64,000 bases of DNA from a virus. The position numbers were made by a program, and so were the translations under genes. The stretch is from positions 32,001 through 96,000 of IMG/VR virus record IMGVR_UViG_3300049046_000039; one strand, given 5' to 3'. Of this stretch, positions 1 through 64,000 are shown in pieces (positions within the stretch are counted from its first letter, which is position 1; each line of letters opens with the position of its first letter). The notes below the pieces were generated by a model, which ran no database searches, was not told where the DNA came from, and saw nothing but the letters and a program-made list of their open reading frames with translations.

Positions 1-1044
1 ATTGGTGCCGCGCTTGGTGTTAAGCCTGAATATATTGCTGATCTTCAGTCGCAGATTACCGGTGGTGGAAAAGACGTTGGTCCTACTGTTACTGGTAATT
101 TTACAGGTAGAGAAGCTGCGTTTATCGACATGATCTCTAGAAGAGAGGGTGCTGGATACGACACGGAATTTGATAACGGTAATTACGGTAGCGCTGAAAA
201 GATGTTTGGTAAGAAGCTGTCCGAGCTTACTATAGAAGAAGCTCAGCAACTACAAAAACAAATAAACAAGAACACTAGAGCGGCTGGTATAGGACGAAAC
301 TCTAGAGGCCAGATAGTGGGAACTAGCGCTATAGGTAAGGGTCAGTGGATTTCTGGAACTATGGTTGAAACACTAGAGGGTATGGGCTACACTAAAGATC
401 AGTTTAGCACTCTTAAGTTTACACCAGAGCTACAAGACAGAATGATACTAAGTACTGCTATTAAGAAGAGAGGTCTCGATCCAAACAAGATCGACCAGTG
501 GTCTAACAGCGATCTAGTAAAGCTCGGTCTTGAGTGGGAATCTTTAGACGTATCTAAAGGTAAGATAAGCATGGGCGACCTAAAAGAAGAAATTAAGAAG
601 ATAGCTTCAGCATCTACAGCACGCCGTGCTGGTGGAGTCACTCCACTGACACCTAAGAGTGAAGTTGAGAGCGAGTCTAGCTTCTTAGGTGGTCTATTTA
701 AGACTAAGAGAACTAAAGACAAGGGCGACAGCTGGGCTGACACGGCCTTTCAGTTCACGTCAAAGATTATGCAAGTATATGATGACGTGACTGATAATGG
801 GTTGTTTGTTATTAAGAAAGACTCACCTACAGCTAGAAAGCTTGAGAGCACTATAGCTCCTAGAGGTAAGGCTCTAAATCAAACATCTCAGGCAGCTCAA
901 GGCTCTAAGAAAGACAAACCTGTAGTCATAAACAACACGACTAACGTTGCTGCCGGCGGTAAAGCTACGTCAGCTCCAAAAGGAAAGCCCGCGACTCAAC
1001 CAAAGCCTTCGCTCTGGGAGCAGTTTACTGACTGGTTTGACTAA
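1..1044 (+). CDS. Virion/tail protein C-terminal part with lambda-lysozyme-like (muramidase) domain; 5' truncated by window edge
   Basis: Frame open from base 1. AFIDMISRREG..Y, SAIGKGQW and FTPELQD resemble lambda R/GH104 motifs; the PVVINNTTN tail is typical of T4-like baseplate hub proteins. Confidence 0.65.
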   Translation: MGAALGVKPEYIADLQSQITGGGKDVGPTVTGNFTGREAAFIDMISRREGAGYDTEFDNGNYGSAEKMFGKKLSELTIEEAQQLQKQINKNTRAAGIGRNSRGQIVGTSAIGKGQWISGTMVETLEGMGYTKDQFSTLKFTPELQDRMILSTAIKKRGLDPNKIDQWSNSDLVKLGLEWESLDVSKGKISMGDLKEEIKKIASASTARRAGGVTPLTPKSEVESESSFLGGLFKTKRTKDKGDSWADTAFQFTSKIMQVYDDVTDNGLFVIKKDSPTARKLESTIAPRGKALNQTSQAAQGSKKDKPVVINNTTNVAAGGKATSAPKGKPATQPKPSLWEQFTDWFD

Positions 1045-1420
1045 TACCTTCCACGTCTCGCGAGTAGTCTTTAACAAATCTCGCGAGCTCTTGCTGAGTG
1101 GGTATCATTCTTAGATCGTATTCTTCGATCAAGTTGGCCTGCTCTTCAGTAAAACGAAAGCCTTGATCCTTGTACGTTCTAGCGATCTGAAAGTATGTCT
1201 CTTTCAAATGGCAGTCGCTCTGCGATCCATCTTGACACGCAAGAACTGAAGAATAAGTTAGTGCGGCTAGGCCTACAGGAGTCACTTCAGTCAGAGCTTG
1301 ATCTAACGAAGGATTGACTATACCCTTTACTTCGTCTTCTGTTGAAGACGTAACAACGTCTTCCTGAACGCTACATCCTGCTACTAATAGAGCTACGGCA
1401 GCGATTACAAACTTATTCAT
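1025..1420 (-). CDS. Lipoprotein, paralog of 1443-1805
   Basis: Lipobox LVAGC; C..G.QSDC..K..Y.QI..TYK.Q motif shared with neighbour. Confidence 0.75.
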   Translation of the reverse strand: MNKFVIAAVALLVAGCSVQEDVVTSSTEDEVKGIVNPSLDQALTEVTPVGLAALTYSSVLACQDGSQSDCHLKETYFQIARTYKDQGFRFTEEQANLIEEYDLRMIPTQQELARFVKDYSRDVEGISQTSQ

Positions 1421-1442
1421 AAATTCACCTCAGCAAATAAGA

Positions 1443-1805
1443 TTAAGGATTGTTAGCCTCTATCTCTCTTCCCTTGTCGACGTAGTCTTCAAGTTCGTCG
1501 AGTGACGGCAAGACTCGAAGTCCATGCCTATTGAAGAACTGCATTTGTTGGTCGCTAAACTGATAATCCTGCTGCTTGTACGTCTCGTATATCTGAAGAT
1601 ACAGCATCTTCATCTCGCAGTCCTGCTCCAAGCCGCGATTGCAGCGCTGGTGCATACCATAAGAAATGGCTAGCAAACCATCGGCCGTGACTTCAGTCAT
1701 AGCCTTCTCATAGTCTGGGTTGTCCATGTCCATAGCCGACTCGCCCTGTTGGACATTACAAGCCGACATTAGTAGACTTGCTGTCGCAATCAAAAATATG
1801 CGCAT
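1443..1805 (-). CDS. Lipoprotein, paralog of 1025-1420
   Basis: Lipobox MSAC; C..G.EQDC..K..Y.QI..TYK.Q motif. Confidence 0.75.
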   Translation of the reverse strand: MRIFLIATASLLMSACNVQQGESAMDMDNPDYEKAMTEVTADGLLAISYGMHQRCNRGLEQDCEMKMLYLQIYETYKQQDYQFSDQQMQFFNRHGLRVLPSLDELEDYVDKGREIEANNP

Positions 1806-1878
1806 AGTTAAATTCCTTCCATTCCCATTATATCACGATTTAGAATATTTGTAAACATATTTTATATCGTTTGAATAC

Positions 1879-1910
1879 AAAAAAGGGGAGCGCTTGGAGG
1901 CGCTCCCCTT
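1879..1910 (-). terminator. Intrinsic terminator after gene 32
   Basis: GGGGAGCGC/GCGCTCCC stem followed by T-tract on minus strand. Confidence 0.85.
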
Positions 1911-1931
1911 AGTACGAGGTACTTATTGTTC

Positions 1932-2876
1932 TTAGTCAGCCGCGAGATTCTTGAAGAAGTCGAGGCCGTCGTCATCGTCAGAACCAGTGTTCCAAGGAAG
2001 ATCGTCGTCAGAGCTCGAAGAAGGAAGAGCTGTAGCTTCCATAGAAGGAGCTACGTCATCCTCGTCCTCGATAGTTCTACGAGAGTTAGCCGCTGCACGC
2101 TGATGAGCGGCAGTGTTCTGATCACCCAGGCCTAGAACCATCTCAAGCTTACGCTTAAGTTCGTCATAGCTCTTGAACTGGTCAGGAGCGATAACTGCCT
2201 CGAGGCTGTGGCAAGACTTCCAGATAGCTTCGAGAGCGTCGTCGTCACCGGCGATCGCACTTGGCTCGTCGAACTCAGACTTATCGTAGTTACGATAGCC
2301 TTCGACCTGACGAATCTTAAGCTTGAAGTCCGCACCTTCCCAGAGGTCGAACGGGTTCATCGGCGTTTCATCTTCAAACTCAGGGTTCATCTTCTCGTTG
2401 AGCTTATTGAAGATCTTCTTACCGTACTTGTACTTGAAGACCTTACCCTCGTTCTCGGGATTAGCCGAGTCCTTAATGACGAGAATGTTAGATATGAAGT
2501 GGAGGCGGCGCTTCTGGTTACGAGCCTGCTTACGTTCAGGAGAGTTATCGTCCTGAGAAGCGTTCCAGAGCTTGCCGTTGAATTGGGCGACAGGGTCTTC
2601 CTGTCCGATAGAGGTCAGACTCTTCTCGATGTACCACTTACCGGTCGGGCCTTGGAAGCCATGGTCCCAGTAGCGTACGTAAGGGGCAGATTCGCCCGGA
2701 GGAGCTGGAAGGAATCGAATAACAGCGTAACCATTACCAGCCTTATCGACGGTGGGTGCCCAGAAGCTCTCGTCCTTGGAGCGTTCATTACCCTTGGTTA
2801 GCTTTTCGAGATCGGCTGCGAGAGAAGCAGCGCTAGACTTACGGTTCTTTTTTAGATCAGCAAAACTTGATGCCAT
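1932..2876 (-). CDS. 32: Single-stranded DNA-binding protein gp32
   Basis: DKAGNGYAVIRFLPAP, KYGKKIF, NYDKSEF, acidic C-terminal tail. Confidence 0.97.
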   Translation of the reverse strand: MASSFADLKKNRKSSAASLAADLEKLTKGNERSKDESFWAPTVDKAGNGYAVIRFLPAPPGESAPYVRYWDHGFQGPTGKWYIEKSLTSIGQEDPVAQFNGKLWNASQDDNSPERKQARNQKRRLHFISNILVIKDSANPENEGKVFKYKYGKKIFNKLNEKMNPEFEDETPMNPFDLWEGADFKLKIRQVEGYRNYDKSEFDEPSAIAGDDDALEAIWKSCHSLEAVIAPDQFKSYDELKRKLEMVLGLGDQNTAAHQRAAANSRRTIEDEDDVAPSMEATALPSSSSDDDLPWNTGSDDDDGLDFFKNLAAD

Positions 2877-3004
2877 TGTATTTTCCTGTATGATTTGTAT
2901 GTTGTTGTATATGATTTGTATAGCATGTCACTTCACCATAATGTAAATGCAGCAAGAGTTTGCTCCCTCGTGGGCCAGCCTTATCTTGCTGCATTGTATT
3001 TATA
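2877..3004 (-). promoter_or_regulatory. Gene 32 leader: late promoter, hairpin and A-rich translational operator
   Basis: TATAAATA at 3004-2997; TGCAGCAAGA inverted repeat; repeated ATACA units before ATG. Confidence 0.65.
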
Positions 3005-3023
3005 TCACAGTAATGCAAGAATG

Positions 3024-4397
3024 TCAACCATTTTTTGCATTATTTCTCACTTGCTCAAACGTGACTTGATTTTGAAGAGCTCCGTTTCTGAAGCGAGTCT
3101 TCAATAGAGAAGGACCGACTGGAGCTCCAGTCTCTAACTTGATTGTTCTATACTCGTCACCTACTTTAATAAGGTCGAGCATTCCGCGCTTAGACTTCTT
3201 GCCCGGGTCGGTAATCGGGTCCTTATATACGTCTCTCCATTCGCCGTCGACGCAGATCGCCGAGCACTTCATTGCAAACTTCAGAGTATCACGATTGACC
3301 TGCTGAAGCAGGGCGCCACCTTGACCAAAGGTAACATTGTCTGCACTATAGTTAGCCATCTCGAGAGAGTACAGAATAGACCTGATGCTAGAGTGGTCGA
3401 TTCCGTCGCCTTGGATGACTCTTACATTATTGAGGACTCTAAACCCTTTATCATTGACAGTGTGACCGAAGTACTTGTCAAGGATTTGAACGCACTTGGT
3501 AACGACCGCAGCCGGGTCGCCCGAGTCGGGACGGACTACCAAAGTAGCCCCGCTCTTAAGCACCTGGTCCTTAAGGATGGTGCCCCACATCTTGCACGCT
3601 TCGAAGATACTGTAGCTGTCGCTAACACATGCGACCAAGCCACCTGGTTTTGCGTGCTTCTGTAAGATGTTGCTGTAGGCTCTAGCCTCGTTCTCTCGAC
3701 CCCAGCTAGTGATGGTAGAGTGCTCTGAAGCAGGAATGCTGAAGCCTACGATGTCTTTAGTATTGTAGTACTTTCTCGCGAAGAGAAGAGATTCGACTGT
3801 GTCGGTTCCCATAAAGTTGATGAGGTGAGCCAGGCCGCCGATGCCGGCAGACTCTAGACTCGAAACACCTCGAGCGCCGAAGTCGTGAAGCTTGAAGTCG
3901 ATTAGAGAAGGATCGCCGGTTCTCTCGAGAGCGTTGAGGATGATCTTCTTGCTATAGTAGCTGTTAGTGGCTACGGTGGTAGGATACCAGATAGCTCTGA
4001 GCAGCGCTGTCTCGAGAAAAGATACTAACCACCAGCACTTCGGGTCGGTGTTCCAGATGTCTACGAGAACATTGCTGGTTGGGAGAATAGTTCCCTCGTC
4101 TACACCCCGGATGTTGACTGGCAGGAATCCGTCGTGTTCATAGACGATGTACTCCCAGCCTTCGCGATAGAAGGGAAGTCCGTGTGCTGTAATGACTGCT
4201 TCGGCTTCGTCGATCATTTCCATTGTGACCTGGTGTGACAGATACTCCTTGAGGAACATCTGAAGTCCGAAGTATACGGTATCGTCGTACTTACCGCCGC
4301 GCGACTCAATGTAAGAGTAGACGTACTCCGTCTTGTCGGGATACTGATTCCACTGACTGTACTTGTACGAGTCGCTGTTAAGAATGATGTTTTGCAT
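3024..4397 (-). CDS. nadV: Nicotinamide phosphoribosyltransferase (NAMPT)
   Basis: DSYKYSQ, LHDFGARG, PASEHS, VVRPDSGDP, IQGDG. Confidence 0.96.
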   Translation of the reverse strand: MQNIILNSDSYKYSQWNQYPDKTEYVYSYIESRGGKYDDTVYFGLQMFLKEYLSHQVTMEMIDEAEAVITAHGLPFYREGWEYIVYEHDGFLPVNIRGVDEGTILPTSNVLVDIWNTDPKCWWLVSFLETALLRAIWYPTTVATNSYYSKKIILNALERTGDPSLIDFKLHDFGARGVSSLESAGIGGLAHLINFMGTDTVESLLFARKYYNTKDIVGFSIPASEHSTITSWGRENEARAYSNILQKHAKPGGLVACVSDSYSIFEACKMWGTILKDQVLKSGATLVVRPDSGDPAAVVTKCVQILDKYFGHTVNDKGFRVLNNVRVIQGDGIDHSSIRSILYSLEMANYSADNVTFGQGGALLQQVNRDTLKFAMKCSAICVDGEWRDVYKDPITDPGKKSKRGMLDLIKVGDEYRTIKLETGAPVGPSLLKTRFRNGALQNQVTFEQVRNNAKNG

Positions 4398-4437
4398 TGT
4401 AAAACTCCTTTACAAGATGTAGCTAAGCGTCTATCGC

Positions 4438-5496
4438 TTAACCTTTAATAGCTGGGATGAAGTGTTGAATGATGTCGAAGTGATCGTCGAACAGAAAGTC
4501 TCGCTTGATCTGCGAGATGGGGAACCACTTAGCCTTCTCGGCGTCGTCACTTCCTCTCACTCTCGGCAAGTTCCACTCACCGTCACTCAGACGGATGAAA
4601 CCAGCGAATGTTACAGACCTACCTAGAAGCGATCGACCTGGAGCAGCGAAGTGCTGAACTCTGTCGAGAGAACCACGAAGAACCTTATCTGGAACGTCGA
4701 TCTTGGTCTCTTCTCGAAGCTCTCGGAATATGCCGTCGACAGGATCGCGGTCTCTGTTAGCGTCGAAGTATCCACCAGGAAGAGCCCACAGACCCTTACC
4801 AGGAATCGACCTGCGCCTGATAAGAAGAACGTGTCCGGCCTGAACTACTACAGCGTCGCAGGTAACTCCTACGATGGGATACTCGTAGACTTCCTTCTTC
4901 TTTATGTAGTTGTCGATGAACTTCTTCTCTTCGACGATAGAGTCGTAGGTGTCCGCATCGAACTCGTCGAGGAACTCCATTACGGCTCCTGGAACGACGC
5001 CAGCGATAAAGCCGCGGTGCATGTTTGGATTGAAGTACATCTCGCGAATCTTAGTCGCGTCGAGGATGTCAGTGTGAGTGGTGTTATGGCGAGCCCACTG
5101 AGGAAACATGTTGAGGTAGCGACTGGTGTCGCCGTCTTTGGAGTATCCTATTAGGACGATCTCGCTGTCTTCTTTACAGTAGTTGGAGACGATAGACTGA
5201 ACTCGTTCTATCCACGCGTTGTCGTCGTAGATAGTGTCGATGTTAGGCTCGATCGTGACTCTGATTAGCTCACTGTTCTCTTCTTGCTTGCGCAAGTCCG
5301 CGATCGAGTACATTATCATGCACCGACGCTCTTCAAACGTAAACGGATTCTTGTGAGTTCTTGGTTGGTCTGCCGAACCGACTATGACCAGAACGCGATC
5401 TGCGATCTTAGAAGCTTCTACAATGGTCTTGAGGTGCGCATTATGTAGTGGCTGAAAGCGGCCAATGTACACCGCTAGCTTGTACTTTTTACTCAT
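4438..5496 (-). CDS. Bifunctional NMN adenylyltransferase / Nudix hydrolase (NadM-Nudix, NatV-like)
   Basis: IGRFQPLHNAH (HIGH-like) plus Nudix box LPGG...RELREET and GSDDA. Confidence 0.95.
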   Translation of the reverse strand: MSKKYKLAVYIGRFQPLHNAHLKTIVEASKIADRVLVIVGSADQPRTHKNPFTFEERRCMIMYSIADLRKQEENSELIRVTIEPNIDTIYDDNAWIERVQSIVSNYCKEDSEIVLIGYSKDGDTSRYLNMFPQWARHNTTHTDILDATKIREMYFNPNMHRGFIAGVVPGAVMEFLDEFDADTYDSIVEEKKFIDNYIKKKEVYEYPIVGVTCDAVVVQAGHVLLIRRRSIPGKGLWALPGGYFDANRDRDPVDGIFRELREETKIDVPDKVLRGSLDRVQHFAAPGRSLLGRSVTFAGFIRLSDGEWNLPRVRGSDDAEKAKWFPISQIKRDFLFDDHFDIIQHFIPAIKG

Positions 5497-5560
5497 ACAG
5501 CAAAACTCCTTTGCTTATCTTAAGGGCAAGTCTTTCTCGCCCTGTTACATTACTATATAT

Positions 5561-6148
5561 CTAATCACCATAAATGTCAATAACTATGTCGCGTAACTTT
5601 TTTGCGTCATATTGCATGAATGGATGATACTTACGTATCTTAAGAGCTACCTCCTGCCAGACTGGATCGAAGTCCATCTTGCGATTCCAGTAGTTGTAGC
5701 AACCGCTAAGGTGAACTAGAATTACTAAGGTTTCAAGACTGATCGACTGACGTAAGTATTCGCGGAGAAGGGGTGGATGCCTTCCGTCTCCAGCCCTAAA
5801 CATCTCGTCGAAGGACTGATAGGTCTCACTGAGCTTATTGACTTCCTCCTTGAACGTATAAGAAAGAGATTGGTTCCGTTTGGCCCAACTTCGATATACA
5901 GTCTCGGCGTTGTCGTTAGTCGTAAGTTCTCCGACCCATACTTTAGGATCGACAAGAAGGTTTGCAAGCATGAAGCCGAAGGGGTCTCTCTTCTTTGCCA
6001 GCTTCTCAAAATGGTATCTGTCGCGACGGGTATCAAATGACTTGGCACTGGCGGAAACTTTCCCTGCATACTTGTGGTAGTCATATGATTCTTTCGTTAG
6101 ATGATTCTTGAGTGCTAGGTAGGTCTTATAAACGTCGAATGGCTTCAT
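5561..6148 (-). CDS. 59: Helicase loader gp59
   Basis: YKTYLALKNH...YDYHKY.GK, FEKLA, ISLETLVIL; start moved to MKPFDV. Confidence 0.9.
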   Translation of the reverse strand: MKPFDVYKTYLALKNHLTKESYDYHKYAGKVSASAKSFDTRRDRYHFEKLAKKRDPFGFMLANLLVDPKVWVGELTTNDNAETVYRSWAKRNQSLSYTFKEEVNKLSETYQSFDEMFRAGDGRHPPLLREYLRQSISLETLVILVHLSGCYNYWNRKMDFDPVWQEVALKIRKYHPFMQYDAKKLRDIVIDIYGD

Positions 6149-6335
6149 CGTATGGCCCGTTATCGCACTTAGCACAAGTGCCCTTATAACGGCACGTGCC
6201 TGTTAAACATCTTATCTTTTCGAAAATTGTGGTTGGAATATACCACAGAGGGACTGGCGAGGTCTTACACTCGCACCATCTTCCCGTCTCAGTCATTTGA
6301 GTGTGTTGTTGGCAGCGTCCACAGAACCACTTCAT
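6126..6335 (-). CDS. Small Cys-rich hypothetical protein
   Basis: ORF overlaps both neighbours; several CxxC. Confidence 0.5.
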   Translation of the reverse strand: MKWFCGRCQQHTQMTETGRWCECKTSPVPLWYIPTTIFEKIRCLTGTCRYKGTCAKCDNGPYDEAIRRL

Positions 6336-6589
6336 ATGGGTAGCTTAGCCGACGATGGAATGATGTTGAGCTCTTCAGCTTCGTTCTGAATCTTAGCTCT
6401 TAGGACAGGGTCTTTCTTTATGAGCGCCGCTGCAGTCTCTACGTCTACGTTATTCTCTTCGCACCAGTGACATATCGCGTCGATAATGTCTCCAGCATTA
6501 TTCTTGGTTAGTCGATCTACTTCTTTGTTTAGATCGACGTTAAACTTACTACTTGACATCTTCAATCTTTCCATTAATGAGTCTATCAT
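6332..6589 (-). CDS. 33: Late transcription coactivator gp33
   Basis: IIDAICHWCEENNVDVE...KIQNEAEELN; position next to gene 59. Confidence 0.88.
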   Translation of the reverse strand: MIDSLMERLKMSSSKFNVDLNKEVDRLTKNNAGDIIDAICHWCEENNVDVETAAALIKKDPVLRAKIQNEAEELNIIPSSAKLPI

Positions 6590-6827
6590 GCCTCATTATA
6601 AACCAAGTTAGCATGAAAGTAAAGGAAAAACCGTACATGAACTTACCAAATAGCAGAGGTGCGTACATGGTAGATAGCGTGGTAGTAACTAGAAGAACGA
6701 CTAAAGTCAGTGTGTAGAGATCGAATCTCTTGTAAGGTGAAGCGGTCGATAGAAATATCGTGATTGCCGCGACCATCGCGCAAATGTAGCCTAGTATGCT
6801 ACTGATCAATATTACGAAATACAACAT
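6549..6827 (-). CDS. Membrane protein
   Basis: Three hydrophobic segments. Confidence 0.6.
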   Translation of the reverse strand: MLYFVILISSILGYICAMVAAITIFLSTASPYKRFDLYTLTLVVLLVTTTLSTMYAPLLFGKFMYGFSFTFMLTWFIMRHDRLINGKIEDVK

Positions 6828-7033
6828 TATCTAGTTAGACTATCTTTCGCTTTCTTCGGGTCGGCATCCATCATCTTAATAACGTACTCACATTGCCTAG
6901 TGTATTCGATTAGGATTAGTAGATCCTCACCGCTAACAGTTACGTTCTTCTGCTTTGCGGGCGTTTTAAGAACAGCCAGCTCAAGATCGTCTATCAACGC
7001 TTCCATGAGCCCGTGCTTACTAAGATGTGCCAT
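6827..7033 (-). CDS. Hypothetical protein
   Basis: AAGGAG SD; coupled to next ORF. Confidence 0.65.
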   Translation of the reverse strand: MAHLSKHGLMEALIDDLELAVLKTPAKQKNVTVSGEDLLILIEYTRQCEYVIKMMDADPKKAKDSLTR

Positions 7034-7094
7034 AGGGTACTCCTTGTTTGTACCCTATATTTAGGCCGAAGATAGTCTTAAACGCCCGCAAAAG

Positions 7095-7247
7095 TTAAGA
7101 TTGGCTAACTACAGGCCCCGCTGTGATGTAAGATTCGATTGTAGTTGCAATGGTAATGAGGTCGTTTATGTCTGTATAGTTGTTGGTGGAGGCGACGAAA
7201 CGAATGGCTTCGTCGATACAGTACATTCTTAGTTCTCTGTCTGACAT
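7095..7247 (-). CDS. Small hypothetical protein (MSDRELRMYC..., 50 aa; absent from ORF track)
   Basis: TAATG coupling to upstream ORF; hand-translated. Confidence 0.55.
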   Translation of the reverse strand: MSDRELRMYCIDEAIRFVASTNNYTDINDLITIATTIESYITAGPVVSQS

Positions 7248-7528
7248 TACGTAGTGTATCCCTGATTAGCTAACTCGTAGCCATACATCATCATGCGGCA
7301 CTGAAGAGCGAAGTCTCGAACCTTACGATTAGTATCTAGCTTGTAAGCAGTTATAACTTCGTTAGACTGTAGCTCGTCAGTGGCTAGGCTGGCACAGACG
7401 AGAGCTCGCTGTGCTAACTCAGTGTCGGTAATATCCTGATCGTCATTAGGAACGATCAGTTGTTGCTGAGCATACAGCGCGGCCGGAACGCACACTAAGG
7501 CTGCAGCAGCTAAAAGCAGCTTCTTCAT
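7247..7528 (-). CDS. Secreted hypothetical protein
   Basis: Signal peptide MKKLLLAAAAL...ALYA. Confidence 0.7.
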   Translation of the reverse strand: MKKLLLAAAALVCVPAALYAQQQLIVPNDDQDITDTELAQRALVCASLATDELQSNEVITAYKLDTNRKVRDFALQCRMMMYGYELANQGYTT

Positions 7529-7546
7529 ACAAATTTTCCTTGAAAA

Positions 7547-7875
7547 GTGGTGGGATTCTGTTGCTAGGTTCCCACCGGACCCCAGGACTCACTGCTTAGG
7601 CAGCGAGCGCAAGGACATTGTTGTCGTTTGCGGTTATTTTGTGTGGGCCTTAGCGTGGACCCAAACGATCTTCTCAGTCTAGCCTTCAGCGACCATCGAT
7701 CCTAGTTCGGCCCCATCAGAAGCAGTGGTTGGAAGTCTCTTCATACCAACTTTCATTAAGATCGTCTATAGCCAACCTTAAGACCGTCACTGCTTCTGGT
7801 GGAGCCGCCGGGTACTGCCCCCGGGTCTGATCTCCTATCGTTCAACTTCTGGCATATCTCTATGCCGCGAAGATA
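7547..7875 (-). ncRNA. ssrA: Two-piece (circularly permuted) tmRNA, tag (A)ANDNNVLALAA
   Basis: Acceptor piece ends GGCTCCACCA at 7797; intervening segment 7715-7796; coding piece starts GGGGCC at 7714; tag frame 7631-7596. Outer ends approximate. Confidence 0.93.
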
Positions 7876-7878
7876 GAG

Positions 7879-7909
7879 TATTTATAACATAGCTTGACTA
7901 AAATGTCAA
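7879..7909 (-). promoter_or_regulatory. Overlapping sigma70-type and T4 late promoters for tmRNA
   Basis: TTGACA at 7909-7904; TATAAATA at 7886-7879. Confidence 0.75.
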
Positions 7910-8217
7910 GGCCTTTTTTTGCGTCTCTTAATCATAGTCAAGAGCTTGTTCTCAACCTTAGACTTCTTGTTGTTGCAACCTGCGCAGATAAGCTGCCAGT
8001 TGTCTTCTTCGTCTGGTCCACCAAGACACTGAGCCACCATGTGGTCTACACTAGCCTGAAGCGCCCAAGGCTTCTCTTCGGAGTGCTCGATGTGCATCTC
8101 CTGCTCGCATATCCAGCAAGTCTTGTTCTTACGCCATTGGGTCATCTTCCACTGAAACTGTGGATACATCTTTTGCATACGCCTAGCGTGGCCGGCGTTC
8201 TCGTATACGATAGGCAT
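7906..8217 (-). CDS. HNH endonuclease
   Basis: CWIC...SVDH...GG...N.QLIC..CNNKK. Confidence 0.88.
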   Translation of the reverse strand: MPIVYENAGHARRMQKMYPQFQWKMTQWRKNKTCWICEQEMHIEHSEEKPWALQASVDHMVAQCLGGPDEEDNWQLICAGCNNKKSKVENKLLTMIKRRKKRP

Positions 8218-9383
8218 TACTTCTTAACAACCCTTACTAAGACAGTGTTCTCGTTCATTCGTTGCTGAAGCTTCTGGTCTGAACCGTTAACGGTGTCCAT
8301 AAACTTTCGCAATGATACTTTGCCTGCGGCTTGCAGTTCTCTTAGAACGCCGTCGACTCTATTGGCTCTGATCTTCTTGGTTACAGAAGAGCTCTCGTCA
8401 TAATTGATGATCGCTGTTCGATGCACGCTCAGACCCTTGATAGGATCGCTAGCTCTGAACACTGTAAGCTGATTGTACTTACAGTTGAACGTCCACAGCT
8501 CTAGAGCACCGACGACTTCTGAAGGATAGACCGACTGTATCTTGAAGACGTTATCGAACTCCTTATACTTAAAGTCCTTGAGGAGCTTTTCGGTAGTCAT
8601 CGTCTTCGGCTTGCGAGGCTTACGAGTCTTCTTCTTGTTGTTCTGATACTGCTCGATATCTTCGACCAGCATTACGTAGAATCCGTACAGCTTCTCGAGG
8701 TGATCTTTGGTGTAACCCTCGTAACCCTCGACCTTACCGTGATAGGCCAACTCGATGTCTTCGAGTTCTGGGTTGTACTTGTCGTGAAGCTGCTTAGCGA
8801 TCTGCTGAGATACTTCGTTAGCCTGAAGGAAGTCGAACATGCTGAATTCCGACTTCCAGTTGTCTAGGAAGTCGTCAATCTTAACTTCGACCTGACAAGC
8901 CAGGTGATCGTAGAGCGCGGCCATTCGATCCTGTACGGTGGGCTTTTTGGGCTCATTGCCCATACCATCCTCAGGCTCGGGTTGCTCATTCTCGGCCCTT
9001 CTCTGGCCATCTGAGATGGCTTCCTGAAGGCGGGTCTCAAAGTAATTCTTGGTCTTGTCTGGAAGAATAGCGCCTTGAGACCGCATCCTAGCGATCCAGC
9101 ATATCGTAGACGGAATGAACTTGTCTGGAATCGCTCGTACAGCACGAAGATCGGCAGTGCGATTTGTGTTCTTGAGATACTCGACAAGGAACTCTTTCGC
9201 TTCCTTGGTCTCGCACATGTAGTTGTACCAGTTGTATGCCTGAGTCAGCTGACTGGCATTCAGTTCTTTGCTGGTGTAGACTGGTTCTCCGCCGTAAGCT
9301 TTGCTGTTTACTAAAAACTGTTCTTGCTTAGACTTCGTCTTCTTCTTTGACTTGAGCTTGATAAGTGCTGGGCGCTTTGCCAT
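8217..9383 (-). CDS. Hypothetical protein (T4-like phage type)
   Basis: 388-aa ORF; AYNWYNY and LWTFNCKYNQL motifs; promoter upstream. Confidence 0.75.
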   Translation of the reverse strand: MAKRPALIKLKSKKKTKSKQEQFLVNSKAYGGEPVYTSKELNASQLTQAYNWYNYMCETKEAKEFLVEYLKNTNRTADLRAVRAIPDKFIPSTICWIARMRSQGAILPDKTKNYFETRLQEAISDGQRRAENEQPEPEDGMGNEPKKPTVQDRMAALYDHLACQVEVKIDDFLDNWKSEFSMFDFLQANEVSQQIAKQLHDKYNPELEDIELAYHGKVEGYEGYTKDHLEKLYGFYVMLVEDIEQYQNNKKKTRKPRKPKTMTTEKLLKDFKYKEFDNVFKIQSVYPSEVVGALELWTFNCKYNQLTVFRASDPIKGLSVHRTAIINYDESSSVTKKIRANRVDGVLRELQAAGKVSLRKFMDTVNGSDQKLQQRMNENTVLVRVVKK

Positions 9384-9453
9384 GTAATACTCGCACGTGT
9401 AGTGTTGAAACTTTATTTGGAGGGATTATATATCTAAGTAAAGCGAAAGTAAA

Positions 9454-9687
9454 CTACTTTTTTCTCAGCTTTACAAGTTCGCGCGAGCTTACGACAACAG
9501 CTCCAGCAGCGACGGCGAGCTCGAACTCGTGCTCGCGAAGATCGTAGTGATCTCGATCGAACCAACAGCGTTTGCAGCCGATTCTAGCTGCAAACGCGTG
9601 TAGTTCGTCCAAAGTATCTGCCATGAGATGACAGTACTTCTTTCGTTTGTGGAAGAAAGCTCTAGGCTTGTCTACGTAGACTGTCAC
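9454..9687 (-). CDS. DUF4031 family protein
   Basis: MTVYVD...CHLMAD..ELHAFA..IG..R.WF...HYD. Confidence 0.85.
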   Translation of the reverse strand: MTVYVDKPRAFFHKRKKYCHLMADTLDELHAFAARIGCKRCWFDRDHYDLREHEFELAVAAGAVVVSSRELVKLRKK

Positions 9688-10757
9688 AGAACCTTCGAGA
9701 TGTCGAATGTTCCATTGATCTTCGTCTTGATAGTAACCTCAGTACCCTCGACGTCTCTGTAGCAGATTCTACCCTGCTGAGCGTCGTACTGATACATGTC
9801 GTCGATGGACATAACGATCACGTCGTCTTCCATGGCGACTTCGATGCTCGAAGCTCGGAAAGGATTGAGATACAGCGAGTTGGTCTCGACGTCCTTAGTT
9901 ACGTCCTTGCCGTTGATGACGACCTTTTCGATAGTCCAGTATTGATAGCCAGGGCCGTCGTTTTCGGGCTTGACGTTGAGATACTTCACTGCGTCGAGGG
10001 GATCGCATCCATAGCGATTGATCTCTTCGACGATAGTCTGAAGCATGTCGAAGTTGAACGCCTTGAAGAGGCCGCTGATCTTGACGATCTCGTCGGTAAA
10101 CTTTTCGTGCTTGAGGTTTTCGCTAAGAAACTCTCGAATGAACTCTTCTTCAAGACCGACATAGTCGATCATGTAGTAGATTCGACTGGGTCTGTTGCGG
10201 AGGTGAGTGTCGATCTTGTACTTGTCGTTGCAGGTAAAGATGAAGAGCTTGTTGCTCGCGAAGAGCCCGTCGAGCAGAGTCAGAATCGACTGCTGATCTT
10301 CGTAATTGTCGTACATCTTCTCGAACTCGTCGAACAGAATTACCGACGGAGTGTCGATAGTCGACATAAACTTCAAGAAGCCGTCCTTGATCGTCTTGTT
10401 GTGTTCAGTGTTCGTAAACGCCGTGTTGACGATGATCGTCGGCATGTTATCGTTTACGCGAAGATCGTGTGAGATGAGCTTGGCGAGAAGAGTCTTACCA
10501 GAGCCCTTTTCGCCGGTAAGCATAACACCCGTAGACTGCGAGCGCATCTTGAAAGTGTTGATGATTCGCTCGGCTCTCTTCCTCGTATCGCCGTAGTAGC
10601 GAGGAATGAGGTTAAAGTCGACCGACTTCGTGAGATAGAAGTCTCCGGCGTCGTCTCTCTGAACGACGTAAGTGCCGACAGGAAGACTACTGCCGAGATC
10701 GATAGACTCCGAAGAGCGAACGTAGATTGCGTCTCCATACTTAATGTAGTGTGTCAT
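9684..10757 (-). CDS. AAA+ ATPase
   Basis: Walker A GEKGSGKT, Walker B ILFDEFEK, NRPSR. Confidence 0.92.
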   Translation of the reverse strand: MTHYIKYGDAIYVRSSESIDLGSSLPVGTYVVQRDDAGDFYLTKSVDFNLIPRYYGDTRKRAERIINTFKMRSQSTGVMLTGEKGSGKTLLAKLISHDLRVNDNMPTIIVNTAFTNTEHNKTIKDGFLKFMSTIDTPSVILFDEFEKMYDNYEDQQSILTLLDGLFASNKLFIFTCNDKYKIDTHLRNRPSRIYYMIDYVGLEEEFIREFLSENLKHEKFTDEIVKISGLFKAFNFDMLQTIVEEINRYGCDPLDAVKYLNVKPENDGPGYQYWTIEKVVINGKDVTKDVETNSLYLNPFRASSIEVAMEDDVIVMSIDDMYQYDAQQGRICYRDVEGTEVTIKTKINGTFDISKVL

Positions 10758-11026
10758 GCGTATTCCATATCGTTAGAGTATTGCCACGTATTTTGGTAGT
10801 CCCATATGTATCTGTGCATCTCCCGCTGCATGTCATTGTCGACTATCTCTCGAGCCAAGTCCATGTGCTTGCACGGCCCTCTGGCGTAGCAACTGCACGA
10901 AACAGATCTAGGCTTTACTATAAGAGTGTAGGTGTCTACAGGTTCTTTTTCGCTGCTCCACTTAGAGCACTCGAACATAAATCTACCACCGTACTCAGAC
11001 AGCAGTCTAAACGTGTAGACACTCAT
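10754..11026 (-). CDS. SWIM zinc-finger protein
   Basis: CSC.....CKH. Confidence 0.7.
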   Translation of the reverse strand: MSVYTFRLLSEYGGRFMFECSKWSSEKEPVDTYTLIVKPRSVSCSCYARGPCKHMDLAREIVDNDMQREMHRYIWDYQNTWQYSNDMEYA

Positions 11027-11571
11027 ACCAGGCGAGGATCGTATGCCCAGTGAAGAATAGCTTGGCGCTGCTTGCGGCGGCAGTTCATGTCGCCGACTTT
11101 GCAGTTAGCTCTGATCTGACCGAGATGGCGAGCCATAGCCTTCCAGCGGCCGATCTGGCGATTGTCGTCTGGATGACGACGACCGAGGTAGTAGCGACAG
11201 TACCACTGGAACCAGCCGCGCGGATCGTCTGGATGTATCCATCCCTTTTCACGCCAGACTGACAGTGGCTGAGATGCGTCGACTCTCATGAAGTTTAGAC
11301 GTACATCGGGCTTGGTACCCTTAGCGAACTTGGCATTTTCGAACCAAGACGCTGGAAACTCGTTAACGCAGTCGCGCATGTATATGCCACCGAATACGCC
11401 CATGCTGAGCATTTCAGCCGGTGTTAATTGTGGCGTAAAGTCATAGCGAAAGTTCTTGCCGGCGGGTTCGACCAGCTCGTAGCTGTAGCCATCCTGCATC
11501 TTGTCTCGAACAGAGATAATTCTACCGACTCTTTCCACGTCTCGACGATGTCCTGTTGATATGTGTGCCAT
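11023..11571 (-). CDS. Conserved hypothetical protein
   Basis: LTPAEML.MGVFGG.Y, DPRGWFQWYCRYY.GRR, RQA.LHWAYD; own promoter at about 11575-11606; start uncertain. Confidence 0.8.
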   Translation of the reverse strand: MAHISTGHRRDVERVGRIISVRDKMQDGYSYELVEPAGKNFRYDFTPQLTPAEMLSMGVFGGIYMRDCVNEFPASWFENAKFAKGTKPDVRLNFMRVDASQPLSVWREKGWIHPDDPRGWFQWYCRYYLGRRHPDDNRQIGRWKAMARHLGQIRANCKVGDMNCRRKQRQAILHWAYDPRLV

Positions 11572-11602
11572 AATGTATATCCTATCACGATTTAACACAA
11601 TG

Positions 11603-11847
11603 TCAACCACTATCTTCTTGTTCGAGTTCGTGCTCAGGGCGAGGCCACTGACCATCAACTCTTCCACAGTCCAGACACAATCCAGACACAATCCAAAGTA
11701 GAGGTAGTCACCGTCTCCGATTCCAAGGCCAGAAGGAACGTATCCAACGCTCTCTCTTCCCTTTATCTCGACGCAGCACATGTCAGAACACTTAGCGTTA
11801 ACGTTAAGGATTCTGGTGCTTAAACACTTAGAGCAGAATGACGCCAT
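11603..11847 (-). pseudogene. Cys-rich small protein gene frameshifted by an 11-bp tandem duplication
   Basis: TCCAGACACAA twice at 11670-11691; removing one copy restores a 77-aa ORF ending CLDCGRVDGQWP...DSG*. Confidence 0.65.
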
Positions 11848-11927
11848 GTGTGCTTCTCGCCTGGCCTTTACCATTTTCTATTATAAACATTTAATCTAAA
11901 ATGTAAAGGCATTTTATACCACGCACA

Positions 11928-11956
11928 AAGAGAGGGAGATCAGCTCTCCCTCTCTT
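11928..11956 (-). terminator. Terminator-like hairpin
   Basis: AAGAGAGGGAGA / TCTCCCTCTCTT inverted repeat. Confidence 0.7.
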
Positions 11957-11976
11957 CGCCGTCCTGTTGTGGACAA

Positions 11977-12630
11977 TTAGGCCATCGCGTGCGTGCGATT
12001 CTGAGCCAAGCGTCCGTCCCAGTGATTCTTCACTCGTCCGGGCCGGCCCTTCATTCGACCAGAAGGATTCTCGTCCTCGTGGCCGTCATGCACGGTCGGC
12101 TTGCGAGCGACCCTGGCTTTCGGGCTGGACTGCGTCGATCTGGTCATCGGAACGACGTTTGACTTGTCATCGGAAGCTCTGGGCTTCAGGTTCGATACCT
12201 GAGCTTCGATGATGAGAGGGTTCTCACCGCTCTCGATGCCATCCATGATTGGATCGATCGTGCTGACGCTCACCGAAGGGAGCTCTTCGTTCAGCAGGGC
12301 CGCTTCGATGATGATGTCGAAGACCTCGCCCTCGTCGTTACGGCACCAACCGCGAGTCGAGAAGTGCTGCTGCATTCCAGTCGTGGTCGGAACTTCAACG
12401 ATGTCGAGCTCGACGTGATCCTGGTTCTGTATCTTCAGACCAGACATCATGATCGCTCGGATGGCGAGTTCCCGATACGAATCGATCGGACGTTGGGATT
12501 GAAAGATCATCGCGTCGATCGCCGCCTCGCCCTTGGGCCAGACGAACACTCTTGATCGATTGCGACGGATCGTCTCGTTATCTTCCGGACTGACCAGAAG
12601 AATACGCGAGATGCGTGCTTCAGTATTCAT
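11977..12630 (-). CDS. Hypothetical protein with C-terminal GRVK..WDGRLAQNR motif
   Basis: AAGGAAGG SD before MNTEAR; promoter upstream and terminator downstream. Confidence 0.7.
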   Translation of the reverse strand: MNTEARISRILLVSPEDNETIRRNRSRVFVWPKGEAAIDAMIFQSQRPIDSYRELAIRAIMMSGLKIQNQDHVELDIVEVPTTTGMQQHFSTRGWCRNDEGEVFDIIIEAALLNEELPSVSVSTIDPIMDGIESGENPLIIEAQVSNLKPRASDDKSNVVPMTRSTQSSPKARVARKPTVHDGHEDENPSGRMKGRPGRVKNHWDGRLAQNRTHAMA

Positions 12631-12750
12631 AACATTCCTTCCTTGCTGCCGGTTATTCTTACCAGCAAGGACCTTATAATACACGTGTTAAACAATGTAA
12701 ACAGGTATTTTGCACCACGATTAGCGAAGCAAATACCTGTTTACAGTTGC

Positions 12751-13254
12751 TTACAAGCGCCTTAAGAGATCGGAATGATCGGACACCGCGTGGTCCTTCT
12801 CGATGAAGCGAGAGTAGAGCCCGACTTCTCGACCGTAAGCGTCGACTTCCCACGGGTAATCGTAGTAGTCCATGCTGTCGTATGCGATGTGATTTCCGTA
12901 CCACACGACGCCGTCTCCATGAGGAGACCATCTGGCGATGCCGGTAGAATATTGCCTGACGTGAGCGAACTCGTGTGCGAGAGTACACAGAGTCGCTTTC
13001 CTGTCTAGGTGAGCGTCTATTTCTACTACAAAGCTTCGCGGGTCTGCGTGACCGTCAATGTACGAGGTGTATGCGTCACACCGATGACTGTGCTTGAGGC
13101 CTACAACGTTATCGATCCTAACGCTTAGGTTATTGATCGTGTCCAGTTCCTGTTGAGTTATAAACAGCAGCTGACCGTAGAATCGGCAAGCCTCGCGAAT
13201 GAGCTCGTGGTTTACGTCTCTGTGGTGATGTCTTCCGCATACTTTTATTCTCAT
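12751..13254 (-). CDS. Zincin-like metallopeptidase
   Basis: LAHEFAHVRQY and YPWEVDAY. Confidence 0.8.
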   Translation of the reverse strand: MRIKVCGRHHHRDVNHELIREACRFYGQLLFITQQELDTINNLSVRIDNVVGLKHSHRCDAYTSYIDGHADPRSFVVEIDAHLDRKATLCTLAHEFAHVRQYSTGIARWSPHGDGVVWYGNHIAYDSMDYYDYPWEVDAYGREVGLYSRFIEKDHAVSDHSDLLRRL

Positions 13255-13349
13255 TGACCCCTCATCATCAGATCCCCACGCCAACGTGAAACTAATCCCA
13301 TTGACTGGATTAAAATATAAACATGCCAGCCTGCATTGTAAATATTAAA

Positions 13350-14015
13350 TTATTGCGCAGAGATAATTTTATTTTCTTCGAGCATGTCGTTGATCTTGTC
13401 GATGTAGTCTTCTTTTTTCTTTACGAAGACTTGAGGATCTTCATTGTCTACGCCAATGATCACTACGATCTGAGGAATTTGAACTCCAGTAATTTCCTCT
13501 ACCATGAGAGCGTACAGAGTACACTGGAGGAAGTAGTTTAGAATGTCTTCTTCGTTCTTAATGTACTTAGAAGTCTTAAAGTCTACAATAGACTTAGCGT
13601 CGTCCCATAGCGCGAGCATGTCAGCTCGTCCGGCTATCTTCATAGAGTCGGACCACAGACCTATCTCGAGTCCGTAAACAGCTCTCACTCTTTGAAGTAG
13701 AACTTTACGAATAGACTCGGCCATCATTAGGTTGTTGGGCATCTGGCCCCTAGAGTACTGAGGGTTGTTGAGAACCATCTGCTCTAGTATGTTGTGAACT
13801 GCAGTTCCGCGTCTTGAAGCTTGAACTGAGACTCTCTTTGCAGTCTCTTCGCCTACTCTCTCGATCCAGTCGTCTAGCCACTGATGGTCGCTAAACTTAG
13901 AGAGAAACGTGGTGACGCTCTGATACTTGTCACCCTTCGGTGTAGTATAGAATCTTCCGTTTGACGTATCTTCGGAATATATCTTAGGTAAGTCGATTAG
14001 TTTTAGATTAAACAT
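13350..14015 (-). CDS. PD-(D/E)xK (Cas4-like) exonuclease
   Basis: SVTTFL, RGTAVH, AGRAD, IVDFKTS, Y.LQ..LYA. Confidence 0.9.
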   Translation of the reverse strand: MFNLKLIDLPKIYSEDTSNGRFYTTPKGDKYQSVTTFLSKFSDHQWLDDWIERVGEETAKRVSVQASRRGTAVHNILEQMVLNNPQYSRGQMPNNLMMAESIRKVLLQRVRAVYGLEIGLWSDSMKIAGRADMLALWDDAKSIVDFKTSKYIKNEEDILNYFLQCTLYALMVEEITGVQIPQIVVIIGVDNEDPQVFVKKKEDYIDKINDMLEENKIISAQ

Positions 14016-14076
14016 GATGTTCTTCTATTGTGGCTACAGCGCATTATACACTGTAGCCACAGAAATGTCAACTAAT

Positions 14077-14823
14077 TTAGACGGTAATCCTGAGCTCATC
14101 CTTCTGGATGATGTACTCTTTAACCAGGGACGACCTGACGATGTCTTGTCTCTGAAAGTCTACGAACTCGAATGACTTCATCGACTTAACGATGTTCATG
14201 AACTTACCTAGTCCGTTTCTTTCCTGCTCGTTAGTAAAGTCGGACTGTCTGAAGTCTCCTGCGAACACGATTCGAGTGTTCTTACCTACTCGAGTGATGA
14301 TACTGTCTAGTTCGTGGAGGTTGCAGTTCTGCATCTCGTCTACTAGAACGATAGCGTCATTGAAGGTGACGCCGCGCACGAAGCTGGTCGAGATGAACTG
14401 GATGATGCCCTTGTTCTCTAGTAGAGTGTAGGCGTCTCTTCGACCGAACAGCTCTTCGCATATAGCCACGTAGGGAGCCTTGTAGACCGCTTCCTTCTCC
14501 TTGGTCGTACCAGGAAGGAAGCCCATGTCTCTAGTTGGAACGACTGATCTTACGATGACCAGTCGAGTCTTAGTGGATAGACCTGAAAATATCTCACGTA
14601 GTGCGAAATACATACCAAGGAACGACTTACCAGTACCTGCGATGCCGTGAAGCATCAGGTTATGATCAGCATCATAAGCTTTAAACGCGTTATTTTGATT
14701 AATCGTTAGTGGCTTAATGACTTTGAGCTGAAGTCCAAAGTTTGGCTGTTCACTTTCTAACCTAGTCTGCTCTCTTAGCAGTCTACGTTCTCTCTTAGTA
14801 AGTCTTTTATTCTGGTGAGTCAT
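14077..14823 (-). CDS. phoH: PhoH-like ATPase
   Basis: GIAGTGKS, GFLPG, RGVTF, DEMQN, GDFRQSD. Confidence 0.95.
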   Translation of the reverse strand: MTHQNKRLTKRERRLLREQTRLESEQPNFGLQLKVIKPLTINQNNAFKAYDADHNLMLHGIAGTGKSFLGMYFALREIFSGLSTKTRLVIVRSVVPTRDMGFLPGTTKEKEAVYKAPYVAICEELFGRRDAYTLLENKGIIQFISTSFVRGVTFNDAIVLVDEMQNCNLHELDSIITRVGKNTRIVFAGDFRQSDFTNEQERNGLGKFMNIVKSMKSFEFVDFQRQDIVRSSLVKEYIIQKDELRITV

Positions 14824-14849
14824 CTATGCTCTCTTGTGTTATGAGACGA

Positions 14850-15074
14850 CTAAAATGTATTGATGTTACTCCTAGGACTATTTCTCTTAATGTCCCTCAG
14901 AATATCACGAAAGCTATCATCTGGTTTCTTAGCGTCGTTGTAGCTAATGCTAGAAGATGTCACTTTCCTACGCACATGAGTGTTCTCTTTCAAGAACTCT
15001 TCTACCTTGGAGTGAGGCATGAGCTCTTCGAACTCTTCATTTGTCTCGATGTTAACGAAAGTGTATAAAGGCAT
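14850..15074 (-). CDS. FmdB-like small protein
   Basis: MPLYTF.N.ET.EEFE start; KPDDSFRD.L. Confidence 0.7.
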   Translation of the reverse strand: MPLYTFVNIETNEEFEELMPHSKVEEFLKENTHVRRKVTSSSISYNDAKKPDDSFRDILRDIKRNSPRSNINTF

Positions 15075-15220
15075 TAGTAGTCCTCGTCGTCGTCGCAGTG
15101 ATCTAAAAGGTAGTTGATATCTCGCGTCTTAAGAGCTCGTTGGAACTTCTTATTCTTTGGTTTACGCTTTTGAGATACTTCTTCCTCTTCTTCCCAGTTA
15201 TTCTTCCGAAACTTTTTCAT
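15074..15220 (-). CDS. Small charged hypothetical protein (48 aa; absent from ORF track)
   Basis: MKKFRKNNW...DDDEDY*, TAATG coupling. Confidence 0.6.
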   Translation of the reverse strand: MKKFRKNNWEEEEEVSQKRKPKNKKFQRALKTRDINYLLDHCDDDEDY

Positions 15221-15638
15221 CAGCTTCACTCGGAATAAGACCAGGCCACACTTCTTGGACTAGAGCGGGTGTTATACCTTTAGGTAGTTTTCTGTCCTTG
15301 ACCAGCAGAAGTAGTTCTGCATCTTTAGGCGCAATGGACTCAAGAATCTGAACAAAAATCTGCTCTAGTCGAGCCGGCTTAAGATTAGAGCCGTTCTTGT
15401 TCACGAATAGTGATAGCTTACGCATCTGCGTGTACAGCATATTCTCTTGGTCGAGAAAATCAGTAGGCTTGTAGGGAGGAGCGCCTTCTGGGAGGTCCCA
15501 GACTATAGCAGGATGCAGAGCGTATTGGATTAAGTCTTGTAAAGATCGACTATCGTTCTTCTGTAGATATTCTATCTTTTCTTTGCGACTCTTCAGTTTA
15601 GAAGCATTTTCTAGAATTTCGGCAAGACCGAGTTTCAT
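15198..15638 (-). CDS. Conserved T4-like hypothetical protein
   Basis: W.LPEG.PPY, RLEQIFVQILES; late promoter at 15695-15688. Confidence 0.8.
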   Translation of the reverse strand: MKLGLAEILENASKLKSRKEKIEYLQKNDSRSLQDLIQYALHPAIVWDLPEGAPPYKPTDFLDQENMLYTQMRKLSLFVNKNGSNLKPARLEQIFVQILESIAPKDAELLLLVKDRKLPKGITPALVQEVWPGLIPSEADEKVSEE

Positions 15639-15713
15639 TAATCTATCCTTGGTTGTTATTGTCAAAGGCTAAAAGCCATTCACGACTTATTTATACCTTT
15701 GACAATAGCAACA

Positions 15714-16043
15714 TCACTTCTCAACCCAGATTTCTGCTTTACGGACTGGCACGAATCTAGGAACTTTCTTACCGTCTACTTCGACTTGATCCTTCCACTC
15801 GCGGAAAGGACGAGAGTAGACTACTTCTCCCTCTTTAAAGTACTCGAAGTTAGGCCCGTCGATTCTCATGTACGAGATCATCAACTCGCCAGTGTCGGTA
15901 TTGAATCCGAAAGGGTGCTTCATTTCGGTGAGTACTCGGTAGATTCCGCCCTTGTAGTGCTTCCACTCCTTACCCTTCGAGCTAAAAAACATCCATGCTA
16001 AGGATAGCTCTTCATTCATTTGTTCTGTTGTCTTATGTGGCAT
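15714..16043 (-). CDS. DUF1653-like protein
   Basis: WKHYKGGIYRV...YSRP..EW...PRF. Confidence 0.8.
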   Translation of the reverse strand: MPHKTTEQMNEELSLAWMFFSSKGKEWKHYKGGIYRVLTEMKHPFGFNTDTGELMISYMRIDGPNFEYFKEGEVVYSRPFREWKDQVEVDGKKVPRFVPVRKAEIWVEK

Positions 16044-16925
16044 TCAAAACTCGTTGATGTGTTCCATTAGGTGTTTCATTCGATTGTTGATAAGATAGTT
16101 GAAGATCTTATCGCGAGACTTACCAGCCTCGGCTTCGTACGCTTCGAAGATCTTATTCTTAACGTCTTCAGGAATTTGGCTAAGATCGATCATCTGCTTG
16201 TTGCGAAGATAGTTTCTGTGAGCCATCGACAGCTTAGGGTCTCTTAAGATCTCGCTCCAGTCTCCGCTCTTTACTGCTTTTGTAAGAGTTGCTAGTCTAG
16301 GCTTAGTCATCGTTGACTGTCTAATGCCAAGAACGATAGCATTGTCGGCCGAAAGAACGTTAGGAACGCCGTCTCCTCTGTCACCCTTGAGGACGTGCTC
16401 GATCAGGTATTCTTCTGGGTTGTTCTCAGTGATCTTCTTAGAGCGAACTGGATCGTACTGCTCTACATTCATGTATGACTGAAGCTGCTTGAAGTCCTTG
16501 TCGCCCGAGATAATCAGTATCTGTTCGCCGCCTGGAAGGTTAGAACCGTACTTATGGCATAACGCACCGATGATGTCATCGGCCTCGGCACCATCTACTT
16601 CCACTACTCTGTAGGGAAAATTATGCTTAAGATCGCTCCTAACTTCTCTAAGAGCATTGTGGATGCCCTCCCAGTCGAGAGTGGACGCATCTCGATCTTT
16701 TATGCGACTGGCCTTGTAGTATGGAAAGACTTCTCTACGCCACGACCTGCCAGTGTCGGTAGCGATAACAAGTTCACCGTACTTAGACCTGAACTTATTT
16801 CGATATGAGCGAAGAGAGTTGAGAACCATGTGCTTGAACATGTTGGTCTCGATAGTGCCGCCAGAGTTACCCATCTGCATCATGATAGATGCGATCATAA
16901 CCTGCTGTAAGTCTACAATAATCAA
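16044..16925 (-). CDS. rnh: T4-type RNase H / 5'-3' exonuclease
   Basis: SWRR..FPYYKA.R, EADDII, SGDKDFKQL, GDRGDGVPN. Confidence 0.96.
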   Translation of the reverse strand: MIIVDLQQVMIASIMMQMGNSGGTIETNMFKHMVLNSLRSYRNKFRSKYGELVIATDTGRSWRREVFPYYKASRIKDRDASTLDWEGIHNALREVRSDLKHNFPYRVVEVDGAEADDIIGALCHKYGSNLPGGEQILIISGDKDFKQLQSYMNVEQYDPVRSKKITENNPEEYLIEHVLKGDRGDGVPNVLSADNAIVLGIRQSTMTKPRLATLTKAVKSGDWSEILRDPKLSMAHRNYLRNKQMIDLSQIPEDVKNKIFEAYEAEAGKSRDKIFNYLINNRMKHLMEHINEF

Positions 16926-17254
16926 GTTTCGTCACTTTCGTCTTTAAAGTCTACGTATATGCCAGGCTCGATGAAGAGCATGTCGCCCTTGAACGTAAAC
17001 AAGTTTTCTGACACGTCTTGTACAGGATGGTATCTCTCTTGCAGCTTCATGAGATAAGATCGTATTGACTCATTAATGAGTGCCAGATCCTTAGTATATA
17101 CCATCTCACCTAAATTGTCAAAGCCTTCATCACGCATCCACTCGAAAAGTGATTCCGTAAGACTTTCGACAAGTACGTCTAGTAGGTCTTCTTTGTAGGG
17201 TTCTGCCGAATACGATACGGAGTTAACCCACGGTCCGATAATAACTTCACCCAT
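16922..17254 (-). CDS. Hypothetical protein
   Basis: ORF coupled within operon. Confidence 0.7.
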   Translation of the reverse strand: MGEVIIGPWVNSVSYSAEPYKEDLLDVLVESLTESLFEWMRDEGFDNLGEMVYTKDLALINESIRSYLMKLQERYHPVQDVSENLFTFKGDMLFIEPGIYVDFKDESDET

Positions 17255-17255
17255 A

Positions 17256-18257
17256 TTAAGCTCTATACGTAAAGCCAGCCTTGGGTAGCGCTTTGTCGGG
17301 ATTGCGCATGGTTATTTCTGTTAGAAGCCCAGTCCACTGACTAGACTTGATGAACCAGTTAAATCTGTAGTCAGCGTTAGTCTTCGCCAGCTTGATGATT
17401 GCTCCTGTCGAATCGTCGCTGTAGTGAGTGACGCATCCCTTTAGCAGATGATAGAGCTTAGTAGCGTGAGCGTTCTCGTCTTCATGGTACTGGTACATGT
17501 GAGTGTGACCGCCCGAAGTGTCTGACAGTGCGCCGAAGTTAGAGTGAACGCACATGAGTCCGGCCGACATCGCCTCGATCAAGCATAAGCAGCTCGTCTC
17601 TGGCCACTTAGAAGGATACGCGAAGATGTGTCCCTCGTTGGCTAGATAGTGTCTGATCTCGTCGTTAGACTTAGTGCCGTGATAGTTAACCTGAGGATGT
17701 TCTCGTAGAGCTTCAAATAGTTCCTTGTAGCTCTCGTCTCTCTGCTCCCATCCGTAGAGCTTAAACGAAGAGAAGACGTCTAGTACTATGTCGTCTCGCT
17801 CTTTTGCCAGAGCCTCGAATGCGGCGAATAGAATGTTTAGTCCGCGATGAGGCGTTGGGGTGTAGCAGATTCTGATAGGACCGTCGCCTACTGGCTTATG
17901 CTCTCCATCGACGATCGGTATAATCGAGTTCTCGATAACTTCGCAGTGAGACCACGGTATGTTGTAGTACGAAACGTAAGCCTGCATCTGCCAGTTACTT
18001 ACGAACACTATCTTGTGGAACTTTCTCCACCCTCCATTGTGGAGGAACTCAGACTCTGGATCGCCAGGCAGATCGTGCGCATAGAAAATACGGAACCTAG
18101 ACTCATCCAGGTCCCGTACTCTAGAAAACACGATCTGAAATTGCTCTAGTAGTTCTCGAGGAACGCGGCCGTCGTATAGCCGTTCTTGCAGAAGCTCCGT
18201 TCCGCCTCTAGAGTTCTTGTTTGTTTCGTTACGCTCAATTAGATCGATATTTGTCAT
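17256..18257 (-). CDS. GT-B (GT4-like) glycosyltransferase
   Basis: GGTE, FVSNWQ, YPS..PETSC...IEAMSAG, GALSDT. Confidence 0.9.
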   Translation of the reverse strand: MTNIDLIERNETNKNSRGGTELLQERLYDGRVPRELLEQFQIVFSRVRDLDESRFRIFYAHDLPGDPESEFLHNGGWRKFHKIVFVSNWQMQAYVSYYNIPWSHCEVIENSIIPIVDGEHKPVGDGPIRICYTPTPHRGLNILFAAFEALAKERDDIVLDVFSSFKLYGWEQRDESYKELFEALREHPQVNYHGTKSNDEIRHYLANEGHIFAYPSKWPETSCLCLIEAMSAGLMCVHSNFGALSDTSGGHTHMYQYHEDENAHATKLYHLLKGCVTHYSDDSTGAIIKLAKTNADYRFNWFIKSSQWTGLLTEITMRNPDKALPKAGFTYRA

Positions 18258-18523
18258 TTACTACCATACATTTCCTCGGCAGCTATTCTCTGTTCTCGTC
18301 GTCTGCATTCAGCAAACAGAGCGTCGTCTGGAATGCTGCTGAGGAGTTCTTTCTGTTGTTCGGTGAGGTGAGTGCAATAGTATCCATAGTCTTCTGGATT
18401 CTTACCGAGCACGTTCTTGATGTAGTTGTACGTGCTGTCGGGATGCTCGGGATGGAGAGAGTCTCGAAGAACTCGAATTCCGAGTCCAGAAGTCCAAACT
18501 GGAACTTGTATTTCATCACTCAT
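18254..18523 (-). CDS. Hypothetical protein
   Basis: ATGA overlap with glycosyltransferase; promoter upstream. Confidence 0.6.
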   Translation of the reverse strand: MSDEIQVPVWTSGLGIRVLRDSLHPEHPDSTYNYIKNVLGKNPEDYGYYCTHLTEQQKELLSSIPDDALFAECRRREQRIAAEEMYGSK

Positions 18524-18553
18524 TATATATCACCTCAGTCAGAATGTCAAGGC

Positions 18554-19180
18554 TTAATCACACTTGATAGTTCTCTCGATCTTCTGCAGTCGCATGATGT
18601 CAGCTGCCAAGTCGTGAATGCAGTTATGCTCTTCGAAGTGCTGAGCCCAGAGAGCCTCGTCGTCAATAGGACAGAATCCGTTCTTTACGTTAGGATTGAA
18701 GTCGAACTGCGTGTCGATGTAGGTTCTAGTATCGCGAACTAGCCAGAACTTCATAACCTCGTCCATCTTATCGCGGCCGATGCTCTCGTTAAAGAGGCGA
18801 GCCATGATGACAGGATCGAAGGTGTTAGCTCTCGACCACCACCGAAAGAGCTTTGGCTGACTCTTAAGATAGTTGTAGATGATGGTGCAGAACTCTTCTA
18901 CACTAACGTCTTCGGGAGACGGCTTAAGCTGGTTCTGAACCTTAGGTGGAAGTGACATCCACCAGTCGATATCGCGCTTGTTATACTTACATCCAGCAGC
19001 CAGCTGAGACTTGATGTCGAGCTTGGCGAACTGAATATTGCTTACTAGCTCGTTAAACGTATAGGGCTTGTCGGACGTAAATCGGTCCCAGTCGAAGACG
19101 TAGTACGCGCAGTTGACTACTGGAATCTTGAATACATCCTGTCCAATAGTCTCAAAGTCAAAGATAAAGTGATTATTCAT
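18554..19180 (-). CDS. dexA: DexA-like DEDDh exonuclease
   Basis: FIFDFET, WW, W.R...FD, RD.RT, H.CIHD.A.D. Confidence 0.9.
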   Translation of the reverse strand: MNNHFIFDFETIGQDVFKIPVVNCAYYVFDWDRFTSDKPYTFNELVSNIQFAKLDIKSQLAAGCKYNKRDIDWWMSLPPKVQNQLKPSPEDVSVEEFCTIIYNYLKSQPKLFRWWSRANTFDPVIMARLFNESIGRDKMDEVMKFWLVRDTRTYIDTQFDFNPNVKNGFCPIDDEALWAQHFEEHNCIHDLAADIMRLQKIERTIKCD

Positions 19181-19249
19181 GGATAATGTTATGGCTCAGA
19201 TGGCCAGAAAATGGCCTAGAAATGGAAACACTAGTAATACATGGTATGC

Positions 19250-19480
19250 CTACCATGGCTGGTCTGGCATTGACATGTTATCATCTAGAGGGTACAGTAT
19301 TGGCTCGTTAGTGAGGTATTCTGATGGAAGATCGTCACCGCACGAGTAGTCAGACATGTTAACGTTTATGCCGACTTGAAATGTTTGATTGGCTGTAGTT
19401 CGAGGATGAAAGCACGGACGAACAGGTCCTGTTACGCATCCAGAAAGCAGAAGTGCGGCGATGAGAACACTAGCCCTCAT
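19250..19480 (-). CDS. Small lipoprotein
   Basis: MRASVLIAALLLSGC lipobox. Confidence 0.65.
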   Translation of the reverse strand: MRASVLIAALLLSGCVTGPVRPCFHPRTTANQTFQVGINVNMSDYSCGDDLPSEYLTNEPILYPLDDNMSMPDQPW

Positions 19481-20030
19481 CGCCGTCTTTTCCAAAGACT
19501 TCATTAAAGTCACTGTAGCCTTCAGGAAGAGGGTCGCCTTCCTTATAGTCGGCAAAGTCGCGCTGGACCTGTTCTGCCATGTCTATAAGACTGTCTCTCT
19601 TCTCTTCCATAGTTTCGGGCCAGCCGAACCAAGTCATCTCGTAGTAGATGTGAGCTGCAAGTTCGTTAGTCGAGAGGTTCTTGTTAGTCTCGTCCTCGAC
19701 TTCCATCTCTTTCCAGACACCCCAGTCAGTCATGCTAAGACTGTAGACTTGCTTCGGGTCTAGAACCCTTCTAGCGCCAACGTGGAAGTACTGGTCGTGG
19801 TACTTGTCGTTATTAGGCCCGCCCCACTTTTGGTCGACCCACTCGATGACGACCTTACACTGGTCGTCACCTTCGTTAATGCCGATAGTAAAGTTAATGC
19901 GTTCGCGAAAGCGATCAAAGACTTCGGGCGACCCCCATCCGTCGTTACGCTCTCCGCTGTTGTAGGTCTCGTTATAGATACGAGCTACTTCAGAAGCATC
20001 AGCTTGATTAATAAGCTGGCCGACTTTCAT
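19470..20030 (-). CDS. Hypothetical protein
   Basis: Coupled ORF; AHIYYEMTWFG motif. Confidence 0.7.
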   Translation of the reverse strand: MKVGQLINQADASEVARIYNETYNSGERNDGWGSPEVFDRFRERINFTIGINEGDDQCKVVIEWVDQKWGGPNNDKYHDQYFHVGARRVLDPKQVYSLSMTDWGVWKEMEVEDETNKNLSTNELAAHIYYEMTWFGWPETMEEKRDSLIDMAEQVQRDFADYKEGDPLPEGYSDFNEVFGKDGDEG

Positions 20031-20509
20031 TATATAACTCCTAGTTCTCTCAGTTGTCTGATGCTGTTTTCAGCCGAAGTGTGGTGGATGAATACGTCAC
20101 CGTTCTCCTCCCAAGCGTCCTTATACTTAGTCCAGTCGTCGACTAGAACGTTAGTAACGCTAGGGTCCTTAGCTAGCTTCTTGTCCTTCGAAGCGCAGCA
20201 GGTCATCGGAAGATCGGGATAGTTATCCATCCTCCACGTCAGCTTCTCTTTGATAGCCCACGAACCGTTAGGTATGCCAGTAAGGATAGTGGGACGAGTA
20301 TGTCTAACAGCTTCAACGAGATTATCAGCATCTGGCATCTTCTTTAGTTGGTTGAAGAACCCTCCCTTAGCATGAGAGATGATCTTCCAGAACGGACCAG
20401 TTCCATGGCGCTCTTCGTAGCTGCGCGGATTGTGTCCAGTCAGTTCTTCGAAGTGTCTGTCAAAGTCAGCCAGAACACCGTCACAGTCTAAAAAGAGCTT
20501 AAACGTCAT
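20030..20509 (-). CDS. HAD-family 5'(3')-deoxyribonucleotidase-like protein
   Basis: LFLDCDGVLADF, LVDD...W...G..FIHH. Confidence 0.88.
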   Translation of the reverse strand: MTFKLFLDCDGVLADFDRHFEELTGHNPRSYEERHGTGPFWKIISHAKGGFFNQLKKMPDADNLVEAVRHTRPTILTGIPNGSWAIKEKLTWRMDNYPDLPMTCCASKDKKLAKDPSVTNVLVDDWTKYKDAWEENGDVFIHHTSAENSIRQLRELGVI

Positions 20510-20838
20510 AATACTTCCATATCTACTCTAGCTACTCCTCGATTGAGGATGCCTATCGCTCTCGCCGCGCCTCGAGACAAGTCTATCTCTCGATGCTTAT
20601 TAAACGGACCGCGATCATTGATGGTCACTACTACAGACTTATGGTTAGAGATGTTCGTCACTCTAACTTTAGTACCGAACGGAAGAGTTCGGTGTGCGGC
20701 CGTCAGGCCGTCTGGTTTGAATCTCTCACCACTGGCTGTAGTATGTCCGTGGTGATAGTAAGATGCTACAACTTCCTTAGCTGCAGTTGGGAATGCAGCT
20801 AAAGTAATAGCTGCTGCGATGATACACACTTTGCGCAT
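20506..20838 (-). CDS. rlpA: RlpA-like lytic transglycosylase (DPBB)
   Basis: TASGERF...TAAHRTLPFGT, INDRGPF, IDLS; signal peptide. Confidence 0.95.
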   Translation of the reverse strand: MRKVCIIAAAITLAAFPTAAKEVVASYYHHGHTTASGERFKPDGLTAAHRTLPFGTKVRVTNISNHKSVVVTINDRGPFNKHREIDLSRGAARAIGILNRGVARVDMEVL

Positions 20839-20888
20839 CGTTGGTCCTTTCCTTGTTTAAGGGATTGGTCAACGGCCTTAGGTTGTAC

Positions 20889-21158
20889 TCAGGGAGCAGG
20901 ATTAAAGACGTGGTTGACTCGGTCTAACCGGAAAGCTCTCCAGTCGGACTTATCCATGTCCCAGACAGAAACAGAAAGATCGCTGTCATTAGCAGACCTC
21001 TGTTCGTATGCTGGGGTGTATGTTTCCATTTCCTTTTCGAGAATGGTTGGGTTTAGGGTGCAGCGCATGTCGCGCTTGCTACCGTCGGCTTTTGTAAAGT
21101 TTACGAGGATAACACCCTGGCGGAGTTCATTAAGCATTTCTTCACGATTTAGTAACAT
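20889..21158 (-). CDS. SH3/WYL-like beta-barrel protein (DUF2693-type)
   Basis: V.FTKADGS.R.M.CTL...WD.DK.DWRAFR. Confidence 0.8.
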   Translation of the reverse strand: MLLNREEMLNELRQGVILVNFTKADGSKRDMRCTLNPTILEKEMETYTPAYEQRSANDSDLSVSVWDMDKSDWRAFRLDRVNHVFNPAP

Positions 21159-21382
21159 TATTTTAAGTGCTCTCTCAATTCAGTAAATCCTCCGATGTAA
21201 GTTCCATCTTCGGTTTCAATTTGCGGAAAAGTTTTCGCGTCGGGAAACTTTTCCAGAAGCTCTTCACGAGTAAAGTCTTCGTCTAGACTCTTGTACTCGT
21301 AAGTGTGTCCAGCGCTCTTTATAGCGATAATCGCTCTAGTGCAGAACTGACACTGTGGTTTACCATAAACAACGTATTGCAT
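21158..21382 (-). CDS. Glutaredoxin
   Basis: CQFC, TFPQI, IGGFTEL. Confidence 0.92.
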   Translation of the reverse strand: MQYVVYGKPQCQFCTRAIIAIKSAGHTYEYKSLDEDFTREELLEKFPDAKTFPQIETEDGTYIGGFTELREHLK

Positions 21383-21432
21383 GTGTTCTCTAACATTAAG
21401 GGGCGCCAGACAAACTAGCGCCCCTGAAGGTA

Positions 21433-21506
21433 TGGTGCTTTCTAACAGAATCGAACTGTTGATCCCGGGTTACAAAGCCGGTGTTATACCACTTAACTAA
21501 GAAAGC
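21433..21506 (-). tRNA. tRNA-Thr(UGU)
   Basis: Cloverleaf, anticodon loop TTTGTAA, encoded CCA; late promoter at 21522-21515. Confidence 0.9.
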
Positions 21507-21523
21507 GTGTCGGTTATTTATAC

Positions 21524-22129
21524 TCAGAGATTGTGAGTATACTGACCGAAGTTCGGATGGCCGTATTGCTCTCGACGAGCCTTGATCTTGGCGCGAAGCT
21601 CGCTGAGCTCGATAGGACGATAGTCGATCTGCTCGACAGAGACGTTCATGTACAGAGGATCTGGCCAGTATGTGTACTCATTGTCGAATGAGTTAAAGTC
21701 TCGCTTCATTACTTCATTAGCGTGAAGGTGACCGTGAACGTTAACGTTCCAGCGCTGAGTTACCGACTCGGGGTGAAGTGGGACGTGCGAGAGGACCATG
21801 TCTTCCAGAACACGAACGCCATAGACTTCCTTGAAGTACTTCAAGTAGTCTTTGATCTTTCCATTGTCGTGGTTGCCACGAATCAGACGCTTAGAACCGT
21901 TAAGTCTCTCGAGAGTCGAGAGAAACTTAAGATTGATCACTACGTCTCCGAGGTGGTAGACCTTATCCTGCTCTCGTACCACCTCGTTCCAGCGACGCAC
22001 CATCTCTTCGTCCATCTCCTGAGCATTAGCGAAGGGACGAAGTGGCGAACCATCTTTGCGCTTGAACGTCGTGCAACACTTTTCGTGGCCGAAGTGAGTG
22101 TCAGAAATAAAGAAGATGTTCGCCGACAT
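21524..22129 (-). CDS. Calcineurin-like metallophosphoesterase
   Basis: SDTHFGH, HLGD, GNHD, HGHLH. Confidence 0.93.
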   Translation of the reverse strand: MSANIFFISDTHFGHEKCCTTFKRKDGSPLRPFANAQEMDEEMVRRWNEVVREQDKVYHLGDVVINLKFLSTLERLNGSKRLIRGNHDNGKIKDYLKYFKEVYGVRVLEDMVLSHVPLHPESVTQRWNVNVHGHLHANEVMKRDFNSFDNEYTYWPDPLYMNVSVEQIDYRPIELSELRAKIKARREQYGHPNFGQYTHNL

Positions 22130-22233
22130 AGTTACGTTCTCAGATGTTTTCTAAAAGCTTTGCGGCAGCAAAACCGATAATGCCGCCAATGATTAGCCCA
22201 GTGATCATAGTATATACTCTTTTCTTGGAAATG

Positions 22234-23391
22234 TCAAACAATAATGTGAGGAACGAATTTTGCAGTATTGCTAGTAATGAGGCCGTCCTCACGAATGCCC
22301 ATACCTACTGCAGCACCGTCGACCGACCAGACGCCGAGTACGGGATACTTACCACTGAACTCAGGAAGAGAGTAGCGCTCTTGATAGACGTAGCCGTCAG
22401 AACCGTACTCGCCACCGGTCGCGCTAAGAGTCTTACCGAACTGGTCCTTGACAAGGATGTTCGAACCTTCGCGAGCCAGAATAGGCTTCGAGACGTATCC
22501 GCTGGAGAAGTCACGATTGTTGACCGGAACTTCGAAGCTTGCGGCAAGGAGGTTCTTATGATTTGGGAACATCTTCCACAGAATCGGAAGAATCGCCTTG
22601 TTAGACCAGATCATCTTCCAGACAGGTTCGATCCACGTGGTGATGTCGGCTGAAGCGAGAATGTTGTTAGCGAACTTCTCGTTGACCATCCACTCCCAAG
22701 GATAGAGATGCTGAATCGTCGACATATGGTAATTGTCGAGATCAACGAAAGCTTCGCCATCCCAACCGATGTCGTTGATCAGAATACCGTGACTGATGAT
22801 GCCGGCTTCTTCTGCCATATCTCGCATGTAGGAGACATTGACGGCATCTTCACCGGCACCATCGTCGGCGTGAGTAAACCAGACGTGCTTCTCAGGAAGC
22901 AGAGGAGCGATGTACTTCCAGCGCTCGACGATAGCTTCGTGAATGCCATTGAACTGATCCACGCCCTCGCCGAACATGTCGTTCTTCCAGTGCCATTGGA
23001 CTACCGAAGCTTCGAGAAGACTGGTCGGAGTGTCGCAGTTGAACTCGAACATCTTGGGGTCGGTGCGACCGTCATAACCAAAGTCGAAGCGACCGTAGTT
23101 AAGAGCCGGTGGCTCGCTATCCCAAGTGTCGATAATGTACTGGTGGAAGTGAGGAGGAATCCCAAACTGGTTGAGGATGTGGTAGTTAGAGACGATATAG
23201 TCTCCAGCTACAATCATCATCTTGTAGCAGTTGTTAGCCGCTTCCTCAATTCTCTCGATGTCTGAAGACGAGAATGCGTAGTATGCGTCCTCGTTCCAGT
23301 AAGGTTCGGCCGAAGCACTGTGCCAGAGAAGACCCTGACCCTCGACGATCGCCTTCCAATTGTGGCGAGGAGTTGAAGAGTGACGCAGCAT
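22234..23391 (-). CDS. Glutathionylspermidine synthase-like ATP-grasp protein (YgiC family)
   Basis: YGRFD, EFNCDTPTSLLEA, YPWEWM, SNKAILP, REGSN. Confidence 0.95.
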   Translation of the reverse strand: MLRHSSTPRHNWKAIVEGQGLLWHSASAEPYWNEDAYYAFSSSDIERIEEAANNCYKMMIVAGDYIVSNYHILNQFGIPPHFHQYIIDTWDSEPPALNYGRFDFGYDGRTDPKMFEFNCDTPTSLLEASVVQWHWKNDMFGEGVDQFNGIHEAIVERWKYIAPLLPEKHVWFTHADDGAGEDAVNVSYMRDMAEEAGIISHGILINDIGWDGEAFVDLDNYHMSTIQHLYPWEWMVNEKFANNILASADITTWIEPVWKMIWSNKAILPILWKMFPNHKNLLAASFEVPVNNRDFSSGYVSKPILAREGSNILVKDQFGKTLSATGGEYGSDGYVYQERYSLPEFSGKYPVLGVWSVDGAAVGMGIREDGLITSNTAKFVPHIIV

Positions 23392-23768
23392 TACGAAGAC
23401 GCCGAACCGTACGAGCTGGCCGAAGAGCCGAAGCCGCCGCGCTGGACGGTGCTGTTGCTCTTGGTGTAGCTGGTAGAGGAAGGCTTGTTGTATGTGCCAT
23501 AGCTGCGAGGAATGGTAGAGCCGTACGCAGGAACTCGCTGGCCATTGTTCATGAAGAACATGCCGTAGTATCCGCCGCCACCACCCGAAGAACCACGGCA
23601 GTAGCTGTCAGCTACACGCTTGTTAGTGCGCTTGTCGACACATGCGGCGTTGCGACGCTTATCGTCATCATCGTCGTCGTAGTAGTCCGTACGAGGCTGA
23701 CCACATCCAGCAACGGTCACTGCGAGAGCGGTAGCGACCGCCGTGGTAATATTCAGAGTCTTCTTCAT
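23391..23768 (-). CDS. YgiB/DUF1190-like lipoprotein
   Basis: Lipobox VAGC, C-terminal RGGFGSS; adjacent to YgiC-like gene. Confidence 0.8.
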   Translation of the reverse strand: MKKTLNITTAVATALAVTVAGCGQPRTDYYDDDDDDKRRNAACVDKRTNKRVADSYCRGSSGGGGGYYGMFFMNNGQRVPAYGSTIPRSYGTYNKPSSTSYTKSNSTVQRGGFGSSASSYGSASS

Positions 23769-23823
23769 AATATCTCCTATTGTGGAGTGGCGATTACTAC
23801 CACCACTCCCATTTAGAATTCAC

Positions 23824-24507
23824 TTAGTACTGGTCGAACTTAAGCAAATTATATCCTCTTAGCAAGCCGCGCTTATGTTCTTCCAGAGGATATACTCCAA
23901 TCGAAGTCTTTTGATTTCCGATGTCCGGTTCTCTAAACACTACGTATGGAACTTTCATGCTCCCCAGAACTTTCTCTACTTCTTCGAGCTCGTACGCGTT
24001 ACGTACTCCGCAGCAAGTAAAGTGTAAGCCCTTAACGAGTTCTGGAGACTTTTGAGCGATGAGTGCGCCAAGTTCGAGAGCAGCGTGAGACGTCTGAACC
24101 AGCTGATACTCGTCGAAGATGTCTTGACGAGTGAAGAAGTAGGAGTACCTCCTGATCAGGAGCGCTCTATTTACGCTTAATCTAAGCGCGTGAAGCTCGG
24201 CGTGCTCTTCTTCGGTCAGAACTTCAGCAGCGTTTTGACCTAGAACAAAGTTCTTCAGACCAATGAGCATGCCGTTGTAGTTGTTGGTGATTGCGTCGAA
24301 TGGAACTCTACCGTTCGCCAGCTTGGACACCTTACTGACCGGAGGAAATGCTCGACGGAGAAGGTGAATGGCGATGTCTCTCTTATCGTCGAGAGATTCT
24401 GCACGGGAGTTGATAGCCTTTAGAAGACAGTAGTCGATCATGTCTCGCGTAGTGTTCTTCTTTTGAGAGGCGAGAGTCTTCCAGGCGGTTTTGTAATCAA
24501 AGTTCAT
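23824..24507 (-). CDS. Two-domain protein with C-terminal peptidyl-tRNA hydrolase 2 (PTH2)-like domain
   Basis: Y.F.RQD......VQ.SHAA...FREPDIGNQKTSI...P...L....LL pattern. Confidence 0.75.
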   Translation of the reverse strand: MNFDYKTAWKTLASQKKNTTRDMIDYCLLKAINSRAESLDDKRDIAIHLLRRAFPPVSKVSKLANGRVPFDAITNNYNGMLIGLKNFVLGQNAAEVLTEEEHAELHALRLSVNRALLIRRYSYFFTRQDIFDEYQLVQTSHAALELGALIAQKSPELVKGLHFTCCGVRNAYELEEVEKVLGSMKVPYVVFREPDIGNQKTSIGVYPLEEHKRGLLRGYNLLKFDQY

Positions 24508-24578
24508 TATTGAATTCCTTAATCTTGAGTAATATAACACGTAATAAAACAAATGTAAATAACATTTTTACGGTAAGA

Positions 24579-24608
24579 TTAAGGCGGGCCGGTTGAGTTC
24601 TAACGCAT
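24579..24608 (-). other. Minigene ATG CGT TAG AAC TCA ACC GGC CCG CCT TAA (M-R-amber-N-S-T-G-P-P)
   Basis: AGGAG SD and TAATG overlap with upstream ORF. Confidence 0.6.
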
Positions 24609-24859
24609 TACTCTTCTCCTGATATTGTTGCGACACCGTCAACAATTTCTACCGAGCACTTCTTGAGCTTGATAGAGCCTTTGGTGTGTGAGTTGTCTGG
24701 AGTTTCTTTTGTAGAGAAGCCGATGTTACAGTCGACATGGTCTACGTAAAACGTCTGCCCTTTTAGTTTAAGAACCCACATGGGAATCTTAGGATCGGCT
24801 AGGTGACCCTTATTGAAGTGAAATACTACTTCTTTACAGTTCTAAAAAGTCTGCTTCAT
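24608..24859 (-). CDS. 83-aa hypothetical protein with in-frame amber codon 6 (readthrough candidate; absent from ORF track)
   Basis: AAGGA SD; MKQTF*NCKEVVFHFNKGHLADPKIPMWVLK...STKETPDNSHTKGSIK...GEE*; TAG at 24844-24842. Confidence 0.75.
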
Positions 24860-24863
24860 TTTG

Positions 24864-25322
24864 TTATTCCTTAAATTCGCTAGTAACATTTACCAACTCT
24901 GTTGGCAGATAGAATACTTCAAAATCTTCAACTACTCTCCAGTATTCGCCGTCAGCCCACGATCCTACTAGTTCTGTTACAGCATCGCGAAGAATGTCTT
25001 CTACGTACTTAGAGTCTTCCTCAGAAAGAATGTGATAGTCGAATTCTTTTGGAACTGACACGTTATTCTGGTTATATGAGTCTACAATCTTCTTAAGATC
25101 TGGAACAAGCTCCGAGTCATTTTCACGACCCTCGTAGTCGCTATGTCTATCGACATTTCCATACTTACCACCATCGTAAGTCGACCTAAACATAAGAGCG
25201 ACGTCGACGTAGAACTTAACATGGTCTACTTCCAGACCAGTGAATTCTTTAGTCATGTAGTTGTCGGCGTCATTTTCCCAAGTGGTCAGCTTAAGAATGT
25301 ATCCAGGCTTAATGTTTGTCAT
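24864..25322 (-). CDS. Hypothetical protein
   Basis: TWENDADNY motif; AAGGTG SD. Confidence 0.75.
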   Translation of the reverse strand: MTNIKPGYILKLTTWENDADNYMTKEFTGLEVDHVKFYVDVALMFRSTYDGGKYGNVDRHSDYEGRENDSELVPDLKKIVDSYNQNNVSVPKEFDYHILSEEDSKYVEDILRDAVTELVGSWADGEYWRVVEDFEVFYLPTELVNVTSEFKE

Positions 25323-25336
25323 AATCACCTTAGTAA

Positions 25337-25413
25337 TGGTGCGCGTGACGGGACTCGAACCCGTGACGTCATGATTTTAGAGATCACCGCTCTTCCAACT
25401 GAGCTACACGCAC
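25337..25413 (-). tRNA. Amber suppressor tRNA (anticodon CUA)
   Basis: Full cloverleaf; anticodon arm GTGAT-CTCTAAA-ATCAT; TTCGAGT T-loop; ACCA end. Confidence 0.92.
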
Positions 25414-25652
25414 ATATTGTTTCTTATGTATGATGCTACCGAACTTGGCGTCATCACGTTTACAGAACATTCATCGTCTGGATATCGGAACTCCGAAGTT
25501 TCGAGTTCTACCGCGTCCACTAACTTCTTAGTGCCAGTCTCTGAGTTTACTATCTCGACGTAAGAGCTACCACGATAGTAGTAATAGTCAGTGCCGTCGA
25601 CGTTAATCGTTCTAGCACCCTTGCGCTTATTTGTCTTGCTCGGTTTACTCAT
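25404..25652 (-). CDS. Hypothetical protein; its TAG stop lies inside the suppressor tRNA
   Basis: GAGG SD before MSKPSK. Confidence 0.7.
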   Translation of the reverse strand: MSKPSKTNKRKGARTINVDGTDYYYYRGSSYVEIVNSETGTKKLVDAVELETSEFRYPDDECSVNVMTPSSVASYIRNNMCV

Positions 25653-25670
25653 GACTGCCTCTTTAATAGC

Positions 25671-25761
25671 GGGTTGCCGTGTTTTCCACCATTGGAAAAC
25701 GCCTGTTTTGGCGGCGTTTATTGGAATCGAACCAATTAGTACGGTTTGCTGTAAGCAACCC
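25671..25761 (-). ncRNA. CAGCAA-box RNA unit A (permuted tRNA module: T arm, acceptor with GCCA, D-like arm)
   Basis: GGGTTGC-TTACAGCAA...GCAACCC; ATTGG-TTCGATT-CCAAT; AAACGCC-GCCA-AAACA-GGCGTTT. Confidence 0.8.
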
Positions 25762-25770
25762 ATTTTTTTA

Positions 25771-25878
25771 CAGGATCAACTTGGTTTGTTGCCTTTACCG
25801 TTTGGCTATTCGTCGAAGTCGACAAAATGGGAATCGAACCCATAATACACAAATTGTGTGATTTGCTGAACTGATCCT
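25771..25878 (-). ncRNA. CAGCAA-box RNA unit B (T arm, loop-closed acceptor, D arm)
   Basis: AGGATCAG-TTCAGCAA...TTGATCCT; ATGGG-TTCGATT-CCCAT; TTTGTCG-ACTT-CGACGAA; TAGCCAAACGGTAAAGGCA. Confidence 0.8.
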
Positions 25879-25887
25879 AAATTAGTA

Positions 25888-25984
25888 CAGGCTTCAGATT
25901 TAGGTGGGAATCGAACCCACACAGATCGATTAGAAGTCGATTGCTCTACCTTTGAGCTACTGAAAGGTTTGCTGTAAGAAGCCT
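25888..25984 (-). ncRNA. CAGCAA-box RNA unit C (D arm, Arg-UCU anticodon arm, T arm; no CCA)
   Basis: AGGCTTC-TTACAGCAA...GAAGCCT; ATCGA-CTTCTAA-TCGAT; GTGGG-TTCGATT-CCCAC. Confidence 0.8.
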
Positions 25985-25993
25985 TATAACCTA

Positions 25994-26022
25994 ATTATAT
26001 AACTTTTGTCTAAGAATGTCAA
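25994..26022 (-). promoter_or_regulatory. sigma70-type promoter for units C-B-A and the suppressor operon
   Basis: TTGACA-17 nt-TATAAT. Confidence 0.8.
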
Positions 26023-26035
26023 CTAGTTTTTTGCG

Positions 26036-26539
26036 TTAGCTAGTCGGCAGCTTAAGAGATTTTAGAGCAGCGATGCTCAGCGAGTTCTCGATCTTAAAGA
26101 TTCGATTGAGCTGAAGCGTAGAGCGTCTCCAGTGTGGAACCTTAAAGCTCTCGTACTCGTCCTTAATCTTTGATATGAAGTCTTGGCGAGCTACACCAGC
26201 AGCTCGATACTTATCCATCGCTTCTTTGTATTCTGGAGTTCCGGCCGGTGCCAGAGCCGCGTAGTCGGCCCACTTAGGATAGGCGTAGTCTTTAATGCGC
26301 TTATCGCTGTAGTAGTTCGGCACTTCAATACCAGTCTCGACGTGACGCCACTTAGTAGTGGGTTCGTACATCATTACTGTTACTGACTTACTGGTTCCAG
26401 TGGTAACAAATCCAGCGTAGACTGCAACTCTGGTATTGACATTGTGAGCGTATCCAGTGGTTACTGCTAGAACTTCTTCACCGACGTTAATAGTCTGCCC
26501 GATACTGTTAGTAAAGGGTTCACGAATTAACTTCTTCAT
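26036..26539 (-). CDS. Hypothetical protein
   Basis: 167-aa ORF with AGGA SD. Confidence 0.75.
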   Translation of the reverse strand: MKKLIREPFTNSIGQTINVGEEVLAVTTGYAHNVNTRVAVYAGFVTTGTSKSVTVMMYEPTTKWRHVETGIEVPNYYSDKRIKDYAYPKWADYAALAPAGTPEYKEAMDKYRAAGVARQDFISKIKDEYESFKVPHWRRSTLQLNRIFKIENSLSIAALKSLKLPTS

Positions 26540-26556
26540 AATGATCCTATTGTTAG

Positions 26557-26684
26557 CAGGCTAGCTTTTGTGCTTTACGCGCTCTATCCAGCTGAGCTAC
26601 TCTCCCGCATGGTGGGAGAGGTGGGATTCGAACCACACGACCTCGTCCTTCTAATGGAATGCAATGAGTTGCTGAAACTAACCT
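26557..26684 (-). ncRNA. CAGCAA-box RNA unit D (permuted tRNA with internal ACCA)
   Basis: AGGTTAG-TTTCAGCAA...CTAGCCT; T arm, CTCTCCC-ACCA-TGC-GGGAGAG, then TAGCTCAGCTGGATAGAGC D arm. Confidence 0.82.
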
Positions 26685-26692
26685 AAAGTTAA

Positions 26693-26818
26693 CAGATTCG
26701 CTTTTTTATCTAACGTGCTACTATTACACCACACCCCGATAGATGGCCGGGGTGCCAGGAATTGCACCTGGACCTTTCCTTTAACAGAGGAATGATAGAG
26801 AGTTGCTGAAACGAATCT
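26693..26818 (-). ncRNA. CAGCAA-box RNA unit E (permuted tRNA-Asn(GUU)-like with internal GCCA)
   Basis: AGATTCG-TTTCAGCAA...CGAATCT; TTCCT-CTGTTAA-AGGAA; CCAGG-TGCAATT-CCTGG; CACCCCG-GCCA-TCTAT-CGGGGTG; D arm. Confidence 0.82.
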
Positions 26819-26821
26819 AAA

Positions 26822-26941
26822 TCACAGTGACCAGACGTCGGCGTCGTCTAAGCCGTCATCGTAGCCTTTTCGGTTTGTTGGATCGATAGCTGCGGCCAGA
26901 ACTATGAGGCCGAAAGAAACCAAGATAATGGTAGCAATCAT
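26822..26941 (-). CDS. Small membrane peptide (39 aa; absent from ORF track)
   Basis: GGAGG SD; MIATIILVSFGLIVLAAAID... Confidence 0.55.
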   Translation of the reverse strand: MIATIILVSFGLIVLAAAIDPTNRKGYDDGLDDADVWSL

Positions 26942-27096
26942 ACTATTAACCCTCCAAAACTCGTGTTAGCACTATAAGTGCAGCGTTGAACTGCTTTCCC
27001 TTATTGTGTCGAATATCGTGAGCGAACCAAGGTTTGCCCTCGGCGTCGTATTGATCAGCCAGGAGGTTTCGTGCCTCCTGGCTGATCAGAGATGAC

Positions 27097-28548
27097 TTAC
27101 CTGAAGTCATACTTAGACTGCATGACAGTCTTACGCATGATACCTTCGGGAGTCATGTCGTCGTAGTTAGCGCCGAGAACGGCCTTCATGATCGCTGGCG
27201 AGAAGCCAGAGACGAGGGCAGTTCCAGTCTCGTCGAATGAAACCGGCACGTTACCGTGAGAGTTGAGGTTCCAGAAGACTACTGCCGGAGCTTCGTAACC
27301 AGCACGACGGTACTCGTTACGGATCATCTCGATTGCTCGAGGGTCGTGAGCTTTCGCGCTAGAGCTCCAGCCGCCGCCACCAGTGCCTACGCACTGGTTG
27401 AACTGCATGTCAGACATGATTAGGAGCATCGTTGGCATTTCTGCCGCAGGCACCTTACCCTTGACTGCAGTATCGAGGATGCGATGGAGCGCCTTCTCGA
27501 GGTCGGTAGACATGTTCCAAGACGATCTCGCCATGGCGTTGTATCGCTGAGACAGCGTACCCTTGACGGTCACGAACTCAGGCTCACTGGAGAAGGTAAG
27601 GAACATGTCCTTGAACTTACCAGTGTTCTTGCTCGCGCAATAGAGACCTAGAGAGATCGCTACGTCGAGACAGGTGACATCCACGCCCTTCGTACCACCG
27701 CCGGCGCGGCAGCCCATAGAACCTGAAACGTCTACCAGAGGCAGAACGTTAGCGTCGCCGATAAAGTTAGGTAGAGCGTCCCACTGAGCGTTAGCCACGG
27801 TAGAGTCACCGTATCTCACGGTCTTGATGATGTCGTAAGGGTATACGGCACCAGCGTTGACCTTGACACCCTTGTCGCCACGCTTGAGAGCTTCCTTGTA
27901 TGCAGTGAACTGCGTAGGAGCCTTCTTAGCGAAAGCCTTGGTGTAGCGAGACATAGCCAGAGAAGGAACGTGGTTGAAGTTGATAGCTTCAAACTCACGG
28001 TTACACATCTGAGTCTCGACAACTCTCGTGAGGTTCACGAGCAGCTTGCGGTACTGCTTTGGAGACATTGCCATGAAGTTGCGCAGCTCTACAGCCTTAG
28101 CGCCCTTACGTGGCATCCACTTAGCGGCCAGACCATTACCGTTCTGGAGGTTCTCCTGAATGAGAGAGAACGCTACAGACTTCACTTCCTCGGTGTTGAA
28201 CACGAGAAGGTCGTCGAAGCGGCCCAGATCAGGAACACGCGACAGAAGGTTAGTCTTGGTGAGGTAGTCAGGGTTGACTTTCTCGAGATGGAGAAGGATG
28301 TCGCGGAAGAGCTTACGCTCACCGGCGCCGCCGCGGATGTCGCGAGCCCAGAGGGCGATACGGATAGCCAGTTCGCTGTCTTCTACCAGCGCCTTGTTGA
28401 AGAGGCCGGTAACGTCCTTGCCACGCATAGCGCCGATCTGACCAAAGAGGTCTACGTTGGCGCGCATGGTTGACTTGTATGCAGCCATGCCATTCGTGGT
28501 CTTGGTTTTTACAGGAGTGTTGTTTACTGCATTCGCAAAAGTATTCAT
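27097..28548 (-). CDS. TROVE-like helical domain + vWA protein (DUF2828-type, Ro60-like architecture)
   Basis: RDIRGGAGER, GRFDDL, AAKWMPR; MIDAS DVSGSM and SDMQF; VFWNL, LVSGFSP. Confidence 0.85.
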   Translation of the reverse strand: MNTFANAVNNTPVKTKTTNGMAAYKSTMRANVDLFGQIGAMRGKDVTGLFNKALVEDSELAIRIALWARDIRGGAGERKLFRDILLHLEKVNPDYLTKTNLLSRVPDLGRFDDLLVFNTEEVKSVAFSLIQENLQNGNGLAAKWMPRKGAKAVELRNFMAMSPKQYRKLLVNLTRVVETQMCNREFEAINFNHVPSLAMSRYTKAFAKKAPTQFTAYKEALKRGDKGVKVNAGAVYPYDIIKTVRYGDSTVANAQWDALPNFIGDANVLPLVDVSGSMGCRAGGGTKGVDVTCLDVAISLGLYCASKNTGKFKDMFLTFSSEPEFVTVKGTLSQRYNAMARSSWNMSTDLEKALHRILDTAVKGKVPAAEMPTMLLIMSDMQFNQCVGTGGGGWSSSAKAHDPRAIEMIRNEYRRAGYEAPAVVFWNLNSHGNVPVSFDETGTALVSGFSPAIMKAVLGANYDDMTPEGIMRKTVMQSKYDFR

Positions 28549-28567
28549 GTTGTATTCTCCTAATTCA

Positions 28568-28623
28568 CGGGCTCAGTTTGGTTTGCTGTTTTCCGAAAGC
28601 TATGAGTTGCGGAATTGAGCCCT
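28568..28623 (-). ncRNA. CAGCAA-box RNA unit F (minimal, in leader of the TROVE-like gene)
   Basis: GGGCTCA-ATTCCGCAA...TGAGCCC. Confidence 0.7.
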
Positions 28624-28630
28624 AATAAAA

Positions 28631-28816
28631 CGGGATGCGCGGCTTGCTTACTGCCTGCTGAACTAGCCACACGTCGCAGTGACCTCGATCTCTTATTCGG
28701 AGGAGCACCTACACCGTTTATGCTCATGAAACGGTACAATTGGGACGGCGGCCGAAGCCCCGCCGATCGCTAGAAGACCTCGTTAGAGGCCGGTCAGTTT
28801 TTGCTGAAGTCATCCC
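28631..28816 (-). ncRNA. CAGCAA-box RNA unit G (long multi-hairpin payload)
   Basis: GGGATG-ACTTCAGCAA...CATCCC; internal hairpins including a C(TTCG)G tetraloop. Confidence 0.7.
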
Positions 28817-28824
28817 ATGACTTG

Positions 28825-28898
28825 TGGAGCGGATAGCGAGACTCGAACTCGCCTCATCTGGTTGGAAGCCAGGTGCTTTACCTCTAAGCTATACCCGC
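28825..28898 (-). tRNA. tRNA-Gly(UCC)
   Basis: Loop CTTCCAA; GCGGGTA acceptor; TCCA end. Confidence 0.92.
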
Positions 28899-28967
28899 CC
28901 TATTGGATTATGTGCTAATATATATACCCGTTCCAAATAAATGTCAACAGGTTTTTAACATTTTTTC

Positions 28968-29522
28968 TTAATCGTGATCGTAATCACTGACTTCGATGCC
29001 GTTAGCTCGAGTGATCATTACAGTAACGTGATCGCCGAACATAGCGCGCATAATGTCTTCGTTATTAGACACCAGACCGTTAAACCTACGCATGGCTTCT
29101 CTCTCGGACTCAGGAATGGCCATGTCCTTCTTAAGTCGATCGATCGCGTCCTGCCAGTACTGAGAGTCTCGATCCTGATTGAGGTACCCCTCGTATCGCT
29201 TTACTTCAGACTCACTGGCGTCGAAGTTAATATGAACGCCGTAGTAGCGGTCTGCGTAGCTCTCGTCTTCATCTTCACTGAAGAGATCCTCTTCTCGAAC
29301 AAAATAGAGAGTGTTTACGCTAAATACGCACTCCTCACCGTCATTGAAGTAGGGTGTGTACTGCGTCCAAGTAACTGCTGCTACTGTCGGAGCTTCATTG
29401 AAGAATGCTTCAACGACAGACTTAAACTTTTCTTGAACAGAAGCCTGAAATGCTTCGGCCTGAGCCTGAAGCGTGGCCTGATGCGCGCTGATGGCGTCGG
29501 TAATTTGCTTAAGCTCACTCAA
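28968..29522 (-). CDS. Hypothetical protein
   Basis: WTQYTPYFNDGEECVF...FGDH...YDHD. Confidence 0.8.
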   Translation of the reverse strand: MSELKQITDAISAHQATLQAQAEAFQASVQEKFKSVVEAFFNEAPTVAAVTWTQYTPYFNDGEECVFSVNTLYFVREEDLFSEDEDESYADRYYGVHINFDASESEVKRYEGYLNQDRDSQYWQDAIDRLKKDMAIPESEREAMRRFNGLVSNNEDIMRAMFGDHVTVMITRANGIEVSDYDHD

Positions 29523-29886
29523 CTTTCTTACCCTTTTCCTCAGGCGTCTTATGCGCCATCTTATGCTTCATTGTTCCAGACATCCAACCCTCGATTGGCA
29601 TGGTGCCTAACCACTTCTCGACTGTTGGAATGAAGCCCAAGTCCTCGATGATGTGCTCTTCGGCGATGTCTCGAGTACTGACTTCCTTACCGTCGAGATT
29701 GATGATAGTCTTACCGAACACTTGCTCTACGAGATAGCATCCGAAAGACGAGTGAAGAATAGCTCTATGCCGAATGTCTGGCATAGCGATCTTCGTCTGA
29801 TCGATAAAGTCGTGAATCGGCATGTAGTCAGAAGGAGTTCCACCCCATCGCTTTACGCTAATTCTCGCGTGAAGAAAGGGCTTCAT
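29515..29886 (-). CDS. Conserved phage protein (DUF6915-like)
   Basis: PFLHA..S...WGG...DY..IHDFID...HRAILH...AEEHI.EDLG.IP. Confidence 0.75.
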   Translation of the reverse strand: MKPFLHARISVKRWGGTPSDYMPIHDFIDQTKIAMPDIRHRAILHSSFGCYLVEQVFGKTIINLDGKEVSTRDIAEEHIIEDLGFIPTVEKWLGTMPIEGWMSGTMKHKMAHKTPEEKGKKVE

Positions 29887-30260
29887 TACCAGTCTCCGCT
29901 AGAGCCGCCACCGCCAAAGTCTCCACCGCCGCCAGAGAAGCTACTCGAAGAGTCTGAGGAACTAGAAGAGTCCGAAGAACTCCATCCGTAGTCGCTCGAA
30001 GAGTCTGAGCTGCCAGATGATCCACCAAAGATCATAGCGCTGGAAGTGGGTGTGTAGTCGTCGTCAGATCTACGCGAGTAGCTCGATCCGTAAGTAGAAG
30101 TCTTTCTCTTCGGCTTTGACTTGTAAGAGTCTAGGCGAAGCCGAGCCGCATTGATGCTGTCGCGAAGCTGCTCTTTGCTCTCGAGAGTCTTAGCGACTTC
30201 AGAAGTAGAGTAGACGCGCTCTGACTTATTGCGCTTAAACAAGCGCTTGAGGAAACACAT
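29886..30260 (-). CDS. Hypothetical protein with Ser/Gly-rich tail
   Basis: Ends FSGGGGDFGGGGSSGDW. Confidence 0.7.
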   Translation of the reverse strand: MCFLKRLFKRNKSERVYSTSEVAKTLESKEQLRDSINAARLRLDSYKSKPKRKTSTYGSSYSRRSDDDYTPTSSAMIFGGSSGSSDSSSDYGWSSSDSSSSSDSSSSFSGGGGDFGGGGSSGDW

Positions 30261-30270
30261 ATTGTTCTCC

Positions 30271-30405
30271 AAAAAAGAAGGTGGGGCATCACTCTCGCGT
30301 TAAGAGAAGGAGAAAACGCAGCAAGGAGGTGATTAGAGTGATGCCCCGTTTAGCCGTGCCTGCCAGCACCGGCTAAACTCGTTATCAAGCCATCTAGTCT
30401 TGATG
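30271..30405 (-). ncRNA. Candidate sRNA with anti-Shine-Dalgarno loop
   Basis: TTGACA/TATAAT promoter at 30439-30411; three hairpins; 13-bp GGGGCATCACTCT stem enclosing ATCACCTCCTT; T-tract. Confidence 0.7.
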
Positions 30406-30537
30406 GAGTGATTATACTATAGTCACGGGAAAATGTCAACAGGTTTTTAGCGACTATTCAATATTTGCTTTCGTATTTCGTTCACTATATGTTCCGTTTT
30501 GGAGGTTTCCGACCGGTTTTACGGGCACTCAACAATA

Positions 30538-30795
30538 CTAGAAATATTCGCTAGCGCGAAGCAGCGCGTCCTCACAATCTTCCAGTTCAGACTCGGATAT
30601 GCGCTTCCACATAGCGTCGGTGATGGGATGATCGGAAAGAAACGCGATGTCGTCTATCTCGGGTGTTGGATAGTCTACGCCCACGTCTGGCTCGGGTGGA
30701 TGAACTCGACCGTACACTAGTACCGGAAGACCACCTAATATTCTAGCTTCGGCTTCTACAGTGTTGTAGTAGATTCTGCGGTGCTTCTTCTTCAC
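30538..30795 (-). CDS. Hypothetical protein
   Basis: ORF in tightly packed run. Confidence 0.65.
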   Translation of the reverse strand: MKKKHRRIYYNTVEAEARILGGLPVLVYGRVHPPEPDVGVDYPTPEIDDIAFLSDHPITDAMWKRISESELEDCEDALLRASEYF

Positions 30796-30796
30796 G

Positions 30797-31066
30797 CTAC
30801 TTACCGAACGTGTTCTTGAACGGACTGGGCATAGTGGACTGCTTCTTGGGAGTAGCGTCCTGCCACTCCTGGTAGTAGTCCTCCAGCTTCTTCCACTCCT
30901 TGTCGAAGTCTTTCTTGCCGTTCGAGCTGAGAGTCTCTTTGTAGGCGGCGATCCACTCTTCGGCCTCGATCCAGAAGCGGATGTTCTTACCGTTGATTCT
31001 GTTCGCCTCGTCCATCTGGACCGCTCGGCGATACCTCTCCCAGAAGAACCTTACTATATCCTGCAC
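30797..31066 (-). CDS. Hypothetical protein
   Basis: GGAGG SD, GTG start. Confidence 0.65.
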   Translation of the reverse strand: MQDIVRFFWERYRRAVQMDEANRINGKNIRFWIEAEEWIAAYKETLSSNGKKDFDKEWKKLEDYYQEWQDATPKKQSTMPSPFKNTFGK

Positions 31067-31067
31067 G

Positions 31068-31373
31068 CTAACCTCCCGTGTATCCCCAAGTCTTAGTGAT
31101 GTCGTTTACTGTAGACGAGTACTTGATGTCGTCTAGAAGCAGAGTGCAGAACGCAAGAAGAACTAGCGAGTCTCGATCTTCTACTCCGTCTATCTGAAAG
31201 TGCCTCGCTTCGACGCCACACCGCATCATTCGTTCTTGAATTGCTGGAGTCAAGCTGTCCATGCTCGGAGAAGCTGGAGTGTTGTTAAACGTCTCAGTCC
31301 AGCGAGACTTTACGTCTTTAACCCAGCTACGAAATTCAGCCTTCTTGCTTACCGACGATGCTATATCCGGCAT
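31068..31373 (-). CDS. Hypothetical protein
   Basis: GGAGG SD before MPDIASS. Confidence 0.65.
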   Translation of the reverse strand: MPDIASSVSKKAEFRSWVKDVKSRWTETFNNTPASPSMDSLTPAIQERMMRCGVEARHFQIDGVEDRDSLVLLAFCTLLLDDIKYSSTVNDITKTWGYTGG

Positions 31374-31580
31374 ACGGACCTCCAAAATGACATCTTGACG
31401 AACCCTTCTCGCGATAGCACTTATCGCACACCGGGCAACTGCACTCTTCGTACTCTGGCTCTACTCGCTTCTTACTCATCGTCTTCTCCTGGCCAGTAGA
31501 CCGGATGTCCCGGCGGTAAGTGGAAAGCGTTAGAGCAGAACTGGCCGCCCTCGTAAGGCTCGCCGCAGGTAGGGCACACT

Positions 31581-32063
31581 TTACTCTCCATGGTAGAAGT
31601 ACAGTATCTCTGAGAAGCCCTCGCTCTCGTGCGGCGGCTGCATTCTCTTTCTCATGTTCTCTACCACTTCGTGTGAGACCACCTTCTCGGGTCGTCTCGC
31701 TCTGCGATGGAGTAGGACTTCGTACTCGACGTCGTGAAACACTGCCACTACGTCGTATCCAGCTTTCCTAAGCGGAGTAATGAGCGCGGCTCTGGCATCT
31801 CTACTCAAGTTTGTACGATCGATTACTAAATTCTTATCGGTCTCGATAGCTCGATCTATGTCTCTGTTGAAGACTCGGTTAGCGAACTGGATGAGATCGT
31901 GAAACACTTCGTTGTAGCCAAAGTCGTACTTCGAGGATACGAAGTCTATGACGTGATCGCTAGAAGCTGCTATATAACTGCCATCGTGGAAAGCATTGTT
32001 CTTTCTAACCCAAGTAGACTTGCCGGAGTAAGGAAGTCCGATCATCATGTATGCAGTCTTCAT
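31581..32063 (-). CDS. P-loop kinase (AAA_33 / polynucleotide kinase-like)
   Basis: GLPYSGKST, VIDRTN, R...R, EGF. Confidence 0.88.
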   Translation of the reverse strand: MKTAYMMIGLPYSGKSTWVRKNNAFHDGSYIAASSDHVIDFVSSKYDFGYNEVFHDLIQFANRVFNRDIDRAIETDKNLVIDRTNLSRDARAALITPLRKAGYDVVAVFHDVEYEVLLHRRARRPEKVVSHEVVENMRKRMQPPHESEGFSEILYFYHGE

Positions 32064-32337
32064 CTATTCTCTTTTCGTATAGATCGCTGGCAGTGACCCA
32101 TCTTACCCTCGATCATGAAGAACATTCTGTCTATAGCGTACTCGGCTATCTTAGCCCAAGTGAATCCCTGGTTAGAGTAGCTACCTACTACGGCACTTAT
32201 CGTCGTGTACGCGCAGGGCGCGGGGTGACCTAGTATCACGTAGAACGGAATGCATATGATAAGTCCGAGACCGATGTCTATCCACACTAGTATCTCAAGC
32301 AGACATTTAAGTATTCTATTCCTTATTGCCAGAAGCA
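32060..32337 (-). CDS. Membrane-associated hypothetical protein
   Basis: Hydrophobic segment, TISA..G and ID..F....GHC motifs; start approximate. Confidence 0.55.
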
Positions 32338-32372
32338 TTATAACAAGGCTAGAAAAAAATGTCAACATGTGT

Positions 32373-32792
32373 TTAAACCTTTTTTGGCAAATGCCTTGCG
32401 TGAATCTTACAATTGATGATACCGTTGTAGTACGAGTCAGTTAACAGAACTTCACGAATTATCTGCTCTTTGATCTCGAGATAAGACATCTCTCCCTTAG
32501 CAGTACAGATGTGTAGTATCTCTCGCTTGAAGTTCTTTACGCCGAGCTTCTCGACGTCCTCCTGCAGCTCCTTATTCGAGCCGTAGTACTCTTTCCAGTC
32601 AGACGGAACTAGAACACGACGATTTCGGCCCTGAATCTTTTTCTTACGAGAGAAAAAGAAGAGCTTCTTACCAACGTACTTGCGCTTGGTCTTTTTATTT
32701 GTTATGAGATAGACGAAGCCAACTTTACCTTCAGCATCAGCGTCAGTAAAGTTGGCTCCTTTGTAGGTCCATGGGTTTATATAGTCTTCCAT
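32373..32792 (-). CDS. GIY-YIG (Seg-like) endonuclease
   Basis: GFVYLITN......YVGKK, W..YYGS, F.REIL, YYN. Confidence 0.88.
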   Translation of the reverse strand: MEDYINPWTYKGANFTDADAEGKVGFVYLITNKKTKRKYVGKKLFFFSRKKKIQGRNRRVLVPSDWKEYYGSNKELQEDVEKLGVKNFKREILHICTAKGEMSYLEIKEQIIREVLLTDSYYNGIINCKIHARHLPKKV

Positions 32793-32812
32793 GGACTATT
32801 TATGTAGTTCGA

Positions 32813-33040
32813 TTAGGCGGTTGGTGTTACCGGCAGAATCGTGGTCTTAGAGTCCGCCTGGTGACGGAAGACGATGGTAAGAATACCGAGTGCACCAACT
32901 ACGATTTCACCGATGACGGTTTCAGTAATAACTGGTGGAAGAATAATGCCGAAAGCATTTAGAAAAGCGATAAGAGCTGTTAGGAAGCCCATCCATACAG
33001 TCTTAGACATCCATAGTGGCTTAGTTGTTTCCATCTTCAT
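32813..33040 (-). CDS. Small two-TM holin-like protein
   Basis: KPLWMSKTVW followed by two TM segments. Confidence 0.6.
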   Translation of the reverse strand: MKMETTKPLWMSKTVWMGFLTALIAFLNAFGIILPPVITETVIGEIVVGALGILTIVFRHQADSKTTILPVTPTA

Positions 33041-33530
33041 TTTCCTTTTTTGGTCGCCAAGTTGGATCTAAACCCTTTACTTGGACTTCGTTAAACGTTA
33101 TACTCATTGCTGGGTAGTCAGTCGGAAGTTCACCCACGTAGTCATAAGAAACTGTAATGTGCGCTATATAGTCAGGATAGTCTGACGTAGCTCCATAGTC
33201 TCTTTTCAGGTCTGCATTAATCTTCTGCAGCTGATCAGAGTGCACGTGAGCTACTAGACACCTGCCTATTGGCGCGTCAAATATCTTCCAGCCGACAATA
33301 TCGCCGTGAATTGGTAAGTTAAAGTCGTACTCTTTTGCATCGGGGCAAGGAGTCTTACTGTAAATTACCGTCACGTGATATTCGTGCTTGTCCAACGGAT
33401 TACTTATCTTATTAAGAACCACCCAATTGTACAAATTATCTTTGTCTACATCGGTTGGCTTAACATTTATGTAAGTGCCGTTAGAATGATCGTCTTGTTC
33501 TTCAGCTATAAACTGCTTAAAGCTCATCAT
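33021..33530 (-). CDS. acb1: 2H phosphoesterase, T4 gp57B / anti-CBASS Acb1-like
   Basis: YHVTVIYSK and YIAHITVSYD HxT motifs, GAT.DYPDY; start MMSFKQFIAE. Confidence 0.85.
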   Translation of the reverse strand: MMSFKQFIAEEQDDHSNGTYINVKPTDVDKDNLYNWVVLNKISNPLDKHEYHVTVIYSKTPCPDAKEYDFNLPIHGDIVGWKIFDAPIGRCLVAHVHSDQLQKINADLKRDYGATSDYPDYIAHITVSYDYVGELPTDYPAMSITFNEVQVKGLDPTWRPKKENEDGNN

Positions 33531-33756
33531 CCTCATCTTCTTCATCATCGTCCTTCCAGTCTGGAAAGACTTCATATAGTGCGTCGTCAAACGCAGGGTC
33601 GATACCTAGACACTCGTCTAGAGTATCGCAGTCAAAGTCAGTTGCAGCCTCGATCATGACCATGTAGACATCTTTTCGAGTATCTTTGTCGTCGACAAGA
33701 TCTTTAATGCCACTGACCATCTGAGCTACAAGCATAGATCCGCTTGCCCATCCCAT
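33517..33756 (-). CDS. Acidic hypothetical protein
   Basis: MGWASGS...DCDT..EC.G.D.AFD. Confidence 0.75.
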   Translation of the reverse strand: MGWASGSMLVAQMVSGIKDLVDDKDTRKDVYMVMIEAATDFDCDTLDECLGIDPAFDDALYEVFPDWKDDDEEDEDDEL

Positions 33757-33767
33757 TAGCGTGTTCC

Positions 33768-34124
33768 TTAGTATTGATGGTAGACAGCGTGTCCGCTGTT
33801 AACCAGTGTGTCGTTTACGGACTGCTCTTTACCTTCAATGTATATTGTAGCAATCCATCTTCCATACTTGTCGCGAGTATCTCTATGGCTGTCAATGACA
33901 ACTTTAGTTCCTACTGGAAGTAACTCTTTAAGAAAAACTGTTGATGCCTTTCCTTCGACAGTAAATCTTTCTGGCGCGTTTATGTCGTTCAGTCTAAATC
34001 TTTCGGTAAAGTTTATTCTGAAGCCTAAGTCAACTACAAGATCTACGGTGTCTCCGTCTACGATGTTATGTACTGTTGCTTGATATCTGTAGTTGAATGG
34101 TTCCACGCTATTATCTTTCGTCAC
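33768..34124 (-). CDS. Thermonuclease (SNase-like)
   Basis: IVDGDTVD...DLGF, R...INAPE, DKYGR. Confidence 0.92.
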   Translation of the reverse strand: MTKDNSVEPFNYRYQATVHNIVDGDTVDLVVDLGFRINFTERFRLNDINAPERFTVEGKASTVFLKELLPVGTKVVIDSHRDTRDKYGRWIATIYIEGKEQSVNDTLVNSGHAVYHQY

Positions 34125-34461
34125 CGCTTCCGCTAAGAGTGCCTCGCTCCTGTCTAGAGCGAAGCTTCTCTAAATTGATCTTGGCTACGTCGTTTAGATC
34201 TACACCTAGCTCATTACAAGCCGCCGCCAAGTACCAAAGTACGTCGCCGACTTCCTTAACTAAAAGAGCGTGTCTCTCATTACTTAAGTCGCTCTTACCA
34301 ACACCAAAAGCTTCGTCTCTTATAGACTTGCCGACGTGTTCTGCGAACTCTCCGGCTTCGCCGTTCATCTTTAACGCCACGTACATTAATCCCATCGGCA
34401 TCTGCTTTCCAGGATATACTGCAGTTTTAGTCGCAGCGTTTTGATAGTCATTAAGCTCCAT
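34111..34461 (-). CDS. mazG: MazG-like nucleotide pyrophosphohydrolase
   Basis: GEAGE, KEVGDVLWY, NLEKL.SR..RG...GSGD.R. Confidence 0.93.
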   Translation of the reverse strand: MELNDYQNAATKTAVYPGKQMPMGLMYVALKMNGEAGEFAEHVGKSIRDEAFGVGKSDLSNERHALLVKEVGDVLWYLAAACNELGVDLNDVAKINLEKLRSRQERGTLSGSGDER

Positions 34462-35543
34462 TATAATACGAATCCTTTGAATGTTTCTTTGTTAACGTCG
34501 TTGTCCACTCCACCCACTACGTACTGAGTCTGTTGAGTCTCCTGCGGCGCGATCTGAACTTCGGCGCCACCGATCCACTTTCCAGTCCAAGGAAGAACAT
34601 TTTCTCTAGCCTTAACAGGATAGTCTACACCAATAGCGTTAGCGCACTTCCAAGTTCTATGGTCTACGAAGGAGCTGAGTAGATCGACATTAAGACCAAG
34701 CATAGAACCCTGGTTGAACAGGTACTTAGCCCAGTCCTTTTCTTGAGCAGCAACGTCAACGAAGATCTTAGTGGTTTCTGGTGCGCACTCTTCCTTAATC
34801 TTAGCGAAGTCTGGATCGTCCTTAGGTAGAGCTCGAATAGTCTGCTGTGTAAACGCTAAGTGCACGTTCTCGTCGCGGCAGATAAGCTTGATGATCTTAG
34901 CGTTACCCTCCATCTTCTTGAGCTCGGCAAAAGCCCAAGAGCACGCGAAGCTTACGTAGAATCTCACACCCTCTAGCGCGTTAATAGCGTGCAAACACAG
35001 CCAAAGAGCTTTCTTGTGCTCATATTGGTTGTAGTCCTTGGTTGAGATATCGTTTGCAGGATACTTGTTCTTGCACTCTAGACGCCAGTTCCAGTACTTT
35101 AGATTATCGTAGTACTTCTGAATGTCGCGACGACACTCCTGGATTTGTGGAATTGTGTCGATCGTGTCGTACACCTCGGTCGTGTCTGGAAACACGTTCT
35201 CGAGAATGTACTGATAAGAGCGAGCGTGAATGTTCTCCTCAAAGTCCTCCCACTTCTTGACGAAAGAGCGGAACTCTGGTAGAGACCAGATAGGACCGAA
35301 GACCTCACTTGGCTCGGACCCCTGAACAGAGTCTAGAAGAATCTGTCTCTTTAGATTTGCGGTAAAGATGTGCTTCTCGTTATCAGAAAGTGTCTTGAAC
35401 TCCTTCTGATCTCGAGACAGCTCAACCTCTTCTGGTTGCCATAGGAAACCTTGCTGCTTCATGAGCAGCTTGCGCATCCATGGATACTTTACTTTGTCGT
35501 ACCTACTGATGGCAATAGGACCGCCGAAGAATATATTACTCAT
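34461..35543 (-). CDS. nrdB: Ribonucleotide reductase class Ia beta subunit
   Basis: WQPEEV, QILLDSVQG, LEGVRFYVSFACS, RDENVH. Confidence 0.97.
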   Translation of the reverse strand: MSNIFFGGPIAISRYDKVKYPWMRKLLMKQQGFLWQPEEVELSRDQKEFKTLSDNEKHIFTANLKRQILLDSVQGSEPSEVFGPIWSLPEFRSFVKKWEDFEENIHARSYQYILENVFPDTTEVYDTIDTIPQIQECRRDIQKYYDNLKYWNWRLECKNKYPANDISTKDYNQYEHKKALWLCLHAINALEGVRFYVSFACSWAFAELKKMEGNAKIIKLICRDENVHLAFTQQTIRALPKDDPDFAKIKEECAPETTKIFVDVAAQEKDWAKYLFNQGSMLGLNVDLLSSFVDHRTWKCANAIGVDYPVKARENVLPWTGKWIGGAEVQIAPQETQQTQYVVGGVDNDVNKETFKGFVL

Positions 35544-35664
35544 GTACTGTTTCTTTCTATGTCTTTTCTAACATGGTTGATATATTTTAGCATGTGGTCA
35601 CGTTCTGGAGGTTGAAGCTCTTCTAGCTGACTCTTCAGACTCCTCAATAGTAAGTCACTGTCTA

Positions 35665-35850
35665 TCATTCAGATAAAAACTTCTGCTTTGTTAACTGGTT
35701 AGTTGAGACTACCACGCTGTTGCCGTCTTCTAAAAGCACGCGAACCGCAGTTGTTCCCGGGCTCAAGTGAATAATTCTTCCGACTTTACCGTTAGTGTCG
35801 AAACTGTCAGTGTCTAGTCTTACGGTATCACCTTCGTTTAAATCTTGCAT
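35665..35850 (-). CDS. Small SH3-like hypothetical protein
   Basis: ORF overlapping the nrdA end. Confidence 0.6.
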   Translation of the reverse strand: MQDLNEGDTVRLDTDSFDTNGKVGRIIHLSPGTTAVRVLLEDGNSVVVSTNQLTKQKFLSE

Positions 35851-38135
35851 CCGTCGCAGTCCTCTTCAAATTCTTCATCTTGTGATAGCAGAGCGCTACC
35901 TTCTTCTTCGATCTCACCAGCTTCATCGTTGGTGTTAAAGTAATAAGCGGTCTTTCCACCCCACTTGTAGTGCAGCAACATGTGCTGAAGTAGTTCTGAC
36001 ATCGGTATCTTCGAGTCAGGGTAGAACTTAGGGTTGTATGAAGTGTTAACAGAAATACACTGGTCGATGTACTTCTGAAGCACTGCCATGATCTTTAGAT
36101 ATCCTACGGGAGACTTCTGGTCCCATAGTAGATCGTATTTATTCTTGTACTTTCTTACCTCTGGTACGACCTGCTTTAAGTGGCCGTCCTTCGATCCCTT
36201 GACAGACACCAGAGCTCTTGGAGGCTCGATGCCGTTCGTAGAGTTTGATACCTGAGCTGAAGTCTCGGCTGGCATTAGAGCCATGAGAGTAGAGTTGCAC
36301 ATTCCAGTCTCGAGGATCTGCTCGATGAGCTCGTCCCACGGCATCGTCCAGTCCTTAGCGCCAGTCAGCTCGTCGACTGTCTTAGCGTAGGTGTGGATAG
36401 GTAGGATGCCCTTCGAGTACTTCGTCTCGTTAAAGCCAGGGCAAGCACCCTTCTCCTTAGCTAAGTCTGCCGAAGCCTTAATCAGATAATACGACCAAGC
36501 TTCAGCATAGTCGTCAATCATCTTAAGCTGCTCTTGCGTTACGTCCTGATACTTGATGTTGTTCTTAGCCAGGAAGTAGGCGAAGTTGATGATGCCAATT
36601 CCAAGAGGACGACGCTTCATGGTAGCGTTATAAGCCGCTACAACTGGGTAGTCCTGGAAGTCTAGCAGCTCGTCTAGAGCTCTAACTAGAAGCTTAGCGC
36701 CTCGCTCAAAGTCTTCTGGACGACGCACCTTACCCCAGTTCTGAGCTGCTAGAGTGCAGAGAGCTACTTCAGCTTCAGCGTCGTGAAGATCGTCCTGTGG
36801 TACAGTCGGAAGGCCGATTTCTGCGCATAGGTTAGACATCCTGATAGGAGCTACCTTCTCGAGGAACGGACCCTGAGTATTGACGTTGTCTACATTGTGA
36901 ATGTAGATTCGACCAGTGTCCTTACGCTCCTGCATGAACATCGTAAAGAGTTCGAAGGCAGAAACGACTTCCTTCTTGATCTTAGGATTCTTTTCTGCTG
37001 CTTCGTATAGACGCTTGAACTCGTCCTGGTCTGAGAAGAAAGCTTCGTAGAGACCTGGAACATTCTTCGGTGAGAATAGCGTAATGTTCTCACCATTGAT
37101 TAGTCTCTCGTACATGAGACGATTGAACTGGACTCCGTAGTCTACGTGCCTGATTCGATTGTCTTCGGTTCCCTTGTTGTTCTTGAGAACAAGGAGCGAC
37201 TGTATCTCACTATGCCAAATAGGATGATAGATGGTCCCAGAACCACCGCGAACACCACCCTGCGAGCAGGACTTAAGTGCCGCCACCAGAAGCTTATAGA
37301 AAGCCGTATTGCCCGTGTGAATCGCATCTCCCTCTCGAATAACTGCGTCGAGGCCTCGAAGAGCGCCCATACCCAGACCAATGCCAGCGCGATTTGCCAC
37401 GTACTTAACAGTAGTACCAGTAGAAGCGATAATAGAGTCAAGGGAGTCACCTACTTCGATAAGAACACATGAGCTGAACTGGCGCTTAGGAGTTCTAACA
37501 CCAGCCATGATAGGAGTTGGAAGACTTACGTCAAACTCGGACACTGCATCGTAGAGATCGCAGACCCACTTGAGTCGCTCCTTCTTAGGATACTTGTGGA
37601 AGAGAGACGCCGCGATCAGCATGAAAGAGATCTGTGGAGTCTCGTAGAACCTCTTAGTGTCTCTGTTTCTTACAAGATACTTGCCGCGCATCTGCTCCAT
37701 ACCGGCGTACGCGATATTGAAGTCTCTATCGTGGTCGATCCACTTATCGAGCTTGTCGAACTCTTCTTCGGTATACCACTCTAGCAGCTGCTCGTCATAG
37801 AACCCTGCTTCTACCACCCTCTTAACGTGATCATATAGTCTCGGCGGTGTTATGCTGTCGTATACTTCTTTGCGCAGAGCGTAGTTTACTAGGCGACCTG
37901 CTACGTACTGATAGTTAGGAGTGTGCTCGCTGATCAGCTCGTGAGCTGCCTTGATTAGAGCTTCCTGAATGTCTTTAGTCTTGATGCCGTCGTAGAAGTG
38001 CATCTGAGTCTTGAGCTCGATCTCAGATTCGGAAACACCGGCGATATCCTCACACGCCCAGTTAACTACCCGATGTACCTTCGATACGTCTAGCGGTTCT
38101 TTACTGCCATTTCTCTTTGTGACGTTTATCGCCAT
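35838..38135 (-). CDS. nrdA: Ribonucleotide reductase class Ia alpha subunit
   Basis: ATP cone VTKRNG, FSSCV, SNLCAEI, C-terminal CDGCKI. Confidence 0.98.
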   Translation of the reverse strand: MAINVTKRNGSKEPLDVSKVHRVVNWACEDIAGVSESEIELKTQMHFYDGIKTKDIQEALIKAAHELISEHTPNYQYVAGRLVNYALRKEVYDSITPPRLYDHVKRVVEAGFYDEQLLEWYTEEEFDKLDKWIDHDRDFNIAYAGMEQMRGKYLVRNRDTKRFYETPQISFMLIAASLFHKYPKKERLKWVCDLYDAVSEFDVSLPTPIMAGVRTPKRQFSSCVLIEVGDSLDSIIASTGTTVKYVANRAGIGLGMGALRGLDAVIREGDAIHTGNTAFYKLLVAALKSCSQGGVRGGSGTIYHPIWHSEIQSLLVLKNNKGTEDNRIRHVDYGVQFNRLMYERLINGENITLFSPKNVPGLYEAFFSDQDEFKRLYEAAEKNPKIKKEVVSAFELFTMFMQERKDTGRIYIHNVDNVNTQGPFLEKVAPIRMSNLCAEIGLPTVPQDDLHDAEAEVALCTLAAQNWGKVRRPEDFERGAKLLVRALDELLDFQDYPVVAAYNATMKRRPLGIGIINFAYFLAKNNIKYQDVTQEQLKMIDDYAEAWSYYLIKASADLAKEKGACPGFNETKYSKGILPIHTYAKTVDELTGAKDWTMPWDELIEQILETGMCNSTLMALMPAETSAQVSNSTNGIEPPRALVSVKGSKDGHLKQVVPEVRKYKNKYDLLWDQKSPVGYLKIMAVLQKYIDQCISVNTSYNPKFYPDSKIPMSELLQHMLLHYKWGGKTAYYFNTNDEAGEIEEEGSALLSQDEEFEEDCDGCKI

Positions 38136-38145
38136 CTGTTATCCT

Positions 38146-38811
38146 TTATTGTGTAGCAACTACTTCAGTAAGATACTGGAAGTACTTGGTAAGTTCGTCC
38201 CATGCTGACTTAGCGACCAGCATATGTTCTTTTTGAGTTCCGTTTGCCATTCTTAACTCGCAGTAGTGAATCCAAGAGCGAAGAGTTCCTGCCATGTACA
38301 TCCTAGAGACTGTAAGTCCTTCGGGCAGTACGGCTCGAGCCTGCTCCTTAGCTATACCGTTCTGGATCGCCCAGTTGTAAGCCTTAAGAGCCTTCTTCCT
38401 CACTTCATCTTGAAACACTTCCCACTCTCGCTGAAGCGCAGGGTTGTCTAACTCGATGCTGTTCTGCCTGTTCTTACTGTCTTGAAGTCTAGCTTCACGG
38501 TCTACGATGAGACCTAAGTCAGAAGTCGGGTCGGCGTATCTCTGGCTGAACTCTTGGAATGAGAACGACCTGTGTCTTAAGATCTGCCTGGCGATGTCTC
38601 GAGTTGTATTGATCTCCATTACGACGTGCACCATCTCTAGTGGAGACCAGTGAGAGTGCTTGATCAGATACTTTAGTAGTTTTTCAGACGTCTCGTGGTT
38701 CATCTGATTTGACGGGTTAGATACTCTGGCGCAGTATGCTGCGAACTCAGTAGCATTACCCAAAGAAGCATCGACCGGAGTGGTCAATGCTATAAGCTTC
38801 GCGTCGTTCAT
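38146..38811 (-). CDS. thyX: FAD-dependent thymidylate synthase
   Basis: RHRSFSFQEFSQRY. Confidence 0.97.
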   Translation of the reverse strand: MNDAKLIALTTPVDASLGNATEFAAYCARVSNPSNQMNHETSEKLLKYLIKHSHWSPLEMVHVVMEINTTRDIARQILRHRSFSFQEFSQRYADPTSDLGLIVDREARLQDSKNRQNSIELDNPALQREWEVFQDEVRKKALKAYNWAIQNGIAKEQARAVLPEGLTVSRMYMAGTLRSWIHYCELRMANGTQKEHMLVAKSAWDELTKYFQYLTEVVATQ

Positions 38812-39032
38812 TATTTCTTCAATCTTACTTTGTAGTTAAGTTTGGAACTCAGATAGTCTTCAAAGTACTCCACTCTCGTAGAATAGAGCTTATCATCGTA
38901 TGAAAAGTTAACCATCGGATACATAGTTCGTGGTGACATAGTCAGCGACTGTATCGTTGGTAGAGTATCGAACTGTTCTAGATTATCCTCGACGTCGATA
39001 TATCGAGATAGTACTTTTACACTTTCTTCCAT
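38811..39032 (-). CDS. Hypothetical protein
   Basis: Coupled ORF between primase and thyX. Confidence 0.65.
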   Translation of the reverse strand: MEESVKVLSRYIDVEDNLEQFDTLPTIQSLTMSPRTMYPMVNFSYDDKLYSTRVEYFEDYLSSKLNYKVRLKK

Positions 39033-40027
39033 AAGTTAAGTCTTAGTTCAGCTTCTAGTCCACTGAATGTATTCCTATCTATAATTTCTCGAACTTGATC
39101 TGGCGTAAATCCGCCGAGGACCATGTCGTTTACGTCCTTAAAGTTCAATCCGTTAGGCCAGATGCACACCTTAAGACCGTGCTTGATGCACTTATTTATT
39201 TTTGCCACTGTCTCTTTAGAGCGAGGCTCATTATCGAATACGATAACGTTGTTCTCAAGATTAAGATGCCGTAGAGTTGAGATTTCTACACCACCAGCAG
39301 TAGCTACAGCATTTGGTAGAAACATCGTGTCGATAGGTCCTTCTAGAGTGTAGGACTTATTTCCACGGTCATACTCGTCGAGTCCGTATATCTTAGGAAC
39401 AGACTCGTCTAGCTGGATAGTGATGTAGCGTACGTCGCCCTCGAAGTATCGAGCCTGCATAGCGTGCATTCTTCCGTCCTTGTTGACGAAAGGTATGACC
39501 AGCGCGGGTCCGTCGTGCTTTAGCGCTTCTTCTTTAAACTTTCCAGGGACGATGGTGTTAGCCCACGACATAAACTTAGGAGCGAAGAACAGCTTAGCGT
39601 GATACTTGTTAGGTATCGCTCTGTTCTGAACGTACTCTTTAGCGTAGTGTCCTTGCTTAAGCTGGCTGATCTTGCGAAGGTTCTTCAGCTCAGTCTCACC
39701 GATGTACTTTGGTTTATTGTAGTGTGTTACTGGATCGACAGTCTTAGGACCGCCAGACTCCATAACTTTTTCGACTAGAAAGTCATTGTAGACGAACTCG
39801 TCTACTTCCTTAAGGAAGTTTGGAATGCTTCGAGTTCCACATCCATTGTGGCAGTGAAACAGTAGCTTACCCTTCTTTTCGTAGATGTACGCTCGAGCTT
39901 TTCTCTGATCTTTAGACGAGTCGCCGCATAGAGGACAGCTAAAGTTGTATAGAGTTCCAGACTTACGCTTAAAGTTTCTTAGGCGTGTACTGAGCACACC
40001 GATATACTTGGTTTCTAACCAACTCAT
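39017..40027 (-). CDS. 61: DNA primase gp61
   Basis: CPLCGDS...CHNGC, EGPID, FDNEPR, KDVNDM. Confidence 0.97.
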   Translation of the reverse strand: MSWLETKYIGVLSTRLRNFKRKSGTLYNFSCPLCGDSSKDQRKARAYIYEKKGKLLFHCHNGCGTRSIPNFLKEVDEFVYNDFLVEKVMESGGPKTVDPVTHYNKPKYIGETELKNLRKISQLKQGHYAKEYVQNRAIPNKYHAKLFFAPKFMSWANTIVPGKFKEEALKHDGPALVIPFVNKDGRMHAMQARYFEGDVRYITIQLDESVPKIYGLDEYDRGNKSYTLEGPIDTMFLPNAVATAGGVEISTLRHLNLENNVIVFDNEPRSKETVAKINKCIKHGLKVCIWPNGLNFKDVNDMVLGGFTPDQVREIIDRNTFSGLEAELRLNLWKKV

Positions 40028-40092
40028 AATTACTCACTTAAATGGATAACCCACTTATATCATAGTTTGGATTCATTGTAAAGGTAAATCCG

Positions 40093-40821
40093 TTATTTCC
40101 AGAACTGCCACCATGATTTTTTTTCACCAATGTTATCGATAGTGCTTAGCTTATCGACTGCAACTCTTCCGGTAGAACTTATCTTAGACTCTAGCGAAGG
40201 ATGTGGAGAAGGAAACTCTCTGTTTTCAGTAGTAGACGTCGCTTCAATTATGCCTACGACCATTCCCTTGTCGTCGATAAGAGGACACATGACAGACTGA
40301 ATGACTTTGTATCTCTTTAGATACGCTTCGTACATTTCGTCTGGAATGTCATCGACTGCAAATCGCACGCACTTAGGTTCTACACCCTTTGGTACGATGA
40401 ACATTCTGTTAAGAGTTTGAGACATCGTAGACACTGGATAGCTCATCCACGACTCTTGGTCGGTAAGACCTTGGCCTGGAGCTGATACAGCATACGTCGT
40501 CTGAATGAACATAAATGGAATGCCAGTTATACCTTTACGTCCGTTGTGAAATTGACGTATCAGTATGCGATCAGCCTTGATGTCATTTCTTAGAACTTCG
40601 AGTCTGTTCGGTATCTCTTCGTTGAGTTGAACCACGCGAAGAAAGCGCTCTTGCTCTAGAGCAGGCGAGTCGGGTGGATTCGAGAGAATATTATTGTTGT
40701 CTATAGTAATATAGAGAAGAAGACACGTTATGATGATGATTACGAATGCTAGAGGCGACTTGAGCCAGGCTTCGTGTAGGGTAGCAAAAAGTTCTTTAAC
40801 AGCGTTGATGATATCAGCCAT
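40093..40821 (-). CDS. Single-TM protein with GAF-like domain; T4 holin T-like architecture
   Basis: N-terminal TM, DRILIRQFHNG, CPL....G..VGII. Confidence 0.55.
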   Translation of the reverse strand: MADIINAVKELFATLHEAWLKSPLAFVIIIITCLLLYITIDNNNILSNPPDSPALEQERFLRVVQLNEEIPNRLEVLRNDIKADRILIRQFHNGRKGITGIPFMFIQTTYAVSAPGQGLTDQESWMSYPVSTMSQTLNRMFIVPKGVEPKCVRFAVDDIPDEMYEAYLKRYKVIQSVMCPLIDDKGMVVGIIEATSTTENREFPSPHPSLESKISSTGRVAVDKLSTIDNIGEKKSWWQFWK

Positions 40822-40868
40822 TATGTATTTCCTATAGTGTAGAACATAATAACTGAACGACGCTTAGA

Positions 40869-41027
40869 TCAAGTTTTTGGTGTGCCCCTTCTAAGCATCT
40901 GTGCGTCTTTGAGTATAACACTAAGTTTTTTCTTCTTAACACCTGGCTCTGAGTTCGGGTAGCTTCCAGTCCCAGTACCAGCGATAGCGCCGGAACCCAC
41001 ATTATTTATTGCTACGTCTTCGTTCAT
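40869..41027 (-). CDS. Small T4-like protein (52 aa; absent from ORF track)
   Basis: MNEDVAINNVGSGAIAG...EPGVKKKK. Confidence 0.65.
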   Translation of the reverse strand: MNEDVAINNVGSGAIAGTGTGSYPNSEPGVKKKKLSVILKDAQMLRRGTPKT

Positions 41028-41416
41028 CAGATCTTCCTTAAAGCTTGAATGACGTTGTCATCCATCGGAATAATATCGGTCTCATATGCTGGTATATCAC
41101 GAACGTTATAAACTACTTCGGGCATTATACTGAGCATAATCAAGAAGGGCTTAATGTAAGTCAATTGGCTCTCCATCTTTAGAAAGATCATCCTGACTAA
41201 AGGTGTAGGGCCGAATACATTGTTTAGAATTATTAGGTGGTTTAATATAAGCCGTTCTTTTAGATCACCTGTCTCTACATATCGAGTTATCAGCTTCTTA
41301 ATGTACTTGAATCGATTCAAGTCTTCATTAAATTCCTCGACTGAACAACACTGCGGATTATCGTAGTGTTTCATGGCGTACATAATGAAGTTAGAGTCAG
41401 TTAATTTATCGACCAT
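41027..41416 (-). CDS. Conserved T4-like hypothetical protein
   Basis: NF..YAMKHYDNPQC....F.EDL.RFKY, LILNHLIIL.NVFG. Confidence 0.85.
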   Translation of the reverse strand: MVDKLTDSNFIMYAMKHYDNPQCCSVEEFNEDLNRFKYIKKLITRYVETGDLKERLILNHLIILNNVFGPTPLVRMIFLKMESQLTYIKPFLIMLSIMPEVVYNVRDIPAYETDIIPMDDNVIQALRKI

Positions 41417-41451
41417 ATATTTTAATGACGGGGACTGAAGTCCCCGTCAAA

Positions 41452-41967
41452 TTAACCTGCTAGCGTTGAGTTGTTGGCAGTCATTCCAGAAAGAGCTACT
41501 AGCGTTTCGACTTGAACTCTTCCAGCTCTACCACCAAGAACAGGTGTCACAGTAGCGCCAGTTCCCCCAGATGCAGCACCGCCAACAGAAACTCTGATAG
41601 CCGTAGTAGTTGAGGAAACGTTAGCGAAACCAGAGCCGCTTTCAGTAATCGTAAGCGAAGTAATACCTCCAGAACCGTTAGTTGCGACTGTAGCTACAGC
41701 GTTCACCGTACCTCCAGAAACAACAGCAACGTGCCCGTTAGTATATCCAGTTCCAGCCGCGCCGATAGTAAAGCTCGTTACTGGACCTGTTCCGCGCTGA
41801 ACTCTCGTCCAACCGGTGTGATTTGCTCTAGGACTAGCCGCAACTTCGCCGTCGTCTAAGCCTACAACCTGAGTACCGAACAGCTGAATGCCAGTATTCG
41901 GACTGGTAGAATTGATAGCGTACTTAGGCGCGTTATTAGCTTGGTCTATTTTACCCCATAGTGGCAT
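41452..41967 (-). CDS. Virion structural protein
   Basis: MPLWGK...H.GW...GRAGRVQ.ETLVA; late promoter at 41994-41987. Confidence 0.7.
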   Translation of the reverse strand: MPLWGKIDQANNAPKYAINSTSPNTGIQLFGTQVVGLDDGEVAASPRANHTGWTRVQRGTGPVTSFTIGAAGTGYTNGHVAVVSGGTVNAVATVATNGSGGITSLTITESGSGFANVSSTTTAIRVSVGGAASGGTGATVTPVLGGRAGRVQVETLVALSGMTANNSTLAG

Positions 41968-42003
41968 TTGTAATCTCCTTTTGTTTTATTTATAGATTAC
42001 GAA

Positions 42004-42435
42004 TTATTTGTATTCAGAGCTGGCGTCGTCTACGACGTTGCCCATCATATCGCGCTTCTTCTTGGGACGTCCTCGACCGCGCTTCATCTCGGCTAGAAGA
42101 TCTTCCAGAGCTAGCACTCCAGCAGAAGGTGCGTCTTCTTCAGTCTCAACGACTTCACTAGACTCTTCTACTGTTTGCTGCACTTCAACGTCTTCATCGA
42201 GAGTCTCGCCTCTTGAGAGAGCTCTCGAGACAAATCTCTTACGAAGGCTCTCGTTTATTTCTTCGAGACTCTCTTCACTCATAACTCTTAGGTGGTCGTT
42301 AGCCATATTCTTGTATTCCTTACCGTAATGTCTTCTCTTGTAGGTCTTAACTATCTCACCTTTAGAGTCTATCACGTGAGCTGAGTCTTCATGAGGTAGT
42401 CTACCTAGTTCATACTCGACTCTTGGTTTGTTCAT
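42004..42435 (-). CDS. Probable internal head protein
   Basis: LEE/INE/LDE motifs; KRGRGRP AT-hook-like stretch. Confidence 0.6.
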   Translation of the reverse strand: MNKPRVEYELGRLPHEDSAHVIDSKGEIVKTYKRRHYGKEYKNMANDHLRVMSEESLEEINESLRKRFVSRALSRGETLDEDVEVQQTVEESSEVVETEEDAPSAGVLALEDLLAEMKRGRGRPKKKRDMMGNVVDDASSEYK

Positions 42436-44891
42436 TTGCCTAGCTTCTTTGACATGCTGTCAATAAACTTAAGGCGAACTGCATTAGAAAGCTCTTCGTG
42501 CTCTTCCTTCGTTAGAAGTCTCTGACCACGACGATCGGCGATCATCTTATCAGACTTACGACCGAAGCCCTGGTTGAAGAGAATGTTTTGAACGTCTTTT
42601 CTGTCCATGCCCTTACGATCAGCAATCTTAGCTACTCTTTCTGCAGCAGGAGCTTTCATTCTCTTCGAAGGAACTCTGGCTGGTCTAGCGTAGGTGTCGC
42701 CTAGCTCGTCGAGCTGTTCTACTTCTTCTTTCTTAAGAGTACGATTTAGCTTCTTCTTCTCAGAGATAGACTTGTCGTTCTTCTTAGTACCGCCGGTGTA
42801 AGGACGAGTTATACCGATAGCCGCTTCGTGAAGAGCGCCCTTGAAGTTGTCCTTAGTAAGCTGAGCGTGAACATTTTCAGAGCTGTCGTGGAATGACTTT
42901 ACGACCTTACCCTTACGAACTAGAACGTGATGCTTCTTGTCTTCTGGGTGCTGGTGTAGAGTTACAGTCTCACCTGCCCTGTCCGTGTAGGTTCCGACCT
43001 TATGCACACCTTCTTCAAGCTGCTCTGCTTCTTCCTTGAGACCTGCTCTACGAAGATTCTGATCAGTCAGACCCTTGTAGTTAGTTACGTGAGATCCTAG
43101 GCTTCTATTGCCGTACTTCTCTAGCTTCTTGTCGTCGGCCCAAGGAGCTAACTTATTTGCAGCCTTCTTTACGTAGTTTCTGCGTACGTCAGCCTTTGTC
43201 TGCATCGCGATAGATGCTTCTCTATTACCGTCAGCTCCAAGCTTGTCGGCTTTGTGCTCGAGATCGGTAGCAGACTTCATGGCCTTAGGACCGAAGTTCA
43301 TAAGTAGCGCCTTAGAAACTTCATCTAGCTGCTCGTAGTGCTCTTCGCAAATAGTGGCGATGTCGTCTTCGTGAGCTTCCTTAAGAGCGCCGTTCAGCTT
43401 AGTCATGCGTGATAGCTCGAGCTTTGCCGTGCCGTGCGCGTCGTGATAGTCGTTAGTGTGGTAGTCAGCTGGCTCGTGGTGCTTGCCGTTGATGTGAAAC
43501 TTTACGACGTGCTCACCCCACTCAGAGTCCTTGTAGATCTTAGCGCTGTGCTTGCCGCAGTCAGAGTGAATTACTGCTGACAGCTTCTGACCCTTAGCTT
43601 CGTCCAGAAGAACCTTCTCTACGAGAGATCTTACAGTCTTAAGAGCTGGCGACACGTAGTCTTCTCTAGCGTTAACCTTAGCGGTTCCACCTAGCTTACT
43701 GTAAGCCATCTTACGGCCAGCTTCTCTCTTGACGTACTTCTTAAGGTCGCCACGCGAGGTTCTACCACCATCCATGTTAGTAGCAGTATCGATTTCGGCC
43801 TGCTGAGAGTCGTTCTTAGCGAGGTAGTTCTTAAGAAGCATTCTAGAAGTTTCATCTAGAGCGCGAATATCTTCAGCTTCTGCTTCCTGGAATAGAGCGT
43901 CGAACTCAGGATCGTTATCGAGGTTTTCTTCGTCGATCTTCTTAAGCTGGTTCTCCATGCGATTTACGATAGAGCGCTTATTGAGCGTGACGTTAACGCC
44001 AGCAATTTCAGCTTCGACCTGCTCGATGTCGCGATACTCTTCGCCTTCTGGCTCCTGATCTAGGTGCTTAGAGTTTAGAGTGTCGCAGTCTTCCTTAAGA
44101 CCGTGAGTCTTAGCTGCTAGCTTTGCGGTCTGGTGATATACACCGTCGTCAAAGTTGTGGATGTCCGTACCATCCTTGAAACTGTGTAGCGTCTTGCTGG
44201 TACCGTGAATCATGGTTGGCCAAGCGCCAAGAAGAGCGGCAACGCCACCCTTTACGTGAAGAACGTCGCCGTCCTTAATCTTTTCGTTAGTCTGAGTGTG
44301 ATCGTAGACTTCACCATGGCTCATGTGACGAAGATCGTGAACCTGCGGTTCTCTAGACTGAATGTCAGCCTTTCTCTTCTCGTCGTAGCGACGCATAGAC
44401 TCTTTGCTGTGATCGTTTGTAGCCTTATTGAAAATCTTCTTGCGCGCTTCTGGCATAGGTGGCTTATTACCACGCTCGTGGGGCTTATCGTCTATATGAT
44501 CGAGGTGCTTCTTCCACGTAGCGGTAATCCACTTGCCGCGAGTCTCATGAGAGATTTCGTCTAGCTGAACTACTTCTTCAGCAATCTTCGCTGGCTCTGG
44601 TTCTGGCTGAGTCTGAAGGTCTGGAGTGTCTACAGCATTAGAAGAAACGATCTTTGGAGCAGCGTGAATGCTGCCGTGGAAGAACGAGTTGTTAAGGATG
44701 TTGATAGCCTTTTCCGTGTCTGCCGGATCGACGGCGATAGTTCCGTCGTCCTTTCTAGTAGCAGTCACGCCATTAGCGCTGAGCGCCTTAAGAGCTTCAG
44801 CAACGCGGTCTGGTTCAGGAATCTTGAGAGTTGGAGCTGCACTCTCAGACATGATCTGCCTGATTAGATTTTCAGGTGTACGATAAGACAT
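42432..44891 (-). CDS. Large probable internal head (poly)protein with many gp21-type cleavage motifs
   Basis: Repeated QLDE(I/V)S, LKEE, LEE; late promoter variant CATAAATA at 44924-44917. Confidence 0.7.
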   Translation of the reverse strand: MSYRTPENLIRQIMSESAAPTLKIPEPDRVAEALKALSANGVTATRKDDGTIAVDPADTEKAINILNNSFFHGSIHAAPKIVSSNAVDTPDLQTQPEPEPAKIAEEVVQLDEISHETRGKWITATWKKHLDHIDDKPHERGNKPPMPEARKKIFNKATNDHSKESMRRYDEKRKADIQSREPQVHDLRHMSHGEVYDHTQTNEKIKDGDVLHVKGGVAALLGAWPTMIHGTSKTLHSFKDGTDIHNFDDGVYHQTAKLAAKTHGLKEDCDTLNSKHLDQEPEGEEYRDIEQVEAEIAGVNVTLNKRSIVNRMENQLKKIDEENLDNDPEFDALFQEAEAEDIRALDETSRMLLKNYLAKNDSQQAEIDTATNMDGGRTSRGDLKKYVKREAGRKMAYSKLGGTAKVNAREDYVSPALKTVRSLVEKVLLDEAKGQKLSAVIHSDCGKHSAKIYKDSEWGEHVVKFHINGKHHEPADYHTNDYHDAHGTAKLELSRMTKLNGALKEAHEDDIATICEEHYEQLDEVSKALLMNFGPKAMKSATDLEHKADKLGADGNREASIAMQTKADVRRNYVKKAANKLAPWADDKKLEKYGNRSLGSHVTNYKGLTDQNLRRAGLKEEAEQLEEGVHKVGTYTDRAGETVTLHQHPEDKKHHVLVRKGKVVKSFHDSSENVHAQLTKDNFKGALHEAAIGITRPYTGGTKKNDKSISEKKKLNRTLKKEEVEQLDELGDTYARPARVPSKRMKAPAAERVAKIADRKGMDRKDVQNILFNQGFGRKSDKMIADRRGQRLLTKEEHEELSNAVRLKFIDSMSKKLGK

Positions 44892-44936
44892 TAGGGTCTC
44901 CCACTGGTTTTTGTTTTATTTATGTGATGGGAATCT

Positions 44937-45545
44937 TTAGATATACGAGTAAGTATGTCTCTTTTCTGATTCGTTAAGTATCTGCTTGCTTACGATATAC
45001 CTATTCGTTATCTTAATCTTGTTGGCGTCGTATGCGAGATACACGTTATGACGAGTAGCCATTCCCATGTTTCTACCGCCGTCGTATCTGAGTCCGTCGA
45101 AGCCGAGCGACATGAGCTTCTTGCGAGCTATAGCGGTGTTCTTCATGCCGTTCGACAAACCACGAAACACCTGATCGCCAGTAAGTCTCATAGAGCCGCT
45201 AGTGAGCTGAGACTTAACCTTTATAGCGTCGGCGCCAAGATTTAGAAGGTTAGCACCTCTAGCAAACTGATCGGGCTTGTCGGAAACTAATCTCTGAAGT
45301 ATCTCACCCGTGTAGATGTTATTGACGTCGAAGAGTCTGTTAAAAGACAGTCTAGTCTCGTAGACGTACATACCGTCGCCACCGTAGCGATTGTACATAG
45401 TTCTAGCATAGCTCTTTGCTACTTCGATATTGTCGGTAAAGTAGGCTACGCCGCCGCCGTAGAAGTCATTCACGATTCTAGACATGTTCTGCTCGAACAC
45501 GTTGAATCGCGTTCTAGTGCCGTGGTAGCCTATTACGACTGTCAT
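44937..45545 (-). CDS. ADP-ribosyltransferase-like protein (ART-PolyVal type)
   Basis: YHGT...F, G..YFTD...AKSYA, GFDG. Confidence 0.72.
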   Translation of the reverse strand: MTVVIGYHGTRTRFNVFEQNMSRIVNDFYGGGVAYFTDNIEVAKSYARTMYNRYGGDGMYVYETRLSFNRLFDVNNIYTGEILQRLVSDKPDQFARGANLLNLGADAIKVKSQLTSGSMRLTGDQVFRGLSNGMKNTAIARKKLMSLGFDGLRYDGGRNMGMATRHNVYLAYDANKIKITNRYIVSKQILNESEKRHTYSYI

Positions 45546-48079
45546 TTCTTCTTGGTCTTCATAGTGAGAAGTCTGTCTAGGACTAGAGCCGCGTGAGCGT
45601 GCTTCTTAGAGCGGTGAAGATCCATAACCTTAAGTTCCGGATGTCTCTCCTTACCTGCAAGAGACTTACCGACTTCGGCGTGCATGTCGTGGATCATCTT
45701 TCTCTTCTCGATGTAAGCAGACTCTCCGATGTGCTTTGAGCGAAGTTGCTGCACTCTCTTACGACGCTCTTGACCGATTCTGTCAGTAAGTCTGTTACCA
45801 GACTTGTCAGTAAAGAGGTTACCTCTCTGCTGAGCTCTGAATCCGTAGGTGTGAGCCATGTTAGTTCGAGTAGTGTGATACATCGACTTCTCGCGCTGGT
45901 TGTGGCGCTGAATAACGTTTGGTCTCTTGGTAGCTCTCTTAGTAACCGAAAGATACTGAGCCGGGTCGGTCTGATACTTAAGCTCGGTGAGCATCGTTGG
46001 TACGTATTTCTTAAGCATCGTCTGCTCCTGTACTGGCTTCTTTGTATTCCAGCTGTCTATGTTGTTTAAGTTTCTATCCATGATCTTCTTCTGAACTTCG
46101 TCAAAGTTGTGACCATGGTCGGCGTAAGCTTTCTTAATAGCGCCATAACGTTCTGGGTCTGTCGCGTGAGCTGGAAGCATAGTCTCTATCTTACGCACGT
46201 CGTTGTTCTTTATGTGGTGCGCCGCGATCTCATATACGTGCTCCGGCTTTAAGTACGAGTGCTTGAGCATCTCGTTATCGTCATAGTAGTTACTCTTTGG
46301 AAACTGCTTGAAGTACGACTTAAAGTGATCGGCTGTCAGAGGACTATCCTCAGAGGTGTGGTACATACCTCGTACATACTTTGGAAAGTTAGTAGCTGAC
46401 TCTCGGTGACTCATCATATTATCAAGGTCGTCTTTGTTGATCATCTCAGGATCGACTTTAGAGACGACGTTAGCAGTCATGCGAGCGTGATCTTCTCTAG
46501 ACAGTAAGTTTCTAGACTTCTCGAAGTGAGACGCGTCGAAGTTCTTATTATTCGTCGCGTTTTCTATATTCGTCGCTCTACTGTCAGTGTCAGGCTTGTC
46601 GAACTCGTCGTGAATGTCTTGAGCGCTAGCGAAGCGAGACCAGTAGTGGTTGTTAAACAGAGGGTGTTTAGCCTTACCTGACTTTACTAACTCTCTAGTC
46701 TCGTCGTCCTTCATCATAACGTGATAGTAGTTGCCGCTCTGAGTAGCTCGCTGAACGTACCTTAGAATACTGTCTTTCTTAGAGTCCTTCATGCTGTAGT
46801 TCTTAACTATGTCTTTGATGTGATCTTGAGACGCTAAGTCAGAACCATACCACGAGCTAACTTCACTGTCGATATTATTCTTTCTAAGAGCGTCGATAGT
46901 AAAGTGCTGACCGTGACGGCCGTGGTCGAAGTTAGTGTTGTCGAATCCAGCAATCTGAGCGGCGTTTCTTATATCTTCACTCTTAAACGTGTGCTTGTCG
47001 CTGTACAGATCGTGAAGCTCATCACTCGTAGCGTGATTAGAATAGTAGTTTGCCGTGGTGTAGTATGGATTGTCGAGCTTCGATATTCTCTCTCTTAGCT
47101 TAGAGCGATGCTCTTCTCCGAAGTTAGGATTCTTTAGTGCAGAATCGTAGTACACGTGCTCGGAAGAATCTTCTAGGTGCTTGTGCAGCTCTTCGGCCGA
47201 AGCGTAGTTTGCGGCGTGAGCGCCACGAACCTTAGTCTCAGGGTGGTCCATAGTCGGATTGCTCATAGCGCTGTCTGCGTGCTGCTTGTATAGTGCTATG
47301 TTGTTACCCATCTCAGGATGCGCGCGAGCTACGTCTCTAATAGAGACCTCGTGATCCTTCTCGTTCATAAGAGAGTTAGTACCGTAGTGGTACTGGTACT
47401 TCTCGCCAGGATATGCCGGAGTCTTTGGCGTGTAGATGTGCATTGGCCCGAGCTTATTGTACGCCGGGAACATGTTGTTATTGTCTGCAGCCGTGCACCA
47501 GCGAGTGCCCTTGCCAAAGTGGCAAGAAGCTTCTTGAGTTTTGGGCGTTACCTTAGTGAACGTGTGGTAGTCTTCACTCGAAGAGTGCTCGGGACTCTTC
47601 ATCTTGTCGTGAAGCTGTCTGTTCTCTTCCTTACCACTCAGGCTGCCAGCGTGCTTCTCTACTACGTCTTCGAGATCAGACAGAGTCTTGTATCGACCGA
47701 GGTCTCTGTGCTCGGCAGGTATGATCTTACGTCTAGAAAGATCGTGAAACTTCTCTAGCGCCGGAGTCATGCGAGAGTGCATGTCTTCCATCTTGACGCC
47801 ACCCTTGCCGTACATTCTGGCTACGTGCTGAACGTACTGCTTGTTTGGAGTAGGATCGGTCTTCTCGATGTGATCCATCACCACGGCCATACCCTTGTGG
47901 CTCTGGTTTCTAGAGTGGTGAACGCCGGCGTTGACTTCTACTGGGTGAGCGTTCTCGTCATTGTGTGCGACGTGGATAGCGCGATCGTATACCGACGACC
48001 CGTGTCTCTGGATCGTCTTATCTCTGTCGTATTCGAGTAGAAGAACTGACTCTGCTACGTATTTTCTAAGCTTAGACAT
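45542..48079 (-). CDS. Large hypothetical protein, probably head-packaged
   Basis: MSKLRKYVAE N-terminus; DPTPNKQY and ASCHFG.GTRWCTA motifs; degenerate helical repeats. Confidence 0.7.
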   Translation of the reverse strand: MSKLRKYVAESVLLLEYDRDKTIQRHGSSVYDRAIHVAHNDENAHPVEVNAGVHHSRNQSHKGMAVVMDHIEKTDPTPNKQYVQHVARMYGKGGVKMEDMHSRMTPALEKFHDLSRRKIIPAEHRDLGRYKTLSDLEDVVEKHAGSLSGKEENRQLHDKMKSPEHSSSEDYHTFTKVTPKTQEASCHFGKGTRWCTAADNNNMFPAYNKLGPMHIYTPKTPAYPGEKYQYHYGTNSLMNEKDHEVSIRDVARAHPEMGNNIALYKQHADSAMSNPTMDHPETKVRGAHAANYASAEELHKHLEDSSEHVYYDSALKNPNFGEEHRSKLRERISKLDNPYYTTANYYSNHATSDELHDLYSDKHTFKSEDIRNAAQIAGFDNTNFDHGRHGQHFTIDALRKNNIDSEVSSWYGSDLASQDHIKDIVKNYSMKDSKKDSILRYVQRATQSGNYYHVMMKDDETRELVKSGKAKHPLFNNHYWSRFASAQDIHDEFDKPDTDSRATNIENATNNKNFDASHFEKSRNLLSREDHARMTANVVSKVDPEMINKDDLDNMMSHRESATNFPKYVRGMYHTSEDSPLTADHFKSYFKQFPKSNYYDDNEMLKHSYLKPEHVYEIAAHHIKNNDVRKIETMLPAHATDPERYGAIKKAYADHGHNFDEVQKKIMDRNLNNIDSWNTKKPVQEQTMLKKYVPTMLTELKYQTDPAQYLSVTKRATKRPNVIQRHNQREKSMYHTTRTNMAHTYGFRAQQRGNLFTDKSGNRLTDRIGQERRKRVQQLRSKHIGESAYIEKRKMIHDMHAEVGKSLAGKERHPELKVMDLHRSKKHAHAALVLDRLLTMKTKKK

Positions 48080-48612
48080 CCGTTACGAACTTCCCTAAAA
48101 ATATCTTCGGCGCGGTGCCGCAGTTTAATAGGTAAGAATGCCTCGAAAAGTTCTAAGTCGTTCTTTACTGCCGCGTCTCTAAGCTGCGTAGCAGATATGT
48201 TTGAGATGATGTTCTTCTCACCTCGCGGAACTTCCAGCACTTCTATCGAGTAAAAATTGTACAACTTACCTGGTCCATTGTACATATTTAGGCGTTTACG
48301 AAGTTCTTCGGCTCTGTCCGATCCAACTACGACAGTAAGCTGGTAGTATCCGTGATCGTAGACTGACTTCACGGCGTCGAAGAAGTCCTTCTTCGGCTGC
48401 TCCATGACCATCACGTCGACGCTGTTGAACGCTTCCTTACAGAGCTTCAGCTTGTAGTCAAACGACAGAGGATTCTTCTTGTCGCCCTCGCTAGCCGAAA
48501 GGAAGACAAACTTGTCGTTACACCAGAAAGTCTTCGCCATGACCTGAACTAGGCGCTCGTGGCCGAGTGTAGGAGGATTCATTCTAGCGTACGTGATGGC
48601 TACGTGAGTCAT
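48055..48612 (-). CDS. Cytidylyltransferase-like (HIGH) nucleotidyltransferase
   Basis: ARMNPPTLGH, KKNPL, VVGSDR, SATQLR. Confidence 0.9.
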   Translation of the reverse strand: MTHVAITYARMNPPTLGHERLVQVMAKTFWCNDKFVFLSASEGDKKNPLSFDYKLKLCKEAFNSVDVMVMEQPKKDFFDAVKSVYDHGYYQLTVVVGSDRAEELRKRLNMYNGPGKLYNFYSIEVLEVPRGEKNIISNISATQLRDAAVKNDLELFEAFLPIKLRHRAEDIFREVRNGCLSLENT

Positions 48613-48782
48613 TTTACTACCGTGAGGTGAGGTGTCTTAACTTCGTTCATCTGCTCGTAGATAGACACGGCCTCGTCGTAACCCTCCCAGTTGTCGACTC
48701 CGGCATGCTCCAGAGCACCGAGCCACGCGGCCGACTCTAGAAGTTCTTCATACTCGCTTAAGCTAATAGTTACCGTTGACAT
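48609..48782 (-). CDS. Small hypothetical protein
   Basis: EYEEL.....L.ALE.AGVDNWEGY. Confidence 0.75.
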   Translation of the reverse strand: MSTVTISLSEYEELLESAAWLGALEHAGVDNWEGYDEAVSIYEQMNEVKTPHLTVVK

Positions 48783-49843
48783 ACGAATCTCATGTTGTGA
48801 AAGTTGCGCCGACTGAACTCCATTCGGTCGACTAGTTTGGTCGGAATGCCGTGATAGGTCACGACGTAACCCTCGCCAGCAGTGGTGTCTCCCGAGCACT
48901 CGTGGTAGAACGGAAGACCGTCGTTCATCACCATCATCATGGTGCGCTTGACGTAGTCTAGAGTGTACCTGCTCTGAAGAGCGTACTTGATAGTGAGAGT
49001 CTCGGACGACCTGATCTGATCCTCCTCGCCCTTTATCTCGACGAAGCGCCTGTACATGGTGGTGTTGGGATTGTGCTCGCCGATGCGAATGCAGTAGTTG
49101 GTGAACTGCTTTAGAAGAGCGCAGTGAGAGTTGAGTATCGGCGCTTCCAGAACTTTCTGCATCTTCTCGGCGCCGACCAAGCAGCTGCTGATGACGCTGT
49201 GCTGAGCTGGATTAAGTGCGAACTTCGACACGTCGTATGCGGTATCGATCCAGTACACTTCTGTCGACTTGAACTGACTCACGTCGGGACTTCCGATAGA
49301 CTTCATCTCTCGAAGAACCGGGCCGTAGTACTGAGTGTGAAGAGCTATACCGATAGTAGAGCGACACAGCGCTTCGTACTGCTCAGTCCCCTTCACTGCG
49401 CCGTAAGTGATCGTGTTAGGCGTGAACAGTATCATGCTTCCGACGTTGACCATCAGGTCAGGATGATACATGAAGTCGCCCTGATAGACTCCTGGCGGAA
49501 TTAGTCCCTTGTCGAAGTCTCGCTTGATTATGCCGATGGCCAACCAAAGCTTAATGGCGTAGTCTTCTCTGTCGCCGTAGTACTTCTGCACGTCGTTCTC
49601 GTCGTAGCAGATGATGGGTCTCAGCTTATTGAAGACCGACTTAGTGCCGACGAAGAACTTGCCGTTCTCAGGATTGACTCCAAAGACAATAGCCGGAGCA
49701 CCGTCGTACTTGACGCTAACCTTAAGATACTTTTGCGGCTTACCCGAAAGCGCGTCCTTAAGAGACTCTAGGACGTCTATGCTCTGATAGATGTGTCCGG
49801 TGTAGACGTAATCGTCTACGTGTTCAAGATGCTTTATTAACAT
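48770..49843 (-). CDS. Conserved T4-like protein (DUF6267-like, ligase-like motifs)
   Basis: HLEH.DD, KYDGAPAIVFG, FFVGTKSVFNK, YQGD, EGYV, KLVDR.EFS. Confidence 0.8.
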   Translation of the reverse strand: MLIKHLEHVDDYVYTGHIYQSIDVLESLKDALSGKPQKYLKVSVKYDGAPAIVFGVNPENGKFFVGTKSVFNKLRPIICYDENDVQKYYGDREDYAIKLWLAIGIIKRDFDKGLIPPGVYQGDFMYHPDLMVNVGSMILFTPNTITYGAVKGTEQYEALCRSTIGIALHTQYYGPVLREMKSIGSPDVSQFKSTEVYWIDTAYDVSKFALNPAQHSVISSCLVGAEKMQKVLEAPILNSHCALLKQFTNYCIRIGEHNPNTTMYRRFVEIKGEEDQIRSSETLTIKYALQSRYTLDYVKRTMMMVMNDGLPFYHECSGDTTAGEGYVVTYHGIPTKLVDRMEFSRRNFHNMRFVCQR

Positions 49844-49900
49844 AGATACTATACCTTCAAAGCCCAGAGGCATTATATACAAGTTAAGCCGGCGTGTAAA

Positions 49901-50614
49901 CTATAAAAATGGATTACGCTTCTTAGTATTTGGCAAAACTGAAAATGCGCTATTGGCTACTGACGTAAGCTTTAGTTCGGCTTGAACTTCGTAGAATCTA
50001 CTTCTGTTCGACACACGAACTCGAAACTTACCTGTGCCAGTAAGCTGAGGAATCTCGCTAGACAGTCCCAGTGGATTGGTGTTCGATATCATGAAGAAGT
50101 CGTCGCCTGCCTGCATGTAGTAAGCTGGCTCGGTCTTACCTTGAGTGTAGTGCATCGTGACCAGATCGCTTAGATCGTAGTCCTTGTGATCTAGAATGTA
50201 CGCTCCGTTCTCTCGACAGAACTTGCGCATGACGTCGCGTGGAACGGCATTATCCGTGTCCATCTCACCGCGATTTGTTGGTATGTATATCGTCTCGAAG
50301 GCTAGACCGCAATAGTCTGAGATTGAGTAAACAAACTCTAGAGAAACTTGCGACTTATTTAATTCTTGGACAATGTTACCCGCAATAGGAGTGCTATACC
50401 TTGTTTTCCATGCTTTCTCGTGAAAGTAAACCCTTGGATTAGCAAGGTTATCTGAATGGTTCATCTTCACTTCTAGCCAACTAGACCTGTTATTAAAATT
50501 GACTAGCACGTCAGAATAGTCAGTTCCGACCTTAGGTCTTACTGCACTAACGTGGTGCATCGAGTCTAGATGCTCGGCGATAATGCGTTCGTGTTTATCT
50601 GAAGCTTTGCTCAT
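49901..50614 (-). CDS. Putative restriction-endonuclease-fold protein
   Basis: E....A..., SDV......WLEVK motif. Confidence 0.55.
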   Translation of the reverse strand: MSKASDKHERIIAEHLDSMHHVSAVRPKVGTDYSDVLVNFNNRSSWLEVKMNHSDNLANPRVYFHEKAWKTRYSTPIAGNIVQELNKSQVSLEFVYSISDYCGLAFETIYIPTNRGEMDTDNAVPRDVMRKFCRENGAYILDHKDYDLSDLVTMHYTQGKTEPAYYMQAGDDFFMISNTNPLGLSSEIPQLTGTGKFRVRVSNRSRFYEVQAELKLTSVANSAFSVLPNTKKRNPFL

Positions 50615-50629
50615 ATCTATGTTTGTTAC

Positions 50630-50815
50630 AAAAATGGAGGGACCCTCCGTCGAGAGTACCCTCCAATGTTATTAACGCGGACGAGAGGAACCACCACCTG
50701 CTCTTAAGAGCGACCTCGTCATTTCCTTTATGCTTGCATTAGCAACTTGCCACTAGGGCTGCAGACCCTAACGCGTTATGGGAACGCGCGGTAACGCGTT
50801 CCCTGAATAACATCT
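50630..50815 (-). ncRNA. Candidate late structured ncRNA
   Basis: TATAAATA at 50823-50816; ATGTTATT/AATAACAT closing stem; several hairpins; TGGAGGG terminator with T-tract. Confidence 0.7.
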
Positions 50816-50818
50816 TAT

Positions 50819-51010
50819 TTATACAGATTCGGCGAGTCGGTTAAGAAAAAAGTCAGGTGTGAATCCATCAAATCCACCGCCGTAGTTTAGATTGAAAGAC
50901 ATCTTACGAGCTTTCTTTTCCGAGAGGTTAGACATTATAGTCTTTACCTCACCATTGTTAACTTCTACGACCTTAAAGTCTTTAGCTTCTTTATGAACTC
51001 TGTATCCCAT
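50819..51010 (-). CDS. Small conserved T4-like protein
   Basis: LN.GGGFDGFTP.FF. Confidence 0.75.
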   Translation of the reverse strand: MGYRVHKEAKDFKVVEVNNGEVKTIMSNLSEKKARKMSFNLNYGGGFDGFTPDFFLNRLAESV

Positions 51011-51210
51011 TACGAACTCTTACCCTGGAGTGATTCCTTGATGGCCTTAGCCACGGTGTCGATGTCAACTGCGACTAGAAGTGTTCCCTTGAGTCCGCTG
51101 AGATAGACTCTGGTGTAGTTGTTATTTTCTGTTTCGACAGGCTCTAGAAGAACTACTTTAAGAGCGTTGATGTAGTGCTGGTCGATTTTTACGATATAGC
51201 CTGAATGCAT
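51010..51210 (-). CDS. Hypothetical protein
   Basis: Coupled ORF. Confidence 0.65.
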   Translation of the reverse strand: MHSGYIVKIDQHYINALKVVLLEPVETENNNYTRVYLSGLKGTLLVAVDIDTVAKAIKESLQGKSS

Positions 51211-51349
51211 TATGACTTTCTCATCTTTGTTAGTTCTGATTTCGCCGCGGCGCTCGTCTTATAAGGGCCGAAGCATATGCTACCGTCAGGCCAGACAATG
51301 TAGAACTTGTCCTTAATCTGATCCGTAGTTAAGTGGTACAGATAGTTGA

Positions 51350-52768
51350 TCATCTAAAGTCCGTAAACTTGTTTGTTCCTGGGTATGCGTTTTCTGGTCT
51401 TCTCCATCCGTTCTCTTCGGCAGTTCTTCTTCCTATGTCTCCTCTGTCCATGACTGGTGAGTCGTCTACAAGATCTTCTTGAGCGTTCTGCTCGACGTCG
51501 TAGAGTCTCATCTTAGACTTATGAACGCCAACCACGAAGCGCTTGCACTTGTTCTTGTCGGCGTACCTGTTCTTAAGTTGCTTGAACAGATACTGACCGA
51601 GTTCGGCAAGTTCTTCAGTCTCCATAACACCGAGCATGAGGTCGGCAGTAGCTGGTAGACCGAAAGATTCGGAAGTATCGCCGAGCTCCAGATCACTAGA
51701 AGCGTAACCACTTCTGGTAGTCTGAGTAGCCGAAACGATAGGAACTCCAAACTCTACAGCCAAGCCACGAAGTTCTTCGGCAATAGACTTAACGAGTGTG
51801 TAAGAGTTAACGGACGAAAGATTCTTAAAGCGAGACGAAGCGCAGATGTTAAGATAGTCTACGTAGATGATGTCGGGCTTGAAGTTCTTCTTGATGCGAA
51901 GTTCGTTAAGAAGGTGACGAATGTTACCAGCGTGAGCTGACGCAGTCGGGAACTCTTTAACGATAAGACGACTCTTGGCCTTGGCCTTGACCTTGTCTGC
52001 TCTCTTCTTGAGAACAGACACGTCAATAGTCTCGAGGTCGTCAAGAGCGATGTCGAGTAGGTTACCATCGATACGTCTAGATACTTCTTCTTCTGACATT
52101 TCAAGAGTAACGTACAGGACGTTATATCCCATCGTAAGATGAGATGCAGCCCAGTCGCACATAATCAGAGACTTACCGACGTTAGTGCCGGCCATGATTA
52201 TGTTTAGAGTCTTGTTGGCGAGGCCGCCCTTAGTGATGTTATTGAGTAGCTCGATAGCGAAAGGTATCTTGCTGATCTTCTTACGGTAGTTCTCAAAGCG
52301 CTCTTCGAAGTTTTCGAGATACTCGTGACCGATGTTAGTATCGAATCCGACCGAAAGAGCGTCCGTAAAGAGTTGAGGAAGAGTTCCCGTGCCCTCGCTG
52401 CTCTCGGGGTCGTCCATGATGTGGATGGCCTTCCTGACAGCGTTAAATAGAGCTTTCTCTTGACAGAACTTTTCGGTAGTCTGGAGAAGCCATTCTTCTG
52501 AGTCGACGTTCTCCTTGGTCATGTACTCGACTACTTGTCGAGCTGAGCCGAAGTCCTGTTCGTTCAGGTTATCCTTGTTGCCCAGCTCGACGAGTAGCGA
52601 TGACTTCGTCGGAGCACTATTAAACTTGGTGTAGTACTCGTCAATGATCTCGAACACGACTCTTTCAGACTTATCGTGAAAGTAGTCGCTCTTAATGAAG
52701 GGGAGAGTCTTGCGAGTAAAGTCTTCGTTATGAACTAGATTGTTTAGTAGTACTTGTTCGAAATTCAT
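51350..52768 (-). CDS. 41: Replicative helicase gp41
   Basis: AGTNVGKS, LEMSEE, VDYLNIC, SATQTTR, TSESFGLP. Confidence 0.97.
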   Translation of the reverse strand: MNFEQVLLNNLVHNEDFTRKTLPFIKSDYFHDKSERVVFEIIDEYYTKFNSAPTKSSLLVELGNKDNLNEQDFGSARQVVEYMTKENVDSEEWLLQTTEKFCQEKALFNAVRKAIHIMDDPESSEGTGTLPQLFTDALSVGFDTNIGHEYLENFEERFENYRKKISKIPFAIELLNNITKGGLANKTLNIIMAGTNVGKSLIMCDWAASHLTMGYNVLYVTLEMSEEEVSRRIDGNLLDIALDDLETIDVSVLKKRADKVKAKAKSRLIVKEFPTASAHAGNIRHLLNELRIKKNFKPDIIYVDYLNICASSRFKNLSSVNSYTLVKSIAEELRGLAVEFGVPIVSATQTTRSGYASSDLELGDTSESFGLPATADLMLGVMETEELAELGQYLFKQLKNRYADKNKCKRFVVGVHKSKMRLYDVEQNAQEDLVDDSPVMDRGDIGRRTAEENGWRRPENAYPGTNKFTDFR

Positions 52769-52828
52769 TTACTTTTATATTCCTTAGACTTGCATTATAA
52801 CATGATATGGAACAAAAGTAAAGGAGTA

Positions 52829-53992
52829 TTAAGCTTCGTCTCTTCTAGCTAGGACACCACCCATAGAGTCTGGGCCGCCTGGCCAGTATTCGTGCGAGGA
52901 CGAGCCGGTCATGCTCTCGACTTCCTCGTCGGCAAGAACACCTGATAGATCTAGTTCTTCGTCGGCTAGAAGCTTAGCCTGTGGCAGACGATACTTTGTC
53001 TCGAGGTACTTGGCGAAGTCGGTGTCGAGAAGGATCTTACCCCATACTTCGTTGGATGTAGCTATCTCGGCTTCACGGTAGCTCTTACCGATCAGCTCTC
53101 CAGTAGAGCGATCTACGATCTGATACCAGCCCGCCTTTGGCTTAGCTACGTATCCGCCTTCGAGCGCGTTCTCGAGGAAGCCAGACCACTTGTTAATGCC
53201 GCCGTTATAGAGAACGTGGATAGGAATCTTGGCCTTCTCCTTAACGTAGCGTGACTTCTCGACGTTAAGGATGAATTCGTAACCTTGGATTTCTGTTCCA
53301 GCCTTATCCTGTCTACGACCGATAATGAAGATGTTATCTGCCGAGTAGTAGATGCCAGTACCGCCAGAGACTACGGCCTTGGAGAACATTTCCTGAGTCT
53401 GATAAGTGTGGTTGACCACGATCATCGGAATGTTCTTAAGAGTGAGATGTGGTGTGACCATACGGAACAGCGACTTAAGCTGTCTAGCTCTGGTCATGTC
53501 CGCGACAGACTTACCGTCGATAGCGTCTTCAACTTCCTTCTTAGAAGCTAGGTTACCGACAGAGTCGATCATGATAAGAACGTGGTCCTTACGCTGCAGC
53601 TGATCTAGCTGCTGCATAATGTCGAACTTTAGCTCTTCGATGTTGGTGATTGGAGTGTGTACGACCTTCTCTGGATCGACGTTAAGAGAAGCGAAGTAAG
53701 AGTCCGGTGAGCCAAACTCAGAGTCGTAGAACAGAATGATGCCGTCGCTATACTTCTCGAGGAATGCCGAAGCGGCAAGTAGCGTAAAGCCAGTCTTAAA
53801 GTGCTTAGACGGACCAGCAAAGATGGTAAGACCAGAAGTAATACCACCGTCAGCGAGACCACTGAAAGCGACGTTAATCATCGGGACTCGAGTCTGGACA
53901 ACGTCTTTGTTGTTGTAGATTTCCGACTCGCTGAGTACGGAAGTAGCTTTGATAGTAGAGTTTTTAATGAGTCTAGAACGTAGATCTGACAT
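52829..53992 (-). CDS. uvsX: RecA-like recombinase UvsX
   Basis: AGPSKHFKT, YDSEFG, DSVGNLASKKE, SGGTG. Confidence 0.97.
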   Translation of the reverse strand: MSDLRSRLIKNSTIKATSVLSESEIYNNKDVVQTRVPMINVAFSGLADGGITSGLTIFAGPSKHFKTGFTLLAASAFLEKYSDGIILFYDSEFGSPDSYFASLNVDPEKVVHTPITNIEELKFDIMQQLDQLQRKDHVLIMIDSVGNLASKKEVEDAIDGKSVADMTRARQLKSLFRMVTPHLTLKNIPMIVVNHTYQTQEMFSKAVVSGGTGIYYSADNIFIIGRRQDKAGTEIQGYEFILNVEKSRYVKEKAKIPIHVLYNGGINKWSGFLENALEGGYVAKPKAGWYQIVDRSTGELIGKSYREAEIATSNEVWGKILLDTDFAKYLETKYRLPQAKLLADEELDLSGVLADEEVESMTGSSSHEYWPGGPDSMGGVLARRDEA

Positions 53993-54060
53993 GTATGTTT
54001 CCTTATGACAGTGTGTGGCAATATAACATAGTTTGACTAAAATGTCAACTAATTATGCTG

Positions 54061-54276
54061 TCACGCTGCCTTATTCTCAAGCTTGTACATAGTGTTACGC
54101 GTACGAACGTAACCATCTTCTTCATTAAGATCAATAGCTACAGAAGTCTTAATGACATCACCATCGTTAAACCTAGACTTACTGTCATCGTAGATCTTAC
54201 CAATAATCACCTTATGGCGTGGTCCTAGTTCTAGTACGCTATAGTCACGTATTATTGCGTCGTATTTAATCATCAA
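54061..54276 (-). CDS. Hypothetical protein
   Basis: G.IYDD...RF.DGD.I.TS...TRNT.Y.L. Confidence 0.7.
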   Translation of the reverse strand: MMIKYDAIIRDYSVLELGPRHKVIIGKIYDDSKSRFNDGDVIKTSVAIDLNEEDGYVRTRNTMYKLENKAA

Positions 54277-56783
54277 AAGAAACTATCCAGTGTTGCTTTC
54301 TTTTCGGTAGACCAACCGATCACCGAGAGAATATCGTTAAGAGGGTCGAGGTAGGTCTTTGAGAACTGTCGATTGTAGTCGACGTGTCTGTCTAGACCGA
54401 ACTCTTTAGGAAGTGCCGACGTGATAGCGATCACGTCTTGTTTGCTGTGGTTCGGAATCTTGAGATAGCCGAACTTAACTTTGTCGCCGCTGTAGATGTA
54501 TTCGTAAGTGTCTTCTAAGCCGAGGTCCTTCACGAGCTTGTTGTAGACTAGAGAAGCTCTAGCGTGAATTGGAGTCGCTGGCTTGCACAGATTAGCAGCG
54601 TCGGCATACTTCTCTAAGTTGTTGACACCTCTAGGCATCGCGATCTTTTCGAACGAGTATTGATCGAACTCTTCTCGGAAGTCGGCGATAAACTTATGAA
54701 GCTTCTCTTCGCCATCGTTCATCATGATCTTGAAGGTCTCCTTCATAGCCTCGCGAACTACAGCAGGAGTCGAAGGCATCACGGCTTTAATACCAACGAC
54801 TTTAAGCTCTGGCTCTTCTGGTCTGAATCCTTCGATGTCTCGAGCATTCAGCATGTAGTTCTTAGCTGCTACCCACATTCCCTTGTCGGCAATAGTCTCG
54901 CGCTTCATCTTAAGCGCTTTACTGTAGACGTTAAGCTGAGTGTAGAGGTCTTCGCACGCGTCGTTAATGACTTGCTGCAGCTTCTCCTTGGCTACCTTAT
55001 CAACAAAGTCAGTGATCTTTTCCGGATCGCCGCCGTTAGGGAAGACCTTCTTGACGAGATCGTCGACGGTGAGATAGACCGAGTCTGTATCGCAAGCGAT
55101 CACGTAGTCTTTGTCAGTCTTTAGAAGACCGTTAAGGTATCTGTTGAGAGCTCTCTCGACCGTACGAGTAGCGAGCTGACCAGTCATAGTGATAGCTTCA
55201 GCGCAGTCGAGATCGAACCACCTGAACCATAGGTTACTTACAGCACCATAGGCTGAGTTCAGCTGAATCTTTCGAGCCATCTGAAGACCGTCGAACTTAG
55301 CGTACAGATTATCGTACTGCTGCTTCTTTACGGGGTCGTTCTCTTTTGAGGCTAGCTTCTTGTACTCTTTAGCCTTGTCCTTGAACTCCTTACGATCCTT
55401 ATACTTACTCTCCATGAGCTTCGACAGGATGCTCTGGCGATCTTTTCTAAATTGAGTCAGATTAGCGCCGAGTGCATAGTCCCCCTTGTTAGGTAGGTCT
55501 ACATGGCTAAAGCCCGTCGCCAAGGCAGAGGCCACGGTCCAGCCCGGGCTCCATCCCTTTCCGGCAATAGTGTCTGGCCCGATATTGAGAAGCATGATGA
55601 TGTGAGGATACAGCGAGTCGAAGTCGAATGACAGCACCCAGTTGTACATGCCAGGCTTGACTTCCTTAACGTAGCCACCGACGAGTTCTCGATCCATATG
55701 CTTAACCTCTTTAGGAGGAACGCAGATCTTATCGTTCATGAGCTCGTTATGAATGATGACGTCCCACGGCTTAACTGTCGCGAGAGTATCGTTATAGTTT
55801 ACCTTAGCATCGTACGCTAGGTAGAAGACTAGTTCGATGAACTTACACTTCTCTTCGAGCTTGTAGACTAGATCGACGTCATGGATGTTATAGTCGATGA
55901 ACTTAACGAAGTCTTTCTCGTACAGCTCGAAGATGTCCTCGAACTCTGAGTAGTCTACCTTCTTCTCACCTAGCTCCTTGTGAGCGATCGTGTTGAGCTT
56001 CCAGTCTTCAGAGTTAGAGAAGCTGAACTTCTTGTAGAGGTGTTGGTAGTCTAGAATCGTAATGCCGAGTGGAACGTACGTCTGATTAGACTTACCACGG
56101 ATTACGATCTCATGCTCCTGCATCATCTTCCAAGGAGAGAGTCTTGCAGCCGCGTCTTGGCCGAGTAGCATGGTAATGCGATTTACGATGTATGGAATAT
56201 CGAAGAACTCGACGTTCCATCCGCTGATTACGTCGAGATCGAATGCTTCCCAGACCTTGATGAACTTAAGTAGAAGTTCGTGCTCGTCCTTGCACTTGAT
56301 ATAGACCACGCTCTCGCTCTTGGGAGTGTAGTCCTTGTAGCCGAGCGTCACTGTCTGGTTGCGACGTCGAATCGATATTGCAGTGATTGGAGCAGTCGGA
56401 TTAGCAGGATTGATGCCACCCTTCTGCTTGTCGGTCTCGATATCGAGATATCCGACGTTGATGACGTTACTGTCAAAGTTGATGTCACCGCGATACTTGT
56501 CGTAGAGATACGTGTAGAGAAAGTCGGTAGAACCGAAGATGTTAAAGTTCTCGATTCCCTCGTACTCTTTAGCGAAGTCTCTCGCCTCACGAATACTGTT
56601 GAAGTGTATCTGATTTAGAGGATGACCGTAGATCGATTTGAACTTCGTCTCTTGGCCAGGCTTAGCCGGAATGAAGAGATAAGGTTCGTAGTTATCTTGA
56701 TACTGAAAGCGCTTACCGTCTTTATGGCCGCGCACTAGAATGCGCCCACGGTACAAGTGCGCGTGAGTGTAGAATTTAGACAT
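54273..56783 (-). CDS. 43: Family B DNA polymerase gp43
   Basis: DIET, GWN..FFD, FDFDSLYP, K...NSAYG, DTDS. Confidence 0.98.
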   Translation of the reverse strand: MSKFYTHAHLYRGRILVRGHKDGKRFQYQDNYEPYLFIPAKPGQETKFKSIYGHPLNQIHFNSIREARDFAKEYEGIENFNIFGSTDFLYTYLYDKYRGDINFDSNVINVGYLDIETDKQKGGINPANPTAPITAISIRRRNQTVTLGYKDYTPKSESVVYIKCKDEHELLLKFIKVWEAFDLDVISGWNVEFFDIPYIVNRITMLLGQDAAARLSPWKMMQEHEIVIRGKSNQTYVPLGITILDYQHLYKKFSFSNSEDWKLNTIAHKELGEKKVDYSEFEDIFELYEKDFVKFIDYNIHDVDLVYKLEEKCKFIELVFYLAYDAKVNYNDTLATVKPWDVIIHNELMNDKICVPPKEVKHMDRELVGGYVKEVKPGMYNWVLSFDFDSLYPHIIMLLNIGPDTIAGKGWSPGWTVASALATGFSHVDLPNKGDYALGANLTQFRKDRQSILSKLMESKYKDRKEFKDKAKEYKKLASKENDPVKKQQYDNLYAKFDGLQMARKIQLNSAYGAVSNLWFRWFDLDCAEAITMTGQLATRTVERALNRYLNGLLKTDKDYVIACDTDSVYLTVDDLVKKVFPNGGDPEKITDFVDKVAKEKLQQVINDACEDLYTQLNVYSKALKMKRETIADKGMWVAAKNYMLNARDIEGFRPEEPELKVVGIKAVMPSTPAVVREAMKETFKIMMNDGEEKLHKFIADFREEFDQYSFEKIAMPRGVNNLEKYADAANLCKPATPIHARASLVYNKLVKDLGLEDTYEYIYSGDKVKFGYLKIPNHSKQDVIAITSALPKEFGLDRHVDYNRQFSKTYLDPLNDILSVIGWSTEKKATLDSFF

Positions 56784-56877
56784 CTATTCTCCATTTGGGA
56801 TATTGTGCATTATAACATGATTTTGAAAAAATGTCAATGCCTAAATAGTGATGAACCATTATAATTGGAGATTGAAA

Positions 56878-57354
56878 ATGGGTTACGTATTAGGAAGTCG
56901 TTCTAAGTCTAGACTTGTCGGTGTTCATCCAGACTTAGTTAGAGTTGTAGAAAGAGCAATTCAAATTACATCACAAGACTTTACCGTTCTGGAAGGTCTT
57001 AGAACTCTAGCAACACAAAGAAAGTACGTCGCTAAAGGTGCTTCAAAGACAATGAACTCAAAGCACTTGAGGCAACCAGACGGGTACTCTCACGCCGTGG
57101 ACATAGTTCCTATCGTGGCTGGTAAGCCTCGTTGGGAGTGGCCTGTTATATATCCGATGGCGGCGGCTATGGCTATTGCCGCTAAGGAGTTAGGCGTCGA
57201 ACTAATCTGGGGTGGCGTCTGGGACAGAGAGCTAGACGATCTGCCAAAGGACGCGGCGGGAATTAAAGCTGCGGTTAACGCGTACGTCGACAGACGTAGA
57301 GCTATGGGTCGTTCTGCTTTCATCGACGGTCCTCACTTCCAGCTCAAGAGGTAA
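56878..57354 (+). CDS. Endolysin, M15 L-Ala-D-Glu peptidase
   Basis: EGLRT...Q, SKH......HAVD, WGG.W, DGPHFQL. Confidence 0.93.
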   Translation: MGYVLGSRSKSRLVGVHPDLVRVVERAIQITSQDFTVLEGLRTLATQRKYVAKGASKTMNSKHLRQPDGYSHAVDIVPIVAGKPRWEWPVIYPMAAAMAIAAKELGVELIWGGVWDRELDDLPKDAAGIKAAVNAYVDRRRAMGRSAFIDGPHFQLKR

Positions 57355-57357
57355 GTC

Positions 57358-57753
57358 ATGGCAATACCACTACTAGCCGCTGCAGGCGCTCTTCCTTGGA
57401 AGACTATATTAAAGTGGGGAGCTGTCGCTGCTGTTCTTATTGGTATTGCGGTCATTGGTTATCGTGCAGTTAGTTCCTACAACGCTGCACTAACTAACAA
57501 CGCTATATTAGAGAGCAACAACGAGCAGCTTCTTCAGAACATCAAAGACAAAGAAGACTACATCGATAAGATGAACCAGCTTCAAGAAGCGACTAACAAC
57601 ATTCTAGCTCAAACTGAAGCTCGTAATAATGTAGTCGTCGAGAGACACAGCCAAGTAACGGAATACATCCAGAGCCCTGAAGCTCAAGCCAGCAACAGAG
57701 AAAGCTCTGACGTAATTAAGAACACAATCAGGATGCTAAGAGATGAAGAGTAA
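57358..57753 (+). CDS. Inner-membrane spanin (Rz-like)
   Basis: N-terminal TM plus coiled coil, downstream of endolysin. Confidence 0.75.
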   Translation: MAIPLLAAAGALPWKTILKWGAVAAVLIGIAVIGYRAVSSYNAALTNNAILESNNEQLLQNIKDKEDYIDKMNQLQEATNNILAQTEARNNVVVERHSQVTEYIQSPEAQASNRESSDVIKNTIRMLRDEE

Positions 57754-58039
57754 GATGATGATCGTATCAGCGCTGTCGCTACTGCTAGTAGCGTGTGGGC
57801 CTAAGACTGAGGAGCCAGTTCTAACGAAGACTGTGTACAAGGTCGTCGAGATCGACAACAAGTACTACGAGTGCGATAAGATACAGCTTCCAAATCCAGA
57901 AACACTAGACGACGCTGCAGTAGCTGCGCTAATTAACGATTTAGTGAAAGCTAACAGAGTCTGCTACAATAACATGCAAGCTATTCAGCTCGCTATCGAG
58001 ACTTCAAAGAAGATTCTCGAAGATAGAAACAGCGACTAG
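57743..58039 (+). CDS. Outer-membrane spanin lipoprotein (Rz1-like)
   Basis: Lipobox LVAC; overlaps end of i-spanin. Confidence 0.75.
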   Translation: MKSKMMIVSALSLLLVACGPKTEEPVLTKTVYKVVEIDNKYYECDKIQLPNPETLDDAAVAALINDLVKANRVCYNNMQAIQLAIETSKKILEDRNSD

Positions 58040-58226
58040 ATTAGGTCTATGAGGCGACCGTGAGAGTCTATAGCACGAACACGGTCGTACTTACTACTAA
58101 AGTCTTTTAGACGATTAGAAATTACGCTCTCACTGTTCTTGCATGTAGCGACATTAAACCACTGACCGTTAGTGCGTTGTGCTTGAATCGTTACCATTTC
58201 AACCTCAGTTTCTAGCTATATATACA

Positions 58227-58249
58227 ACAAAGGGGCCTAAGCCCCTTTG
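58227..58249. terminator. Hairpin terminator
   Basis: CAAAGGGGC-CTAA-GCCCCTTTG. Confidence 0.7.
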
Positions 58250-58406
58250 CCTTCTAGCTGTAAGATCTTAACGTCTTCAAAAGCTATCCAGAATGCGCTA
58301 ATGCGCTCTGCCACTTCCTTATGGCTAAGACCTAGAGGAGCACTTACATACGAATGTACTCTATGCTCTCTATCTCGTACTCTGCCGCTAAGATGTAGTT
58401 TTACTA

Positions 58407-59057
58407 TCAAGGTACTGGAAGTCCTAGAGCTTCGTTAAGTTCTGCTACTGGAATCGATAGTTCCTTAGAAGGAATCTTAGCCGTAGAGTCGCCAAACACC
58501 TTAGTGACGAAAGGCTTGCTCTCTGGCCATACTTCGACTAGCTTCTTAGTAGTCGTTACGCTGCTTAGTGCAGCGGTAATCTTACGATAGAGAGTAGTAA
58601 CTTCGCTCGAAGTCGTGTTGATCTTGTTAACGTGGTTGGTGATTCGGTTAGACAGATCTGTGTCTTTGATCAGGATAGTTGATCTGTTAAACTTTTCTAG
58701 CATTCGACGCTGAACGGTCTCTTCTACACTAAACATCTTATGTCCGACGAGAGATGTTACTCTGTATCCGATATGGTTGTAGATAGAGCCGTTGAAGTTT
58801 AGACTGGTGTAGTCGCTATAACCGTAACTTATATTGATTCTTTCAGTCATCGGCAGCCAGCCGTCAGGAAGAGCGTCTATTTGCTCTCTTTCCTTCTCGG
58901 TATAGATGCTATTGTATACCGCGAGAGCGATGGAAGCGTGATCTTTCTTAAGTTCCGCGATGTTGGTGCTCTCAAACTTATAGAGAAGAATATCTTTAGC
59001 GATGCGCTCTCTAGTGCTATTCGTTAGACGATAATTTCCTGGTGCTAAGTTACCCAT
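58407..59057 (-). CDS. Nmad5-like (nucleotide-modification-associated) protein
   Basis: RLTN..RE.I start and V.T.KKL.E.WPE end motifs. Confidence 0.7.
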   Translation of the reverse strand: MGNLAPGNYRLTNSTRERIAKDILLYKFESTNIAELKKDHASIALAVYNSIYTEKEREQIDALPDGWLPMTERINISYGYSDYTSLNFNGSIYNHIGYRVTSLVGHKMFSVEETVQRRMLEKFNRSTILIKDTDLSNRITNHVNKINTTSSEVTTLYRKITAALSSVTTTKKLVEVWPESKPFVTKVFGDSTAKIPSKELSIPVAELNEALGLPVP

Positions 59058-59080
59058 TGTGTATCCATAATGTATGTTGA

Positions 59081-59156
59081 TGGTGCCGCTAAGAGGAGTC
59101 GAACCCCTGGCCTCTCGAGTACGAAACGAGCGCTCTCCCGACTGAGCTATAGCGGC
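59081..59156 (-). tRNA. tRNA-Thr(CGU)
   Basis: Loop TTCGTAC; ACCA end. Confidence 0.9.
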
Positions 59157-59157
59157 G

Positions 59158-59232
59158 TGGTGCTCCAGGAGGGAATCGAACCCTCGGCTGATCCGTACCA
59201 AGGATCTGTTTTAGCCATTAAACTACAGGAGC
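59158..59232 (-). tRNA. tRNA-Thr(GGU)
   Basis: GATCC-TTGGTAC-GGATC; ACCA end. Confidence 0.92.
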
Positions 59233-59697
59233 ATTAACTATATTGATAGTGTATCCGTTCGTGTTTATCGTAAACGGAGTGTTTAATTTTCTGTCAGTGA
59301 TGACGTTGAACATCATGACGCTATTTCTAATGTTGACCATGAAGTTAAATCTGGTCTTAGGTTCTATAACGTCGGTGTAAACTCGACACGTAGTACTGTT
59401 ACCGTTCTCGTTAAGAGTGAAGTAGTAGTCTTCGTATATGTCAGACTTCTTCTTCTTCGGAGCTGGCTTCGGACTTGTCTGTGCCGTGTTGGCATGTCTT
59501 ACATGTGGTAAACTGACGATAAGCTTAGCGTCCTCGTAAGCGCGAGTTATGCGCTTAAACTTCTCGAGAGCTTCAGGATCGCTGTTGATGTCTGGATGAT
59601 ACTGCTTCGCGAGCTTTCGATAAGCTGACTTTATCTCGCTTAGAGTCGCGGTGCTTTGCAGATTTAGAACTTCAAACGGGTACATTCTCATACTCAC
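59218..59697 (-). CDS. DnaJ (J-domain) protein
   Basis: [16 protein letters not shown]...F..I..AYE. Confidence 0.9.
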
Positions 59698-59714
59698 TGT
59701 TTGAAGTATTTATA

Positions 59715-59790
59715 TGGTGCGTCCAGTAGGGATTGAACCTACGACCTCTTCGATGTCAACGAAGCGCTACTACCACTGAGCTATGGACGC
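59715..59790 (-). tRNA. tRNA-Val(GAC)
   Basis: CTTCG-TTGACAT-CGAAG; ACCA end. Confidence 0.92.
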
Positions 59791-59808
59791 ATATAAGTCG
59801 AAAACCTA

Positions 59809-59927
59809 TTACACCAGATGGCACCCGCCATCCCCTTAAGCGAATCGGGACCTACCGGATTAAGAGTCCGGTCGCGCTATTTACAGCTCGGCAAAGCTGA
59901 TCGCTTCAGTCTTTCATGGTATTGTAA
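59809..59927 (-). ncRNA. Candidate structured RNA displaying a tRNA-Lys(CUU) anticodon arm
   Basis: ACCGGA-CTCTTAA-TCCGGT within nested stems; no canonical T arm or CCA end. Confidence 0.55.
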
Positions 59928-59957
59928 GATTGCCGTCTTACAAGAACCACTATCGAC

Positions 59958-60221
59958 TTAATCACTGTAGTCTATACTGTTTTCCCAGAAGTAGCAGATC
60001 TTGTGCTTGTCAGAAAGATTCGACCACCACTCTTCTGCTCTGGCTAGTTCTTCTGGAGAGAACGTCTTGTACTTTTTCTCTTTGCGATCGTATGATTCGC
60101 AGGATTCGCAAGTGTAACTCTGACCAACCTCGCCAGAAACTACTGGGCAGTCGTTGTCACCGTACTTGCATCCGTGTACGTAGCAGCAGTGGGACTGATG
60201 CACGCCATAATTGTTAGCCAT
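59958..60221 (-). CDS. Cys/His-rich hypothetical protein
   Basis: H..HCC..HGCKYGD.DCPV. Confidence 0.7.
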   Translation of the reverse strand: MANNYGVHQSHCCYVHGCKYGDNDCPVVSGEVGQSYTCESCESYDRKEKKYKTFSPEELARAEEWWSNLSDKHKICYFWENSIDYSD

Positions 60222-60230
60222 ATCGAATTC

Positions 60231-60560
60231 TTAAGGTTGAGTTGGATGAAACCTACCGTACATACAGTGTACGACCTCGTGACCTATCCACTCTGGTTCG
60301 TAGGACACATCAGGATCGACTATGTAGATCGTGCACTTGTCACTCTGTATAGTAGCGAAAGCTTGAAGGTCTCTATCTTGAAGAGGAGGATTATACTTCT
60401 CGTACTCTTTGACGAGAGCTCTCTTGCTCTCTAGAGTTACGAACTGTATATTTGGGGAGAGCTTCTCGTATTCTTTAGTCTCGAACTGATATCCATCAGC
60501 AGAACCGCTGTTACATGAAACTAAGAGGAGAGCTGCGATTGGTGCTAGTATTTTCTTCAT
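60231..60560 (-). CDS. Lipoprotein with HExxH motif
   Basis: Lipobox LVSC; IGHEVVHC..G.FH. Confidence 0.75.
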   Translation of the reverse strand: MKKILAPIAALLLVSCNSGSADGYQFETKEYEKLSPNIQFVTLESKRALVKEYEKYNPPLQDRDLQAFATIQSDKCTIYIVDPDVSYEPEWIGHEVVHCMYGRFHPTQP

Positions 60561-60573
60561 ACTAGTAATTATA

Positions 60574-60638
60574 CAGGCTGCGTTTTTTGCGTTTTTCTAT
60601 CCAAAAGAAATGCTAAAACTTTTTGCTGAATGCAGCCT
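60574..60638 (-). ncRNA. CAGCAA-box RNA unit H (anticodon-like hairpin, UGG)
   Basis: AGGCTGC-ATTCAGCAA...GCAGCCT; TTTCT-TTTGGAT-AGAAA. Confidence 0.75.
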
Positions 60639-60644
60639 TAATTC

Positions 60645-60722
60645 TGGTCGTGCCGACGGTATTCGAAACCGCATTAACCTGATTGAAAGTCAGGGCTCTT
60701 AGACCAATTAGAGGACGGCACG
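60645..60722 (-). tRNA. tRNA-Glu(UUC)
   Basis: CCTGA-CTTTCAA-TCAGG; ACCA end. Confidence 0.88.
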
Positions 60723-61037
60723 TTATTTCTTATAGACCATCTTAACGTTAGAAGATACTTCCCAACATAAGATAGCTATCTGATCGTAGTATTCCAAAGT
60801 TATGTCTATGACTCTATCGCACTCTTCTTCGGTCGCGACGAACATGACTGGAATCATTCTCTCGTCATATATGTCGCCGTTAGGAGCTAGCCACTTACCC
60901 TTGTTCGGCGGCTGGATAGTAAGACCTCCGGTGATAGACTTTATCTTCGCGTCCCAGACGCGGTGGAATCTAGTCTTTATCGGTCTTCCATCGTTCCTCT
61001 GAGTGGGAACTAGTATAGTCCACATCTTCTTAATCAT
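60723..61037 (-). CDS. Hypothetical protein
   Basis: W.ILVPT, H..WD..I..ITGGLTI, ERMIPV. Confidence 0.75.
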   Translation of the reverse strand: MIKKMWTILVPTQRNDGRPIKTRFHRVWDAKIKSITGGLTIQPPNKGKWLAPNGDIYDERMIPVMFVATEEECDRVIDITLEYYDQIAILCWEVSSNVKMVYKK

Positions 61038-61038
61038 A

Positions 61039-61104
61039 CAGATTAGTCTTTGTCCGCTAGGTCAAATGCAAATTGGTAGCGTAATGAATTGCTGTAACTA
61101 ATCT
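61039..61104 (-). ncRNA. CAGCAA-box RNA unit I (anticodon-like loop, UGC)
   Basis: AGATTAG-TTACAGCAA...CTAATCT; CAA-TTTGCAT-TTG inside CGCTA/TAGCG. Confidence 0.72.
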
Positions 61105-61110
61105 AAACTC

Positions 61111-61199
61111 TGGTGCTCTCGCCGGGACTCGAACCCGGAAGACAAATCAATGCCTATAACCCCTCAAGCTACTGCGTTTACCAGTTTCGCCACGAGAGC
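61111..61199 (-). tRNA. tRNA-Leu(GAG)
   Basis: Loop TTGAGGG, long variable arm, ACCA. Confidence 0.9.
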
Positions 61200-61206
61200 A
61201 ATATGA

Positions 61207-61295
61207 TGGTACCGGTGACAGGGGTCGAACCTGCCCGGGACTTCCGTCCCACTAGGACCTAAACCTAGCGCGTCTGCCAAATCCGCCACACCGGC
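61207..61295 (-). tRNA. tRNA-Leu(UAG)
   Basis: CTAGG-TTTAGGT-CCTAG, long variable arm. Confidence 0.92.
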
Positions 61296-61302
61296 ATTAA
61301 CT

Positions 61303-61497
61303 TTAATTGTTGTTCGAGCTGACGTTGAAGTTAAACAGCAGCGAACAGAGGATGTTAATACCCCAAGCCTGAAGCCACGTTACCGTGCTCAGAATCGATA
61401 CTGCAGGGACGAGGCAAGCGTTCCAGAGAAGCATCGTGGGTAGTGCCAACAGCAAGCTGAAGACTAAAACAATTATGAGTGCGATCACGTATTGCAT
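61303..61497 (-). CDS. Small membrane protein
   Basis: Hydrophobic; MLLWN..L.P...TWLQAWG. Confidence 0.75.
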   Translation of the reverse strand: MQYVIALIIVLVFSLLLALPTMLLWNACLVPAVSILSTVTWLQAWGINILCSLLFNFNVSSNNN

Positions 61498-61511
61498 AAT
61501 TAAAAACTCCG

Positions 61512-61586
61512 TGGTAGCCCCAACGGGACTTGAACCCGTTTTGTCGGCGTGAGAGGCCGATCTCTTAACCCATAGAGGATGGGGCC
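61512..61586 (-). tRNA. tRNA-Glu(CUC)
   Basis: TCGGC-CTCTCAC-GCCGA; ACCA end. Confidence 0.9.
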
Positions 61587-61587
61587 A

Positions 61588-61674
61588 TGGTGGGTAGTAT
61601 AGGGTTCGAACCTATCATCTGCAACCGCAGGCCAGTTTTACAGACTGGTGCCCGTCCACTCAGGCGTACTACCC
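61588..61674 (-). tRNA. tRNA-Tyr(GUA)
   Basis: CCAGT-CTGTAAA-ACTGG, long variable arm. Confidence 0.9.
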
Positions 61675-61818
61675 ATTAATGACTTCCCAGCACGTATAGC
61701 TATCGTTACTGAGAAAGCTTTTATCTTCTTTGGCATGCTCTTCGCATAGAGGATGAGAACCTGCAAACTGAGTATGTCTTACGTATTCAGCTTCTCTATC
61801 ACAATCTATACAAATCAT
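61669..61818 (-). CDS. Small zinc-binding hypothetical protein
   Basis: MICIDC...TQFAGSHPLCEEHA. Confidence 0.65.
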   Translation of the reverse strand: MICIDCDREAEYVRHTQFAGSHPLCEEHAKEDKSFLSNDSYTCWEVING

Positions 61819-61829
61819 ACCGTAAACCT

Positions 61830-61905
61830 TGGAGGACGAGGTGGGGTTCGAACCCACGACACGAAGATTAAGAGTCTCCTGCTCTACCTACTGAGCTACA
61901 CGTCC
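61830..61905 (-). tRNA. tRNA-Lys(CUU)
   Basis: Loop CTCTTAA; TCCA end. Confidence 0.9.
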
Positions 61906-61906
61906 G

Positions 61907-62257
61907 TTATTCTTTTAGAGCTTTTAGCTTCGCTCTATAAAATTGTCTGAGCTTAGCTCGTCTCATCTTCTTCAGATAGTATACGTCCGGCTTATACTCG
62001 AGGTAGTAAGTAGGATACGCACTAATCTGTTCTAGAGAGACTCTGTCTTCATCGGTCAGAACGTAGTCTTTAGGATAAGACACGTTGCCGATGAAGTAGC
62101 TAGCTTCTTTCTTCGTATTGCAGTAGGAGCAGTCACACTCGCGGTGATTCTTCCTAGACTGTAATACGTGCCTATTTATCGCGGCTGGAAGGAGATGCTC
62201 TAAAAAGTTTTCAGAGACTCTCCGATCGACCTCTTCGAGCATCTCCTTAGTGTTCAT
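61907..62257 (-). CDS. Hypothetical protein
   Basis: ORF with CDCSYC. Confidence 0.65.
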   Translation of the reverse strand: MNTKEMLEEVDRRVSENFLEHLLPAAINRHVLQSRKNHRECDCSYCNTKKEASYFIGNVSYPKDYVLTDEDRVSLEQISAYPTYYLEYKPDVYYLKKMRRAKLRQFYRAKLKALKE

Positions 62258-62258
62258 G

Positions 62259-62612
62259 TTACTTCAGCTCGTAGAGCTTGGACATGTCACCCTTGTCGAT
62301 AGCCTTATCCAAGGCCGACTCGATCTTGGTGATCTGCTCGAGGAGCTTCTTGCGCTCTTCGAACTTGGCCTTGCTGTACTGCGTAGGCTTGGTCTCGTTA
62401 CCGTCCTCGTCGAAGTATCCACCGACATCAGGACGAATCTTTTGCAGATCCTTCTTGAGTGCCGAGAGCTTGTCGAGGCCGTTGAGAATAGCCTCGCTGC
62501 GCTTTTCGAGTTCCCGATTGACGAGAGCGTCGATTACTTTATCGTTAACCGCCGGCGAGATTTCGGCGATCTTGGTTGCCACAGCTTCAGTAATAGTCTT
62601 TGTCATACTCAC
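62259..62612 (-). CDS. Hypothetical coiled-coil protein
   Basis: Helical ORF in operon. Confidence 0.7.
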   Translation of the reverse strand: MSMTKTITEAVATKIAEISPAVNDKVIDALVNRELEKRSEAILNGLDKLSALKKDLQKIRPDVGGYFDEDGNETKPTQYSKAKFEERKKLLEQITKIESALDKAIDKGDMSKLYELK

Positions 62613-62622
62613 TTCTCTTTCA

Positions 62623-62844
62623 TTACGATTTGAACCAGAGGATATGTGTTACGTCTTCTGGAACGTCCATATAGAAGGCTACGTCTGAAGGACTGAACTC
62701 GGTGGTGTCGAGAGTGTCCTCTTCATACACCAGCTGAGCCATTCCATCGGAATCGTCTATCTCTCCTTCCACTACCATACCGACAAACTCGTCGATATCG
62801 ATAAGTTCTGCTACGTCTGTGTCTTCTTCAGTAAGTGCTCTCAT
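62623..62844 (-). CDS. Acidic hypothetical protein
   Basis: MRALTEE...D.DG...THILWF. Confidence 0.65.
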   Translation of the reverse strand: MRALTEEDTDVAELIDIDEFVGMVVEGEIDDSDGMAQLVYEEDTLDTTEFSPSDVAFYMDVPEDVTHILWFKS

Positions 62845-63098
62845 TAGAACCTCTTCTGCCAAGCGGAACCAGTAGTGTAGAGTCCCTCGCCAGCAAGATA
62901 GACGTTCCACATGATGCGGGAAATCTCTCGACTGCTAGGAGCTGAATCGATATCTCGAAGAAGAGCGTTCTTCTTCTTGTCTCGAGTAGAAGTACTCGTA
63001 ATAATGTCCTTGCATGTGAGTCTAGCCTCACTTAAGTCCATCTTTTCGATACCTTGAAGCATCGAAGCATCGAAGGTATCTTCGTTTACCTTTTTCAA
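62844..63098 (-). CDS. Hypothetical protein
   Basis: AGGAGG SD, TTG start; WN..LAGEGL. Confidence 0.7.
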   Translation of the reverse strand: MKKVNEDTFDASMLQGIEKMDLSEARLTCKDIITSTSTRDKKKNALLRDIDSAPSSREISRIMWNVYLAGEGLYTTGSAWQKRF

Positions 63099-63183
63099 GT
63101 AAGGCCTCCTTATTAGGATACCTTAGCTTTATAACATGTTTGGAAACAAAAGTAAACAAGTATTTTTGAGTGGCGCAAAGTTT

Positions 63184-63483
63184 TTAATCGAATTTCCAGC
63201 GATATCTACCACAATACTCTGCAGTACCGTCAGCGCGAAGTCTCACCGTACCGACTTTCGTGCAGTTGTATCGAAAAGGTCTCTGATGTTCTGGAGGAAG
63301 GTCTGCTCGAATGACAGTATGGAAGTCTTCGCTCCAGTCATACTCGCCGTCGTATAGCAGAACTCGCTTGTATCCCATGAACGTCGTCTTGACGAGCATG
63401 TTAACGTAGTCAGACAACCAGTATGGCGACACAACTAGAACAAGAGCCATCAGCACGATGGGAAGGAAAGCAAGAAATTCCAT
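63184..63483 (-). CDS. Membrane-anchored hypothetical protein
   Basis: GGAG SD; N-terminal TM. Confidence 0.65.
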   Translation of the reverse strand: MEFLAFLPIVLMALVLVVSPYWLSDYVNMLVKTTFMGYKRVLLYDGEYDWSEDFHTVIRADLPPEHQRPFRYNCTKVGTVRLRADGTAEYCGRYRWKFD

Positions 63484-63496
63484 GATATATCTCCAG

Positions 63497-63573
63497 TGGA
63501 TGCCCGCGTGGGACTCGAACCCACACGCACTCGGGTCAAAGCCGAGCCGCCTTACCAGGTAGCGCAACGGGCA
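63497..63573 (-). tRNA. tRNA-Gln(UUG)
   Basis: CTCGG-CTTTGAC-CCGAG; U1-A72; TCCA end. Confidence 0.88.
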
Positions 63574-63578
63574 TTAGA

Positions 63579-63603
63579 GGTGGGTAGGTTTCGCCTACCC
63601 ACC
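63579..63603 (-). terminator. Hairpin after vWA-associated gene
   Basis: GGTGGGTAGG-TTTCG-CCTACCCACC. Confidence 0.65.
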
Positions 63604-63609
63604 AACGTA

Positions 63610-64000
63610 TTAGTTTTCGTAGTAGACCAGACTCGTTCCAGCCTTGAGCTTTCGATTTACCGAAGTCGACTGGATAAAGATGTCGTAGTTGCCGTGACTT
63701 CCAGGCGCCAGTCTGATGTTTCCGTAAGTCGGAAGACCGAGCATCTGTCGAGCAGCAGCACCTTCGTAGACTGCCTGTGAAGACTTGTCTCGAATGAGAA
63801 TCTTCTTGTAGTCCTGAACTACAGGTTCGGTCTTGGTCAGCTGGTAGAAGCCAGCACCCTTAACCATCTCACGACCAAGTCTCTTCTCGATGAAGGGCTT
63901 GATTTGAGTGTCGTTCTCGTTAGAAGCTACAGGCCAGATCGTTACCTTGTTAGATACGTCGACCAGAGCTTCCTTGATCTCTTTTTCAGAGATGTTAGAA
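63610..64000 (-). CDS. C-terminal part of a probable vWA-associated protein; truncated by window edge
   Basis: G..FYQLTK.E.VQ.YK...AR..LGLP...FIQSTSVNRKL. Confidence 0.65.
   Translation of the reverse strand, partial: SNISEKEIKEALVDVSNKVTIWPVASNENDTQIKPFIEKRLGREMVKGAGFYQLTKTEPVVQDYKKILIRDKSSQAVYEGAAARQMLGLPTYGNIRLAPGSHGNYDIFIQSTSVNRKLKAGTSLVYYEN

What the first reader, a model, noticed from the sequence alone, without database searches (positions are those of the whole stretch)
23824..25413. Amber-readthrough module: suppressor tRNA, TAG-interrupted gene, amber minigene and PTH2-like gene
Seen, in transcription order: tRNA(CUA) at 25413-25337; one ORF; an 83-codon gene with SD whose sixth codon is TAG; the coupled minigene M-R-TAG-N-S-T-G-P-P-TAA; then a PTH2-like gene. 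Both ambers have the identical context TAG AAC T. TAG still ends ordinary genes here (for example 5561, 49901, 58039), so the genome is not globally recoded. Known: very short ORFs and Pro-Pro-stop promote peptidyl-tRNA drop-off or stalling, which Pth and tmRNA resolve. Inference: a local circuit in which competition between suppressor and RF1 gates expression, for example sensing tRNA or release-factor damage by host defences. I know of no description of this arrangement.
Basis: partly seen in the sequence, partly recalled or inferred. Interest (0 to 1): 0.9.

Follow-up and report, generated by a model that had tools for sequence, protein, structure and literature searches.

The report
Phage genes gated by amber-suppressor tRNA
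A soil phage that otherwise uses the normal genetic code carries its own UAG-reading tRNA beside a small gene with UAG as its sixth codon and a tiny UAG-containing leader ahead of a peptidyl-tRNA-hydrolase-like gene; well over a hundred other phages keep the same layout, so it looks like a natural and apparently unpublished switch that reports stop-codon read-through.

Summary
On the minus strand lie a well-formed tRNA(CUA), an 83-codon gene with TAG as codon 6, a 9-codon mini-ORF (M-R-TAG-N-S-T-G-P-P-TAA) and a gene whose C-terminal half has the Pth2 fold.

In 160 related viral loci, nearly every stand-alone homologue has TAG, never TAA or TGA, 1-6 codons after its ATG. The exceptions are two or three copies that have an in-frame ATG after the stop. 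The codons after the TAG are under protein-level selection. A same-strand tRNA(CUA) usually lies nearby.

The mini-ORF recurs in front of Pth2-like genes in distant phages as ATG-x-TAG-x-Pro-Pro-stop. Its end pairs with the next gene's Shine-Dalgarno sequence.

In a related jumbo-phage clade the canonical Pth2 gene is gated by TAG where the phage has tRNA(CUA), and by TGA where it has tRNA(UCA). That makes 5 of 5 concordant, including the cultured phages Phosso and Atu_ph07.

TAG still ends about 20% of long ORFs here, so the genome is not recoded.

Best reading: expression depends on the suppressor tRNA, directly for the small gene and through the leader for the hydrolase. The biological purpose, the inserted amino acid and the function of the small protein are unknown. 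This scan found the same design earlier on other DNA; I found no publication.

The parts
25994..26022 (-). Consensus sigma-70-like promoter (TTGACA-17-TATAAT) upstream of the unit
   Evidence: 12 of 12 matches in the promoter scan. No terminator-like site lies on the minus strand between it and 23300. This is a consensus match only.
25337..25413 (-). Amber-suppressor-type tRNA, anticodon CUA, discriminator A73, encoded CCA
   Evidence: ARAGORN. Rfam RF00005 59.2 bits, E=1.4e-11. It belongs to a coherent family of 47 distinct CUA tRNAs with a conserved GCGC...GCGC-A-CCA acceptor end.
24864..25322 (-). Intervening ORF (152 aa, phrog_2290, function unknown); not a conserved member of the module
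   Evidence: PHROG hit E=6e-22. No homologue in the related loci.
24608..24859 (-). 83-codon gene for the 'FHFNK' domain protein, directly gated by TAG at codon 6
   Evidence: Translation. 442 relatives in IMG/VR. FHFNK is invariant in 100 of 100 unique sequences with roughly 50:50 synonymous codons upstream of the first in-frame ATG.
24842..24844 (-). Gating amber codon (TAG followed by A)
   Evidence: Nearly every stand-alone homologue has TAG here, never TAA or TGA. The next base is A in 47 of 51 distinct contexts.
24579..24608 (-). Leader mini-ORF M-R-TAG-N-S-T-G-P-P-TAA (TAG 24602-24600, Pro-Pro 24587-24582, TAA 24581-24579)
   Evidence: L004 keeps M-L-R-TAG-N-S-T-G-P-P-TGA with 5 synonymous changes in 6 codons. 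The pattern occurs 14 distinct times on the module strand against 0-2 in each of five controls.
24575..24584 (-). 5' arm CCUUAAUCUU (second Pro codon, stop, 4 nt), complementary to the SD region of the next gene
   Evidence: Read from the sequence. Paired in the MFE of the 116-nt context. In a longer context the SD pairs with codons 2-4 instead.
24531..24559 (-). Sigma-70-like promoter (TTTACA-17-TATATT, TG-extended) inside the loop
   Evidence: 10 of 12 matches. Equivalent hexamers are present in L004 and L084-L086.
24517..24526 (-). 3' arm AAGAUUAAGG containing the Shine-Dalgarno AAGGA of the Pth2-like gene
   Evidence: Covarying arms in relatives: L086 CCUUGAUC/GAUCAAGG; L084 a 17-bp stem.
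23824..24507 (-). 227-aa protein: helical N-domain plus a C-terminal Pth2-fold domain
   Evidence: AF2 pLDDT 92. Foldseek top 11 hits are all Pth2/Bit1 structures. 68 full-length homologues without a Pfam domain. Pfam PTH2 is below threshold.

Best explanation
This is a suppressor-tRNA-dependent translation module in a phage that uses the standard code. The phage encodes a tRNA that reads UAG. Two neighbouring genes appear to be wired so that they are translated only when that tRNA outcompetes release factor 1.

(1) Direct gating of the small FHFNK-domain gene. Ribosomes start at a normal SD and ATG and meet UAG at codon 6. Without read-through they release a pentapeptide. With read-through they make the 82-residue protein.

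(2) Indirect gating of the Pth2-like gene. A 9-codon leader overlaps the stop of the previous gene. It holds UAG at codon 3 and ends Gly-Pro-Pro-UAA. Its last Pro codon and stop are complementary to the SD region of the Pth2-like gene. A ribosome that stops at the UAG stays about 18 nt short of this sequence. A ribosome that reads through sits on it, probably lingering at Pro-Pro-stop, and should free the SD.

What is shown: the conserved anatomy, TAG exclusivity, coding selection after the TAG, tRNA linkage, stop/anticodon covariation, and the Pth2 fold.

What is inferred: that read-through happens, that the leader ribosome stalls and unmasks the SD, and that the hydrolase acts on peptidyl- or aminoacyl-tRNA. 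The purpose is open: a timer, a feedback loop on the cost of suppression, or a lock that ties the genes to their tRNA.
For: - TAG gating is general. In 80 loci plus Rhizobium phage RHph_I1_18, the first in-frame stop upstream of the conserved domain is TAG, 1-6 codons after an SD-preceded ATG. One copy instead has an ATG after the stop. A second set gives 63 of 63 stand-alone copies TAG-gated.
- The 20 codons between the TAG and the first in-frame ATG show protein-level selection.
- A same-strand tRNA(CUA) lies within 6 kb in 74 of 84 loci, often 40-300 nt upstream and often as the only tRNA there.
- Gated versus ungated copies differ in tRNA(CUA) linkage: 47/63 against 3/17, Fisher p=3e-5.
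- Covariation: the canonical Pth2 gene of the jumbo clade carries TAG with tRNA(CUA) (Phosso, L157) and TGA with tRNA(UCA) (L159, L185, Atu_ph07) (PMC6102473 read).
- The genome is not recoded.
- The leader keeps TAG and in-frame Pro-Pro in 18 of 18 examples, while the residues between them vary.
- In 9 of 12 loci a modelled ribosome frees the SD at the leader's final stop but not at its TAG.
- The last gene has the Pth2 fold.
- The base after the gating TAG is A in 92% of contexts. From the classical suppression literature, recalled and not tested here, this context favours suppression.
Against: - There is no expression, proteomic or charging data. The amino acid inserted is unknown (one search gives no clear parent isotype).
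- In the window itself the anti-SD model is equivocal. With 20 nt of coding sequence added, the SD pairs with codons 2-4, and masking the leader does not open it.
- A promoter-like site inside the loop could give transcripts that lack the leader and so bypass gating.
- The window's motif is T-G-P-P, not the R-[AG]-P-P of proven arrest peptides.
- About 15-25% of gated loci show no tRNA(CUA). Five such records had none in the tRNA arrays I sampled, but these records are fragments.
- Efficient suppression would also extend the roughly 20% of phage genes that end in TAG.
- In most relatives the codon after the TAG is ATT, a weak start codon, so reinitiation cannot be excluded for that subgroup. 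The window has AAC.
Confidence: 0.7

Rival explanations
1. Termination-reinitiation. The ATG-x-TAG is a two- to five-codon upstream mini-ORF. After termination the ribosome restarts at the next codon or nearby, and the tRNA(CUA) plays no part.
For: Most relatives have ATT, a known weak initiator, directly after the TAG. Some gated loci lack a detectable tRNA(CUA).
Against: Any stop codon would serve this mechanism. Yet TAG, the rarest stop in these phages (about 6% of long-ORF stops), is used in every gated case and TAA (about 70%) never. The window, L004, L005 and L022 have AAC, GTC, CAA and AAT after the TAG. Linkage to tRNA(CUA) and the TAG/CUA versus TGA/UCA covariation would be left unexplained.
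Confidence: 0.1
2. Partial or incipient stop-codon recoding (code-15-like). The phage is on the way to reading TAG as an amino acid genome-wide, and these are simply the first recoded genes.
For: Recoded phages carry suppressor tRNAs and in-frame TAGs (papers listed, for example 10.1101/2021.08.26.457843).
Against: TAG ends 39 of 199 long ORFs here, and only one gene plus one leader carry an in-frame TAG. The TAG always sits at codons 2-7 of the same families across very distant phages, which points to a positional, regulatory use rather than drift.
Confidence: 0.05
3. The TAGs are real, but the tRNA's main job lies elsewhere, for example as a decoy or replacement against host tRNA-targeting defences. 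The gated genes are then passive hitch-hikers kept silent, and the mini-ORF and hairpin act only as an RNA element such as a processing site or transcriptional attenuator.
For: The function of both proteins is unproven. The stem encloses a promoter-like site in the window's clade. The in-silico opening fails for the window.
Against: Permanently silent genes would not keep protein-level selection (68 full-length Pth2-like homologues). The leader keeps the Pro-Pro reading frame in 18 of 18 cases, which a pure RNA element would not require.
Confidence: 0.1
4. Assembly or sequencing error, or pseudogenes.
For: None beyond the presence of in-frame stops.
Against: An identical contig at depth 34, and near relatives in other studies that keep the features. 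Conservation in more than 140 loci.
Confidence: 0.01

Closest known systems
Arrest-peptide leaders that open an SD-sequestering stem-loop (SecM-secA; ApdA/ApdP with R-A-P-P; the RQH family with R-G-P-P, H-A-P-P, Q-A-P-P; NSP-stop and NAP-stop leaders), Fujiwara et al. 2024, PMC10987492
   Same: A short upstream ORF ends in a Pro-rich motif at or next to a stop codon, and its ribosome would sit on a stem that hides the next gene's SD. Several relatives carry exact RGPP or RAPP (L138, L141, L129, L117).
   Different: The input is new. The arrest or unmasking site is reached only if an in-frame UAG is read through, so the leader would report suppressor-tRNA versus RF1 activity rather than secretion status or a small molecule. 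The leaders are 8-20 codons long with no localisation signal. The window's motif is TGPP-stop. Arrest is untested.
Stop-codon-recoded phages with their own suppressor tRNAs (TAG read as Gln, TGA as Trp; crAss-like, Lak and others)
   Same: A phage-encoded tRNA(CUA) or tRNA(UCA) and in-frame stop codons that must be read through. Regulation of a gene subset has been proposed.
   Different: Here TAG remains an ordinary terminator (about 20% of long ORFs). Only one or two specific genes carry one stop each, always within the first few codons, next to the tRNA.
Synthetic UAG translational switches from genetic-code expansion (review PMC6412442, listed; not read beyond the abstract)
   Same: A target gene carries an early UAG and is expressed only when an orthogonal suppressor tRNA is active.
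   Different: Those are engineered. This would be a natural counterpart maintained by selection in many phage lineages.
Peptidyl-tRNA hydrolase 2 (Pth2/Bit1, PF01981)
   Same: The C-terminal 110 residues have the Pth2 fold. Motifs resembling R-x-D and Q-x-x-H-A are invariant in the family. The jumbo-phage relatives have a bona fide PTH2 (E=2e-16) in the same neighbourhood.
   Different: The sequence score is below Pfam's threshold (13.5 against 23 bits). There is an extra 117-residue helical N-domain. The catalytic residues are not mapped and the activity is unknown.

Membership tests
tRNA (Rfam RF00005), amber-suppressor type | Cloverleaf scoring above the family's gathering score | tested here: met
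   59.2 bits against 29, E=1.4e-11, full-length match. ARAGORN calls it too.
tRNA (Rfam RF00005), amber-suppressor type | Anticodon CUA in a 7-nt loop with U33 and a purine at 37 | tested here: met
   The loop is CUCUAAA.
tRNA (Rfam RF00005), amber-suppressor type | Is aminoacylated and decodes UAG on the ribosome | not testable with these tools
   Supported only indirectly, by TAG/CUA and TGA/UCA covariation.
Peptidyl-tRNA hydrolase PTH2 (PF01981) | Sequence score at or above Pfam's gathering score | tested here: not met
   13.5 bits against 23. 8 of 39 homologues hit, best E=0.001. A profile search against PDB sequences finds nothing.
Peptidyl-tRNA hydrolase PTH2 (PF01981) | Pth2 alpha/beta fold | tested here: met
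   Foldseek ranks 1-11 are all Pth2/Bit1 structures: E 4e-6 to 2e-4, TM normalised to the target 0.69-0.74, rmsd 2.5-3.1 A.
Peptidyl-tRNA hydrolase PTH2 (PF01981) | Catalytic residues and hydrolase activity | tested here: inconclusive
   The invariant residues R127, D129, Q138, H141 and D195 resemble Pth2 motifs by eye. hhalign against one Pth2 was not significant.
Arrest-peptide / SD-unmasking leaders (SecM, ApdA/ApdP, RQH, NSP-stop) | Short ORF immediately upstream of, and co-oriented with, the regulated gene | tested here: met
   The leader is at 24608-24579 and the regulated ATG at 24507. The same layout recurs in at least 14 distinct loci.
Arrest-peptide / SD-unmasking leaders (SecM, ApdA/ApdP, RQH, NSP-stop) | R-A-P-P-like or Pro-stop arrest motif at the C-terminus | tested here: inconclusive
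   The window has T-G-P-P-stop. Relatives have RGPP, RAPP, KPP and QPP. Pro-Pro is in frame in 18 of 18. Arrest was not measured.
Arrest-peptide / SD-unmasking leaders (SecM, ApdA/ApdP, RQH, NSP-stop) | Stem-loop that sequesters the SD and is overlapped by the stalled ribosome | tested here: inconclusive
   The window has a 10-bp complement, paired in a 116-nt fold but not in a 141-nt fold. It is clearly met in 9 of 12 related loci.
Stop-codon-recoded phage (genetic code 15-like) | TAG no longer used as a terminator, with many in-frame TAGs | tested here: not met
   TAG ends 39 of 199 ORFs of at least 100 aa. There is one convincing in-frame TAG gene.
Pyrrolysine system (ARAGORN labels the tRNA 'Pyl') | pylS and pylBCD genes and the unusual tRNA-Pyl architecture | not tested
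   ARAGORN's label follows from the anticodon alone. The tRNA fits the canonical model over its full length. The pyl genes were not searched for.

The most novel reading that the evidence does not exclude
Standard-code phages of many lineages carry a small, portable 'suppressor regulon'. It consists of an orthogonal-like UAG (or UGA) reading tRNA, genes locked by one early stop codon, and a stop-codon-gated arrest leader. Its outputs, a Pth2-type hydrolase and the FHFNK protein, feed back on peptidyl- or aminoacyl-tRNA metabolism. The phage would thereby measure and tune read-through, or the balance of RF1 and tRNA, in the infected cell. This would be a natural read-through sensor with no described precedent, and it is testable in the cultured phages Atu_ph07, Phosso and RHph_I1_18.
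Probability: 0.35. Interest if true: 0.9.

Novelty: new variant of a known kind. Interest (0 to 1): 0.8.

Why it matters
Phage suppressor tRNAs are usually explained by genome-wide recoding or by codon-usage matching. Here, in standard-code phages, such a tRNA would have specific, conserved client genes.

That would be a natural counterpart of the UAG switches built in synthetic biology. It would also add a new input, stop-codon read-through, to the family of leader-peptide attenuators.

The finding has a practical side. The clients are missed or truncated by gene callers:
- The RHph_I1_18 homologue is unannotated.
- The Pth2 genes of Phosso and Atu_ph07 are annotated from an internal ATG.

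The link to a peptidyl-tRNA hydrolase, in a phage that also carries a tmRNA, points to phage control of translation quality or ribosome rescue.

Three cultured phages of Agrobacterium, Sinorhizobium and Rhizobium make the idea directly testable.

Tried and rejected
- **Function of the FHFNK domain.** There is no Pfam or PHROG family. Foldseek against PDB and BFVD finds only uncharacterised phage proteins. The VIA-align wide search matches only the C-domain of the long forms, to generic ACT/RRM-like folds at Z about 5. The ESM Atlas gives a weak FHA lead with few shared features. I do not rely on any of these.
- **Parent isotype of the tRNA.** Nearest-neighbour comparison with 224 other phage tRNAs is scattered: Arg 15, Phe 11, Gly 5, and others. 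No amino acid can be named.
- **Sequence-level proof of Pth2 membership.** A single-sequence and a profile search of PDB sequences and hhalign against the Phosso Pth2 found nothing significant.
- **TAA- or TGA-gated copies of the FHFNK gene.** None were found in 160 loci. Covariation was found only for the Pth2 gene of the jumbo clade.
- **A separate gene for the long-form C-domain** in this genome or in the short-form loci: none found.
- **tRNA(CUA) in five gated records that lack one nearby.** None turned up in the tRNA arrays I fetched, but these records are 6-71% complete fragments.
- **RNA evidence.** No RNA holder is listed for this stretch. Only contigs could be laid, so nothing can be said about expression.
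- **Literature.** Four full-text searches found no description of an early stop codon paired with a suppressor tRNA in standard-code phages.
Full report
**Anatomy in the window**

The window is part of a 115.8-kb single-contig virus record from a soil metagenome. The record encodes a DNA polymerase, a DnaB-like helicase, ribonucleotide reductase and NAMPT. It also carries 34 tRNAs and a tmRNA.

All elements lie on the minus strand:
- A consensus promoter at 26022-25994.
- tRNA(CUA) at 25413-25337. ARAGORN calls it. Rfam's tRNA model gives 59.2 bits against a gathering score of 29.
- A 152-aa ORF of unknown function (phrog_2290).
- An 83-codon gene at 24859-24608, with an AAGGA Shine-Dalgarno sequence and TAG as codon 6.
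- A mini-ORF at 24608-24579 reading M-R-TAG-N-S-T-G-P-P-TAA. Its ATG overlaps the preceding stop.
- A promoter-like TTTACA-17-TATATT.
- A 227-aa gene at 24507-23824.

TAG terminates 39 of 199 ORFs of at least 100 aa, and no other credible early-TAG gene exists in the genome. The genome is therefore not recoded.

**The early TAG is a family trait**

I searched IMG/VR with the part of the protein that follows the TAG. This gave 115 relatives with a single query and 442 with a profile.

In the first 80 loci and in Rhizobium phage RHph_I1_18, the first in-frame stop upstream of the conserved domain is TAG every time. It lies 1-6 codons after an ATG that has a good SD. In RHph_I1_18 the gene is not annotated at all. 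One copy has no ATG before the TAG and one shortly after it, so it is not gated.

In a second set of 80 loci, all 63 stand-alone copies that lack an in-frame ATG after the stop are TAG-gated. The other 17 are mostly fused behind a helical domain in jumbo phages and have no early stop. Two of them are stand-alone copies with an ATG after the stop.

TAG is the rarest terminator in these phages, about 6% of long-ORF stops against about 70% for TAA. TAA and TGA never occupy the gating position.

The 20 codons between the TAG and the first in-frame ATG are clearly translated. F-H-F-N-K is invariant in 100 of 100 distinct sequences while the synonymous codons split about evenly. The base after the gating TAG is A in 47 of 51 distinct contexts, against 36-50% for terminating TAGs.

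Contigs from the likely source run are identical at depth 34. Near relatives from other studies keep the leader and the in-frame TAG.

**Linkage to the tRNA, and covariation**

A same-strand tRNA(CUA) lies within 6 kb in 74 of 84 loci. It is often 40-300 nt upstream and is often the only tRNA there. Several of the exceptions are cut off upstream.

In the second set, 47 of 63 gated copies have one within 4 kb, against 3 of 17 ungated copies (Fisher p=3e-5; the loci are not fully independent).

The 47 distinct CUA tRNAs share a GCGC...GCGC-A-CCA acceptor end while their D-arms vary. This suggests one shared charging identity, which I could not name.

The strongest evidence comes from the jumbo-phage clade, where a bona fide PTH2 gene (Pfam E=2e-16) lies two genes upstream of the FHFNK domain. 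Its true start is upstream of the annotated ATG and carries an in-frame stop at codons 2-8:
- TAG in Phosso and ten other loci.
- TGA in Atu_ph07, L159 and L185.

Wherever the suppressor is known, the two match. tRNA(CUA) goes with TAG (Phosso, L157). tRNA(UCA) goes with TGA (L159, L185, and Atu_ph07, whose paper reports a UCA suppressor: PMC6102473). That is five of five.

**The mini-ORF is a conserved leader**

The closest relative, L004, has M-L-R-TAG-N-S-T-G-P-P-TGA at the same place, with five synonymous changes in the six codons after the TAG.

I used the Pth2-like protein family to fetch 64 further loci. Short ORFs of the form ATG-x(1-9)-TAG-x(1-8)-Pro-Pro-stop lie directly upstream of the Pth2-like gene, or of the gene for its separated N-domain. 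They lie downstream of a tRNA(CUA). Examples are MR*FKPP*, MN*QLAQPP*, MRNKQL*QVRGPP* and ..PR*SIRAPP*.

A strict pattern search finds 14 distinct cases on the module strand, against 0-2 in each of five controls: the opposite strand, and TAA or TGA in place of TAG.

The Pro-Pro is in frame in 18 of 18 cases, while the third base of the first Pro codon varies. This argues for selection on the peptide as well as on the RNA.

The second Pro codon plus the stop is complementary to the SD region of the next gene. The arms covary:
- Window: CCUUAAUCUU / AAGAUUAAGG.
- L086: CCUUGAUC / GAUCAAGG.
- L084: a 17-bp stem.

I modelled a ribosome footprint at the TAG and at the final stop. In 9 of 12 loci the SD opens only at the final stop.

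For the window itself the model is equivocal. In a longer context the SD pairs with codons 2-4 of its own gene. A promoter-like site inside the loop could also produce leaderless transcripts.

**The proteins**

The 227-aa protein has 68 full-length homologues without a Pfam domain. Pfam PTH2 is below threshold. A confident AlphaFold2 model (pLDDT 92) nonetheless places residues 118-227 on archaeal Pth2 and human Bit1 structures as the top eleven Foldseek hits. So it has the Pth2 fold, with unproven activity and an added helical N-domain.

The FHFNK protein is the N-domain of a family whose usual form is about 185 aa. The window and a few relatives have the N-domain only. It is all-beta with no recognisable match.

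**Reading**

The most economical explanation is suppressor-dependent translation. It would act directly on the small gene and through an SD-masking, Pro-Pro-stop leader on the hydrolase.

This combines two known kinds. One is phage suppressor tRNAs. The other is arrest-type leaders such as SecM, ApdA/ApdP, the RGPP/RAPP 'RQH' family and the NSP-stop leaders (PMC10987492). The new element is the input: stop-codon read-through.

The rivals fit the data poorly:
- Reinitiation after a mini-ORF does not explain why only TAG is used, nor the covariation.
- Incipient recoding does not fit the constant position of the stop or the normal use of TAG as a terminator.
- Error or pseudogene is excluded.

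What the switch is for remains open: a timer, a feedback loop on the costs of suppression, or a lock that ties the genes to their tRNA.

**Earlier notes of this scan**

Look-ups showed that the scan had already met the same design on other genomes, both as amber-gated genes and as amber-gated leaders before Pth2-like genes. I reached the leader and anti-SD reading before the second look-up. I took from those notes the pointer to PMC10987492 and the covariation claim, and tested both here. Four literature searches found no published description.

Noticed in passing
window 25700-25970 (- strand): Just downstream of the perfect promoter lies a tRNA-like array. Rfam's tRNA model hits 25966-25896 at 55 bits, which ARAGORN does not call. 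There is a weak YrlA (Y RNA-like) hit at 25851-25784 (24.5 bits, below threshold). Three GGTTCGATTCC T-arm-like hairpins are present. This may be a phage Y-RNA-like or tRNA-mimic RNA.
   Followed up: partly
window 27097-28548 (- strand): A 483-aa protein with DUF2828 plus DUF7788, which PHROGs calls an 'RNA-binding protein' (phrog_850). It lies close to the tRNA-like array and to tRNA-Gly(UCC). It may be a partner of the Y-RNA-like element.
   Followed up: partly
window 7505-7889 (- strand): A phage-encoded tmRNA with tag peptide ANDNNVLALAA, in the same genome as the suppressor tRNA and the Pth2-like gene. It fits a ribosome-rescue theme, but no link was tested.
   Followed up: no
window 25404-25652 (- strand): The 82-aa ORF upstream ends with a TAG that lies inside the 5' end of the tRNA(CUA) gene, overlapping it by 10 nt.
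   Followed up: no
L002:5890-6384 (Sinorhizobium phage Phosso) and L003:5935-6384 (Agrobacterium phage Atu_ph07): The annotated peptidyl-tRNA hydrolase/hypothetical genes start at an internal ATG. The conserved first strand (IYSI[IV]R.DLEM) lies upstream and in frame, behind M-K-Y-TAG in Phosso and M-I-G-E-H-F-TGA in Atu_ph07. Both are probably mis-annotated stop-gated genes.
   Followed up: yes
L001:2968-3216 and 3855-4327 (Rhizobium phage RHph_I1_18): The TAG-gated FHFNK gene is unannotated and abuts tRNA(CUA). A leader, M-L-TAG-F-K-P-P-TAA, precedes a 127-aa helical protein that resembles the N-domain fused to FHFNK in the jumbo phages.
   Followed up: partly
L008, L016 and most FHFNK loci: The usual form of the family is about 185 aa, with a C-terminal ferredoxin-like (ACT/RRM-like) domain and an acidic tail. 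The window's gene is a short, N-domain-only form, and the genome has no separate C-domain gene.
   Followed up: partly
L015, L050, L165, L170, L217 (records G001-G005): These are tRNA-rich phage fragments (29-46 tRNA hits each). Each has a TAG-gated FHFNK gene, but I found no CUA tRNA in the arrays sampled. Either the suppressor lies elsewhere or these phages rely on another source of read-through.
   Followed up: partly
window 22234-23391 and 3024-4397 (- strand): Auxiliary metabolic genes: a glutathionylspermidine synthase-like protein (phrog_6215) and nicotinamide phosphoribosyltransferase (phrog_448).
   Followed up: no

What the first reader, a model, noticed from the sequence alone, without database searches (positions are those of the whole stretch)
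24579..24608. M-R-amber-NSTGPP minigene as a two-state ribosome trap
Seen: a strong AGGAG SD and TAATG coupling. Without suppression the product is fMet-Arg; with suppression it is a nonapeptide ending Gly-Pro-Pro. It ends about 70 nt before the PTH2-like start, with a TTTACA promoter in between. Inference: either state yields peptidyl-tRNA or stalled ribosomes, so it may act as a sensor or produce the hydrolase substrate.
Basis: partly seen in the sequence, partly recalled or inferred. Interest (0 to 1): 0.72.

Follow-up and report, generated by a model that had tools for sequence, protein, structure and literature searches.

The report
Amber-gated stalling leader in phage
A nine-codon leader in a large phage reaches its ribosome-pausing Pro-Pro end only if a UAG stop at codon 3 is read through, most likely by the phage's own UAG-reading tRNA; that end pairs with the ribosome-binding site of the next gene, a peptidyl-tRNA-hydrolase-like enzyme, so it looks like a natural switch, not found in the literature searched, that reports whether stop-codon read-through is working.

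Summary
The minigene is real, on the minus strand (24608..24579), exactly as described. It is not a chance ORF. The design ATG, 1-12 codons, TAG, 2-6 codons, Pro-Pro, stop recurs in 22 distinct phage loci against about 1.5 expected. It is nearly always on the gene strand and only with TAG as the inner stop. In 19 of 22 loci a same-strand tRNA(CUA) lies nearby.

The last Pro codon, the stop and the bases after them form the 5' arm of a hairpin. The 3' arm covers the ribosome-binding site of the next gene. This complementarity is locus-specific: cognate -12.5 against non-cognate -5.9 kcal/mol, p<5e-5.

The downstream protein has a PTH2 fold. In more distant relatives the PTH2 gene itself starts with an early in-frame TAG.

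Best reading: a translational attenuator gated by amber suppression. The stall itself, and the tRNA's activity, are inferred.

The "substrate generator" idea is not.

This scan has found the same design before in at least 54 other genomes. I found no paper describing it.

Class: new variant of a known kind (arrest-peptide attenuators). Interest 0.8.

The parts
25337..25413 (-). Phage tRNA with anticodon CUA (amber suppressor candidate), about 730 nt upstream of the leader on the same strand
   Evidence: ARAGORN (labelled 'Pyl' by anticodon only). Rfam tRNA 59.2 bits. A same-strand tRNA(CUA) is present in 19 of 22 leader loci.
24608..24859 (-). Small gene (83 codons) with an in-frame TAG at codon 6 (24844-24842). 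Its stop overlaps the leader's ATG. It belongs to a large unnamed phage family here called AmbG.
   Evidence: all 48 distinct relatives have a TAG (never TAA or TGA) 1-13 codons after an ATG with a Shine-Dalgarno sequence. A tRNA(CUA) lies within 3 kb in 40 of 48.
24616..24620 (-). Shine-Dalgarno AGGAG of the leader, 7 nt before its ATG
   Evidence: Sequence. Comparable purine-rich sites precede the leader in the relatives shown.
24579..24608 (-). Leader ORF M-R-UAG-N-S-T-G-P-P-stop
   Evidence: Conserved in L005 and L154 with only synonymous changes in the S-T-G-P-P codons.
24600..24602 (-). UAG gate codon (codon 3 of the leader), 18 nt before the hairpin arm
   Evidence: The inner stop is TAG in all 23 PP-ending mini-ORFs and never TAA or TGA.
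24579..24587 (-). Pro-Pro codons (CCG CCT) and final TAA: the proposed pause site
   Evidence: Pro-Pro is kept in all relatives while the first Pro codon uses all four synonyms.
24575..24584 (-). 5' arm CCTTAATCTT (last Pro codon, stop and 4 nt)
   Evidence: Perfect 10-nt complement of 24526-24517. It is in the MFE of the leader-to-start segment. Duplex -13.6 kcal/mol, ranked 1 of 22.
24531..24559 (-). Promoter-like site TTTACA-17-TATATT inside the hairpin loop
   Evidence: 10 of 12 matches, TG extension. Similar sites occur in the nearest relatives, but such sites are not enriched over all loci (7 of 22 against 4.1 expected).
24517..24526 (-). 3' arm AAGATTAAGG, which contains the Shine-Dalgarno sequence of the PTH2-like gene
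   Evidence: The 3' arm ends 10 nt before the start codon here; the median over loci is 9 nt.
23824..24507 (-). Gene of 227 aa: helical N-domain plus C-terminal PTH2-fold domain
   Evidence: AF2 model pLDDT 92.8. Foldseek matches archaeal and human Pth2 with probability 1.0 and target TM 0.72-0.75. Distant homologues reach the Pfam PF01981 threshold.

Best explanation
The minigene is a regulatory leader peptide: a translational attenuator gated by amber suppression.

A ribosome starts at the leader's own Shine-Dalgarno sequence and ATG. If RF1 wins at the UAG (codon 3), the ribosome releases fMet-Arg 18 nt short of the hairpin. The hairpin stays closed and keeps the ribosome-binding site of the PTH2-like gene paired (OFF).

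If the phage's tRNA(CUA) reads the UAG, the ribosome goes on for six codons and pauses at Pro-Pro-stop. The last Pro codon then sits in the P site and the stop in the A site. The ribosome covers and unwinds the 5' arm, which frees the Shine-Dalgarno sequence some 55 nt downstream for another ribosome (ON).

Expression of the PTH2-like enzyme therefore reports the ratio of UAG read-through to termination.

Shown: the sequence anatomy; conservation of the leader design; the exclusive use of TAG; the linkage to tRNA(CUA); the locus-specific complementarity between the leader's end and the ribosome-binding site; the PTH2 fold.

Inferred: that the tRNA is charged and suppresses; that Pro-Pro-stop pauses the ribosome on so short a chain; that unwinding raises translation.
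For: Conservation:
- The design is found before every full-length PTH2-like relative fetched (window, L003, L004, L005, L085, L111, L115, L124, L154; cut in L153), at 33-54% protein identity.
- There are 22 distinct cases in 912 kb against 1.45 expected.

Translation through the TAG:
- S-T-G-P-P is kept in the window, L005 and L154 with only third-position changes.
- The PP ending goes only with an inner TAG: 23 cases against 0 with TAA and 0 with TGA.
- The final stop is TAA or TGA, never TAG.

Linkage to the tRNA:
- A same-strand tRNA(CUA) occurs in 19 of 22 leader loci, sometimes 17-29 nt upstream.

Hairpin:
- 21 of 22 MFE folds have a long-range helix. Its 5' arm starts a median of 3 nt before the final stop and its 3' arm ends a median of 9 nt before the next start.
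- Cognate duplex -12.5 against non-cognate -5.9 kcal/mol; 14 of 22 rank first; 0 of 20,000 permutations do as well.

Independent support for gating of this gene family:
- 24 distinct distant PTH2 genes carry a TAG 1-12 codons after their ATG with no other start codon for 10-40 codons.
- One clade uses TGA instead and has a tRNA(UCA) nearby.

Genetic code and precedent:
- The genome uses the standard code: stops of 103 confident genes are TAA 67, TGA 30, TAG 6.
- C-terminal RAPP/RGPP-type Pro-Pro motifs are established arrest sequences (PMC12992588, PMC10951233).
Against: - There are no experimental data of any kind.
- The window's motif is T-G-P-P, not the robust R-A-P-P or R-G-P-P. Only 2 of the relatives have those (L111, L124).
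- The nascent chain is only 9 residues long.
- Folded in a wider 131-nt context, the window's MFE prefers another structure and is not unusually stable (z -0.9).
- A promoter-like site inside the loop would give transcripts that lack the 5' arm, so gating would apply only to read-through transcripts.
- Two loci show little or no cognate pairing between the leader's end and the ribosome-binding site: the cultured phage RHph_I1_18 (L001), which also lacks the long-range helix in its MFE fold, and L168, whose MFE helix lies off the expected sites.
- The amino acid inserted at UAG is unknown.
Confidence: 0.68

Rival explanations
1. Read-through-dependent coupling without a true arrest. Any ribosome that passes the UAG opens the hairpin in transit. 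Pro-Pro is kept mainly because CCN-CCU supplies the anti-Shine-Dalgarno bases, or gives only a mild delay.
For: The second Pro codon (mostly CCT) pairs with the AGG of the Shine-Dalgarno sequence. The window's T-G-P-P is not a canonical strong arrest motif.
Against: The first Pro codon lies outside the helix in the window and uses all four synonyms across loci, which points to selection on the amino acid. The residue before Pro-Pro is nearly always K, R or G, which suggests a peptide-level constraint.
Confidence: 0.17
2. A sensor of host RF1 activity or termination efficiency rather than of the phage tRNA. Read-through would occur by near-cognate decoding when RF1 is limiting.
For: Read-through at UAG always reflects competition with RF1, so the leader necessarily reports RF1 activity too.
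Against: The tight same-strand linkage to tRNA(CUA) (19 of 22). The match of a TGA gate with a tRNA(UCA) in L135.
Confidence: 0.07
3. A bar-like minigene. The two-codon ORF M-R-stop drops fMet-Arg-tRNA off the ribosome and so makes substrate for the hydrolase or depletes tRNA-Arg.
For: A strong Shine-Dalgarno sequence followed by a two-codon ORF resembles the lambda bar minigenes (established knowledge, from memory). A peptidyl-tRNA hydrolase-like gene follows.
Against: In relatives the part before the TAG is 1-12 codons long and not Arg-specific. This reading explains neither the conserved in-frame Pro-Pro-stop nor the pairing with the ribosome-binding site.
Confidence: 0.04
4. Not a translated element. 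The hairpin is a terminator or a processing site for the upstream tRNA or gene, or the TAG ends a tiny ORF and ribosomes re-initiate.
For: Hairpins after tRNA or gene units are common. No protein-level evidence exists.
Against: No T-run follows the stem and no terminator was called. The 3' arm sits on the Shine-Dalgarno sequence. Frame, strand and TAG specificity all hold. The pattern of synonymous changes fits a translated peptide. Re-initiation would accept any stop codon.
Confidence: 0.03

Closest known systems
RAPP/RGPP-type regulatory arrest peptides (ApdA, ApdP, ApcA; RAG-P of SecM; Streptomyces RAPP/RGPP uORFs; PMC12992588, PMC10951233, PMC10987492)
   Same: A short upstream ORF ends in X-Pro-Pro close to its stop. 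It sits before a regulated gene, and the stalled ribosome is thought to open an occluded ribosome-binding site. Two relatives carry exact R-A-P-P and R-G-P-P.
   Different: The arrest site here lies behind an in-frame UAG, so it is reached only after stop-codon read-through. The peptide is far shorter (7-17 residues) and has no secretion signal. The window has T-G-P-P. The regulated gene is a PTH2-like enzyme, not a protein-localisation factor.
ermC / cat / cmlA leader-peptide translational attenuation
   Same: A ribosome paused on a short leader melts a hairpin that sequesters the Shine-Dalgarno sequence of the next gene.
   Different: The trigger there is an antibiotic bound to the ribosome. 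Here it is decoding of a stop codon by a suppressor tRNA.
Stop-codon-recoded phages with their own suppressor tRNAs (TAG read as Gln; 10.1101/2021.08.26.457843)
   Same: A phage-encoded tRNA(CUA) is used to make some genes translatable only after the tRNA is present.
   Different: In those phages in-frame TAGs are spread through many late genes. This genome keeps the standard code (TAG still ends 6 of 103 genes). It has one early TAG in one gene plus the TAG in this leader.
prfB (RF2) autoregulation
   Same: An early in-frame stop codon serves as a sensor of termination efficiency.
   Different: prfB uses a +1 frameshift at UGA to make RF2 itself. No frameshift and no release factor gene are involved here.
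Synthetic UAG-in-leader switches for unnatural amino acids (reviewed in PMC6412442)
   Same: A TAG placed in a leader peptide makes expression of the downstream gene depend on an amber suppressor tRNA.
   Different: Those are engineered and act on transcription through the tna/trp leaders. This one is natural and appears to act on translation initiation.
Lambda bar minigenes
   Same: A strong Shine-Dalgarno sequence and a two-codon ORF in the unsuppressed state of the window's leader.
   Different: The two-codon length is not conserved in relatives. The conserved parts are the TAG, the Pro-Pro-stop and the hairpin.

Membership tests
Leader-peptide translational attenuator (ermCL type) | Short upstream ORF with its own ribosome-binding site | tested here: met
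   AGGAG lies 7 nt before the ATG. Purine-rich sites precede the leaders of relatives.
Leader-peptide translational attenuator (ermCL type) | Hairpin that pairs the downstream Shine-Dalgarno sequence with a segment covered by the paused ribosome | tested here: met
   A 10-nt perfect complement in the window. 21 of 22 loci have such a helix in the MFE. Cognate against non-cognate duplex test, p<5e-5. This evidence is computational only.
Leader-peptide translational attenuator (ermCL type) | Ribosome pause at a defined codon that raises downstream translation | not testable with these tools
   Needs toeprinting and reporter assays.
RAPP/RGPP arrest peptides | C-terminal Arg-(Ala/Gly)-Pro-Pro core | tested here: not met
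   The window has T-G-P-P. Among relatives, only L111 (R-A-P-P) and L124 (R-G-P-P) have the core; the others end in K/R/G/Q-P-P.
PTH2 peptidyl-tRNA hydrolase (PF01981) | PTH2 fold | tested here: met
   Foldseek matches 2zv3, 1wn2, 3erj, 1rlk, 1xty and 1q7s with probability 1.0, target TM 0.72-0.75 and rmsd 2.5-3.0 over about 110 residues.
PTH2 peptidyl-tRNA hydrolase (PF01981) | Sequence match at the Pfam gathering score | tested here: inconclusive
   The window's protein has no Pfam hit. Of 10 distant homologues, 4 score 24-27.4 bits against a threshold of 23, and PTH2 is the top hit for all 10.
PTH2 peptidyl-tRNA hydrolase (PF01981) | Catalytic residues and hydrolase activity | not tested
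   No residue-level structural alignment was available. By eye, the family keeps an R-x-D and a D-I/A-G-like motif but lacks the G-K-G-K loop. Activity needs an assay.
Stop-codon-recoded phage (TAG as sense, 'code 15') | In-frame TAGs in many genes and a gain in coding density when TAG is read as sense | tested here: not met
   There is no specific gain with TAG as sense. TAG ends 6 of 103 confident genes, and only one gene has an early TAG.
Lambda bar-type minigene | Two-codon ORF as the conserved functional unit | tested here: not met
   The part before the TAG is 1-12 codons long in relatives.
Amber suppressor tRNA | Cloverleaf tRNA with anticodon CUA | tested here: met
   ARAGORN and Rfam, 59.2 bits. 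Charging and suppression are not testable here.

The most novel reading that the evidence does not exclude
The leader is a 'monitoring substrate' for the enzyme it controls. The PTH2-like protein, through its helical N-domain, would act on the short peptidyl-tRNA held at or dropped from the Pro-Pro-stop pause, which closes a feedback loop. Together, tRNA(CUA), the early-TAG gene family, this leader, the PTH2-like gene and the phage tmRNA would form one phage-borne module. That module would switch the infected cell into a UAG-read-through state and buffer the resulting load of stalled ribosomes and peptidyl-tRNA.
Probability: 0.2. Interest if true: 0.92.

Novelty: new variant of a known kind. 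Interest (0 to 1): 0.8.

Why it matters
Many phages that use the standard code carry amber suppressor tRNAs for which no target genes are known. For phage XacN1 the authors state that they could not identify any (PMC5852040). This leader, the early-TAG gene beside it and the early-TAG PTH2 genes of relatives are concrete, conserved candidate targets.

The leader would be the first natural cis-acting sensor of stop-codon read-through that works through an arrest-type leader peptide. It links three fields: arrest peptides, suppressor tRNAs and ribosome rescue. It is small enough to test directly with toeprints and reporters. It also offers a ready-made natural part for circuits that depend on amber suppression.

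Tried and rejected
The roughly 60 protein homologues from the large database could therefore not be placed in their DNA context. Loci came from IMG/VR, one metagenome scan and GenBank phages only.
- Genome-wide TAG recoding was rejected.
- A profile search of PDB sequences with the PTH2-like family gave only chance hits. The fold search was needed.
- The family of the neighbouring TAG-containing gene has no Pfam, PHROG or PDB sequence match. It has no convincing fold match either: Foldseek E>0.01, and VIA-align Z at most 5, a generic ferredoxin-like C-domain. Its function stays unknown.
- A promoter inside the hairpin loop is not a general feature (7 of 22 against 4.1 expected).
- Among three cultured phage genomes searched whole, only RHph_I1_18 has a PP leader, and its hairpin is weak.
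- Seven literature searches found no description of a natural leader gated by a stop codon. The library lacks most subscription journals.
- I did not determine which amino acid the tRNA carries.

Full report
**Observation.** All genes around the finding are on the minus strand. Read that way, 24608..24579 is ATG CGT TAG AAC TCA ACC GGC CCG CCT TAA. AGGAG lies 7 nt upstream. The ATG overlaps the TAA of the upstream gene. The ORF ends 71 nt before the ATG at 24507 of a 227-aa gene. A promoter-like site (TTTACA, 17 nt, TATATT, with a TG extension) lies between them.

**Setting.** The window is part of a 115.8-kb IMG/VR phage record that is about 64% complete. It carries about 35 tRNA genes and an alphaproteobacterial two-piece tmRNA. 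Its nearest cultured relative at the DNA level is Rhizobium phage RHph_I1_18. A tRNA with anticodon CUA lies at 25413..25337 on the same strand. The genome uses the standard code. Of 103 confident genes, 67 end in TAA, 30 in TGA and 6 in TAG. Reading TAG as sense gives no specific gain.

**The upstream gene.** The ORF listed as 57 aa (24781..24608) in fact opens at ATG 24859, which has a good Shine-Dalgarno sequence, and has a TAG as codon 6. Its relatives are numerous: 115 in IMG/VR, of which 80 were fetched and 48 are distinct.
- In all 48 the frame has ATG, then 1-13 codons, then TAG (never TAA or TGA), then the conserved protein.
- An A follows the TAG in 44 of 48.
- A same-strand tRNA(CUA) lies within 3 kb in 40 of 48, at a median distance of 271 nt. 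It is the only tRNA of the locus in 30.
- The exclusive use of TAG and the tRNA linkage argue for suppression and against termination followed by re-initiation.
- The protein has no Pfam, PHROG or fold match.

**Conservation of the minigene.** The same design stands about 50-105 nt before the start of every full-length relative of the downstream gene that I could fetch, at 33-54% protein identity. These are L003, L004, L005, L085, L111, L115, L124 and L154, with a cut copy in L153. The design is ATG, a few codons, TAG, 2-6 codons, Pro-Pro, stop.
- In the window, L005 and L154 the five codons for S-T-G-P-P differ only at third positions. That is the signature of a translated peptide.
- A pattern scan of all 912 kb of fetched loci gave 30 matches (22 distinct), 29 of them on the gene strand. 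Shuffled sequence gave 1.45.
- A test that does not presuppose Pro-Pro looked at all mini-ORFs with an inner stop. Pro-Pro is the commonest ending when the inner stop is TAG on the gene strand (23 of 622). It is absent with TAA (0 of 759) and TGA (0 of 585), and found once on the other strand.
- The final stop is TAA or TGA, never TAG.
- The residue before Pro-Pro is K, R or G in nearly all cases.
- A same-strand tRNA(CUA) is present in 19 of 22 loci, in three of them 17-29 nt upstream of the leader.

**The hairpin.** In the window, CCTTAATCTT (24584..24575: last Pro codon, stop and four bases) is the perfect complement of AAGATTAAGG (24526..24517), which holds the Shine-Dalgarno sequence of the next gene.
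- Folding each leader-to-start segment gives a long-range helix in 21 of 22 loci. The 5' arm begins a median of 3 nt before the final stop, that is at the last Pro codon. The 3' arm ends a median of 9 nt before the next start codon. The UAG lies a median of 18 nt before the arm.
- The arm sequences differ between loci but match within each locus. The cognate duplex energy averages -12.5 kcal/mol against -5.9 for non-cognate pairs. Fourteen of 22 cognates rank first, and none of 20,000 permutations did as well.
- The geometry fits an attenuator. A ribosome ending at UAG does not reach the helix. A ribosome with the last Pro codon in the P site sits on the 5' arm.

**The downstream gene.** It has no Pfam or PDB sequence match. 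An AlphaFold model built from 62 homologues (pLDDT 92.8) matches archaeal and human Pth2 over residues ~118-227, with probability 1.0 and target TM 0.72-0.75. Distant homologues reach the Pfam PTH2 threshold. The N-terminal ~115 residues are helical with no match. In some relatives the two domains are separate ORFs, and the leader then precedes the N-domain ORF. In others the leader precedes a different small gene next to a PTH2 gene.

**Independent support for gating.** In the more distant, single-domain PTH2 genes the gate sits in the gene itself.
- Thirty distinct loci have ATG, 1-12 codons, then TAG. In 24 of them no other start codon follows for 10-40 codons.
- These include the unannotated homologue in Ralstonia phage RsoM2USA, and probably ORF364 of Xanthomonas phage XacN1. 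The XacN1 authors reported that they could not find targets for its two CUA tRNAs (PMC5852040).
- One clade (L133, L135) has TGA at the same place, and L135 carries a tRNA(UCA).

**Interpretation.** The best reading is a translational attenuator gated by amber suppression. RF1 at UAG gives OFF. Read-through by the phage tRNA brings the ribosome to Pro-Pro-stop, where a pause opens the ribosome-binding site.
- Pro-Pro motifs near a C-terminus are established arrest sequences (PMC12992588; PMC10951233). Slow termination after C-terminal proline is established knowledge, cited from memory.
- The pause, the tRNA's activity and the effect on translation are inferred.
- Caveats: the window has T-G-P-P rather than R-G/A-P-P; the peptide is very short; the wider-context fold of the window is not exceptional; and a promoter-like site in the loop, shared by the nearest relatives but not general, would give ungated transcripts.
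- Why a PTH2-like enzyme should depend on read-through is open. Buffering the peptidyl-tRNA and stalled-ribosome load of a suppressor, or feedback on the stalled leader itself, are speculative.

**Novelty.** Seven searches of the held literature found genome-wide recoding in phages (10.1101/2021.08.26.457843) and engineered UAG-in-leader switches (PMC6412442). They found no natural leader of this kind. Earlier notes of this scan describe the same design in at least 54 other genomes. I reached the hairpin and the conservation independently before reading them, and I tested their claim of a stop-anticodon match only in one clade.

Noticed in passing
window 24608-24859 (-); relatives L005-L084: A large, unnamed phage protein family. 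Every member has a TAG (48 of 48, never TAA or TGA) 1-13 codons after its ATG, usually right beside a tRNA(CUA). There are long (~190 aa) and short (~80 aa) forms. No Pfam, PHROG or fold match was found. Gene callers would truncate or miss it.
   Followed up: partly
L179:~2484-2824 (Ralstonia phage RsoM2USA); L178:~1943-2803 (Xanthomonas phage XacN1 ORF364): The PTH2-like genes of two cultured jumbo phages appear to start ATG-x-TAG. The RsoM2USA gene is unannotated. The XacN1 start is probably annotated too far downstream. These are candidate targets of the CUA tRNAs that the XacN1 paper could not place.
   Followed up: partly
L133 and L135:2432-2455; L135:5093-5166: A PTH2-like gene gated by an early TGA instead of TAG, with a tRNA(UCA) in the same locus. 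The stop codon and the anticodon change together.
   Followed up: partly
L006:~3244-3261: After the short early-TAG gene, a degenerate leader-like ORF reads M-R-TAG-T-TAG-TAA, without Pro-Pro. It is followed by a GC-rich hairpin and then the tRNA(CUA).
   Followed up: no
L023, L033, L035, L041, L001: In several relatives the 3' end of the short early-TAG gene abuts or overlaps the 5' end of the tRNA(CUA) gene.
   Followed up: no
window 7546-7913 (-); loci L029, L032, L044, L045, L052, L057, L069, L076: A phage-encoded two-piece (alpha-type) tmRNA is present in this genome. In 9 of 48 loci of the early-TAG gene family a tmRNA lies within 3 kb, often just downstream.
   Followed up: partly
window 25896-25966 (-): A tRNA found by Rfam (55.2 bits) but not by ARAGORN. 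Earlier notes of the scan describe unusual tRNA-like RNAs and a Ro60/TROVE-like gene (27097-28548) in this stretch. I did not analyse them.
   Followed up: no
window 22234-23391 (-): A phage-encoded glutathionylspermidine synthase-like gene (Pfam PF03738, E 2e-130), two genes downstream of the PTH2-like gene.
   Followed up: no
L089:~2400-2470: A variant leader before a 33%-identical PTH2-like gene: M-H-H-TAG, then five codons and Pro-Pro, but the frame runs on for 12 more codons instead of stopping.
   Followed up: no
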